Below, one piece after another: positions 1-20,000 of a stretch of 20,000 nucleotides of DNA. Positions within the stretch are counted from its first letter, which is position 1; every line of letters begins with the position of its first letter. The notes under the pieces were generated by a model. That model did not search any database. It had not been told where the DNA came from and saw nothing but the letters and a program-made list of their open reading frames with translations. The stretch is taken from IMG/VR virus record IMGVR_UViG_3300025120_000038; one strand, written 5' to 3'. Both the position numbers and the translations under genes were made by a program. The DNA comes from an uncultured virus (IMG/VR IMGVR_UViG_3300025120_000038) (taxonomy: Duplodnaviria > Heunggongvirae > Uroviricota > Caudoviricetes).

Positions 1-3000
1 ATTATCAAAAGGCGAAATGTAATATGCTACTCCCGCAGATGTACCCGCAGGCGTATTTAAACTTCCCGGATCAGCACCAAATGTAATAGGGGTCCATATT
101 AATGTTGGTTTTAAAGTTGCCGCCCCGGTAACTGTTATAGTTCCTGCGGTTGCTGTTGCCGGAACTGTAATTGGAATTTCATATTCAATATTATCTCCAT
201 TTTGAACTGCAACTGTTGTTCCAACATTTGTACTGGCAGGCATACCACTGGTATTAATTACAATATTATTATTGTCAATATAATAATTAGAAAAAGCCGA
301 TGCTACAAACTCCACTTTATTACCACCTACTGTATTAAATATTTGAGAAGCCGGAGTTATTGCTGAATTAGAAATAGTATCTATTGTGTTTACAGTTAAC
401 AAAGCAACAGTAAAAGCTAAATCAGCTCCGGTACCACTAATATCTAATGTTTGTATAGAATTAGAAGAACCAACTACATGGGACACTTGAAAAACCAATT
501 GCCCATCTGTAACTGCTACAGGTGATGTTATATTTAAATTACTTCCAGCTGCTTGCGTTAAAATAATTTCAGGTGGAGAAGGAATAGGGTCAGTAAATTT
601 AAATTGTGAATTTAATGGAGAAACAAATATGGCCCAAAAAATTTGATCTCCTTGTTTATTTATGCTCGTATTAGCCCCACTAAATATAGAATTAGCTGCT
701 GAACCTGATAATTGTAATGAAGTATTAAAAGTATCTGCTGTTGTAGGTATAGTTCCAATATTACCAATATCTGTTTCTATATATTCTAACTCCCACCCCT
801 CAGTACCTTCATAAGCTAAAGTGTTAAATTGTTTTACTAAAGATGGTGCGTCATTAAAAATAGGTATTACGTAAGATTCTTGAGTCGTAGAATTATAAAA
901 ATTGTTTCTAGTAACATTAGGACTATGATGCTGCCACAAGCTTCCTCCACTAAATGTATAATAAGTATTATTTAATGATAAACCTCCTTCTTGTTTAAAC
1001 CCTCTAAATGAGGTCCATCCGCCAGATCTATCATCAAAACATATTGTTAGATATCCTTGTGAGGCAGTAGCCGCATTTGTGTCACTATTTCCATCAAAAC
1101 CAGAGCCTATTAAAGTTAATTCATATAGTCTACTATATTCGTCGTAGGATCCTATAATTTGTGTAGAAGCTTTTAATGCATCTCTAAAAAAATCACCACA
1201 GCCAATTGTTGATATTTCTTGCAATTGACCTTGTACTAATCTTAGTACAACACCCCTATTACTATCCGTAAAATATTGTGAAAAGCCATAAGTTGCCCAA
1301 GATTGTGGGTTTTTAGCTATACCAAATTGACCGGCTAATGGTGCTATTGTACCTAAAAATTGTGTATTACTAGTAACTGGAACAGCTCCACCTTCTGCAG
1401 AATATATAAAATCTTTATCAATTGGTGATCTAGAAACTTTATCTTCTTGAAATATATTTATAGCAGTATCATCTGTAAATAACTTTTGTACAGAACCATC
1501 TTGAGGGTCTAAAGATATAGTTAAACCACCTTCCGATTCATTAAATTGATTTATATAATTTATACCAGTTCTTGAATTTAAAAATCCACTAGAATGTATT
1601 AATGTATTACCTCTTCTTTCTTCAGTAAAATTTTCTTGTACCACATAAGCTCTTACACCTACATCAAAAAATGGTTGATTAAAGCCTGCTTTAATTCTAT
1701 TAATTTCTATATGATAACCTGCTGTAAAAGTAAGTAATATACAATTAAAAAATTCTATATCAATTGCCGTTGCGGTTAGCTCAGATACTAATCCTCCAGT
1801 AGATGTTTCAAAAAATATATCTAATTCAGAACTAACAGGTTCTGTTTCATATACAGCTAAACCTGAACTAACTGCAGCTCCGCTATTATTAATTGTGGTA
1901 ACTAAAGCATCTCCTGATGGATTTGCAATAGACTGTACAGACGTTAATGCACCTGCAGTTGGCGAATAAACATTACTACCATCTACATACTTAGGATAAA
2001 CAGATACGTTACAAGGAGATATTGTTGCAGAAGTACTTGGTGGTATTGCTGCTGTTTGATCTCTAGGAATTTTATTTATACTATCTCCTAATCTTTCAAT
2101 GTTATTAGCACTTGTAATTACAGATATCCAATTATAATATTCTTGTTCTCTTTGCTTTACAACAACTCTATACGAATAAGCCCACTCAGGTATTTGCGTT
2201 AGATCAGCAAAAGCAATTCTTAATGCATTAAAAGCTGAAGTTGAACTAGCGTCTCCTGTGTTTGGTTCTACAAATACGGTATCTACTCCTGAGCTCGATA
2301 ATATTACAGGAGATTGTCTTCCAAATTTATCTGCTAAAACAATACCAACTTGATATGTACGTCTTGATTTTACAGATTGATTTTCTAAATTGGATGATAA
2401 TCTAGCAGATGTTTCTCCTGTTCTTGAAACAGTAAAAGCTATTTGTGGAATATCAAAATTTTGTAAAAAATTACCATAAACTAACCTACCTCCAGCTACA
2501 TCTTGAGCTTTAGCTTTTAATGGAACCGCATCATATACTCTTGTTAATTGATCAGGTGGTAATGTTCTAAAAGGGTCAGTTGATGAATAAGTAAAATTAA
2601 CAAAAGGCTCAGTAGTAACCTCAGAATCATTAACCACATACAATGTGCCCGAAATAGTATCTTTATAAATTAGCTCCACATTTTTAATACCATAACCTGT
2701 TGGAGTTGGTATTTGTAATTGTACTTGATTGATTGCATTAACAAATGTTTCTATTTCTCCAAAATTACCAATTGAAGTACTAATAGTATCAGGTTCATTT
2801 ATTCTAGAAAACAATATTGGGCTAAAAGGTGCTAAAGTACTATATTCATTATCTTCAAATTGCCATCTATATGAAAATCTTATTAGCTTGTCCTGCATAA
2901 AAGTTGAAGATATGCTTGATTCTTTTGTTGCAGCAACTAAAGTTGGTGCTTCATATGGAGCAAATTTACATACTGATATTAAATTATCAATATTAGAAGC

Positions 3001-3480
3001 AGAGGTATAATATGACACATTATTTCTAGCCGTAACTACATTAATTTTTCTTGGGTAATTTCTATTATCTGTCCAAAACAATAAATCATCTACAATATTA
3101 ATTCCAGTAATAGGATAATTTTGATGTAAATTTAATTGTTGAGAAACTATTAATGCTGTAGTTTGTTTAGTTTTTTGATCGTACTCAAAAAGCCCATGCT
3201 GCCCGGAATTTATTTCATTATAAGTACTATTATTAGTAACAAAAAAATATATTTTTTCAGTTCTACTATCACTAACCACTCCAATGCTTTTAGCATTAGC
3301 AATATTACAATTTGCTACTAATTCATTACCTAATAAATTTTCAATAGAACCTACATCAGACGCTTCTGATTGCCCAATATTAACATTGAATGCCTCTCGG
3401 TAATCACCCGCAGGTATTATTCTATCATCTAAATCACGGTTCATTTTACCGCCATTAAATATTCTTTTTATTTCTGGCAT
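1..3480 (-). CDS. Tail stabilisation/muzzle protein (crAss-like, P22 gp10-like), 3'-truncated by window edge, >=1160 aa
   Basis: Not in the ORF track, consistent with no stop before the window edge. ATG at 3480; spot translation gives MPEIKRIFNGGKMNRDLDDRIIPAGDYREAFNVNIGQSEASDVGSIENLLGNE. Internal motifs RVYDAVPLKAKAQDVAGGRLVYGNF, SVKSRRTYQVGIVLADKFGRQSPV, FQEDKVS, FGIAKNPQSWATYG..YFTDSNRGVVLRL match my recollection of this family. It follows the ring-protein genes, as in crAss-like synteny. Confidence 0.85.
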   Translation of the reverse strand, partial: MPEIKRIFNGGKMNRDLDDRIIPAGDYREAFNVNIGQSEASDVGSIENLLGNELVANCNIANAKSIGVVSDSRTEKIYFFVTNNSTYNEINSGQHGLFEYDQKTKQTTALIVSQQLNLHQNYPITGINIVDDLLFWTDNRNYPRKINVVTARNNVSYYTSASNIDNLISVCKFAPYEAPTLVAATKESSISSTFMQDKLIRFSYRWQFEDNEYSTLAPFSPILFSRINEPDTISTSIGNFGEIETFVNAINQVQLQIPTPTGYGIKNVELIYKDTISGTLYVVNDSEVTTEPFVNFTYSSTDPFRTLPPDQLTRVYDAVPLKAKAQDVAGGRLVYGNFLQNFDIPQIAFTVSRTGETSARLSSNLENQSVKSRRTYQVGIVLADKFGRQSPVILSSSGVDTVFVEPNTGDASSTSAFNALRIAFADLTQIPEWAYSYRVVVKQREQEYYNWISVITSANNIERLGDSINKIPRDQTAAIPPSTSATISPCNVSVYPKYVDGSNVYSPTAGALTSVQSIANPSGDALVTTINNSGAAVSSGLAVYETEPVSSELDIFFETSTGGLVSELTATAIDIEFFNCILLTFTAGYHIEINRIKAGFNQPFFDVGVRAYVVQENFTEERRGNTLIHSSGFLNSRTGINYINQFNESEGGLTISLDPQDGSVQKLFTDDTAINIFQEDKVSRSPIDKDFIYSAEGGAVPVTSNTQFLGTIAPLAGQFGIAKNPQSWATYGFSQYFTDSNRGVVLRLVQGQLQEISTIGCGDFFRDALKASTQIIGSYDEYSRLYELTLIGSGFDGNSDTNAATASQGYLTICFDDRSGGWTSFRGFKQEGGLSLNNTYYTFSGGSLWQHHSPNVTRNNFYNSTTQESYVIPIFNDAPSLVKQFNTLAYEGTEGWELEYIETDIGNIGTIPTTADTFNTSLQLSGSAANSIFSGANTSINKQGDQIFWAIFVSPLNSQFKFTDPIPSPPEIILTQAAGSNLNITSPVAVTDGQLVFQVSHVVGSSNSIQTLDISGTGADLAFTVALLTVNTIDTISNSAITPASQIFNTVGGNKVEFVASAFSNYYIDNNNIVINTSGMPASTNVGTTVAVQNGDNIEYEIPITVPATATAGTITVTGAATLKPTLIWTPITFGADPGSLNTPAGTSAGVAYYISPFDN

Positions 3481-3489
3481 AAAATTATA

Positions 3490-4413
3490 TTAATGTTTTA
3501 TCCACTTAGCTTTATTTCTGAAAATATTAGTCATTTCATTAAGCTTCATATTTGCAATTCTTATTTTTGCATTTTGCATTTTAGCATAGGCTTCTTTTTT
3601 GTAAAGAGGAGCCGCAGGCATTGATGCTTGTCTTACTTTTGCTAAATTATACAACATATTTGCATATACTGCATCTTCTGCCATTTTAGGTACATATACA
3701 TTATCAAAATTACCATTATTTCCTAATCCATCTGATATATAAGTTAATGTAACATAAGTATCTTGTGCAAAATCTGAACTAAAATATATTTGTCCTGCAC
3801 TTAAATCTAATACAAAAGATCCGTTTATATTTTGATATTCAGGTGTTGAGCCATATCTAGCACCGTAATAACTAAAGTTATCACCGTAGTAATAACCATT
3901 ATAGTATTCCATTGTATCTTGTACAGTAACTAAATTATTAGTTGTTTGAAATCTTTTTAATGTTTCAGACTCTTCAGCGTATAATATATTTCCCTCTTGA
4001 TCGTACAAATATTTATATTCTTCATCTTGAGCAACCCCTTGATTAGCTTTAGTTAAGCCACTTGGTAATATAGGTCTTTGTACTCCTGCATTATCAGTGT
4101 AAGTTAAACTTATGTAATTAACATAATCTGAGGGCAATGACATTTGTAACGTAGAACTTAATTGTATTTCAATTGATTTTTCAGAATGAAATACATCATA
4201 ATTAAATTCTTGAACAGCTCTTTGTCCCCAAAAGGCTACTTCATATCTTGGAACTTTAGGCAGTGTTTTGCCATCTCCAACATAACCTATAATAAAATTA
4301 TTTATTACATCATTAAGGTTTGTTCTTCTATAGTATCCAGGTACTGCTAATCCAGTCCCTCCATCTAAAGCTGAGTAATTGTCTACGTCTAAAGGTCTTC
4401 TTGATATTGCCAT
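3490..4413 (-). CDS. Tail ring/tubular structural protein (crAss-like)
   Basis: 307-aa ORF with LPSDYVNY and YISDGL motifs and a basic C-terminus (FRNKAKWIKH). Lies between the tail adaptor and muzzle genes; coupled to the upstream gene by a TAATG overlap at 4413. Confidence 0.7.
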   Translation of the reverse strand: MAISRRPLDVDNYSALDGGTGLAVPGYYRRTNLNDVINNFIIGYVGDGKTLPKVPRYEVAFWGQRAVQEFNYDVFHSEKSIEIQLSSTLQMSLPSDYVNYISLTYTDNAGVQRPILPSGLTKANQGVAQDEEYKYLYDQEGNILYAEESETLKRFQTTNNLVTVQDTMEYYNGYYYGDNFSYYGARYGSTPEYQNINGSFVLDLSAGQIYFSSDFAQDTYVTLTYISDGLGNNGNFDNVYVPKMAEDAVYANMLYNLAKVRQASMPAAPLYKKEAYAKMQNAKIRIANMKLNEMTNIFRNKAKWIKH

Positions 4414-5156
4414 TATTGTTCAGTTGCTTGAAATTCTTGTTCTTTTGATTGTGCAAATCCCACCACATCAGCTTGTTTTATAACTACTCCTGCATATGCT
4501 AATATTGTAACTACTAACTCTTGAAATTCAGAAGGATGCAATTCGAAGTTGTATGATTTAGCTGGTGTGTCATAACTGTCATTTGCTGGATCAAAAACTG
4601 TTGGATCATAAATAGGTTCATTTGGTACACCCGCCGCTATTTGTGCGGCCGTAGGCATTAAATAACCCCACTTAGGTCTAACAGGATTTTTTAAATAATC
4701 AATACTTACTCCGGTAGTTACAGAACTTGGATATACTTTTATTCCATTTGAATTTAAAGTATAAACAGGTTGAGTAGCTACAGGATAAGTAAGAGGTGAT
4801 AAGTTAATATACTTAATATCCGAATGTGATGCTTTATCAGCAACAACATCATTAACGCTTACAACACCTAAAGATCGTAAGTCATCTGGGTATACATGAA
4901 TACCATTAGTTTCTGTTAAAATAGCATCTTTATAGAACACATTAATTTTTTCTGATACATTTAAAGTAGGATCAGAGAAATCACTTGTTAATGCAGAACT
5001 ACCTTCATAAGCCGCTTCTCTATTAAAATAAGATTCAAATATTTCATTTTGAGATTGATCGGCTAGTCTATTAAACTCTGCAGGTGTGATGTATCCTCTA
5101 TTGTCTTTGTTAGCTATTACAAGAACTGTTTGGTATACATTATTTATATTAACCAT
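4413..5156 (-). CDS. Head-tail adaptor/tail tubular ring protein (P22 gp4-like, crAss-like)
   Basis: 247-aa ORF with N-terminal VYQTVLVIANKDNRGYITPAEFN, DYLKNPVRPKWGY and FELHPSE...LVVTILAYAG motifs; syntenic with crAss-like ring proteins. Confidence 0.7.
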   Translation of the reverse strand: MVNINNVYQTVLVIANKDNRGYITPAEFNRLADQSQNEIFESYFNREAAYEGSSALTSDFSDPTLNVSEKINVFYKDAILTETNGIHVYPDDLRSLGVVSVNDVVADKASHSDIKYINLSPLTYPVATQPVYTLNSNGIKVYPSSVTTGVSIDYLKNPVRPKWGYLMPTAAQIAAGVPNEPIYDPTVFDPANDSYDTPAKSYNFELHPSEFQELVVTILAYAGVVIKQADVVGFAQSKEQEFQATEQ

Positions 5157-5181
5157 TTATTATTGTTTATTATTAATTTGT

Positions 5182-5212
5182 TGATATAGGATTAATTTCT
5201 TATCCTATATCA
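5182..5212. promoter_or_regulatory. Intergenic perfect inverted repeat (11-bp stem, 9-nt loop)
   Basis: TGATATAGGAT (5182-5192) / TAATTTCTT / ATCCTATATCA (5202-5212). There is no U-tract downstream on the coding (-) strand, so it is not a canonical intrinsic terminator. Confidence 0.6.
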
Positions 5213-5219
5213 GGTAAGC

Positions 5220-5999
5220 TTATGTAAGCTTTTTCATAAGAGATTTCATTAAATCAACTCCATCATCTGTTTTAAAATATTGTGCTAATGCACCATATGG
5301 GTGTTGATCAAATGGTACAGTAAGTATTTTTTTACCATTTGCAAATTTAAATACTGTATTATCATCAGTTAACATTATTATACCTTGTTCAGTAGCCCTA
5401 TTAGCTAAATTACGTAGTTTAATATCTTCATCTTCTGATAGCTCTATAAATAATGCAGGATTTTTTCTAGCAAATTTATATGCGTCTCTTTTTAATTCTT
5501 TTGAAGTCATACTTGAAACAGAAGAACCTAATTCGGTTCTCATGATAGCTTCTAAATGATTAATGTCTAAAGATTTTACTAAAGCTAATGCTTCTAATTC
5601 AAATTCTAAAACATCAATTTCGTCTGCTGCCATTTTCCCTAAATCAATTTCTCTCCAAAGTTTACCATTCCAAGGATGATATACAGATAATAACTTTTGT
5701 AAATTAGTTTCAGATCTTGGTACATATAGTGAACCATCTTGAAATAAAATATGAGTTAAAGTTACATATCCATCTTGTTCATCTACGAATAGTGATCTTT
5801 GATTTGTTGCAAGTCTTATTTCTCTATTTATTTTTAACCCTTCGTCCCAATATAATAAAGGTTTACGAGGAGTATGTTTTGCTTGTATCGTATAAGATAC
5901 TGGCGAGTTTTCGCCTAAAAGAACATAAGTTCTATCTTTATATTCCCAATTATCATCAACAGCTATAGTGCTGCTAATTTTTTGTGTTTTTGTTGTCAT
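5220..5999 (-). CDS. Conserved protein immediately downstream of MCP (crAss-like capsid-module protein, function unknown)
   Basis: 259-aa ORF with WEYKDRTY, F.DGSLYVP..E.NLQKLL..YHP and SKELKRD motifs; position directly after the capsid gene. Confidence 0.75.
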   Translation of the reverse strand: MTTKTQKISSTIAVDDNWEYKDRTYVLLGENSPVSYTIQAKHTPRKPLLYWDEGLKINREIRLATNQRSLFVDEQDGYVTLTHILFQDGSLYVPRSETNLQKLLSVYHPWNGKLWREIDLGKMAADEIDVLEFELEALALVKSLDINHLEAIMRTELGSSVSSMTSKELKRDAYKFARKNPALFIELSEDEDIKLRNLANRATEQGIIMLTDDNTVFKFANGKKILTVPFDQHPYGALAQYFKTDDGVDLMKSLMKKLT

Positions 6000-6018
6000 A
6001 ATAAAATAATATATAATA

Positions 6019-6049
6019 AGAATACTGGGCCCCGAAGGACCCGTATCCT
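6019..6049 (-). terminator. Probable (leaky) intrinsic terminator/stabilising hairpin after MCP, C(UUCG)G tetraloop
   Basis: Minus strand AGGATACGGGTCC-TTCG-GGGCCCAGTATTCT followed by TATTATATATTATTTT. GC-rich stem with G-U pairs and one bulge, about 12 nt after the MCP stop. Confidence 0.75.
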
Positions 6050-6061
6050 ATAGTTAAAAAA

Positions 6062-7657
6062 TTAAGCTTTAAATAATACGAAATTATTAGCAGCTTGTGT
6101 GATAAGACATCTTTCACTTAAGTAATTGATGTTCATCTCATCGATATCAGAAGTAGGTGAACCAGTTCCAACAGATCCTGTAATCCAAGACTTGTTTTTT
6201 CTGTTTTCCGTTTCTGATGCTCTATACCTAATGTGCAAGAATGGTCTTTTAATGTTTTGACCTAATTGTTGGTCATAAACTGTAGAAGTACCAGCAGGTA
6301 CTAATACACCTTCAACATCTCCAAAACCACCTCTTGTTGACCAATCATTTAAATATTTCCAGTCAGTTTTATAGAAGTCATAAGAACCTCTTCTGTATCC
6401 TGTAAATCCTAAATTAAGGGCCATGTCAGAGCTGTTGTTAAATACACCATAAGATGTACCATGCGAGTGGTTAGCTGTTCCAGCATAATTACCATTTTGC
6501 ATTGCAAGAATGTCATCAATTTCTAAAGATAGTTCTCTATTTAAGAATAACATATTTTCTTCAATTGCTCCTTGCTTATCTAGTTGTTTAAGAACGTTGT
6601 CAAAGTCAGTTAATGCACCACCACCTGCTTGCGCAGCTGCTTGTCCACCAAATCCTGAATAAACATTTCCTCTTGCCTCTAGAGCTTCAAAGAAACCTTC
6701 AGTACCTCTTGCCCCTTGTGCGGCTAAGCTACCTCCAAAAGTTCCAAGTGTAATTGCAGCACCACCGGCTACTTTTTTCACACCTTCGACCATTGACATT
6801 TCCATGTGGTCTTCCCATCTAAGTCTTACTTCATGCTCAGATTTAATATACCATAAATATCCACTTGCTCCATTCTCAGAAGTAACTTCAATCCAACCAA
6901 TCTGAGCAGTGTCAGATCCATTAATTGAATAGTTTTCTTTTAAGATAATAGGCGCATTAGTAAACGTAGCATATCCTGGATCTAAGCTTTCAGTAAAGTT
7001 TCCAGTACCTTTAGCAAATTCAGACCCATAAGCAATAGCAGTTACTCTATCTGCAGCACCAATAGCGCCGTGAGGAGCATATGCTTGAATTTGGAACATT
7101 TGTCCACCTGTAGTTGCACCAGCACCTGCACCAACGTTAGTACAAACTCCTTTTATTACAGCACCAGTTCCACCAACAGCAGAAGTTGCAGTTGTTTGAA
7201 TCTGAACCATTACAGTTTGGCCGATTTTAAAGTTTACTTGTGATGTTTGTGTAGCAGGACTAACCCCTAAACTTGAGGGTTGTGCAGCGGGTACTTCAAA
7301 ATTAAGTACCGCACCAGATGCAGCGCCAGCTCCAATAGCTGCTTGTCCACCTCCAGCGGCAGGCATTACGCCCGCGTTACCTCTTGGTATTACGTTTGCG
7401 TATCTAGTATGTAATCTTCCTTGCTCAGTCCAGATAATTTGATCTGAAGTGGAAGGCATCTCAGCAGAAACCATACGAAGGAAAGAACCAATAGATCTGT
7501 TTCCATATCTTTCGACTTCTTTTTCGTATACGTCTGGTAAAAATTGTTGTGTCCATTGATCAAAAGCCGCAGCTGTGAAATCAATGTAGTTCCCAGAGTA
7601 AAGTGTTTTAGTCTGGGTTGGTTGTAAAGCGGCGGGTACGCCAGCAGTAAAAGCCAT
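6062..7657 (-). CDS. Major capsid protein (HK97 fold, crAss-like)
   Basis: 531 aa. Motifs QQFLPDVYEKEVERYGNRSIGSFLRMVSAEMP..SDQIIWTEQGRLH, YGSEFAKG, INGSDTAQIGWIEV, GYLWY, GFTGYRRGSYDFYKTDWKYLND, RPFLHIRYR, LSERCL. Follows portal and scaffold. Confidence 0.92.
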   Translation of the reverse strand: MAFTAGVPAALQPTQTKTLYSGNYIDFTAAAFDQWTQQFLPDVYEKEVERYGNRSIGSFLRMVSAEMPSTSDQIIWTEQGRLHTRYANVIPRGNAGVMPAAGGGQAAIGAGAASGAVLNFEVPAAQPSSLGVSPATQTSQVNFKIGQTVMVQIQTTATSAVGGTGAVIKGVCTNVGAGAGATTGGQMFQIQAYAPHGAIGAADRVTAIAYGSEFAKGTGNFTESLDPGYATFTNAPIILKENYSINGSDTAQIGWIEVTSENGASGYLWYIKSEHEVRLRWEDHMEMSMVEGVKKVAGGAAITLGTFGGSLAAQGARGTEGFFEALEARGNVYSGFGGQAAAQAGGGALTDFDNVLKQLDKQGAIEENMLFLNRELSLEIDDILAMQNGNYAGTANHSHGTSYGVFNNSSDMALNLGFTGYRRGSYDFYKTDWKYLNDWSTRGGFGDVEGVLVPAGTSTVYDQQLGQNIKRPFLHIRYRASETENRKNKSWITGSVGTGSPTSDIDEMNINYLSERCLITQAANNFVLFKA

Positions 7658-7677
7658 AGTGTTTTGATTTTAAGTTG

Positions 7678-9000
7678 TTATTTATTCCATTTAATGCGCA
7701 ACTTGTCGGAAGAATTCCCAGATACTACTCTAATCGTATCACCTGAATTTGTAGTTACAGATGAACCATCAGCTCTTGGATCCATATTAATATTTTTAGC
7801 TTTCTTTGCGGATTGTTTTATAGCGTCGGCACGGCCTTGCTCATAAAAGTGATTCGCAATTTTATCTGCATTCTGTGCAGTAAATAAAGCTTTATGATAT
7901 TTATTTAAATCTGTTAAGTTACCTTTGTTATCAGAGTATTGATTTAAAAAATTATTAATATCTGATTGAAACTCTTTTGTTTTTTTAGGATTTTCTATTT
8001 TAAATCTATATTTGTTTTCTCCAACCTTAAAATCAAAACCTTTGAAATCATTGTTAAAAACATCGTTAGTTTTATTTAAAAAATTTTCCTTTAATTTAGT
8101 TTCTTCTTTCGATAATTGCTGTTGATTATTATAATACTCTAAAGCTTTTGCGTATTTTGGATCAATATCTTTTTCTTTTCTTAACTTAAGATCAGTATAA
8201 TATTGGTCTTTTACTTTTTTAAAAGTTTTTTGAGCATTAAATAATTCTTCTTTAAAAGCTAATTGCTTAGCTTTAATATCGGACGGATCGTCCAATTCTT
8301 TATCGTAAGCAAAGTTTTTATCCATTAAAAAAGTAATATCTTCTTTGTCTAGATGAGGTTTAGTAAATTCATAATATTCTTTTAATAAAGTAATATTATC
8401 AATTTTGTCTAAGTCTCTATTAAGTTTTGCATAGTCTTCTACAGTTCCCCCTGTGTCTTCTATAAACTTAATTAATTTACCTACGTCTTCAGGTAGCTCT
8501 TGTGTTTTTGCTTCCTGTAATATTTTTTCAGGTTCCGGTGCGGGCTCGGCACTTTTAGTGCTTGGTTCCACTCCCACCTTGTTAGTTGTATCTTCTTCAT
8601 CATTTACTAATTCTAAAGGAGATTCAGTGGTTTCTTTATTTTCTTCTAAAGTTATTTCTTGCTTAACTTCTTCAGCGTTTTCGGGGGTTTCCCGTACTTC
8701 TGATCCCACGCTTGACAATCCCACTTCGGATCGTTCATCGCGTAACACTTCCTCCTTTGTTTCTGGCTCTTGAACGGCATCTGTTTTTTCTTGTTTAAGT
8801 TCTTCTGTTTTTTGTTCTTTAACAGGGGGTTTGTCTAAATTAACTTTATAGACTCCATCTTCTTGGAGTCCATACTCTTTAGCAACCTCGCCTTTTTCAA
8901 CTGCCTGTTCTAAAACTGCAGCTTCTTTTTCTTGAGGTGATTTAGGAGTTTCAGTATCAACTGATCTTACTTCCACTTTTTCTTCAACTTGGTTTTCCAT
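7678..9000 (-). CDS. Putative capsid scaffolding protein (acidic, disordered N-terminal half)
   Basis: 440 aa located between portal and MCP. E/K-rich N-terminus; conserved-looking F.EDTGGTVEDY.KLN, FKGFDFKVGE and IANHFYEQGRADAIK...KNINM motifs. Confidence 0.75.
   Translation of the reverse strand: MENQVEEKVEVRSVDTETPKSPQEKEAAVLEQAVEKGEVAKEYGLQEDGVYKVNLDKPPVKEQKTEELKQEKTDAVQEPETKEEVLRDERSEVGLSSVGSEVRETPENAEEVKQEITLEENKETTESPLELVNDEEDTTNKVGVEPSTKSAEPAPEPEKILQEAKTQELPEDVGKLIKFIEDTGGTVEDYAKLNRDLDKIDNITLLKEYYEFTKPHLDKEDITFLMDKNFAYDKELDDPSDIKAKQLAFKEELFNAQKTFKKVKDQYYTDLKLRKEKDIDPKYAKALEYYNNQQQLSKEETKLKENFLNKTNDVFNNDFKGFDFKVGENKYRFKIENPKKTKEFQSDINNFLNQYSDNKGNLTDLNKYHKALFTAQNADKIANHFYEQGRADAIKQSAKKAKNINMDPRADGSSVTTNSGDTIRVVSGNSSDKLRIKWNK
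8481..8603 (-). CDS. Candidate nested gene (+1 frame in scaffold): 40-aa basic ArfA-like peptide MMKKIQLTRWEWNQALKVPSPHRNLKKYYRKQKHKSYLKT
   Basis: Hand translation from ATG 8603 to TAG 8481. Coincides with a local GC island (31/60 G+C at 8521-8580). Ends in an RNxKKYxRKxKHK motif recalled from small phage/bacterial ArfA-like peptides. Confidence 0.6.
   Translation of the reverse strand: MMKKIQLTRWEWNQALKVPSPHRNLKKYYRKQKHKSYLKT
8652..8780 (-). CDS. Candidate nested gene (+1 frame in scaffold): 42-aa peptide MPFKSQKQRRKCYAMNDPKWDCQAWDQKYGKPPKTLKKLSKK
   Basis: Hand translation from ATG 8780 to TAA 8652. A-rich leader ACTTAAACAAGAAAAAACAG; GC island (30/60 at 8701-8760). N-terminus resembles the widespread MPFKSxxQRR small phage protein family (recall). 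Confidence 0.65.
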   Translation of the reverse strand: MPFKSQKQRRKCYAMNDPKWDCQAWDQKYGKPPKTLKKLSKK

Positions 9001-9031
9001 AATTTTATATAATATAATAGTTGTTTAATAT

Positions 9032-11476
9032 TTATGATGATTCGAATCTGCCCATGTCAAATCCACCTAAAGTATCATTACCTTTAGATTCAAAATCTTT
9101 TACAGGTTTATCTGTATTAGGTGCTCCACTTATTTTCCCTGAAGGTACTTTAGTTTCTTCCCTGATTTCTTCTCGCTGGAGCATTGATGCGTTATTAGTT
9201 TGTGCTAACTCCATTCTAGATTTTAACTCTAGTTCTTTTAATTGTACATTTAAATTAAATTCGTATTGCATGAGCTCTTTTTTAGCTCTAGTTTCTAATT
9301 CCATCTTCTTTATTTCCATTTCATTTTCCGCTGTGGATAATTGAATTTTAGAAGTTGTTTTTATTTGTTCAGCATCAGCTTTTGCAGATTCCATTGCAAT
9401 TTGTGCTTCTCCTTGTGCCTTAGCTTGGGCTGCACTTGCTGCCTGTGCCTGCGCTTGATCTGATTGTTGTTTAGCTAATCTTCTAAATTTAAGTAATTGA
9501 TTAGCTAGTTTTATATTTTTAACTTCTCTAATATCAATCGCATCTTCTAAAAATATATTTTCTTTTGATAAAGCCATTTGTATATTACTTTCTAATATAG
9601 CTTTTTCATCTGCATCAGGTTCAAGTTCTAAAAATATACCAAAATCATGCAAATTAAGATTTTTAACTTCCTCTAATGACCCTACTGAAAATTGTCCTAG
9701 TGCATCTATCAGAGCTTCTTTAGTTGGATGAAATTCTAACACATCTTTAAACCTTAAAGAAATAGCTTCAGCTAAACTAGTAGTAATAAACATACTACTA
9801 TATAATATATGTCTTGTAGCAACATTACTATTTGCAGCTGCTAATTTTTGCACACCCACTAATGAATTTGGATCAGGATCAGAACCATCTCTAGCTTCAT
9901 TTAGTCCAGTTACATCTCTAATCATTTGAATATATTGATTGTATGCACCAACTAATACTTGTATTTGTTGACCACCACTTCCTGGTAATTCAGTAATTGG
10001 GACTTTACCTGGATTAGGATCTCCTTCTACATTTAGCGATCTACCTATAATAGATCCCGTCTGGAAGTACATATTTAATGCTTCTTGAGGGTTATAATTA
10101 TTTCCGTTACCTAAATCTATTTCAGCTAAGCCATCAGCATCTAAATAAACACCTGAGGGTGTCATTCTTTGTATAGCTTGTTGTAATTTTAAATGTGTTA
10201 ATTGAATTAGATCTGCATAAGGAGTCATTTTAGCAACAAGAGAATTAATACTCCCTTTATATATTCTTGGAGCGCTTGCAATATAATTCATCATTACTTT
10301 ATTTATATTTGCGCTAGGCCTAACCATGTTATCAGCTTTTTTCCACTTTAATAATTCCTGTGTACCTAAAACTAATACTCCCTCATATACAACTTCTCTC
10401 GTTTGTTTTACTTTTTCAAATCTTGTATTTTCATCTACAGGTGGATCAAAAGTGTCGTCTTTTTCAATTGCTTTTTTAGCACCTGTTGATACTTCTTTTA
10501 TTTTATATACGTCATGTTCCCATGTTTTCCAATTAAAATATAACAACGTAACCGTATTGTTTTGGGATAATGAATCATTTAAATAATAATCTTGAGGATT
10601 ATAAGTATTATATACATTCCAATTAGAACCTTTTTTAGTCATAGATTCTATTTGTTCATTTGTTAAATTAGGGAATTCTTTTTTTAACTCGTTAATATTT
10701 ATATTTTTAACTTCTCCAAAATAATAACAATCTGTAAAATTAGGGTCTTCTGTATAGGACCATACTAAGTTAGCAGGATCAACATATTCTACGGTTACAC
10801 CATCAGTATTATTAAACCCATGCTTAGCACACCCAATACCAATTGTAGCTAAGTCGTAATCAATACGCTTTTTAGCGTCGTCGTATTTATTACATTTAAA
10901 AATATTTTCAATTGCTTGTTCTTCCGCTTGTTCTATACCTTGCTTGTAATTAAGTTGCATATATAATTCAAGCTCTTCTGTGTTTGCTGGCAAATCATTA
11001 ACAGCAAAATTTCTAGCTGAAACTCCTAACTTTTTTTCAATATTTAAAAGCAAATCTGCTGTGTTTAAATCTTGCTGAACATCATTAACAAACTTAGTTC
11101 TTTTACCTGTTGATATGTTATCTTGACCAACAGCTTTTATTGTAAAAGTTCTATCTTGCATTCCGTTTACTACAATATCAATAAATTTTGGTATTATAGG
11201 TACAGGTTTCCAGTCTAAATTTAAATAAGATAAATCACCATTAATTGCAAATTCATCTTTATATTTACGAATAGATTGTTCTCCCCTTGCATATAATCTT
11301 AATCGGTGACATTCTTGACGAGAATTATAAAACTTTCCGACACCATTATTGTCTTTGTTAAACCACTCTTGCTCAATTGCTTTAGCTACAGATAATCCAT
11401 ATTCTACTGTGATTTTAATGGAATCTGAAACTGCCTGTGTAGGAAAGGCGTAACTTTGCATTTTATTTTTTGCCAT
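9032..11476 (-). CDS. Portal protein (crAss-like)
   Basis: 814 aa directly downstream of terL. Motifs LRLYARGEQSIRKYKDE..INGDLSYLNLDWKPVPIIPKFIDIVVNG, QLTHLKLQQ, MIRDVTGLNEARDG, LVGVQKLAAANSN; coiled-coil C-terminal barrel. Confidence 0.92.
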   Translation of the reverse strand: MAKNKMQSYAFPTQAVSDSIKITVEYGLSVAKAIEQEWFNKDNNGVGKFYNSRQECHRLRLYARGEQSIRKYKDEFAINGDLSYLNLDWKPVPIIPKFIDIVVNGMQDRTFTIKAVGQDNISTGKRTKFVNDVQQDLNTADLLLNIEKKLGVSARNFAVNDLPANTEELELYMQLNYKQGIEQAEEQAIENIFKCNKYDDAKKRIDYDLATIGIGCAKHGFNNTDGVTVEYVDPANLVWSYTEDPNFTDCYYFGEVKNININELKKEFPNLTNEQIESMTKKGSNWNVYNTYNPQDYYLNDSLSQNNTVTLLYFNWKTWEHDVYKIKEVSTGAKKAIEKDDTFDPPVDENTRFEKVKQTREVVYEGVLVLGTQELLKWKKADNMVRPSANINKVMMNYIASAPRIYKGSINSLVAKMTPYADLIQLTHLKLQQAIQRMTPSGVYLDADGLAEIDLGNGNNYNPQEALNMYFQTGSIIGRSLNVEGDPNPGKVPITELPGSGGQQIQVLVGAYNQYIQMIRDVTGLNEARDGSDPDPNSLVGVQKLAAANSNVATRHILYSSMFITTSLAEAISLRFKDVLEFHPTKEALIDALGQFSVGSLEEVKNLNLHDFGIFLELEPDADEKAILESNIQMALSKENIFLEDAIDIREVKNIKLANQLLKFRRLAKQQSDQAQAQAASAAQAKAQGEAQIAMESAKADAEQIKTTSKIQLSTAENEMEIKKMELETRAKKELMQYEFNLNVQLKELELKSRMELAQTNNASMLQREEIREETKVPSGKISGAPNTDKPVKDFESKGNDTLGGFDMGRFESS

Positions 11477-11478
11477 AT

Positions 11479-13713
11479 TTATTTTATTATCTCACTTCTT
11501 GATCCTTCGTTTCTATATTTTGATAGTTGAAAAGGAACTTTTGTAACTGTTTTTTCCGCTCTAGGACGGTATAAATGTTTTCGACAAGCCATTATAGCTA
11601 GGCCGCTGCTTATTGAAGCATCATGGGCTGTTCTACGAGATATATCAAAACGTGCCCAATCTTCAAGGGTTCTTTGGAAAAACATGTTTCCATTGTTTTC
11701 ACCAATTTTACCCACATATTCTTCAATATAAGATTCAATAGCAGAGGCATGGGCTTGCTTAATGTCTTCTGAAGAGTTAGGTATACCTCCTAATTCTAAT
11801 TCTGTTTTAGATAAGTTACCAACTAATTTATCAGGTCTATTCATAGAATAACCTCTATACCCTCTTCTTTTAAAATGATATAGTAATCTTGGTTTGTTAT
11901 TTTCCGCTAATAAAGGCATTCCATAAAATATACAAGCCATTAATACATCTTCAAAAAATATTTCAGCTGTTTGTGGCCTTGCTATATATTCTAAAAAAAA
12001 CTTACTATTTGGTACATCACTAACCATTGAAAATGTAGTTAACCCGTGTAAAGAACCATTTGATCCTCTACCACCTACTGTACCTGATATATCGTAAGGA
12101 TCACAGCCAAATGCACCCAACCCGTTATTAGCCGGATATTTTAATGTGTTTTTTATAACAATACTATTTTGCATAAGTGTTGGAGGAATCCACGATATTC
12201 TAAATCTACCATTAGCATTAGGTGTCCATATAACTTTTGTATCTTTAATGCCGTTTGCCCATCCAAAAGAGCCTTTTGATATATGCCCTTTCATTACCAT
12301 TTCTTCATTAAAATCTATTTGCTCATAAATTTTAGTTAAGTTAAATAATGAATTTAAAGTTTCATCTCTGAAAGCGTGTTTTTCAGATCTTGGAAATTGT
12401 CTATAATATTCATTTAAAGCATCAGAATCTTTTTTTAATCCTTCAACTTCATTTTCCCAGTGTTCAATGACCCCCGTATAGATGAGTTCACCATCAATTC
12501 CCTCAGCCGGTTTTGGTGGTGTATCGAATACAGGGTACCCATACTTATCGATAAATCCTTCGAAGCCCCATTCCATAGGAAGGAACAAAGCATATAATCC
12601 ACTTGTAGTCTGGCCATTGCGATTTCTATTTTCGACATTTGAATTATTATATAATTTTTTAAAGTTATCTCCTCCTTTTGCTAATGCATTAGAAGTAGAT
12701 CCCATCATACATTTGCCTACTATTTTTGAACCGAGCCTGAGACACGTTTTTGTGACCCTCCAGTTGTTGAGGATGTTGTCGGGCCTTTCCCATTTGCCCG
12801 ATTCATCATGGACGAGGAGTTGTAACTTTTCCCCATCATATGAATTGTCCCCGGTATTCTTCCAGTCGATTGTTGTATCGAGCCCCTTTGCCATTCCTTC
12901 ATCTTCCGTTTGTGTTTCTCGAATGGAATTTCTGGTAAGTCTTCTTGAGGGTATCTTATAGGAGAGCTCGGTTTTGGGGCGCTCCATACCGTCTTGAATT
13001 GGCTTGAAGAAGAATGGGTAGTTGATGGAGATTGGTACCACCTTGTCTGTAAACATCTTCTTCGCATCTGCTCCAGTCTTTGATAATATCCCAAACCTAG
13101 AGTCTTTTGAAGTTGTAGCCTGGTTGACGCACTCGGATGATGCCATAAAACTAAATCCAGACCTCCTGTTTTTAAGGTAGCACATTCCATAAGACCTGGA
13201 ATCTGCCTTGCAAGCCTCCCAGAAGTAGTAAAATATTCTATTTGCTTGTCTAAAGTCGGGTGACCCCACGTCGATCTTAGTCCAGTTGAGGTATATATAG
13301 TGTGATCCTGTAATGTAACACGGGGTACCGTTGCACATGAACCAGTAACCATCATTACGATAATTAAATTCATCGTCAATGTATTGGTAATATTCCTCTT
13401 TATTTTTTTCTGGATGCTTAGTGAAATCATATATGCTTTTTATTTTGTTTAGTGAATTAGGCTTTAATCTTTTTTTAAAATATTGATTTTCTTTTTTAAG
13501 GTCTTGACCTTCAATTATTTGAGGAATTTTAGGTAAACCTACCTTGAGACCTTGAATTTCATATATTTCTCCTAATGTACCATCTTTACTTATAATAACA
13601 CAATCTAATTCTTTATTGTAACCATATTTAAATTTTTTATGCTTATTAAAGTTTTTAACTGATCTATCATTAAGATGCTCATCGTATATATGATATAAAT
13701 TTTGTTTATACAT
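11479..13713 (-). CDS. terL: Terminase large subunit
   Basis: 744 aa. Walker A-like YLKNRRSGFS, Walker B LLVHDESGKW, coupling motif MGSTSN, RNase H-like nuclease motifs GCDPYD, LAENN, HDASISSG. Confidence 0.95.
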   Translation of the reverse strand: MYKQNLYHIYDEHLNDRSVKNFNKHKKFKYGYNKELDCVIISKDGTLGEIYEIQGLKVGLPKIPQIIEGQDLKKENQYFKKRLKPNSLNKIKSIYDFTKHPEKNKEEYYQYIDDEFNYRNDGYWFMCNGTPCYITGSHYIYLNWTKIDVGSPDFRQANRIFYYFWEACKADSRSYGMCYLKNRRSGFSFMASSECVNQATTSKDSRFGILSKTGADAKKMFTDKVVPISINYPFFFKPIQDGMERPKTELSYKIPSRRLTRNSIRETQTEDEGMAKGLDTTIDWKNTGDNSYDGEKLQLLVHDESGKWERPDNILNNWRVTKTCLRLGSKIVGKCMMGSTSNALAKGGDNFKKLYNNSNVENRNRNGQTTSGLYALFLPMEWGFEGFIDKYGYPVFDTPPKPAEGIDGELIYTGVIEHWENEVEGLKKDSDALNEYYRQFPRSEKHAFRDETLNSLFNLTKIYEQIDFNEEMVMKGHISKGSFGWANGIKDTKVIWTPNANGRFRISWIPPTLMQNSIVIKNTLKYPANNGLGAFGCDPYDISGTVGGRGSNGSLHGLTTFSMVSDVPNSKFFLEYIARPQTAEIFFEDVLMACIFYGMPLLAENNKPRLLYHFKRRGYRGYSMNRPDKLVGNLSKTELELGGIPNSSEDIKQAHASAIESYIEEYVGKIGENNGNMFFQRTLEDWARFDISRRTAHDASISSGLAIMACRKHLYRPRAEKTVTKVPFQLSKYRNEGSRSEIIK
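12435..12638 (-). CDS. Candidate nested ORF in +1 frame of terL (67 aa), function unknown
   Basis: ORF track entry in the same +1 frame as 12720..13430. Overlaps a GC island (30/60 at 12481-12540 vs 10/60 at 12301-12360). Confidence 0.3.
   Translation of the reverse strand: MSKIEIAMARLQVDYMLCSFLWNGASKDLSISMGTLYSIHHQNRLRELMVNSSIRGSLNTGKMKLKD
12720..13430 (-). CDS. Candidate nested ORF in +1 frame of terL (236 aa) with possible lipoprotein signal peptide
   Basis: 236 stop-free codons in an AT-rich genome. terL uses CTC/GTC/ATC/GGC-type codons here (29/60 G+C at 12781-12840 vs 10/60 at 13441-13500). N-terminus KKIKR...LTMNLIIVMMVTGS-C, with the Cys codon at 13337-13335. Confidence 0.5.
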   Translation of the reverse strand: MISLSIQKKIKRNITNTLTMNLIIVMMVTGSCATVPRVTLQDHTIYTSTGLRSTWGHPTLDKQIEYFTTSGRLARQIPGLMECATLKTGGLDLVLWHHPSASTRLQLQKTLGLGYYQRLEQMRRRCLQTRWYQSPSTTHSSSSQFKTVWSAPKPSSPIRYPQEDLPEIPFEKHKRKMKEWQRGSIQQSTGRIPGTIHMMGKSYNSSSMMNRANGKGPTTSSTTGGSQKRVSGSVQK

Positions 13714-13958
13714 TATTTTATACGATTTTCAACACCTAGAAAAGTTTTCTTTTCTTTGTTATTATTTTTTTTTTCAGAAAGTTCTTCAATTTTTTCTATT
13801 ATTTTTAAAGAATCTTCTATAGCAACCCATTTTGCTTGTGCTGCCATCTTAGCTTTTTCAGGATCAAGTTCAACTAAATCTATAGTTTGTCTAATTACTT
13901 TGTCTAATTCAACTAATGCTTTTTCAGCTGCTGAAATTACTCTTTTCCTTCGGTCCAT
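13713..13958 (-). CDS. Putative terminase small subunit
   Basis: 81-aa helical protein directly upstream of terL and coupled to it (TAATG at 13713). Assignment by position only. Confidence 0.5.
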   Translation of the reverse strand: MDRRKRVISAAEKALVELDKVIRQTIDLVELDPEKAKMAAQAKWVAIEDSLKIIEKIEELSEKKNNNKEKKTFLGVENRIK

Positions 13959-14511
13959 AGTTGATTGTTATTTGATTTGATAAAATACGATATAATTTTT
14001 GACCTTCAATATTAAATTCATATTCAGAATTAGGCGTAAACCCCACCACATTGCCTTTAGATACTCCTAAACGCGTTAATTCTTCATTTGAGTATATTAG
14101 CTCCCCATAAAGATTTATGTCCGTATAAAGGCTCCATTCATCATTTCTAAATACTGGCTTTACAAAACAATATCCCGGTAATGCTTTCCATTCATTTTCT
14201 TTTTTGTATCCAAATATTTGATCAGATGATACTATAAATTTATTTTCATCTATAAAACCGGCGGAATTTCTTTCATTGTTTCCTTGATCAAGCCATTTTC
14301 TAAATACATTATGATGTACAATAACTTGATCTCCTTCTTTTATAGTGGTTTTTTGGTTAGCTGGTGTTTTAATTACCGTGCCAATACGATTTACATAATG
14401 ATAATCTCTTTCGGTAATTTCTGTATTAACAATTAATTCTTTATTGTTTATATTAATTTTATTGTTATAACGATTTTCAGTAGATATGATATAGTCAAAT
14501 AATGATTGCAT
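13924..14511 (-). CDS. GroES/Cpn10-like co-chaperonin, apparently two tandem GroES-like domains
   Basis: 195 aa. Half 1: SLFDYIIS...IGTVIKTP....IKEGDQVIV. Half 2: ALPGYCFVKP...GELIYSN....GVSKGNVVGF...EYEFNIEGQKLYRILSNQI. Both echo the GroES pattern G.V.....V..GD.V.F....G..Y.I. Confidence 0.6.
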   Translation of the reverse strand: MQSLFDYIISTENRYNNKININNKELIVNTEITERDYHYVNRIGTVIKTPANQKTTIKEGDQVIVHHNVFRKWLDQGNNERNSAGFIDENKFIVSSDQIFGYKKENEWKALPGYCFVKPVFRNDEWSLYTDINLYGELIYSNEELTRLGVSKGNVVGFTPNSEYEFNIEGQKLYRILSNQITINYGPKEKSNFSS

Positions 14512-14733
14512 TTAATAGTCGAGATTGTATTCAATTGAGATAGCCATGTTAGCATTAAAATGCTTCCAGGGTAATATTTCTTTGTTTTTGGTTATAAATA
14601 TTTTATATGTTCCTTTTTCTTCAATTATGTCTGAAATAGTATGCCCCCCATAAACCTCCTGGCCTATTGAGTAATGCATAGCTTCATTTTTATAATCAGT
14701 ACCAATACTGATTTTCCTTATTGCTTTTGCCAT
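14512..14733 (-). CDS. Conserved hypothetical protein of flavobacterial crAss-like phages
   Basis: 73 aa, IRKISIGTDYKNEAMHYSIGQEVYGGH...WKHFNANMAISIEY; abuts the next gene (TAAATG). Confidence 0.75.
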   Translation of the reverse strand: MAKAIRKISIGTDYKNEAMHYSIGQEVYGGHTISDIIEEKGTYKIFITKNKEILPWKHFNANMAISIEYNLDY

Positions 14734-14743
14734 TTAATTTAAT

Positions 14744-15088
14744 TTAGTATGTCCATATTGTTACAGGAGGTGCATCGGGATAACCAACACCCACATGTAC
14801 AAAATTCTTTTTTCTACTTATACCTATTCTTGTAAAACCCACATCTATTGCAGCTTTAACTAATTTATAAGTTGCCTTTCCCCCTGAACAAGCTATATCA
14901 ACTGCGGCTCCATATGCATGTTCCCCTGGTTTAGATTTTTTAGCTTCAATAGGATGATCGGGCGATCTATATGTAGATGTTAATTTAATTGGATAGCCAT
15001 ACGCTTCTCTTAAGTCATCTAACATGCTTAAAAGATTTTCATCCATCATTTCAAAATTATTAAATTCAGATTCAGTAAAGTATTTCAT
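14744..15088 (-). CDS. Endolysin, Zn-dependent peptidase M15A (Peptidase_M15_3-like)
   Basis: 114 aa with LDDLREAYGYPIKLTSTYRS, HAYGAAVDI (H-x6-D) and FVHV (third Zn ligand); adjacent to membrane proteins. Confidence 0.85.
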   Translation of the reverse strand: MKYFTESEFNNFEMMDENLLSMLDDLREAYGYPIKLTSTYRSPDHPIEAKKSKPGEHAYGAAVDIACSGGKATYKLVKAAIDVGFTRIGISRKKNFVHVGVGYPDAPPVTIWTY

Positions 15089-15091
15089 TTT

Positions 15092-15238
15092 TTATTCTTT
15101 TGCTTTCTTTATTATCATTAAAACTGTATATACTATTGTAAGTATTAATACAATTGTCTGTAATACAGGATTTAAGTTTGGCATAACTGAAACTAAAAGT
15201 GCTCCTATATTTAATCCGAATATTTTTAATTCGTCCAT
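15092..15238 (-). CDS. Small two-TM membrane protein, holin/antiholin-like (48 aa; start revised from 15304 to 15238)
   Basis: MDELKIFGLNIGALLVSVMPNLNPVLQTIVLILTIVYTVLMIIKKAKE: two hydrophobic segments and a basic tail. ATG 15238 lies 4 nt after the upstream stop, in an A-rich context. Confidence 0.65.
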   Translation of the reverse strand: MDELKIFGLNIGALLVSVMPNLNPVLQTIVLILTIVYTVLMIIKKAKE

Positions 15239-15242
15239 TTTT

Positions 15243-15659
15243 TTATTTATGTTTGTTGTTTCCAAAAACTTTTTCGACACCTCTAGATCCGAAATAGCCC
15301 CCAATCACGATTGTTAATAATGAAGTTATTGAGTCTAAAGGATATCCCATATACCAACCTACTACATAACTTACTGTTAAAAATACTAATACTAAAGGGC
15401 GAACATTAGATGCAAGAAATGATCCAGATCTTGCATCAGCCACCCAACGTCTTGTTGTGCCGTCAATTTCAGCACGCTCTAATTCTAATTTTTTTAAAGC
15501 AATATCTTTATCGGATTCTGACATATCACTTCCGCCTATAATTGCTTTAATAACCGATCCAACCGGGGTATCTCCCGCTATTGCACCAACGATGTTAGGA
15601 ATTTTGTCTAATAAAAATTTCCCTACACCGGTATCTTTAAATTTTTTTTTATCACTCAT
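15243..15659 (-). CDS. Holin-like protein (3TM/GTA-holin-like)
   Basis: 138 aa with RW.AD..S.SFLASNVRPLVLVFL and GGYFGSRGVEK motifs and two C-terminal hydrophobic helices. Confidence 0.75.
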   Translation of the reverse strand: MSDKKKFKDTGVGKFLLDKIPNIVGAIAGDTPVGSVIKAIIGGSDMSESDKDIALKKLELERAEIDGTTRRWVADARSGSFLASNVRPLVLVFLTVSYVVGWYMGYPLDSITSLLTIVIGGYFGSRGVEKVFGNNKHK

Positions 15660-15673
15660 TGTAATGTTATGCT

Positions 15674-16585
15674 TTATACTGTATATGTGCCGGAGCCATG
15701 AAATCTTAATATTGTATACCCAGGAACAGAGGTCGTGTCTGCTGTATATGTTCCTTGCGCATTTCCGCTAAAATTAGCATTTAAAATTTTTAATATTACT
15801 ACCCCAGAGCCTCCGCTACCTCCATAAGATTGATTACCCCAGTAAGAACTAGCACCAGCACCACCCCCGGTTCCAGTATTAGCATTACCACTATTTCCGT
15901 AATATTGAGAAATAGTTCCACTAGAATGTGGATAAAATCCATTTCCTCCTGAAGCCCCTGTGTTTCCTCCATAGCCATATCCACTTCCTCCACCAGGAGA
16001 GTATACAATAGCATTTCCTGTTATTGAATTACTAATACCATCACCTCCGTCGGCATATGGGGCACTTGAGCTTGTTCTTCCTGCAGTACCACTTCCGCTT
16101 GCGCCACCACCACTACCGCCTTCATCAGCATAAGATGAAACACCATTACCCCCAGCATTACCAGCTCCATTCCCATCTGGATTAGCTCCACTTGTAGATC
16201 CACCACCTCTAAATCCAGAACCAGCACCACCGGATCCTCCAGATCCTCCAGAATTTCCACCATAATAAGCAGGAAAAGTTGATGTACAACTTCCTCCTTT
16301 ACCACCGCCTGATACTGACACATTAATGCCAGTGCCTATTAAACTTGAGGATCCACCAGTACCAGCATTGTTACTTCCCGAAGTTGCTCCGGAGCCGCCA
16401 CTTCCAACTGTTATAGTTATTGGAGTAGTTGGTTCCATGTCTCCTGAGGTAGCAGCAATATATCCACCTGCTCCACCACCACCACCAAACCAAGCGCCAC
16501 CACCACCACCACCTCCAACTACTAAGTAATCAAAGGAATAAGGAATTGCACTTCCAAAAGCTGATAATAAACTTTGTCCAAACAT
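15674..16585 (-). CDS. Glycine-rich tail fibre/spike-associated protein
   Basis: 303 aa. DYLVVGGGGGGG..GGGGGAGG, ITVGSGG, NTGTGGG and GGSGGSGVVIL motifs typical of polyglycine phage tail domains. Confidence 0.8.
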   Translation of the reverse strand: MFGQSLLSAFGSAIPYSFDYLVVGGGGGGGAWFGGGGGAGGYIAATSGDMEPTTPITITVGSGGSGATSGSNNAGTGGSSSLIGTGINVSVSGGGKGGSCTSTFPAYYGGNSGGSGGSGGAGSGFRGGGSTSGANPDGNGAGNAGGNGVSSYADEGGSGGGASGSGTAGRTSSSAPYADGGDGISNSITGNAIVYSPGGGSGYGYGGNTGASGGNGFYPHSSGTISQYYGNSGNANTGTGGGAGASSYWGNQSYGGSGGSGVVILKILNANFSGNAQGTYTADTTSVPGYTILRFHGSGTYTV

Positions 16586-16588
16586 ACT

Positions 16589-17032
16589 TTAAGCTATTTG
16601 TGATATAGTATACCAAAATTCAGTGGCAGCTACACATGTAATTTGTATAAAATTCTTTTTACCTGATGTATCATCGTAGTCACCAGATATTTTATTAAAT
16701 GTACCTGCTGATCCGCCAACTGTAAAACCCACTGTATATGAACCACCTGCACCAGTTACAACTATAGCTTTAGTTACACCGATTACAGGATTAGTTATAT
16801 TAAGTGTTGTATTAGCATTAGGTGTTAATGTAAATACCTGGGCTGCCGTATAATTTACATCAATTGCAGCTGCTGGTGTTAATACAGTAGCTGTTGTAAA
16901 CTCTGTACCTACTTTAATACTAGTAACACTACTTGTTGCTAGCTTACCTGTTGTTACATTTGCATCTAAGATTTTACCCGTTGTTACAGCATCATCTGCT
17001 AGTACGTTACTTGTTACTTTTGTTAAAGCCAT
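16589..17032 (-). CDS. Small tail fibre-associated structural protein
   Basis: 147 aa. MALTKV N-terminus, 10-residue repeats (LADDAVTTGK/ILDANVTTGK/LATSSVTSIK), beta-rich C-terminal domain. Confidence 0.65.
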   Translation of the reverse strand: MALTKVTSNVLADDAVTTGKILDANVTTGKLATSSVTSIKVGTEFTTATVLTPAAAIDVNYTAAQVFTLTPNANTTLNITNPVIGVTKAIVVTGAGGSYTVGFTVGGSAGTFNKISGDYDDTSGKKNFIQITCVAATEFWYTISQIA

Positions 17033-17038
17033 TTTTTA

Positions 17039-19708
17039 TTAATTTTCTTTTATTGCTAAGTATATATATGTTCCTCCAGCTGCGTTTATATCAGGGTTCG
17101 TTTGAGAATTACTAAAATAAAAACCGGTTGTTGTAAAGTCCATATAGTTATTTGTGTCATCATATTCAGCATCGGCGCTATTAGCTCGCAATGATTTATC
17201 AGTTCCTCTTACAGTATCAAACATTCTCCAACCACCTGTTGAATCTGTTCTTTTAATTATTCCTAAAGTTGGAGCAAAGCCCACGTTAACAGTAAGTGGA
17301 CCACCTGATCCTAAGCCGGTGTAAGAACCCACTTTGCTGTAACCTGAAATTGATGTGAAACAATAAGCTATTATAGGAGTACCAGAAGAACTACCAAGAG
17401 AAGTATTCCAGTTGTTATCAAAAGTTGTAGATGTAGGTATTGACATAGTACCATCTGAAGAACTAGAAGTAGCTAGAGTAGCAGATTCTGATAAACCTAA
17501 ATATTGATATGGATTACTATTTAAAAAAAACGGTCTTGCCCACCATGTACCTGTTCCATTAATATTTTTTTGAATAATTAGTTCCGGTGCAACATTTAAA
17601 CCATGACCTACCTGTATGTTACCTGCGGATGATAAATTTCCACTAAATTTTACAATACTAAATCCAGCAGCTTGATTTGCTGAAACTAAACTTGTAGTTG
17701 ACCCGTCTGTGTTTATAGATGGTGTACCTCCTGCTTTCCAGTTCCAAGAAACGTATGTATCATTAAGAGTATTAGTATCTCCATCTGAACCTATTGAAAA
17801 GCCATTAGAATTAAAACTTGTAAGTCGGTTAGCATCAAAATTTTCTGCATTAGAGGAATTACTTACAATTCTATTTCCAACTCCTCTTATACTATCATAT
17901 AAACTATGCCATTGACTACCGCTACGTTCCTTTAACCATACCCAATCCGGTTTAAATCCTGTTGTTATAGATTGTGTTCCACCATTCCCTGTATACAACT
18001 CAGTAGCAAAACTATTAGCTAAACTAGGTGTTGTTGTAGAACCGTCAGCTGCAAAAGCTAGGTAGATGTATGAACCACCTGAAGTATTCCATCCATTATC
18101 TGAATTAACTATTTGAAAACCATTAGCAAGGAAATTAATAGCATAAGAATTACTAGTATACTCTTGATCATTTGAACTTGCTTGCAAAACACTTGTGCGT
18201 GGATTACTAGTGTTTCTTTTATTATCTTGTATATTCCAAGCACCAGTACTATCTGTACGTTTAACCATTAACCACGCGGGTTCAAAACCTGTTACAACTG
18301 AATGACCAGATACACCTGTTCCAGTGTAAGAGCCTACTTTGCTAAAACCTGGTTTTGATTTGAAAGCATAAACTATATAATCTGAACCACTATTATTTTG
18401 ATTATTAGCAGAACTACTACCAGCTAAAAACCCAAATTTTGTAGTACTCATATTACTTATATCTACAGAGCCATTAGTACCTCCAGTGTTAGTTGCGAAA
18501 GAATTTGTTTGATTTAAAAACCCAACAGTGTTATTTGCAGTATAATAAGTATTCCAATATCCGCCACCTGTACCACCACTACTAAGCTGCTTAAAAATAG
18601 TCAGTTCAGGTATTGAAGAAAGACCATGTCCAACGTCAGCCGATGCATTGCCATTTCCAGTATATTTCACAATACTAAATCCCAAAGTATTATTAACACT
18701 AACTTGACTATTTATAGTTCCATCAGTATTTGCCACAGCAGCTCCTCCGGCTTTAAAGTTCCAAGCTACGTATGTTCCGCTCCCATTATTAGTTGCACCA
18801 TTATTTCCTGTAGTAAATCCATCTGAATTAAATGAACTTACAGCATTTGAAGTAGTATATTCTGCAGCTGATAAATTACTAGAAATTTGTTGTTGAGTGC
18901 CTCTTACAGTGTCAAACCAAGCGTGGTCTTCTGTAGCGTTTCTTTTTTTTATCCACACTAAACCTGGAGAAAAATTTAAACCTGTAATTGATTGTGTTCC
19001 ACCATTTCCGCTGTACAAAACAGTGTTAAAATGATTACTAGGAGCATCGTTTTGAACTGTTATACTAAAAGATCTAGAAGCACTAGTTTGATTTTCATCA
19101 TCTGTAGCTGTAATGCTAAATGTTGTTGTTGTATCTGCTGATACTGCAGGTGCTGTCCCTGTTATAGCTCCTGTAGCTGTTGCTAAAGATAAACCTGTTG
19201 GTAAAGTACCTGTAGTTACTGCATACTCTATAGTATCACTACCTTCGGTAGCTGTTACTTGAAAAGAAGCTGCCGCTCCTTCTAAAACATTACCTAATGT
19301 ACCTGCAGCTGTTGACCACACCGGCACGCCGCTATACTGTATGAAGTTATTTTCTGAAACTGTACCTCCATCTGTATTTGTTACAGCAACTGTATAAGGC
19401 CCAGCTGCTTTAGCTGGTGTAGTTATTGTAATCTGCGTAGAAGAATTAAAAGCTGTTACAGCTGATGTTCCACCTACTGTACATGTAATACCTGAAGCAA
19501 ATAATGTACCATTAATAATAACACTCTCACCACCTGCAGGATCTGCTGCTGTTTGAGTTCCTGGATAATCAACAGATGTAATGGTAGGATTCGTTATTGC
19601 TGATGCCCAAGCCATTCCACCCGTACCATCAGTTTGTAGAAACTCTCCATCTGTACCATTGTTAGATACGCCGTAAAATTGTCCTGCTTTAGGTTTGGTT
19701 TGAGCCAT
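17039..19708 (-). CDS. Tail fibre/receptor-binding protein: IPT/TIG domain, Ig-like (He_PIG-type) domain, two tandem ~340-aa beta-rich modules
   Basis: 889 aa. IPT-like GGESVIINGTLF...VAVTNTDG; Ig-like LPTGLSLATATGAITGT; modules start NHFNTVLYSGNGGTQSITG and NSFATELYTGNGGTQSITTG, and both end YIYLA. Confidence 0.8.
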   Translation of the reverse strand: MAQTKPKAGQFYGVSNNGTDGEFLQTDGTGGMAWASAITNPTITSVDYPGTQTAADPAGGESVIINGTLFASGITCTVGGTSAVTAFNSSTQITITTPAKAAGPYTVAVTNTDGGTVSENNFIQYSGVPVWSTAAGTLGNVLEGAAASFQVTATEGSDTIEYAVTTGTLPTGLSLATATGAITGTAPAVSADTTTTFSITATDDENQTSASRSFSITVQNDAPSNHFNTVLYSGNGGTQSITGLNFSPGLVWIKKRNATEDHAWFDTVRGTQQQISSNLSAAEYTTSNAVSSFNSDGFTTGNNGATNNGSGTYVAWNFKAGGAAVANTDGTINSQVSVNNTLGFSIVKYTGNGNASADVGHGLSSIPELTIFKQLSSGGTGGGYWNTYYTANNTVGFLNQTNSFATNTGGTNGSVDISNMSTTKFGFLAGSSSANNQNNSGSDYIVYAFKSKPGFSKVGSYTGTGVSGHSVVTGFEPAWLMVKRTDSTGAWNIQDNKRNTSNPRTSVLQASSNDQEYTSNSYAINFLANGFQIVNSDNGWNTSGGSYIYLAFAADGSTTTPSLANSFATELYTGNGGTQSITTGFKPDWVWLKERSGSQWHSLYDSIRGVGNRIVSNSSNAENFDANRLTSFNSNGFSIGSDGDTNTLNDTYVSWNWKAGGTPSINTDGSTTSLVSANQAAGFSIVKFSGNLSSAGNIQVGHGLNVAPELIIQKNINGTGTWWARPFFLNSNPYQYLGLSESATLATSSSSDGTMSIPTSTTFDNNWNTSLGSSSGTPIIAYCFTSISGYSKVGSYTGLGSGGPLTVNVGFAPTLGIIKRTDSTGGWRMFDTVRGTDKSLRANSADAEYDDTNNYMDFTTTGFYFSNSQTNPDINAAGGTYIYLAIKEN
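17042..19036 (-). repeat. Intragenic tandem duplication, period 1020 nt (340 aa)
   Basis: Module starts at 19036 and 18016. Residual nucleotide identity GATTGTGTTCCACCATT at 17970 and 18990 (+ strand). Confidence 0.85.
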
Positions 19709-20000
19709 TTATACCGCTATTTCTTCTGTTAAATCCCACTCTTTATTTTCTTCATTCCATGTATACATTTTATCATCATCTGGATACTCAACAGGTGCTT
19801 TCCATAAACATGTTGTTTCATCTAGCGTCCAACTAGCATATGGTTTAGGTGGAATAAATGCATCACGAGCATAGTCATAAGTATATCCTATACCTGCATA
19901 GTTTTTTCTATATGGAGTACCATCACCTGAGTGCACACCACCACTTGTATTGTAAGAAGTTCTTTTACAAACTTGTTTTCTTACATCTTGGTACTGTAAT
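19709..20000 (-). CDS. Conserved small tail-fibre-associated protein, 5'-truncated by window edge
   Basis: The frame is open to the window end: ...QVCKRTSYNTSGGVHSGDGTPYRKNYAGIGYTYDYARDAFIPPKPYASWTLDETTCLWKAP. This motif set is common next to phage tail-fibre genes. The ORF-track start at 19936 is internal. Confidence 0.75.
   Translation of the reverse strand, partial: LQYQDVRKQVCKRTSYNTSGGVHSGDGTPYRKNYAGIGYTYDYARDAFIPPKPYASWTLDETTCLWKAPVEYPDDDKMYTWNEENKEWDLTEEIAV

Follow-up and report, generated by a model that had tools for sequence, protein, structure and literature searches.

Can a 40-codon reading frame lying out of frame inside a phage head-assembly gene be a gene in its own right, and if so, where did it come from and what might its product do? 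This question is raised by a 20,000-nucleotide stretch of DNA (the window) from a marine crAss-like phage (IMG/VR record IMGVR_UViG_3300025120_000038), in which the initial annotation had described an ArfA-like, ribosome rescue-type peptide overprinted within a capsid scaffold gene. The frame itself is as described: on the minus strand, positions 8481 to 8603 hold 40 codons and a terminal TAG, read in +1 relative to a host gene (7678 to 9000, minus strand) that encodes a protein of 440 amino acids. We refer to this frame as ORF-B. From ATG to TAG it translates as MMKKIQLTRWEWNQALKVPSPHRNLKKYYRKQKHKSYLKT, a very basic peptide of a family that carries the pattern LTxxEWxxALKxPxPxRNKKKYxRKxKHK (full consensus, MKKIxLTxxEWxxALKxPxPxRNKKKYxRKxKHK) and is almost exclusively viral. 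The reported GC shift is exact (31/60 at 8521 to 8580 versus 12/60 at 8341 to 8400), and the ORF-B interval as a whole has a GC content of 44.7%, compared with 33.9% for the window overall. The host codons said to be rare elsewhere in the window are mostly so: as shares within their amino acid in the window's main genes, GCC, CCC, and CCG each stand at 6% and GAG at 16%, but GCA, at 40%, is not rare.

The host gene lies between portal and major-capsid-like genes, and "scaffold" is a positional label only, taken from this placement. Its neighbors include a portal gene (phrog_6547), TerL (phrog_6681), a structural gene (phrog_13704), and the crAss muzzle (PF25731). The protein has no PHROG or Pfam match, and its AF2 model is helical and has no PDB fold match at an E value of ≤0.001. 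Matches of this model in BFVD are uncharacterized Cellulophaga and crAss-like phage proteins, homologues in elemo phages carry the annotation "structural protein," and a DNA search with the host gene against 50,697 GenBank phage records returned no match. Seventy-eight loci are related to the host gene. Its product has a conserved N terminus, followed by an acidic disordered linker and a helical C-terminal domain. The linker is predicted where it had been placed, at 8503 to 8832 on the minus strand (host amino acids 57 to 166, AF2 pLDDT of <50), and it contains most of ORF-B and all of a second nested frame, ORF-A; pLDDT exceeds 80 from about amino acid 170 onward. The host-frame alignment over the linker is indel-rich and variable. 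A stretch at 8481 to 8525 (minus strand) is doubly constrained: here, where the folded domain of the host protein begins, the ORF-B tail KKYYRKQKHKSYLKT and its stop codon lie over EKILQEAKTQELPEDV, a motif conserved in the host frame.

Under one alternative, ORF-B is no gene at all but an accidental open frame, the product of a Glu-rich frame being read as a Lys-rich one a base later. The length of ORF-B means little in this regard, because an ATG-started +1 frame of at least 40 codons arose within host amino acids 60 to 182 in 25% of 2,000 randomizations by codon resampling and in 36% of 2,000 by synonymous permutation. The profile score argues otherwise. Against an HMM built from the seven verified free-standing homologues only, the real +1 frame scores 65.3 bits, whereas the best randomized frames scored 39.4 and 41.2 bits in the two sets, so that none of the 4,000 randomizations reached the observed value. 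The initial annotation had itself cautioned that Glu-rich host frames give Lys-rich +1 frames, and at the C terminus this caution is borne out: the KYYRKQKHKSYLKT that precedes the ORF-B stop is what the conserved motif of the host protein, EKILQEAKTQELPEDV, yields when read in +1. The same tail is nevertheless retained in locus L071 and in 36 of 71 nested loci in which the peptide gene occupies another site within the host gene, as well as in free-standing copies.

Comparisons between codon positions also favor the peptide frame. Over a 29-codon core compared between four lineages, the peptide frame shows a pN of about 0.2 and a pS of 0.6 to 0.9, and the host frame shows a pN of 0.26 to 0.39 and a pS of 0.06 to 0.31; the pN/pS of about 0.25 in the peptide frame versus >1 in the host frame is, like our other selection statistics, pairwise and not phylogenetically independent, with IMG/VR loci picked by their similarity to the peptide. 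Pairwise differences at peptide-frame positions 1, 2, and 3 are 0.251, 0.176, and 0.417 among 74 unique nested copies and 0.209, 0.108, and 0.469 among nine copies that are not nested (the seven verified free-standing copies and two at contig ends). Mean amino acid identity is 0.70 in the peptide frame versus 0.42 in the host frame. A 106-amino-acid antisense ORF (8453 to 8773, plus strand) was considered as the source of the odd codon-position pattern and rejected, since its third positions fall on host third positions and not on the variable host first positions.

The peptide also has relatives outside the host gene. A profile of eight nested peptides retrieved 50 small proteins at an E value of ≤1e-3 from 1.84 billion representatives, 13 of them at ≤1e-10 and the best at 9e-14, and these matches align end to end from Met1. 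This search bears out the statement of the initial annotation that small phage ORFs standing on their own can end in NKKKYxRKxKHK; the ORF-B peptide aligns over its full length within the family and is 48 to 64% identical to free-standing members. Among the best 80 matches in IMG/VR, 71 are nested, all of them in the +1 frame of a host ORF that is a BLASTP homologue of the window's host gene (71/71). Seven of these best 80 are truly free-standing and occur in unrelated phages of other types, where they adjoin genes for DNA ligase, SSB, and UvsX-like proteins. All eight nested peptides match phrog_6310, a 42-position PHROG of unknown function, over the core, but these matches are weak (best E value, 0.0018; window peptide, 0.029 at profile positions 12 to 33). 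A tblastn search with the window peptide and one free-standing homologue against the 50,697 GenBank records gave no match at an E value of ≤1, a search in which the low-complexity filter may mask matches. A word-indexed protein search with the ORF-A and ORF-B peptides likewise gave no candidates, but such short queries fall below what the index can handle, and the result does not speak against relatives.

Conservation among close relatives of the host gene is uneven. The +1-frame start and stop codons, which it had been proposed to check, are conserved across diverged relatives: ORF-B is intact in nine of 73 unique close host genes, which represent four lineages, and the ATG is present in 71/71 nested loci. 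Most of the remaining 64 host genes, however, carry the frame only in broken or decayed form. This breakage is what an accidental frame would lead one to expect, as are the ease with which long frames arise by chance and the mirrored C-terminal motif. Set against it are the codon-position pattern and pN/pS, the randomizations, the free-standing homologues, and the occurrence of the gene at different positions in the host gene. We give the accidental reading almost no probability and regard it as refuted, as far as sequence evidence reaches. The claim of a hidden gene is thus upheld by selection in its own frame, a conserved start and stop, and free-standing homologues, and 8481 to 8603 (minus strand) is very probably a true gene, nested within the host linker and coding for protein in the +1 frame. 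It is dispensable: it is intact in few of the close host genes, has decayed in most others, and is absent from the cultured elemo phages.

The peptide could in principle be made only as a transframe product, in which ribosomal frameshifting fuses the N terminus of the head-assembly protein to it. Three of the 50 profile matches (P0007, P0043, and P0048) indeed consist of a host-like N terminus that runs in frame into the peptide, and A-rich runs are abundant in the region; these three chimeras come from short metagenome contigs, however, and may be indel errors. In the window, three +1-frame stops lie immediately upstream of the ORF-B ATG (8604 to 8615, minus strand: TAG at 8613 to 8615, TAG at 8607 to 8609, and TAA at 8604 to 8606). 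These stops arise from SPLELV, a motif conserved in the host protein, and by closing the peptide frame they exclude a long transframe fusion from upstream. In each of the 71 nested loci, the peptide frame opens only a few codons (≤24) ahead of the invariably present ATG. Because this ATG corresponds to Met1 of the free-standing homologues, the alignment argues that ORF-B starts at its own ATG, and we consider the transframe reading very improbable. The start is preceded by A-rich, SD-less sequence, as in the window's main genes, which is weak evidence.

How did such a gene come to lie inside another? The initial annotation called ORF-B overprinted, but its birth de novo within the host gene is unlikely, given the free-standing homologues in unrelated phages. 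Most likely, the sequence relationships suggest, an existing gene for a basic microprotein was captured into the acidic, disordered linker of the head-assembly gene. A tolerant acidic linker can read through a gene of the ORF-B type because moving the reading of Lys codons (AAR) back by one base yields Glu or Lys codons and no stops. At the level of codons, this offers a simple explanation for the fit between acidic linkers and genes for basic microproteins.

The linker carries a second nested gene. ORF-A (8652 to 8780, minus strand) has 42 codons in the same +1 frame and encodes MPFKSQKQRRKCYAMNDPKWDCQAWDQKYGKPPKTLKKLSKK. It begins MPFKS.KQRR.., and 67 of the 73 unique host genes carry it in an identical column of the alignment, making it more widely conserved than ORF-B; residues M1, P2, Q8, and P18 are invariant. 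Relatives of ORF-A occur as nested genes, as free-standing genes, or as the N-terminal domain of longer proteins. A sequence-profile search of the PDB with ORF-A returned only a chance eL32 row (E value, 0.82). Ribosomal protein bS21 and DUF3008 were considered as relatives of the ORF-A and ORF-B peptides and set aside, as neither gave a Pfam match.

In phage lambda, the small gene Rz1 lies complete and wholly inside Rz, on the same strand and in the +1 frame. Related phages show nested, separate, or absent arrangements of Rz1 and Rz, and the same is true of ORF-B. The products are unrelated: Rz1 is a lipoprotein, whereas ORF-B encodes a basic cytoplasmic peptide. In further contrast to Rz1 and Rz, ORF-B has no evident functional pairing with its host gene, and a single linker here holds two distinct nested genes. 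The locus shows cleanly how the disordered linker of one structural gene in a double-stranded DNA phage can accommodate two complete genes in another reading frame; a literature search found no paper describing such a nested arrangement. Gene callers discard ORFs inside longer genes, and the peptide family, which occurs on hundreds of contigs in IMG/VR, consequently goes mostly unannotated where nested.

We then compared the family with ArfA. The E. coli motif given in the initial annotation is correct (EKNKKGKGSYMRKGKH; arfA of NC_000913.3). In both ArfA (PF03889; E. coli YhdL) and ORF-B, Lys-rich residues are followed by a basic tail, Y-x-R-K-x-K-H, with Y-Y-R-K-Q-K-H-K of ORF-B aligning to S-Y-M-R-K-G-K-H of ArfA, and both peptides are mostly extended with one short helix (residues 9 to 15 in the AF2 model of the ORF-B peptide, the remainder being extended). 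Both are also small: the active form of ArfA has about 47 to 55 amino acids and the ORF-B peptide 40. There are differences as well. The ORF-B tail is about 8 residues shorter because the G-K-G-S loop is missing, as it is in 40/40 aligned family members. No alignment to ArfA, whose N-terminal and middle region recruits RF2, was obtained for the N-terminal half of the family, LTxxEWxxALKxPxP. Finally, ORF-B ends at an ordinary stop codon. A hairpin/RNase III non-stop arrangement is a feature of arfA.

Comparison with the Pfam ArfA profile, which had been proposed as a check, came out negative for the window peptide and its relatives: at the PF03889 gathering score of 25.5 bits, 0/8 nested and 0/30 free-standing peptides matched, and there was no match at an E value of ≤10. 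As positive controls, E. coli ArfA scored 89.5 bits and 8/8 phage ArfA ORFs scored 25.7 to 72.2 bits. A PDB profile search with ORF-B likewise recovered no ArfA chain and no sequence match at an E value of ≤10. Profile-profile alignment (hhalign) of the family to ArfA gave probabilities of 5.8% (E. coli), 5.4% (14 enterobacterial sequences), and 33% (12 diverse sequences), with only the 20 to 23 columns of the basic tail aligned. On a local ArfA HMM, the window peptide scored 2.1 and 1.2 bits, not above the 95th percentile of composition-matched shuffles. The family as a whole averaged 7.0 bits versus 0.7 for shuffles, and 57% of 114 family peptides exceeded the 99th percentile of the shuffles; this fell to only 24% when a protein of Pseudoalteromonas phage J2-1 was taken out of the HMM.

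The J2-1 protein (51 amino acids; MF988720.1, ATN93434.1) forms a bridge between the two groups. It exceeds the cutoffs of both PF03889 (41.3 bits; cutoff, 25.5) and DUF7230 (28.6 bits; cutoff, 27), and hhalign relates it to the peptide family with 84% probability (P = 7e-6, 35 columns). Its tail, ending in RDKTKYRRKKKHKN, lacks the GKGS loop, like the RNKKKYxRKxKHK of the family, but it retains an ArfA-type N-terminal half, which the ORF-B family does not have. For DUF7230 (PF23876), no family member reaches the gathering score of 27 bits, and the window peptide has no match at all; below that threshold lie two of eight nested peptides (L071, 19.1 bits; L034, 16.7 bits) and 17 of 30 free-standing ones (11.8 to 22 bits). 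The ESM Atlas lists a neighboring DUF7230 cluster at 0.90. The label "ArfA-like" is partly supported, by the sub-threshold DUF7230 scores and the J2-1 bridge, and against it stand the lack of a PF03889 match and of the GKGS loop. The tail is of low complexity, so convergence with ArfA is possible; judging from these alignments, we lean slightly toward homology between the ORF-B family and the ArfA/DUF7230 group.

What the peptide does is less certain. Excerpts of PMC8012679 describe ArfA as binding the vacant mRNA entry channel and rescuing non-stop ribosomes. We suggest that the ORF-B family might be a remote, shortened relative of ArfA/DUF7230 whose basic tail, Y-x-R-K-x-K-H-K, is extended and would enter the unoccupied mRNA entry channel of the 30S subunit in ribosomes stalled on broken mRNAs, and ribosomes would thereby be freed for phage protein synthesis late in infection. 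ArfA-like rescue as the function of ORF-B is a tentative proposal, to which we assign somewhat less than an even chance, and the same caution applies to the full account, in which a real nested gene was captured and encodes a remote ArfA/DUF7230 relative acting in rescue. BrfA and ArfT, small release-factor-dependent rescue factors of bacteria without an ArfA homologue as described in parts of PMC6881298 and PMC6299226, are bacterial and chromosomal, while ORF-B is viral and nested; we liken them by function only.

Two other functions for a real nested gene deserve consideration. The product may be a general nucleic acid binder and not a ribosome factor, for example a neutralizer of packaged-DNA charge, an internal head protein, or an RNA or DNA regulator. 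The extremely basic composition and mostly extended shape of the peptide would suit this role, as would the location of the gene next to portal and capsid genes in a head-assembly module; the ArfA similarity, moreover, is confined to the low-complexity basic tail, and the window peptide does no better than shuffles on the ArfA HMM. Free-standing copies, however, lie among replication and nucleotide metabolism genes of other phage types and not in head modules, the J2-1 protein ties the family to ArfA and DUF7230, and the half that is conserved but not basic, LTxxEWxxALKxPxP, points to a specific partner. We consider a general nucleic acid binder rather unlikely. Alternatively, the product might bind the ribosomal mRNA channel and inhibit or reprogram translation, as in host shutoff or ribosome hibernation, with no rescue. 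The resemblance of the tail to that of ArfA would serve this function equally, the RF2-recruiting N-terminal half of ArfA is unaligned, and Bacteroidota lie outside the range given for ArfA in excerpts of PMC8012679. Late expression within a head gene would, however, turn such an inhibitor on the phage's own peak translation unless it were selective, and we regard this function as improbable.

Returning to ribosome rescue, the likely hosts of phages carrying ORF-B are Bacteroidota, a phylum outside the reported range of ArfA, which the portions of PMC8012679 at hand limit to some beta- and gammaproteobacteria. If the ArfA-like reading is true, ribosome rescue or ribosome-targeting microproteins reach phages of such a phylum, and the family would represent a new class of factors by which phages take over translation. 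A broader and more doubtful proposition concerns marine phages whose hosts are probably Bacteroidota. These would encode a reduced factor of the ArfA type within the acidic linker of a head gene, in its +1 frame and often alongside another microprotein gene; the shift between Lys (AAR) and Glu (GAR) codons would make acidic, disordered linkers natural landing pads for genes of basic microproteins, as a rule that applies to nested genes in general.

Phage-borne ArfA is known, as in HTVC027P gp30 (excerpts of PMC12753301). Such genes are often misnamed or unannotated. The setting seen with ORF-B recurs in Roseobacter phage CRP-212, where the acidic tail of gp38 harbors a bona fide ArfA ORF as a nested frame.

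All long ORFs of the window lie on the minus strand and together constitute the structural gene block of a crAss-like phage, including a large terminase (11479-13713; phrog_6681, E = 1e-169), a portal (9032-11476; phrog_6547, E = 1e-128), a virion structural gene in the capsid position (6062-7657; phrog_13704), and a muzzle-like protein (1-3480; PF25731). Between the portal and capsid-position genes lies a 440-aa ORF (7678-9000, minus strand), here called the host gene, which had no match in PHROG or Pfam searches. Its closest GenBank relatives, "structural proteins" of Flavobacterium elemo phages, align over aa 159 to 439 only, at 35% identity. An AF2 model built with 32 homologs comprises a short structured N terminus, a disordered linker at aa 57 to 166 (pLDDT < 50), and a helical C-terminal domain; no solved structure matched this model at E ≤ 0.001, and its BFVD matches are uncharacterized proteins of Cellulophaga and crAss-like phages. 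The initial annotation named this a capsid scaffold gene; position and shape agree with that name, but the searches provide no identity, and "scaffold" is therefore a label by position and shape. A homolog at related locus L067 is 580 aa rather than the usual ~413 aa and extends far beyond the normal stop. Elsewhere in the window, a 195-aa protein (13924-14511, minus strand) matches phrog_13932, "co-chaperonin GroES" (E = 5e-25), and weakly matches Pfam Cpn10 (E = 0.027).

The linker carries ORF-B, a 40-codon ORF in the +1 frame (8481-8603, minus strand), exactly as first read and in the disordered setting proposed for it. Among 1.84 billion representative proteins, a profile of eight nested ORF-B peptides matched 50 at E ≤ 1e-3, 13 of them at E ≤ 1e-10 (best E = 9.4e-14). 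The matched proteins are 33 to 110 aa long, with the consensus MKKIxLTQHEWYDALKVPTPHRNKKKYYRKEKHK and an alignment that begins at the first Met, bearing out the expectation of small standalone homologs with the basic-tail motif. An IMG/VR scan with the family alignment matched at least 600 stretches, of which at least 336 were confirmed; the peptide was present in all of the best 80 loci, which were kept. In 71 of these it lies within a same-strand ORF of at least 150 aa, always in the +1 frame (71/71), and all 71 enclosing ORFs are BLASTP homologs of the host gene (E ≤ 1e-5); seven others are tiny free-standing genes, and two are at contig ends. The free-standing copies adjoin DNA ligase, SSB, UvsX-like, HNH, and nucleotidase genes in other phage types. 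The family is essentially viral; 185,579 species genomes yielded just 13 family loci, all on MAG contigs (7 in Bacteroidota bins).

The length of ORF-B is by itself uninformative: an ATG-started +1 ORF of at least 40 codons arose within aa 60 to 182 in 25% of trials when codons were redrawn with the host protein kept (n = 2,000) and in 36% when synonymous codons were permuted within the region (n = 2,000). On an HMM built only from the seven verified free-standing proteins, the window's +1 frame scores 65.3 bits, while 4,000 synonymous randomizations reach at most 41.2. The GC counts first given were exact, but the DNA encoding the host protein's folded C-terminal half (7840-8440) is unusually AT rich (GC, 0.18 to 0.28, versus 0.34 to 0.48 in the linker; 120-base windows), so that the "GC jump" is as much a neighboring dip as a rise at the ORF; four of the five codons named as rare are rare in the window, and the remaining one is not. 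The caveat that the basic tail simply mirrors the host frame holds here, where the host motif is EKILQEAKTQELPEDV, but fails elsewhere: the tail is kept where the gene lies at host aa 19 to 62 (36/71 loci) or stands free, and mirroring is therefore an insufficient explanation. Read one base earlier, Lys codons would become Glu or Lys codons without stops, which would leave the host frame open and acidic. An antisense 106-aa ORF opposite the linker (8453-8773, plus strand) seems to result from host codon bias, since its third codon positions coincide with those of the host.

We read the +1 frame in 78 related IMG/VR loci (97% to 36% host identity), giving 73 unique host genes including that of the window. 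ORF-B is intact at the same position in the window and in L001, L034 to L037, L039, and L041; at L071, with only 38% host identity, a clear homolog (LTTREWLEAMKVPTPHRNKKKYSRKPKHK) lies elsewhere in the gene. In most other host genes the position is broken by stops or unrecognizable, and in L003 the frame is open with an ATG start, yet its middle is unrelated. With ORF-B intact in 9/73 host genes, a tail remnant alone (..KKYYRKK..) in many others, and both ORF-B and a second nested ORF, ORF-A, missing from cultured elemo phages and MW202828, ORF-B is dispensable. The intact copies come from four lineages, and their 29-codon core bears a peptide-frame coding signature. Between lineages, pN is ~0.2 and pS 0.5 to 0.9 in the peptide frame, versus 0.26 to 0.39 and 0.06 to 0.31 in the host frame; differences at peptide-frame positions 1/2/3 number, for example, 8/4/15 (window-L039) and 6/8/13 (L034-L071). 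Mean pairwise differences at these positions are 0.251/0.176/0.417 among 74 unique nested cores and 0.209/0.108/0.469 among nine copies that are not nested, and the peptide frame retains 0.70 amino acid identity versus 0.42 for the host frame, all figures being uncorrected for kinship and from loci picked by peptide similarity. We regard ORF-B as very probably a real nested gene.

Independent internal initiation is the best reading of how the peptide would be made, since three +1-frame stops directly precede the ATG, the peptide frame in nested loci extends upstream of it by just a few codons (24 at most), and in the alignment this ATG corresponds to Met1 of free-standing members. The upstream sequence is A rich and lacks a Shine-Dalgarno motif, as in the window's main genes, a weak indication in a region that is 43% A anyway. 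Three of the 50 profile matches (P0007, P0043, and P0048), on short metagenome contigs, join an apparent host N terminus in frame to an ORF-B-type peptide; these could be indel errors, in-frame variants, or transframe products. The gene may have been born in the tolerant disordered linker, but its free-standing relatives and differing positions in the host gene make capture into the linker more likely.

The proposed likeness to ArfA stands only in part. ArfA membership was not borne out: no family member matched PF03889, on which the E. coli ArfA control scored 89.5 bits; a PDB sequence search with ORF-B returned nothing at E ≤ 10; and hhalign gave a probability of 5.8% for E. coli ArfA and of 5.4% for an alignment of 14 enterobacterial ArfA sequences, pairing only PHRNLKKYYRKQKHK with NKKGKGSYMRKGKH. 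The nearest Pfam family is DUF7230, which also supplies a neighbor cluster in the ESM Atlas (0.90), although all scores fall below its 27-bit cutoff (16.7 to 19.1 bits for 2/8 nested and 11.8 to 22 bits for 17/30 free-standing peptides); all eight nested peptides weakly match phrog_6310. A bridge does exist: Pseudoalteromonas phage J2-1 encodes a 51-aa protein without GKGS that ends in RDKTKYRRKKKHKN and exceeds both cutoffs (PF03889, 41.3 bits; DUF7230, 28.6 bits); the ORF-B profile matches it with 84% probability (P = 7e-6, 35 columns) and a diverse 12-sequence ArfA alignment with 33% (P = 4.5e-4). When 114 family peptides were scored with a local ArfA HMM, their mean was 7.0 bits, versus 0.7 for 2,280 composition-matched shuffles (57% of the peptides above the 99th percentile); leaving J2-1 out of the model lowered the means to 3.2 and 0.4 bits and the fraction to 24%. 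The window peptide scores 2.1 and 1.2, respectively, and does not exceed the shuffles. Its AF2 model, a short helix at residues 9 to 15 with extended ends (pLDDT 78), agrees with ArfA without being diagnostic. A remote relationship to the ArfA/DUF7230 group, mainly through the tail, is probable; an ArfA-like function is plausible, though tentative, from sequence. One account of ArfA describes its C terminus as occupying the mRNA entry channel, the protein as confined to some beta- and gammaproteobacteria, and a hairpin/RNase III arrangement in arfA as yielding nonstop mRNA (PMC8012679).

Both ArfA genes and nested genes are known from phages, each on its own, and one report includes a pelagiphage gene that carries a PF03889 domain (PMC12753301); our literature search found neither such a nested arrangement nor DUF7230 described. 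Searching a phage collection by tblastn with the E. coli ArfA sequence gave 17 records with ArfA-like ORFs; eight of these were fetched, that of J2-1 among them, and all eight passed PF03889. One, an unannotated 41-aa ORF of Roseobacter phage CRP-212 (MZ892988.1; positions 189-311 of locus L163; 33.3 bits), lies in the +1 frame within the acidic C-terminal tail of the 1,203-aa gp38; it repeats the nesting pattern of the window with a bona fide ArfA. In Salmonella phage Arash, Pseudomonas phage pf16, Ralstonia phage RsoM2USA, and Caulobacter phage Cr30 (L160, L161, L166, and L167), the passing ORFs are misnamed (in Arash, "ribosomal protein L2"), unannotated, or under an opposite-strand "hypothetical protein" call.

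ORF-A (8652-8780, minus strand; 42 codons), in the same +1 frame, encodes MPFKSQKQRRKCYAMNDPKWDCQAWDQKYG... and occupies one alignment column in 67/73 unique host genes and is missing from six: L071, three distant genes, and two contigs truncated at the 5' end. Among 28 diverse members, M1, P2, Q8, and P18 are invariant, subtypes carry paired cysteines, and nine weakly match phrog_1375. Over ORF-A, host-frame variability at position 1 (0.448) is as high as at position 3 (0.437), versus 0.336/0.242/0.452 and 0.294/0.200/0.435 at positions 1/2/3 in the host-only flanks. An IMG/VR scan with a subfamily alignment confirmed at least 555 stretches; of the 80 best, 23 lie nested in the +1 frame (22 within homologs of the host gene), and the other 57 are small free-standing ORFs or N-terminal domains of 150- to 800-aa proteins. 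ORF-A accompanies ORF-B in 35 of the 71 hosts from the best 80 ORF-B loci. At L216, a long acidic protein (348 aa) includes an ORF-A-type domain as an in-frame fusion, and at L207, such a domain is nested in +1 at aa 782 of a 1,649-aa ORF that is not homologous to the host gene.

Follow-up and report, generated by a model that had tools for sequence, protein, structure and literature searches.

Does a 42-codon reading frame that lies wholly inside a longer phage gene encode a protein of its own and, if so, where might that protein act? This question is raised by positions 8652..8780 (minus strand) of a 20,000-nucleotide stretch from an uncultured virus of the Caudoviricetes (IMG/VR record IMGVR_UViG_3300025120_000038), referred to here as the window. 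The frame runs from an ATG at 8780-8778 to a TAA at 8654-8652 and is contained in a longer same-strand ORF of 440 codons, 9000..7678, in the +1 frame relative to that host ORF (i.e. 9000-8780 = 220 = 3x73+1). Translation returned exactly the 42-aa peptide of the original prediction, MPFKSQKQRRKCYAMNDPKWDCQAWDQKYGKPPKTLKKLSKK, and the ATG at 8780 was, as had been claimed, the first start after an in-frame stop even when GTG and TTG were counted. The GC figures given earlier were reproduced (30/60 at 8701-8760 and 13/48 at 8604-8651), with the nested ORF as a whole having a GC content of 61/129 (47%) as compared to 32% in the host gene and 34% across the window. The host codons that had been singled out as odd (CGC GAT GAA CGA TCC GAA GTG GGA TTG) were found as quoted. 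A second +1-frame ORF (8603..8481) was rejected as a gene and was not conserved in the nearest relatives.

The host gene (7678..9000, minus strand) occupies the scaffold position of a head module, between the portal and likely capsid genes. Immediately upstream and transcribed in the same direction is the portal gene (9032..11476, minus strand; phrog_6547, E 1.3e-128; P22_portal), and the large terminase gene is located at 11479..13713 (minus strand; phrog_6681, E 1.1e-169). Immediately downstream is a gene for a 531-aa protein (6062..7657, minus strand) that matched phrog_13704 'virion structural protein' (E 1.2e-88) and is, by gene order, likely the major capsid protein. The scaffold assignment of the host gene fits this portal-to-capsid position, and no Pfam or PHROG family matched the 440-aa protein. 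Host residues 159-439 were approximately 35% identical to the portal-adjacent protein of the Flavobacterium elemo phages and of MW202828; the elemo-phage homologues carry the annotation 'structural protein'. The host frame is translated across the overlap, as it exhibited normal codon periodicity on both sides, was open throughout and had an N-terminus that is conserved among homologues; no host-frame stop was present across the overlap in any nested copy. Host residues 74-116 (DAVQEPETKEEVLRDERSEV...), which share their bases with the nested gene, form an acidic linker with a net charge of approximately -9.

Conservation was examined in two scans of viral contigs. In the first, 80 loci were kept of 100 confirmed relatives, and all 80 contained an intact homologous ORF that begins with ATG, encodes 36-68 aa and lies in frame +1 relative to a longer ORF. 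In the second, the ORF was intact at 79 of the 80 kept loci, with the remaining locus (L161) having ATT for ATG; such retention goes far beyond what chance would give. The pooled scans gave 133 distinct copies, 129 of which were nested, always in the +1 frame, and 128 of which began with ATG. These copies were distributed between open frames of 150-599 aa (93 copies) and of at least 600 aa (35 copies), together with the single ATT copy and four copies without a long overlapping frame. Nested copies had two types of host, either the scaffold-position gene of approximately 400 aa or a giant gene of more than 1000 codons, and both types are head-module or virion genes. As anticipated, homologous genes kept the ATG and the Cys and Trp codons in their +1 frame, with M1, P2, F3, K4, Q8, C12, W20 and C22 invariant among 68 distinct nested peptides and W25 at least 90% conserved. 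One strong match per genome was found in each of four complete genomes examined. Intact single copies of the nested gene are conserved across a large clade of marine Bacteroidota-type podophages.

The same nested ORF was intact and unannotated in MW202828 and elemoA, and the expectation that standard annotation misses it was borne out by the two GenBank records inspected, which annotate the giant protein gene alone over the nested ORF. A comparison with the scaffold genes of related flavophages had been suggested; in the Flavobacterium elemo phages and MW202828, the nested copy lies within a giant virion protein gene rather than the scaffold homologue. An apparently obligatory small gene escapes standard gene callers in an abundant marine phage group, which includes 68 cultured Flavobacterium 'elemo' phage records, and the existence of a cultured host-phage pair makes the question directly testable by host-synonymous knockouts. 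Of the words sampled, at least half were present in each of fourteen DNA-type sequencing runs and 17-23% in six metatranscriptome runs. Contigs from RNA libraries gave short, discontinuous coverage: one of 213 nt covers 8482-8693, the nested start is spanned by none, and they are uninformative on transcription boundaries and translation.

Selection in the two frames was compared along 75 minimum-spanning-tree edges, which are not fully independent and were set against a uniform mutation expectation; of the 644 differences, 275 were synonymous in the nested frame and changed the host residue as compared to 84.8 expected (binomial p = 2.5e-50), whereas 90 were host-synonymous and changed the nested residue as compared to 144.9 expected. 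Host-synonymous changes were depleted as strongly as doubly non-synonymous ones (ratio of 0.62 each). Many conserved nested codons had entropies of 0, 0 and approximately 0.9 at positions 1, 2 and 3, respectively. Across 51 host genes, host codon position 3 was the most variable (1.0-1.6) except over the nested ORF, where values of 0.42-0.93 were lower than those of position 1, such that host codon periodicity was normal in the sequences flanking the overlap and inverted inside it. Giant hosts had 113, 48 and 36 differences at host positions 1, 2 and 3 in the overlap as compared to 769, 603 and 879 in one flank and 606, 493 and 755 in the other. The host codons over the nested start read xAT GCC [A/G]TT CAA in 76/76 copies, GCC being 8.7% of the Ala codons elsewhere in these genes. 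Nested Cys22 was encoded by TGC in 73/76 copies, which we attribute to avoidance of a TAA stop in the host frame. Purifying selection acts on the protein sequence of the nested gene. Over the overlap, the host frame has only been maintained as an open, acidic and hydrophilic stretch; it was without amino-acid-level selection in the substitution test, yet some constraint on codon choice was present.

Conservation at the nucleic-acid level (e.g. an RNA structure, an internal promoter or a packaging signal), with neither peptide mattering, would account for a GC-rich island (47% versus 32%) within an AT-rich gene but is given almost no credence by the strict three-base periodicity of variation in the nested frame, the frame-keeping indels that retain protein-like patterns, the lack of an Rfam match at E<=1, a start region without excess RNA stability and the occurrence of homologous proteins in GC-rich phages of unrelated nucleotide sequence. 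No compensatory base-pair covariation accompanied by a loss of codon periodicity was seen among the homologues. A second alternative is that the conserved element is a motif of the host frame (DA[VI]Q..[VLM]L...GLQEV), such as a capsid-targeting or protease site common to the scaffold and the giant cargo protein, with the +1 ORF as a by-product. This would fit the recurrence of the motif in two unrelated host proteins and also the codon choices within it. The Pro2 codon was CCG or CCA in 76/76 copies and never CCC or CCT, the latter forming 53% of Pro codons elsewhere, so that the host residue is always Val or Ile; for Lys4 and Gln8, the codon version yielding an acidic host residue was preferred. 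These choices suggest that some selection acts on the host frame too. A host-frame motif is, however, hardly credible as the source of the pattern. Host-synonymous changes were not favoured, having the same ratio as doubly non-synonymous ones, and host third positions were frozen, as seen for the GCC codon (76/76 versus a baseline of 8.7%) and the invariant T of xAT. Wherever a host residue is invariant, an invariant residue of the nested frame dictates it, indels of 8 and 4 codons left the nested protein pattern preserved, and the nested peptide has 607 relatives in its own frame.

The putative translation initiation region of the nested gene (8781..8800, minus strand) lacks a Shine-Dalgarno sequence, is weakly structured and is A-rich, as had been noted, with 13 A among the 20 nt preceding the ATG. 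Folding of the start region gave a minimum free energy of -5.7 kcal/mol, and 179/200 shuffled sequences folded at least as well. Among 76 distinct homologues, the frequency of A was 0.96, 0.91 and 0.89 at positions -13, -12 and -11, respectively, 0.92 at -6 and 0.78 at -3. Upstream A positions are positive initiation determinants reported for Flavobacterium johnsoniae, and the conserved adenines at -13, -12, -11, -6 and -3 match this Bacteroidia initiation signal (Baez et al. 2019). The window leader itself has A at -2, -4 to -9, -11 and -12 and C at -3 and -13; these two cytosines count against the best explanation, as do the ATT codon of L161 and the lack of a Pfam, PHROG or PDB relative. 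On a late head-module mRNA, there would be two sites of ribosome initiation, one at the host ATG (9000) and an independent one at the internal ATG (8780), the latter preceded by an A-rich and unstructured region of Bacteroidia style.

Frameshifting or slippage could instead bring the +1 frame into translation without its own ATG, so that the MPFKS segment is fused either behind the host N-terminus or ahead of the host C-terminus. Two library proteins appear to have such an arrangement at the DNA level: P0005 fuses the host N-terminus (KVDLT) directly to FKSKAQ, and P0003 passes from MPFKS...LPKRL into host-like EEEVTVIQEI. Among the best 150 of the 607 family matches, the domain was also near the N-terminus in 15 and internal in 5. 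Frameshifting is nonetheless very unlikely. The ATG was kept in 128/129 nested copies, and an in-frame stop was located 0-6 codons before it in 101/133 copies (directly before it in 8), so that a shift could scarcely occur early enough to take in the conserved MPF. The domain began at the start of the protein (i.e. residues 1-3) in 130 of the same best 150 family matches, and the adenines upstream are arranged as at a start site. The 42-codon ORF is very probably a true coding gene, lying within a scaffold-position head gene in the +1 frame.

A profile (A2) was used to define the MPFKS family and was searched among 1.84 billion representative proteins. The 'widespread uncharacterised family' that the original prediction had invoked does exist, with 607 matches at E<=1e-3, 52 of them at E<=1e-10, and without a Pfam-A or PHROGs model. 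The opening residues among the best 150 matches were MPFKS in 73, MPFKN in 14, MPFVS in 14 and MPFRS in 10, and independently called family proteins begin MPF[KRQV][SN]. By profile similarity, the nested peptide belongs to a widespread, uncatalogued mini-domain family that is normally found at the extreme N-terminus of independently called phage proteins. The description of the family as small and standalone was correct in part: standalone ORFs were seen in the DNA at L089, L094 and L085, but most members carry the domain as an N-terminal module, in proteins ranging from 43 to 4059 aa. The family seems to require a free N-terminal (Met-)Pro-Phe, a need that would explain why the nested copy has its own start codon instead of an in-frame fusion.

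Scanning against Pfam and PHROGs gave no model for the domain, whether the query was the window peptide, either of two GenBank homologues, any of 68 nested homologues or a family member (40+22). The only recurrent Pfam match, to Choline_sulf_C (9/68 members, best E 6e-4), was weak and was put down to chance or composition. When the 42-aa peptide was used as a single query in a word-index search, no match was obtained in the 23-74 aa range. The nearest named neighbour of the window peptide was an Atlas cluster with 15% DUF3008 members (score of 0.87). DUF3008 proteins are small phage and bacterial proteins that presumably share an MP.KSKAQ-like N-terminal start with the MPFKS peptide; the DUF3008 HMM (PF11450) did not match the window peptide, the two GenBank homologues or the 68 nested homologues at E<=10. 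A literature search for the nested gene and the MPFKS motif found no description, although absence of one is not proven. A mini-domain family of more than 600 members is newly defined, for which Pfam and PHROGs hold no model.

The partners of the domain bear on where the product might act. Among 40 scanned family members, 8 carried Phage_Mu_F, and further partner domains were peptidases (C39 and C70 among them), ADP-ribosyltransferase, LigT, Zeta toxin-like, lysozyme and DUF2213. The gene could be real with a product acting in the infected cell (e.g. as an anti-defence factor or regulator) and not inside the capsid, a rather unlikely reading that is consistent with the typical conflict effectors among these partners (ADP-ribosyltransferase, Zeta toxin-like, C39/C70 peptidases and LigT) and with the small unknown genes that surround the standalone copies L089 and L094. 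Nested copies, however, were always within head or virion genes, and head genes were located within 2.5 kb of 2/3 standalone copies. Effector fusions also characterise the MuF-containing polyvalent phage proteins, which are virion-delivered according to Iyer et al. (2017; PMC5512222), such that action in the infected cell and inside the capsid are not mutually exclusive. The link to these systems is that the mini-domain is found at, or close to, the N-terminus of long proteins that combine Phage_Mu_F with peptidase, ADP-ribosyltransferase, LigT and Zeta-like domains, and that the giant genes hosting the nested copy encode structural proteins of the virion; the window copy differs in being a free-standing 42-aa protein and not a polyprotein domain. 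Since no Pfam model matches the mini-domain, it is not among the polyvalent-protein domains in Pfam; it could be one of the 40 novel domains of Iyer et al. (2017).

From the fusions and the location, the most likely role, proposed tentatively, is that of a small basic capsid-interior protein that would associate with packaged DNA or head-internal cargo and leave the capsid with them. The mini-protein would be co-produced with the protein, scaffold or giant cargo, in whose gene the nested copy lies. As the domain is at the N-terminus of MuF-type polyvalent head proteins, the role of the 42-aa form could explain a recurring module of virion-delivered effectors. The T4 capsid targeting sequence, a short N-terminal element of internal head proteins that are ejected with the DNA, is unrelated to the mini-domain in sequence and may be comparable in function, as a module placed at the N-terminus of cargo proteins.

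Nested phage genes have precedents. In phage lambda, Rz1 is a small gene entirely inside the longer gene Rz, on the same strand, in the +1 frame and with its own start codon; its product is a lipoprotein spanin subunit that partners the host gene product in lysis. The gene described here is likewise wholly internal, on the same strand, in the +1 frame and with its own start codon, but would encode a basic CX9C mini-protein within a head-module gene in which the overlapping host frame is an unconstrained linker. Out-of-frame dual coding also occurs in phiX174 (E in D, and K/B in A), where the short frame is usually taken as the newcomer. Codon choice is shaped by both frames in both systems; here, however, the short frame appears to represent an older widespread family, as judged from its 607 matches, and the host linker frame a younger reading. 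The original suggestion that an independent gene was absorbed into a low-complexity linker fits a host frame without amino-acid-level selection over the overlap, although the evolutionary direction that it implies is interpretative. The locus provides a very clean natural case of dual coding, in which selection acts on the protein of the short frame and the long frame amounts to scarcely more than an open acidic spacer, and could serve as a benchmark for overlapping-gene detectors.

A more elaborate and quite improbable proposal is that the nested gene and its covering linker form a dual-frame cassette that has moved between scaffold-position and giant cargo genes in the same relative frame, with the basic mini-protein entering the procapsid bound to the acidic segment that the other frame encodes. 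If true, the two frames of such a cassette would specify a cargo and a packaging tag that match each other. The median net charge was +11 for nested peptides and -9 for the acidic host segments. The best nested-ORF tree required six host switches, only one of which was forced by well-supported branches. A complex prediction pairing the host protein and peptide alignments scored 0.00 and returned no verdict.

The window peptide starts with MPFKS, contains Gln8, has a cysteine pair (Cys12 and Cys22; CX9C), Trp20 and Trp25 and a Lys-rich tail, and carries a net charge of approximately +10. An AF2 model, of only moderate confidence (mean pLDDT of 71.1, pTM of 0.39), predicted a helical hairpin with helices at residues 6-15 and 22-29. 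The product would be a helical hairpin, possibly stapled by the CX9C pair, followed by the Lys-rich tail. No PDB entry was found by sequence-profile search at E<=10, and when the AF2 model was compared to BFVD with Foldseek, 12 entries were matched at that threshold, none of them at E<=0.001. At the position of the Leu-Pro tail motif (K.LP[EK][RK]), the window and its nearest relatives (L003, L004 and L006) have ...KYGKPPKTLKK and not ...SLPKK, with the tail of all four peptides remaining Lys-rich.

An ORF of 42 codons was located on the minus strand of the window from an ATG at 8780, the first start codon downstream of an in-frame stop, to a TAA at 8654-8652, and its translation (i.e. MPFKSQKQRRKCYAMNDPKWDCQAWDQKYGKPPKTLKKLSKK) is a basic two-cysteine mini-protein. 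The nested frame is +1 relative to an enclosing ORF of 440 aa (9000..7678, minus strand; the host gene), so that the ORF, start and frame of the original prediction were correct. The nested ORF has a GC content of 47%, as compared to 32% in its host gene and 34% over the window, and the predicted local values were reproduced (30/60 at 8701-8760, dropping to 13/48 at 8604-8651). A second +1-frame ORF of 40 aa (MMKKIQLTRWEW...) lies downstream in the same frame (8481-8603, minus strand); mentioned in the original prediction as the next nested ORF, it is broken by stops and not conserved in sequence in the nearest relatives (loci L003, L004 and L006), and is probably not a gene.

All genes in this neighbourhood are on the minus strand. 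PHROG matches identified a large terminase (11479-13713), a portal (9032-11476) and a 531-aa virion structural protein (6062-7657) with further structural proteins beyond it. As the order is terminase, portal, host gene and structural proteins, the host gene occupies the classical scaffold position; Pfam and PHROG scans assigned it to no family. Just upstream of the terminase gene, a 195-aa ORF (13924-14511) matched phrog_13932, annotated as co-chaperonin GroES (E 4.9e-25), whilst an open-ended ORF of 1160 aa (1-3480) matched phrog_14478 and the crassvirus muzzle protein (i.e. crAss_MUZ and crAss_MUZ_C), the latter pointing to tail parts in common with crAss-like viruses. The 24 nt before the ATG of the scaffold-position gene were almost invariant and AT-only among loci L003-L082 from our IMG/VR scans, with A at -13, -8, -5 and -3 in 88-100% of 58 loci and T at most other positions, indicating that the portal-scaffold junction is strongly conserved. 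Marine and seawater metagenome runs contained sequence near-identical to 7600-9100 of the window; 14 DNA-type runs had half or more of the sampled words, and the run with the most may derive from the source sample.

Copies of the nested gene were sought in named phages and in IMG/VR. A tblastn search of GenBank phages with the nested peptide matched 70 records, including 68 of Flavobacterium 'elemo' phages. Residues 159-439 of the host protein exhibited ~35% identity to a portal-adjacent gene product of the same phages, with the two sets of matches falling at different sites. The conservation proposed for scaffold genes of relatives was borne out in part: MW202828 and elemoA contain an intact +1-frame ORF of 43 or 42 codons (MPFKSKQQMKACYAQNNPKWDC... 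and MPFKSKAQMKACYSQDNPKWDC...), but inside a giant structural gene (~3,860 or 3,670 codons) and not in their scaffold-position genes, which are shorter (340 and 358 aa). In both records the giant CDS is the sole feature annotated over the nested gene, in agreement with the expectation that standard annotation misses it. A first IMG/VR scan, with an alignment of three peptides as query, confirmed 100 relatives. In each of the 80 loci kept, an unbroken ORF of 36-68 aa begins with ATG and is +1 relative to a longer open frame. The distinct nucleotide versions number 76; 58 of them lie 33-75 codons into a scaffold-position gene of ~365-445 aa, and the other 18 are found within a gene of >1000 codons (a giant host), hundreds of codons from its start. 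When small standalone family members served as seeds for a second scan, 527 relatives were confirmed; 76 of the 80 kept were likewise nested, three had their own ORF (L089 and L094, 66-67 aa, on contigs of 56-57% GC; L085, 358 aa) and one at a contig end was ambiguous (L087). Pooling of the scans gave 133 distinct copies: 128 nested with ATG, four without a long overlapping frame and one nested in a giant host (L161:2501-2632) with ATT in place of the conserved ATG (IPFKSQAQRK...) and the remainder of the ORF intact. Changes of host gene numbered six on the best tree, only one being forced by supported branches. Five whole records were searched and each of the four complete ones contained one strong match; in the record of L066 (i.e. 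G005), the giant gene with the full copy also has, ~650 nt upstream of that copy, a weak match limited to the first 11 profile positions (8206-8238, E 0.0096).

Selection on the two frames was examined by codon position. Of the conserved residues in the nested frame, Pro2, Lys4, Gln8 and Cys12 had zero entropy at codon positions 1 and 2 and 0.8-1.0 at position 3, a coding-frame signature. Differences were then counted along a minimum spanning tree (76 sequences, 75 edges, 29 core codons) against an expectation from all possible non-stop mutations. Among 644 differences, 275 were nested-synonymous and host-non-synonymous (84.8 expected), 90 were host-synonymous and nested-non-synonymous (144.9 expected) and 253 altered both proteins (408 expected), with a binomial P of 2.5e-50 for the discordant classes (275 versus 90). 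Host-synonymous changes were depleted exactly as those altering both proteins (observed/expected 0.62 each), and therefore no protection of the host amino-acid sequence is seen within the overlap. Across 51 complete hosts of the scaffold type, the third host codon position was the most variable (1.0-1.6 bits) except in blocks over the nested ORF, where it dropped to 0.42-0.93, below position 1. Giant hosts share this inversion: differences at host positions 1/2/3 number 113/48/36 in the overlap, as compared to 769/603/879 in the upstream flank and 606/493/755 in the downstream flank. At the nested start, the host codons were xAT GCC [A/G]TT CAA in 76/76 sequences, GCC being only 8.7% of alanine codons elsewhere in these genes. 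Where codons are synonymous in the nested frame, their usage bears traces of the host frame: TGC encodes Cys22 in 73/76, which on our reading would avoid a host TAA; CCT and CCC are never used for Pro2, so that a host Val or Ile is retained; and Lys4 and Gln8 prefer the codon giving a host acidic residue. Median net charge was +11 for nested peptides and -9 for host segments from the same DNA. These sequence patterns argue for true dual coding, with the nested protein specified and the host segment kept open, acidic and hydrophilic, and the nested ORF is very probably a real gene.

The 68 distinct nested peptides were built into a profile, which matched 607 proteins among 1.84 billion representatives at E<=1e-3 (52 at E<=1e-10), in agreement with the MPFKS family named in the original prediction. 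The family is not only small and standalone, as described there: 43 of the best 150 proteins are <=70 aa, but lengths range from 43 to 4059 aa and 20 exceed 500 aa. The N-terminal MPFKS module (i.e. the mini-domain) begins at residue 1-3 in 130 of the best 150; in the other 20 it is internal or near the N-terminus, mostly starting NPFVS after a hydrophobic stretch (e.g. ..LVVNPFVSEAQRRACYA; library proteins P0087, P0088, P0100, P0109, P0111, P0113, P0120, P0122, P0137, P0141 and others), suggesting that processing exposes Pro-Phe as the N-terminus, and the mature domain may always begin Pro-Phe. A Pfam scan of 40 members found no model covering the mini-domain and no family at all in 23. Partners in this set were Phage_Mu_F (8/40), C39/C70 peptidases, ADP-ribosyltransferase, a Zeta toxin-like domain, 2'-5' RNA ligase, YkuD, phage tail lysozyme, ParB_N, DUF6321, DUF3140, DUF5661, DUF4269 and DUF2213; Iyer et al. 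2017 (PMC5512222) describe the same repertoire for virion-delivered polyvalent proteins. Source names were 'hypothetical protein' or none. Atlas returned only unnamed clusters (44-47 aa, score 0.93) and a weak DUF3008 lead (0.87), which was confirmed by no HMM scan. AF2 on the alignment predicted two helices (6-15 and 22-29, mean pLDDT 71), which would place Cys12 and Cys22 on opposite arms of a hairpin.

As the family is far wider than the linker and the linker is without sequence-level selection, the most economical reading, and that of the original prediction, is an independent gene enclosed by the low-complexity linker, an order of events that we infer. For the product, we tentatively favour a small basic capsid-interior protein associating with packaged DNA or cargo, because of the MuF-type head-delivered fusions, the constant location in head-module or virion genes and the strong positive charge. 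The main alternative, that the product acts in the infected cell, is compatible with a capsid-interior role.

Upstream of the nested ATG, A was present in 96, 91 and 89% of the 76 sequences at -13, -12 and -11, in 92% at -6 and in 78% at -3. Baez et al. 2019 (PMC6847099) describe A at -3, -6, -12 and -13 as positive initiation determinants in Flavobacterium johnsoniae, based on ribosome profiling and reporter assays in these Shine-Dalgarno-less bacteria. These adenines are supportive and not decisive, as A-richness is partly due to Lys/Glu/Gln host codons; the window's own leader has C at -3 and -13. The start region is weakly structured, 179/200 shuffles folding at least as well. In most copies a stop closes the nested frame 0-6 codons upstream of the ATG, and in eight it directly adjoins the ATG, so that a frameshift product could hardly include the conserved MPF. 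Two library proteins resemble DNA-level frame fusions: in P0005 a host N-terminus (..KVDLT) is joined directly to FKSKAQ..., and in P0003 MPFKS...LPKRL continues as host-like EEEVTVIQEI. They may be natural indel variants, products of misassembly or signs of a switch between frames.

Follow-up and report, generated by a model that had tools for sequence, protein, structure and literature searches.

Probable +1 nested genes within the terminase and scaffold-like genes of an uncultured marine phage

Four open reading frames (ORFs A to D) lie in the +1 frame of two head-module genes of an uncultured tailed phage, and all four are probably real genes, judging from their own sequences and those of their relatives. 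It is likely that they are translated same-strand genes, with ribosomes initiating internally on the late mRNA of the head module, and that they would have two origins, capture for C and D and overprinting for A and B. The window, i.e., the whole stretch of 20,000 nucleotides analysed here, had earlier been read from its letters alone. This sequence-only reading had reported four same-strand nested ORFs in the +1 frame, and all four are present (Table 1).

Table 1. Host genes, nested ORFs and smaller elements in the window
Feature	Position	Strand	Remarks
Terminase large subunit (terL)	11479..13713	-	744 aa; phrog_6681, E 1e-169; hosts A and B
ORF A	12720..13430	-	236 aa; ATG start; +1 frame of terL
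ORF B	12435..12638	-	67 aa; ATG start; +1 frame of terL
Portal	9032..11476	-	phrog_6547; control gene without nested ORF
Scaffold-like gene	7678..9000	-	440 aa; hosts C and D
ORF C	8652..8780	-	42 aa; ATG start; +1 frame of scaffold-like gene
ORF D	8481..8603	-	40 aa; ATG start; +1 frame of scaffold-like gene
Signal peptide and lipobox-like Cys32 of A	13335..13430	-	codon choice at terL 125-127
A-rich initiation region of C	8781..8800	-	made by scaffold Lys/Gln/Glu/Thr codons

The scaffold-like gene has no family match, and the label of 'scaffold' is suggested by its position and make-up. Its N-terminus is acidic and variable (D+E 50, K+R 23 in residues 1-175), and both elemoF and phi38:1 have a gene at this position that is annotated as 'structural protein'. 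At ~99% identity, contigs from two further studies together cover most of the window, none of them the whole of it, and one spans 7844-9899, with both scaffold islands. Because of these contigs, misassembly was ruled out as an unlikely source of the islands. The RNA runs yielded short, low-depth contigs that cover small shares of the window and are no evidence of transcription.

GC3 islands and the loss of +1 stops

GC3 inside A, B, C and D is 0.49, 0.35, 0.37 and 0.29, against an expected 0.19, 0.18, 0.13 and 0.13, respectively. The top four 30-codon GC3 windows of terL all fall in A (z 5.6-9.0), and the top two of the scaffold-like gene fall in C and D (z 5.1 and 4.1). The portal was said to be without a comparable island, and its highest 30-codon window indeed reaches just z 2.5. 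The A island begins ~26 codons past the ATG of A, after the T-rich signal, and the B island is weak (non-xTx codons 12 of 48, against 7.8 expected, p=0.08). GC3 peaks without a conserved +1 ORF are found in the capsid gene (7657-7567, z 4.0) and the groES-like gene (14124-14034, z 3.6). Raw GC is also elevated in Gly/Ala-rich genes.

A comparison with codon-shuffled controls had been named beforehand as one that could overturn the coincidence of islands and ORFs. With synonymous codons shuffled within the gene (3000 shuffles per gene), the observed difference in GC3 between inside and outside is matched at P=0.0003 for terL and 0.0023 for the scaffold. The idea that GC3 itself lengthens +1 ORFs was rejected, as matching for GC3 barely shifts the probability of an open frame. 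With GC3 matched, A is open at P 4e-8 and is the sole ORF beyond chance from this genome alone. For B, the value is 4.5e-3 at its place and 0.07 for an ORF of at least 67 aa anywhere in terL; for C and D, it is 0.019 and 0.35, and an ORF of at least 40 aa arises somewhere in the scaffold at P=0.37. The case for B, C and D as genes rests on the sequences of relatives. The islands themselves may be a by-product: each third position of a host codon falls in the middle of a +1 codon, and avoiding +1 stops and hydrophobic residues would turn T into C or G there.

Among eight head-module genes screened in relatives, clear depletion of +1 stops is limited to A, B and the region of C. In the portal (68 relatives) such stops are not depleted, the capsid genes of relatives have not lost them, and +2 stops are without comparable depletion. 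Before purines, xTA is gone from both A (0/384) and B (0/108), compared with 61% and 60% outside, but these zeros follow from the selection of sequences for an open frame. The actual test is the pyrimidine context, where xTA is retained near the outside rates (262/400 in A, 123/231 in B). Since xTA is kept before pyrimidines, the selection is stop-specific and not a general avoidance of xTA. All these relatives share ancestry, and the counts are of non-independent events.

The alternative frame is open beyond chance and across relatives, for D via relatives only. Selection on the alternative-frame protein is seen for B, C and D, and in A for the signal, the Cys and the composition, the tail sequence being excepted. 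The proposal of a systematic second coding layer is thus upheld, with a stop loss that is specific to frame and place and maintained by selection, and with GC3 having no explanatory power. It is scarcely probable that the islands and the conservation are due to codon avoidance, or to an element of the RNA or DNA, and not to a protein. The synonymous conservation of B (4-fold p 0.20 vs 0.50) could be such a signal; however, RNA structure in the B region was rejected, as the consensus fold is weak (-5.9 kcal/mol, with two-sided change in 1 of 20 pairs), and the retention of xTA before pyrimidines and the lack of similar depletion among +2 stops also speak against it.

ORFs A and B within terL

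ORF A has a basic N-terminus, a hydrophobic stretch, GSC at residues 30-32 and a basic hydrophilic tail (K+R 33, D+E 11). Judged from its sequence features, it carries the basic n-region, hydrophobic h-region and conserved Cys of bacterial lipoproteins, with a long signal of 31 aa, and is predicted to be one. The core of A is open in 42 of 57 relatives (<88% nucleotide identity) and missing in the other 15 lineages. T3 in lineages with A is 0.75 in the signal and 0.26 in the body, against 0.45 and 0.49 where A is lacking. The Cys is present in 29/29 A1 lineages. As the G[SL]C motif served to define A1, this count is partly circular; no such circularity attaches to the codon choices or to the variability seen elsewhere. 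Residues 126-127 of terL are a fixed M-C in all 29 of these lineages and variable in the 15 A-minus and 11 A2 lineages, and codon 125 is TTC in 27 of the 29, vs 1 of the 15 A-minus.

The body of A is also more hydrophilic than synonymous resampling would give (KD -0.50 vs 0.36, median z -4.1, 40 lineages). The tail, 145-237 aa long across relatives, gave no sign of purifying selection at the amino-acid level (NN/NS 0.62-0.89, like controls). A would be an exported, Cys-anchored lipoprotein in which the signal, the Cys, the open frame and the hydrophilicity are selected while the sequence of the tail drifts. Its best Atlas match (0.78) offered nothing usable, and A, as well as B, looks to have arisen by de novo overprinting on terL.

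As for the role of A, a late, envelope-anchored polycation aiding lysis is our first, tentative suggestion; superinfection exclusion comes next and is rather doubtful. It is more doubtful still that the phage group has in A its missing spanin, whether of the o- or the u-type. The N-terminus is lipoprotein-like, holins and an endolysin occur in the window but no annotated spanin does, and a crude screen of the main genes in two nearly complete relatives turned up no lipobox. However, u-spanins carry a C-terminal transmembrane segment, and A lacks one (best 19-mer KD <=1.5 among the 41 relatives listed) and is therefore not a u-spanin. An o-spanin is a short lipoprotein with its i-spanin adjacent or enclosing, whereas the host gene of A is terL, its tail is long and weakly constrained, a crude N-terminus screen of two relatives found no i-spanin partner, and over a quarter of the lineages (15/57) do without A. 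In the embedded spanin pair 18.5/18.7 of T7, a lipoprotein gene likewise lies, out of frame, inside a late gene; Rz/Rz1 of lambda is another embedded pair. Unlike A, the embedded gene of such pairs has the i-spanin as its host and its partner, and is much shorter.

The start of B is ambiguous (codon 356, 359 or 366). Its frame is open in 55 of 58 relatives, and +1 stops in the region number 1 vs 23 and 1 vs 31 expected. With an NN/NS of 0.40 and a pSN of 0.27, B has the lowest values among all windows, the NN/NS of controls being 0.49-1.17 in terL, 0.51-0.74 in the portal and 0.51-0.86 in the capsid. Where A is missing, the frame of B mostly stays open but shows no constraint (NN/NS 0.94, 5 pairs). 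By these measures, B shows purifying selection, chiefly in A-carrying lineages, and because strong constraint is confined to lineages with A, B possibly works with A. The model of B has two predicted helices at low confidence (pLDDT 65, pTM 0.33), and B may be a two-helix protein, possibly a partner of A. B has 44 database matches; no free homologue was found among the 24 inspected, which look like frameshifted terL chimeras or +1 calls at the same place.

It could be argued that only A and C are genes, the terL sequence forcing the frame of B open and D being a decaying passenger. This is improbable. It would fit the few stop opportunities in the B region (23-31 expected per 30 codons), the open but unconstrained B of A-minus lineages, and the non-significance of D in one genome, with its poor start and patchiness. 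On the other hand, a single stop is found where those 23-31 were expected, in A-plus lineages the NN/NS and pSN of B are the lowest, and D has both free homologues and a variation that falls on its own third positions.

ORFs C and D within the scaffold-like gene

ORF C is a basic peptide of the MPFKS family (K+R 13, D+E 3), and its motif is present in 106 of 120 aligned scaffolds. Its differences fall on its own codon positions as 62/74/154 of 726, and the amino-acid difference is 0.15 in its own frame vs 0.25 in the host frame (scaffold-found pairs). ORF D, also basic (K+R 12, D+E 1), is patchy (16/120 scaffolds), and its differences fall as 75/60/198 in a motif-selected set. The variation of both peptides is concentrated at the third positions of their own codons. 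A single-sequence homologue search with C was empty; a profile search succeeded, with 3433 representatives, and 10 of 80 C loci are free-standing. D has 328 database homologues, none in GenBank phages, and 67 nested and 13 free-standing loci out of 80. The model of C is helix-turn-helix-like (pLDDT 71), with no match in the PDB by Foldseek. C falls in unnamed Atlas clusters alone (0.93), phrog_1375 hits 10 of 34 members (MPFKS small genes), and DUF3008 is a weak lead (0.87). None of the four ORFs has a Pfam, PHROG-function or PDB match, the PDB fold search covering the model of C.

Free C genes lie mostly in head modules, adjoining genes for the portal, head assembly or GroES, as well as further tiny genes for basic proteins. 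They are annotated in phage 023Pt_psg01 (URG13095.1) and in Streptomyces phage FlowerPower (gp48, flanked by a peptidase and a holin), and are unannotated ORFs in P-RSP2 and S-CBS2. The small genes of 023Pt_psg01 and FlowerPower share the N-terminal motif, size and basic charge of C but are ordinary genes, unlike C, which is wholly nested in +1. The C module also stands at the head of proteins 39-767 aa long. It occurs, too, in the +1 frame inside giant proteins. Free D genes are found near DNA ligase and lysozyme-like genes, not in head modules.

Free homologues of both peptides carry stops in the host-equivalent frame. C and D would be captured members of widespread families of small basic phage peptides, the direction of capture being the one we infer. 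Their membership of families with free-standing genes was absent from the sequence-only reading. C and D sit in the +1 frame of the variable acidic N-terminus of the scaffold, where +1 Lys codons read Glu, Lys or Gln in frame 0; a basic peptide and an acidic spacer can therefore share DNA cheaply.

Like core peptides, C and D are small, strongly basic and encoded in the head module, free D genes excepted. Their most likely role, held with slightly less than even confidence and by analogy with phiX174 J, would be that of DNA-binding core peptides produced alongside the scaffold and incorporated into the head. J, a basic 'DNA condensation, core protein' of 38 aa, adjoins gene D of phiX174 and is comparable in size and charge to our C and D. 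Gene D is a head-morphogenesis gene coding for the external scaffold, and within it, in +1 as here, lies E, which acts through an N-terminal membrane segment. In contrast to phiX174, the basic peptides are here themselves nested in the scaffold-like gene, the phage is a tailed dsDNA phage, and free-standing homologues exist. No likeness in sequence is visible between E or J and the nested peptides.

Start sites, relatives and the wider layer

Adenines at -3, -6, -12 and -13 are reported as initiation determinants in Flavobacterium johnsoniae (PMC6847099). All four are present at 61% of 49 C starts, whereas same-phase sites in the scaffold have them in 4.5% of cases and +1 ATGs taken as controls in 1%, and the start context of A is at the 98th percentile of background. 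D has all four in 0 of 40 and no Kozak-like start, the B ATGs of the window score poorly, and the replication-gene +1 ORFs of relatives are without A-rich starts. By a position-weight score trained on true starts, C starts are at the 71st percentile, and C, D and the local B are not favoured. The suggestion that A-rich codon runs provide internal starts thus holds for C and A and fails for D and B. In the case of C, the Glu/Lys codons of the scaffold would supply the adenines favoured by SD-less Bacteroidota ribosomes.

These missing A-rich starts of B, D and the replication-gene ORFs would suit ribosomal +1 frameshifting or slippage, by which the frames would yield fusions to the host proteins and not separate proteins. 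Nearly all nested frames are +1, and Bacteroidia reportedly read prfB through a programmed +1 shift (PMC10798248). Nevertheless, we regard this as very improbable, since a +1 stop lies 0-4 codons upstream of the ATG in A, D and the primase ORF, A opens with a signal peptide, and C and its free homologues share their initial Met. Internal initiation is the reading we retain. The data show directly that the frames are open, that selection acts specifically on stops, how differences are spread over codon positions, that free homologues exist, and what the start context of C and A is; we infer translation, the direction of capture and all the functions.

The layer had been located in the head-packaging operon, and this was too narrow: in relatives, it extends to the primase-helicase, ThyA and RNR genes. 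A joint reading, to which we give not quite an even chance, is that this abundant, uncultured marine clade runs a genome-wide +1 second proteome of about ten unannotated proteins per genome, with MPFKS as a general tag. Some of the +1 genes would derive from free genes by capture and could pass from one host gene to another, and others would be born de novo, with tandem +1 mini-operons in primase-helicase and ThyA; MPFKS would be a head-targeting or DNA-condensing tag in phages as far apart as cyanophages and those of Streptomyces. Nested ORFs are discarded by gene callers, so that the known protein set of the clade falls short by perhaps ten genes per genome. What looks like a 'conserved' motif of the scaffold is in truth the shadow of another gene. 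A single clade offers a series in the origin of overlapping genes (free-gene capture, de novo birth, truncation and loss), including a signal-peptide shift between the A lineages A1 and A2, and a testable handle on the MPFKS family, i.e., thousands of small basic phage proteins without a known role.

Nested +1 genes as such have precedents in T7 19.2/19.3 and phiX174 E. In a literature search that covered few subscription journals, neither the scale of the system nor the capturing of free genes seems to have been described. Like A and B, 19.2 and 19.3 are two same-strand +1 ORFs wholly within terL (gene 19), both annotated 'hypothetical'. Unlike A and B, they are 85 and 57 aa long and, by eye, have neither a signal-plus-Cys N-terminus nor any likeness to A or B. 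The T7 terminase is of a different family; hence, the origin of the two is presumably independent.

To call the phage crAss-like is loose; it resembles Elemovirus and Pachyviridae rather than Crassvirales. Its nearest named cultured relatives are Elemovirus (terL 45% identity), Pachyviridae and Pervagoviridae (37%), and the 87 terL matches are Flavobacterium, Cellulophaga, Tenacibaculum and Maribacter phages and one unclassified record. The records examined individually belong to the same three groups or are unclassified, and none of these nearest terL relatives is classified in Crassvirales. The cultured Flavobacteriia phages have the same gene arrangement (terL, portal, scaffold-like gene, virion genes), in most cases with a GroES-like gene ahead of it, and their terL is 31-45% identical; in contrast to the window, the six named relatives checked have no A, B or C at these places. 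As the terL tree leaves deep forks open, no order of gain versus loss is claimed. The terL of phi38:1 contains a +1 stretch of 87 codons.

Nested +1 frames in the head-packaging genes

Besides the genes listed in the table, genes for endolysin and holins, a GroES-like protein, the portal and virion proteins lie on the minus strand of the window. The nearest named phages are Elemovirus, with 45% terL identity, followed by Pachyviridae and Pervagoviridae with 37%. Contigs from two other studies match the window sequence at ~99%, and related sequences turn up frequently in marine metagenomes.

Features of the window and +1 ORFs in replication genes of its relatives (contigs G006 and G007, loci L424-L499)
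Feature	Coordinates	Strand	Size
terL	13713-11479	minus
ORF A, +1 in terL	13430-12720	minus	236 aa
ORF B, +1 in terL	12638-12435	minus	67 aa
Scaffold-like gene	9000-7678	minus
ORF C (MPFKS-type), +1 in scaffold	8780-8652	minus	42 aa
ORF D, +1 in scaffold	8603-8481	minus	40 aa
GC3 peak without conserved +1 ORF (z 3.6)	14124-14034
GC3 peak without conserved +1 ORF (z 4.0)	7657-7567
+1 ORFs in primase-helicase			138-142 aa and ~57 aa
+1 ORFs in ThyA-like gene			~99 and ~90 aa
+1 ORF in RNR alpha			120 aa
+1 ORFs in RNR beta

The sequence-only reading had described four +1 ORFs coinciding with GC islands. All four are present, each in the +1 register, and the observation is confirmed. GC at the third codon position (GC3) within them is roughly two- to threefold the expected value, and their link with the islands exceeds codon-shuffle controls (within-gene shuffles, P=0.0003 for terL and 0.0023 for the scaffold). 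High GC3 as the cause of the open frames was rejected, since +1 stops come from xTA or xTG codons only; GC3 matching moves the P of an open A from 2e-9 to 4e-8. Taken without its relatives, the window gives at most marginal support for B, C and D.

Relatives were taken from the best 80 of 600 terL loci and 78 scaffold loci, from which eight genes were extracted. Partial copies and six named phages were excluded, and the representatives, at <88% nucleotide identity, numbered 15-68 per gene. In these, +1 stops are lost from terL codons 121-255 (8-25 observed vs 46-110 expected), terL codons 346-390 (1 vs 23 and 1 vs 31) and the C region of the scaffold (17 vs 77). The capsid gene has a single mild dip (21 vs 46), and no comparable loss was found among the representatives of the portal, the groES-like and three downstream genes. 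Within A and B, xTA is retained before pyrimidines, which shows that selection targets stops and not codons. Jointly, the four ORFs are probably genes, A and C being the strongest candidates and D and B slightly weaker.

Nesting of this kind is known: the terL of T7 contains two +1 ORFs, and in phiX174 gene E lies inside D, next to the gene for the basic core protein J. An account of this particular phage system was sought in the open-access literature and none was found.

ORFs A and B of terL

The A core is open in 42/57 representatives. The frequency of third-position T, which yields hydrophobic +1 residues, is 0.75 for the signal of A and 0.26 for its body, compared with 0.45 and 0.49 in lineages without A; this switch accounts for the GC island of A and its late start. 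In the 29 A1 lineages, terL M-C is fixed at 126-127, giving a +1 Cys, and other lineages are variable there. The 11 A2 lineages place a hydrophobic stretch and Cys ~14 codons downstream. A is read as a predicted de novo lipoprotein; a family match was sought for it and none was obtained. The alternative-frame test on relatives gave no amino-acid constraint in its tail, and a search of A for a C-terminal membrane segment found none. A does not fit the features of a u-spanin or of an o-spanin. Tentatively, the best guess is that A might act in late envelope disruption. In the terL of locus L116, A is cut at ~codon 230, likely a recent truncation, the lineage being nested among full-length A carriers.

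B is open in 55/58 representatives. In A-plus lineages (20 pairs), its synonymous divergence is 0.27 and its NN/NS, the alternative-frame selection measure, is 0.40, the lowest of all windows tested; in A-minus lineages (5 pairs), these are 0.50 and 0.94, and the constraint is lost. These few pairs suggest that B may be coupled to A. RNA structure was sought in the B region, and none was convincing. The database matches of B that were examined are terL frameshift chimeras or calls at the same place. In the cultured relative phi38:1 (L161), a Met-initiated +1 stretch of 87 codons occurs at terL codon 466.

ORFs C and D of the scaffold

The C motif occurs in 106/120 scaffolds and the D motif in 16/120; differences in both fall mainly on their own third codon positions, in one motif-selected set and another less so. 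Of the best 80 C loci, 10 are free. The 70 nested ones comprise 65 within scaffolds, 4 within long genes other than scaffolds and 1 truncated copy; the 80 D loci divide into 67 nested and 13 free. A pattern scan added 80 further C copies, nested in every case, one in a long gene. In free copies of C and D, stops interrupt the frame corresponding to that of the host gene, showing which of the two frames is the relevant one. Free C genes adjoin portal, head-assembly or GroES genes, amid other tiny basic genes, a neighbourhood not seen for free D. Charge, size and neighbourhood point to a possible core or DNA-binding role for C and D.

The A-rich internal initiation proposed earlier is partly right: C starts are A-rich, with A at all of -3, -6, -12 and -13 (positions reported in PMC6847099) in 61% vs 4.5% of same-phase scaffold sites, whereas D starts lack this context.

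A C profile search gave 3433 representatives, in which the module is almost always N-terminal, long low-complexity proteins included. Such proteins headed by MPFKS (P0005, P0012, P0014, P0048, P0129 and others) were searched against Pfam with no match; the module may be an N-terminal targeting tag. Cultured carriers of the C-type peptide include FlowerPower, P-RSP2 and S-CBS2, the ORFs of the latter two cyanophages (L405, L406) being unannotated in their GenBank records. The C cassette also lies in +1 within very long non-scaffold genes (loci L185, L198, L203, L204, L395), which suggests that C moves between host genes; on contig G001, its host open frame is 3984 aa and a scaffold gene is present too. 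Among loci L152, L317, L320 and L321, some scaffolds have D without C, close to the usual C place, and several C subtypes substitute for each other at a single site.

Replication genes of relatives

Two near-complete relatives have more long +1 ORFs, in corresponding positions within the primase-helicase, ThyA and RNR genes, and many of those in relatives are hydrophobic. The representatives, 26-35 for each gene, were drawn from the 76 loci that the best 80 of 88 matches gave, and they show depletion of +1 stops at these places. The tandem frames are open in 18/25 and 17/25 for primase and 25/29 and 11/29 for ThyA, the RNR alpha frame in 24/27, and the RNR beta frames, both with variable starts, in 18/34 and 28/34. 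For 6/7 frames, lineages with the frame open have higher GC3 than those with it closed. The starts of these ORFs lack an A-rich context, selection at the protein level is less clear, and a search for named families gave none for any of them. In the RNR alpha of contig G006, an 80-aa +2 ORF at codon 290 has a strong GC3 rise (z 7.5), and around codons 301-360 of RNR alpha the +2 stops drop to roughly half across relatives.

Follow-up and report, generated by a model that had tools for sequence, protein, structure and literature searches.

Two candidate overprinted genes in the +1 frame of the terminase large subunit gene of an uncultured podophage

The gene for the terminase large subunit (terL) of an uncultured marine podophage is the host of two overprinted reading frames, ORF1 and ORF2, which lie in its +1 frame and appear to be maintained by selection. 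ORF1 would encode a putative lipoprotein with a long basic chain. ORF2, which follows ORF1 and is an addition to an earlier preliminary description of this DNA, would encode a small helical protein. The window, by which we mean the whole 20,000-nucleotide stretch of DNA analysed (IMGVR_UViG_3300025120_000038), contains the following elements:

11479..13713, minus strand: terL, terminase large subunit, 744 aa (PHROG 6681, E 1e-169)
13431..13451, minus strand: ORF1 initiation region, A-rich (66% A), lacking a Shine-Dalgarno motif
12720..13430, minus strand: ORF1, 236 aa, ATG start, +1 frame over TerL codons 95-331 (ATPase half), marked by its open frame and stop avoidance
12705..12707, minus strand: TGA in the +1 frame, imposed by TerL M336-M337, a stop in 99/99 sequences
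12435..12638, minus strand: ORF2, 67 aa, +1 frame over TerL codons 359-426, motif D-Y-x-x-C-S-Y-L-W-N-G, marked by stop-free sites and fixed degenerate sites

A podophage packaging and structural region fills the window, with all genes on the minus strand: tail-fibre genes, two holin-like genes, an M15 endolysin, a GroES-like gene, terL, portal and capsid, and an 81-aa gene that is taken as terS from its position alone. TerL is 45% identical to the TerL of the Flavobacterium Elemovirus and matches 87 of 50,697 phage records, among them one uncultured freshwater phage at 61%; the TerL proteins of Cellulophaga and Tenacibaculum phages match at 31-37%. Gene starts in the window are A-rich and lack Shine-Dalgarno motifs, as likewise described for Bacteroidota (PMC6847099), and we infer a flavobacterial host. 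Pieces of the ORF1 region are closely matched by contigs from three DNA runs, and hence the window sequence is no assembly artefact. RNA contigs from one run cover 12939-13188 and 13245-13499 at a depth of about 2; they are unstranded, so that frame and level are unreadable from them.

An open frame within terL

The 236-codon +1 ORF reported earlier within terL is present at 13430-12720 on the minus strand, in a stop-free run of 239 codons (TerL codons 92-330), and the longest +1 run in the 15 other genes of the window is at most 104 codons. Under the codon usage of the window, 11.8 stops are expected in this run and the probability of finding none is 2.2e-9; under the codon usage of the island itself the probability is still 1.0e-3. 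In the codon-permutation test that had been suggested, 239 codons were reached in 0 of 5000 synonymous permutations. The stop is avoided at all 21 stop-prone positions of the run, while 35 of 70 such positions elsewhere in terL are stops. This A content falls within what 16 ordinary gene starts of the window show (28-76%), and the ORF1 start has no A at -3. An ATG at 13373, previously named as an alternative start, is a poor one, leaving a leader of only 12 residues, zero of them basic, in a context of 42% versus 66% A. Downstream, the TGA at 12705..12707 is a hard ceiling on ORF1 length and parts ORF1 from ORF2; because TerL M336-M337 forces it, codon 331 is nearly the longest possible ORF1 end.

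Relatives of terL were drawn from the best 80 of 600 viral loci, the best 80 of 560 metagenomic loci and two annotated records. One split-match locus was excluded, 153 of 162 aligned rows spanned codons 92-430, and redundancy was cut to below 95% nucleotide identity, giving 99 sequences. Of these, 47 form a main clade, 21 are carriers that make up a sister group, and the other 31 are closed, their frame being broken by 5-16 stops. ORF1 ends at codons 327-331 in 38 members of the main clade and at 282-315 in nine, and at 250-327 in the sister group. Zero-stop counts within the length classes and within the sister group are circular, as both were defined by their own stops. The main clade, in contrast, comes out as a monophyletic group of 47 tips in the protein tree of the TerL ATPase (support 0.99; trees were one quick tree and FastTree runs), and therefore its stop counts are not circular. 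In this clade NTA before a purine, which would make a +1 stop, occurs in 0/395 cases, against 231/345 before a pyrimidine (codons 127-249). Counted per site, 12 of 13 stop-prone ORF1 sites are stop-free in all members, the sole exception being L045, which restarts from a downstream ATG; elsewhere stop-free sites number 0/47 in the rest of terL and 1/205 in six neighbouring genes. The corrected four-fold distance is 0.76 inside ORF1 versus 1.38 outside in the main clade (351 pairs, non-independent), and 0.96 versus 1.00 in closed relatives (44 pairs). Raw four-fold differences in the ORF1 region are reduced only slightly, indicating that the mature chain evolves fast. Together, the NTA counts, the stop-free sites and the drop in four-fold distance bear out the proposal of an embedded gene, and the ORF1 frame is almost certainly held open by selection.

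The GC counts of 29, 29 and 10 per 60 nt given in the preliminary description were reproduced exactly. Its statement that the GC island roughly tracks the ends of ORF1 needs correcting for the start, as the GC3 rise begins near the Cys (TerL codons 121-127) and the leader remains T-rich, outside this rise. It had also considered that terL acquired a segment from a higher-GC relative, with the frame open by luck. Recombination does happen in terL: in L087, a sequence close to that of the window and known from a contig of 2.5 kb, a closed-type N-terminus gives way near codon 200 to a remainder like that of the window, and the N-terminal half of ORF1 has been lost through mosaicism or misassembly. 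However, NTA codons in the island are common where they are harmless and absent where they would make a stop. GC1 and GC2 are equal in open and closed sequences, and GC3 drops past each lineage's own stop in 24/24 short variants, in windows where full-length carriers rise; a rise that ends at the own stop of each lineage points to selection and not to an imported GC-rich segment. A comparison of island and flank phylogenies, as had been advised, also yields the main clade when the C-terminal flank is used (support 0.86; 44 tips, with L087 among them). An imported segment is thus of vanishingly small probability.

The TerL frame is the older one, since in five more distant annotated relatives (Elemovirus A, phi13:2, phi38:1, Gundel and MW202828) the longest open stretch of the +1 frame is 39-87 codons and GC3 is flat, and basal lineages are closed on the trees. 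The lack of a long frame in cultured relatives indicates that ORF1 was born by overprinting. ORF1 is absent in 31 of the 99 relatives, some of them nested among carriers, and the trees require 6-9 open/closed changes, for which one gain and several losses are the simplest reading. Given this absence and the loss of the N-terminal half in L087, ORF1 looks dispensable. No literature report of an overprinted gene in this terL family was found in a search that mostly excluded subscription journals.

Leader and mature chain of ORF1

The predicted ORF1 protein is divided as follows:

13338..13430, minus strand: leader, 31 aa, with a basic stretch, a hydrophobic stretch and T-G-S ahead of the Cys, recognised by hydrophobicity and lipoprotein pattern
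13335..13337, minus strand: Cys32, putative lipidation site, spanning TerL M126-C127
12723..13334, minus strand: mature chain, 204 aa past the Cys, rich in S, T, R, Q and P, described by composition and AlphaFold

In the main clade ORF1 starts with ATG at TerL codon 95 in 40 of 47 members, with TTG in four and with a downstream ATG in three. The Cys is conserved in 47/47 and the lipobox-like GSC in 44/47, the Ser at -1 being encoded by the rare codon TTC in 44/47 compared to 1/31 closed sequences. A PROSITE-type lipoprotein core pattern, which asks for a basic n-region, an h-region without charges, a small residue at -1 and the Cys at position 15-35, is found in 44/47 main-clade members, mostly with the Cys at position 32, and in 1/21 of the sister group; as a null, it fits 0 of 477 +1-frame Cys in TerL codons 430 to the end. 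In the six frames of the window the pattern has three hits, the other two being an internal TerL stretch and an antisense frame, and ORF1 is the sole credible lipoprotein-like ORF there. The strict lipobox is [LVI][ASTVI][GAS]C (PMC6139136). T-G-S-C of the window and the common I-G-S-C depart from it at -3 or -2, and the sister-group box, L-I-T-C, has Thr at -1; deviant lipoboxes such as LNGC and FVGC are on record (PMC6139136). The window leader is long at 31 aa, with Thr at -3 and the first Lys only at residue 8.

Among the 38 full-length main-clade members, 97% are more hydrophobic at codons 108-125 than the synonymous null. The hydrophobic window of the sister group is codons 122-139 (21/21), ending at the Cys of codon 140, and closed sequences stay near zero against the null. 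The hydrophobic window thus shifts together with the Cys, 14 codons downstream in the sister group. All 52 sequences outside the main clade keep TerL M140, and 41 of the 47 within it have lost this residue, which we read as removal of the older Cys. A Cys is able to arise without the gene, as L081, a distant relative lacking ORF1, also has TerL M-C at 126-127. The lipoprotein-like signal proposed earlier is nevertheless supported by the selected hydrophobicity, the core pattern and the conserved Cys, and Cys32 is likely to be lipidated.

Beyond the Cys, the chain has 29 K+R versus 11 D+E and contains no transmembrane segment (maximum 19-residue KD 0.99). It is more hydrophilic than the synonymous null in all 38 full-length members (z -3.2 to -4.3), and the sister group is also under hydrophilic selection downstream of its hydrophobic window. 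The chain favours Arg where Lys would be possible (0.64 vs 0.08), and likewise Thr against Ile and Ser against Leu, and 0/72 degenerate sites are fixed; the mature chain is selected for a hydrophilic, Arg-rich composition and not for fixed residues. The C-terminus varies freely, with ends at TerL codons 250 to 331. The AlphaFold model has a helix at the N-terminus, and 193 of 236 residues have a pLDDT under 50, so the tail is probably unstructured, low pLDDT being also usual for orphan proteins. In Bacteroidota, K-(D/E)2 or Q-A-(D/E)2 behind the lipoprotein Cys acts as a surface-export signal (PMC5080379); any D/E within six residues after the Cys is seen in only 1 of 68 carriers. ORF1 has no family match in Pfam, PHROGs or NCBIfam, and the best ESM Atlas scores for ORF1 and ORF2, 0.78 and 0.88, are leads only. 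An ORF1 profile search returned 153 proteins, 83 at E <1e-30. The 75 inspected among 150 listed matches look like gene calls on the same terL +1 frame or frameshift chimeras, many with a sister-type leader, and the 10 protein clusters that were looked up had no names attached.

Instead of directing lipidation, the leader could also serve as a membrane anchor that stays uncleaved, or as an ordinary signal peptide. The Arg-rich chain would then bind nucleic acid or acidic lipid and might, for instance, hold phage DNA or packaging complexes at the inner membrane. Such a role would suit the strongly hydrophobic sister leaders (mean KD 2.24) with their non-canonical box, the strong Arg preference and net positive charge, and the sister-group Cys, which is imposed by TerL M-Y and found in 31/31 closed relatives as well. 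We consider it unlikely, as Ser is kept at -1 through a rare codon and the hydrophilic switch starts right at the Cys. A basic N-region favours an N-in, tail-out membrane topology, and by this rule the chain of ORF1 is predicted to face outwards.

ORF2, a second overprinted frame

Fixed rare codons at TerL 365-406 first pointed to ORF2. Its 81-codon run is ordinary in a single genome (99th percentile 109), and the support for it is comparative, from sequence groups that were defined independently of ORF2. Stop-making NTA in this region occurs in 0/305 cases in the main clade versus 162/278 harmless ones, none of the 6 stop-prone sites carries a stop, and fixation is seen at 9 of 21 degenerate sites compared to 5 of 93 in a control region, so that ORF2 is under tighter constraint than ORF1. 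TTA/CTA and AGA/CGA vary at the +1 wobble only, and this confinement points to constraint on a protein rather than on a nucleotide motif; no conserved RNA structure that could account for the constraint was found (SCI <=0.32). The +1 frame of ORF2 is thus very probably held open by selection. The six-codon ORF2 signature is found in 64 of 68 ORF1 carriers and in 11 of 31 closed sequences; two basal closed sequences also show it, perhaps by chance. ORF2 can therefore exist without ORF1, and it may predate it.

Every one of the 47 main-clade members keeps an ATG, 27 only at codon 359, 18 only at codon 356 and two at both, with 2-4 switches between the two positions on the trees. This complementary pattern, together with the lack of conserved RNA structure, speaks against ORF2 being an alternative C-terminal tail that is reached by +1 frameshifting from the TerL frame and yields an ATPase-only TerL variant. 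That origin is improbable, even though an A/T run stands ahead of the ORF2 region and 7 of 21 sister members have no ATG in codons 345-360, several lacking one at 366 too. Readthrough fusing ORF1 to ORF2 was rejected as well, TAG being avoided within ORF1 like TAA, and TAG and TGA both standing between the ORFs. An antisense ORF at 12482-12961 was also discarded; it is unconserved and open in 1/38.

The ORF2 model is a single helix (pLDDT 72.6, pTM 0.34). In our reading, the conserved residues M8, L11, Y15, C18, W22 and L36, of which W22 is imposed by TerL, share a heptad face of an amphipathic helix. With a net charge of +4 the protein is weakly cationic, and its conserved core is neutral. 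No export signal or transmembrane segment was found in its sequence, no family match in Pfam, PHROGs or NCBIfam, and no match by Foldseek of the model against viral structures (0 matches). A search among proteins of 24-168 aa gave 49 matches; the 21 inspected were mostly TerL-frame frameshift chimeras and otherwise short +1 translations, and hence there is no stand-alone ORF2 homologue among them. Complex prediction for the ORF1 mature chain with ORF2 scored 0.00.

Possible roles at the envelope

The lysis genes of the window are arranged as follows:

14744..15659, minus strand: lysis cassette (endolysin and two holin-like genes), upstream of terL on the same strand
14744-15088, minus strand: M15 endolysin
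15092-15304 and 15243-15659, minus strand: two holin-like genes

ORF1 lies near this holin-endolysin cassette, which is without a spanin. Our preferred reading is that two genes arose by overprinting within the +1 frame of terL. ORF1 would be translated off the late terL message from its A-rich start, exported and then lipidated at Cys32; having no acidic export signal, it would remain facing the periplasm, a long and flexible polycation. In the weakest step, ORF1 would act as an accessory envelope factor other than a spanin: by weakening the envelope layers or bridging them, it would help the outer membrane to give way once holin and endolysin act. ORF2 would be a separately initiated small amphipathic helix, older than ORF1 and perhaps part of the same pathway. 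As a whole, this chain, with ORF1 as a periplasmic lipoprotein acting on the envelope at lysis, is a tentative possibility; we infer the lysis role from position, charge and the precedent of a cationic disruptin alone.

A role as the missing spanin, as suggested initially, is not borne out. The +1-embedded lipoprotein layout resembles that of Rz1, no other spanin was found in the 20-kb window, and both unstructured o-spanin linkers and lipoproteins without a linked i-spanin are on record (PMC6139136). However, ORF1 has no C-terminal transmembrane segment, and neither the 20-kb window nor the common upstream gene clusters contain an i-spanin candidate with N-terminal TMD and periplasmic domain. 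ORF2, lacking a transmembrane segment, is no type II membrane partner either, and the C-terminus, where spanin halves meet, is the freely varying part of ORF1. A canonical o-spanin or u-spanin is therefore highly improbable, and u-spanin identity is largely refuted. Against the lysis reading itself, most closed relatives show no stand-alone upstream lipoprotein in place of ORF1; one was seen in 2 of 31 (search up to 4.2 kb; only 22 reach 2.5 kb).

The same lipoprotein may instead be used for superinfection exclusion or lysis delay, blocking the periplasmic face of a receptor or binding the holin, with ORF2 as its cytoplasmic partner. T5 Llp and Cor, which are exclusion lipoproteins, and the antiholins T4 RI/RIII are accessory host-facing envelope proteins; unlike ORF1 they are stand-alone and compact, and no match to them was found. 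The leader and the periplasm-facing prediction would fit such a role, patchy presence and rapid residue turnover suit an accessory host-facing gene, and the ORF2 signature accompanies nearly all ORF1 carriers. We regard it as rather doubtful, since no match to any family in the three databases was found, and a receptor blocker should be folded and conserved in its residues, which the mature chain is not. The site within a late gene would also be poorly suited to exclusion.

Several known systems resemble ORF1 or ORF2 in part. Like ORF1, lambda Rz1 in Rz and T7 18.7 in 18.5 are embedded out of frame, carry a lipoprotein-like leader and have a largely unstructured mature chain, with lysis and terminase genes near (PMC6139136). 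ORF1, in contrast, has terL and not an i-spanin gene as its host, is partnerless, and has a mature chain of about 205 aa that is strongly basic and variable at the C-terminus; no sequence similarity was found. T1 gp11, a u-spanin, likewise places an N-terminal lipoprotein signal on a single long periplasmic chain (PMC6139136), from which ORF1 differs by lacking a C-terminal transmembrane segment and predicted beta structure. The +1 frame of T7 19.2 and 19.3 within T7 terL, mentioned earlier as a precedent, could be confirmed (NC_001604). Similar to ORF1 and ORF2, they are tandem +1 ORFs in a podophage terL, beginning at codons 216 and 395; unlike ORF1, they are 85 and 57 aa, annotated as hypothetical, and have N-termini without a lipoprotein leader. 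As T7 terL is outside the 87 phage records matching this TerL, the layout is a parallel and not homology. The phiKT gp28 disruptin (10.1101/515445) provides a case of non-spanin, cationic outer-membrane disruption as proposed here. This disruptin is a cationic peptide of 56 aa that is free, in contrast to ORF1, which has a leader and four times the length. ORF2 resembles gp28 in size and predicted helix (10.1101/515445), and differs in its low net charge and neutral conserved core.

More broadly, a widespread group of aquatic flavobacterial-type podophages may have built de novo a two-gene envelope module in terL as a non-spanin breaker of the Bacteroidota outer membrane. ORF2 would have come first, an amphipathic helix, followed by a lipid-anchored polycationic ORF1. 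The leader of ORF1 would later have been displaced by 14 codons, with TerL residues reshaped in the process, and its tail would extend up to the stop forced by M-M. We hold this quite unlikely as a complete account. Spanins are not recognisable in 91 of 677 genomes (PMC6139136), and crAss-like phage lysis appears to use spanins and lysins, in passages that make no mention of overlapping genes (PMC10136315). If either protein acts on the envelope, the finding bears on the way in which the outer membrane is breached by phages that lack a recognisable spanin. Embedded phage lipoprotein genes are known mainly as o-spanins that lie inside the gene of their partner. In the present case two unrelated genes would double-code 303 of 744 codons, about 41% of a gene essential for the packaging motor. 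In synonymous-site analyses terL of this group is a biased marker. The relatives document birth, loss, leader shift and varied tail length, an unusually complete natural series for overprinting.

Overprinted frames in terL and elsewhere

Overprinted coding in terL had been placed by the preliminary description at 12720..13430 (minus strand), and ORF1, the 236-aa +1-frame ORF with a lipoprotein-like leader, holds at these coordinates; they leave out a conserved second +1 ORF, whose residue constraint is tighter than that of ORF1:

12435-12638, minus strand: ORF2, 67 aa, within terL

Further +1 open runs were seen. The terL of the cultured Cellulophaga phage phi38:1 (L165) has an 87-codon open run from codon 466 onward, and the window carries a pair outside terL that is likely a by-product of glycine repeats:

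15799-16323, minus strand: +1 ORFs of 71 aa and 100 aa, both within a glycine-rich tail gene

Genes upstream of terL

Directly upstream of terS-terL lies a gene that was seen in 94 loci:

13924-14511, minus strand: GroES-like co-chaperonin gene (PHROG 13932)

In 43 loci, either closed (terL with stops in the +1 frame) or of the sister group, for example L012, L018, L024 and L053, a gene some 1300 bases upstream of terL encodes an acidic, coiled-coil-like protein of ~85 aa. This gene was found in none of the main-clade loci, where endolysin and holin occupy its place.

Variants and traces of ORF1 among relatives

In sister-type variants the hydrophobic leader sits 14 codons further downstream, yet in many of them (proteins P0056-P0124) counting from an ATG codon puts the cysteine at residue 32, the position that it also has in the main clade (ORF1 start at 13430 in the window). 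The terL of one relative, L087, is a mosaic in which a closed-type N-terminus (codons 1-200) precedes a window-like part (codons 201-737) that keeps the open, GC3-rich half of ORF1, indicating either a recent recombinant or a misassembly. Across TerL codons 127-326 of the closed relatives, NTA codons that create a +1 stop, those before a purine, are still somewhat depleted (292/623 versus 246/404), a depletion that may be left over from an ORF1 since lost.
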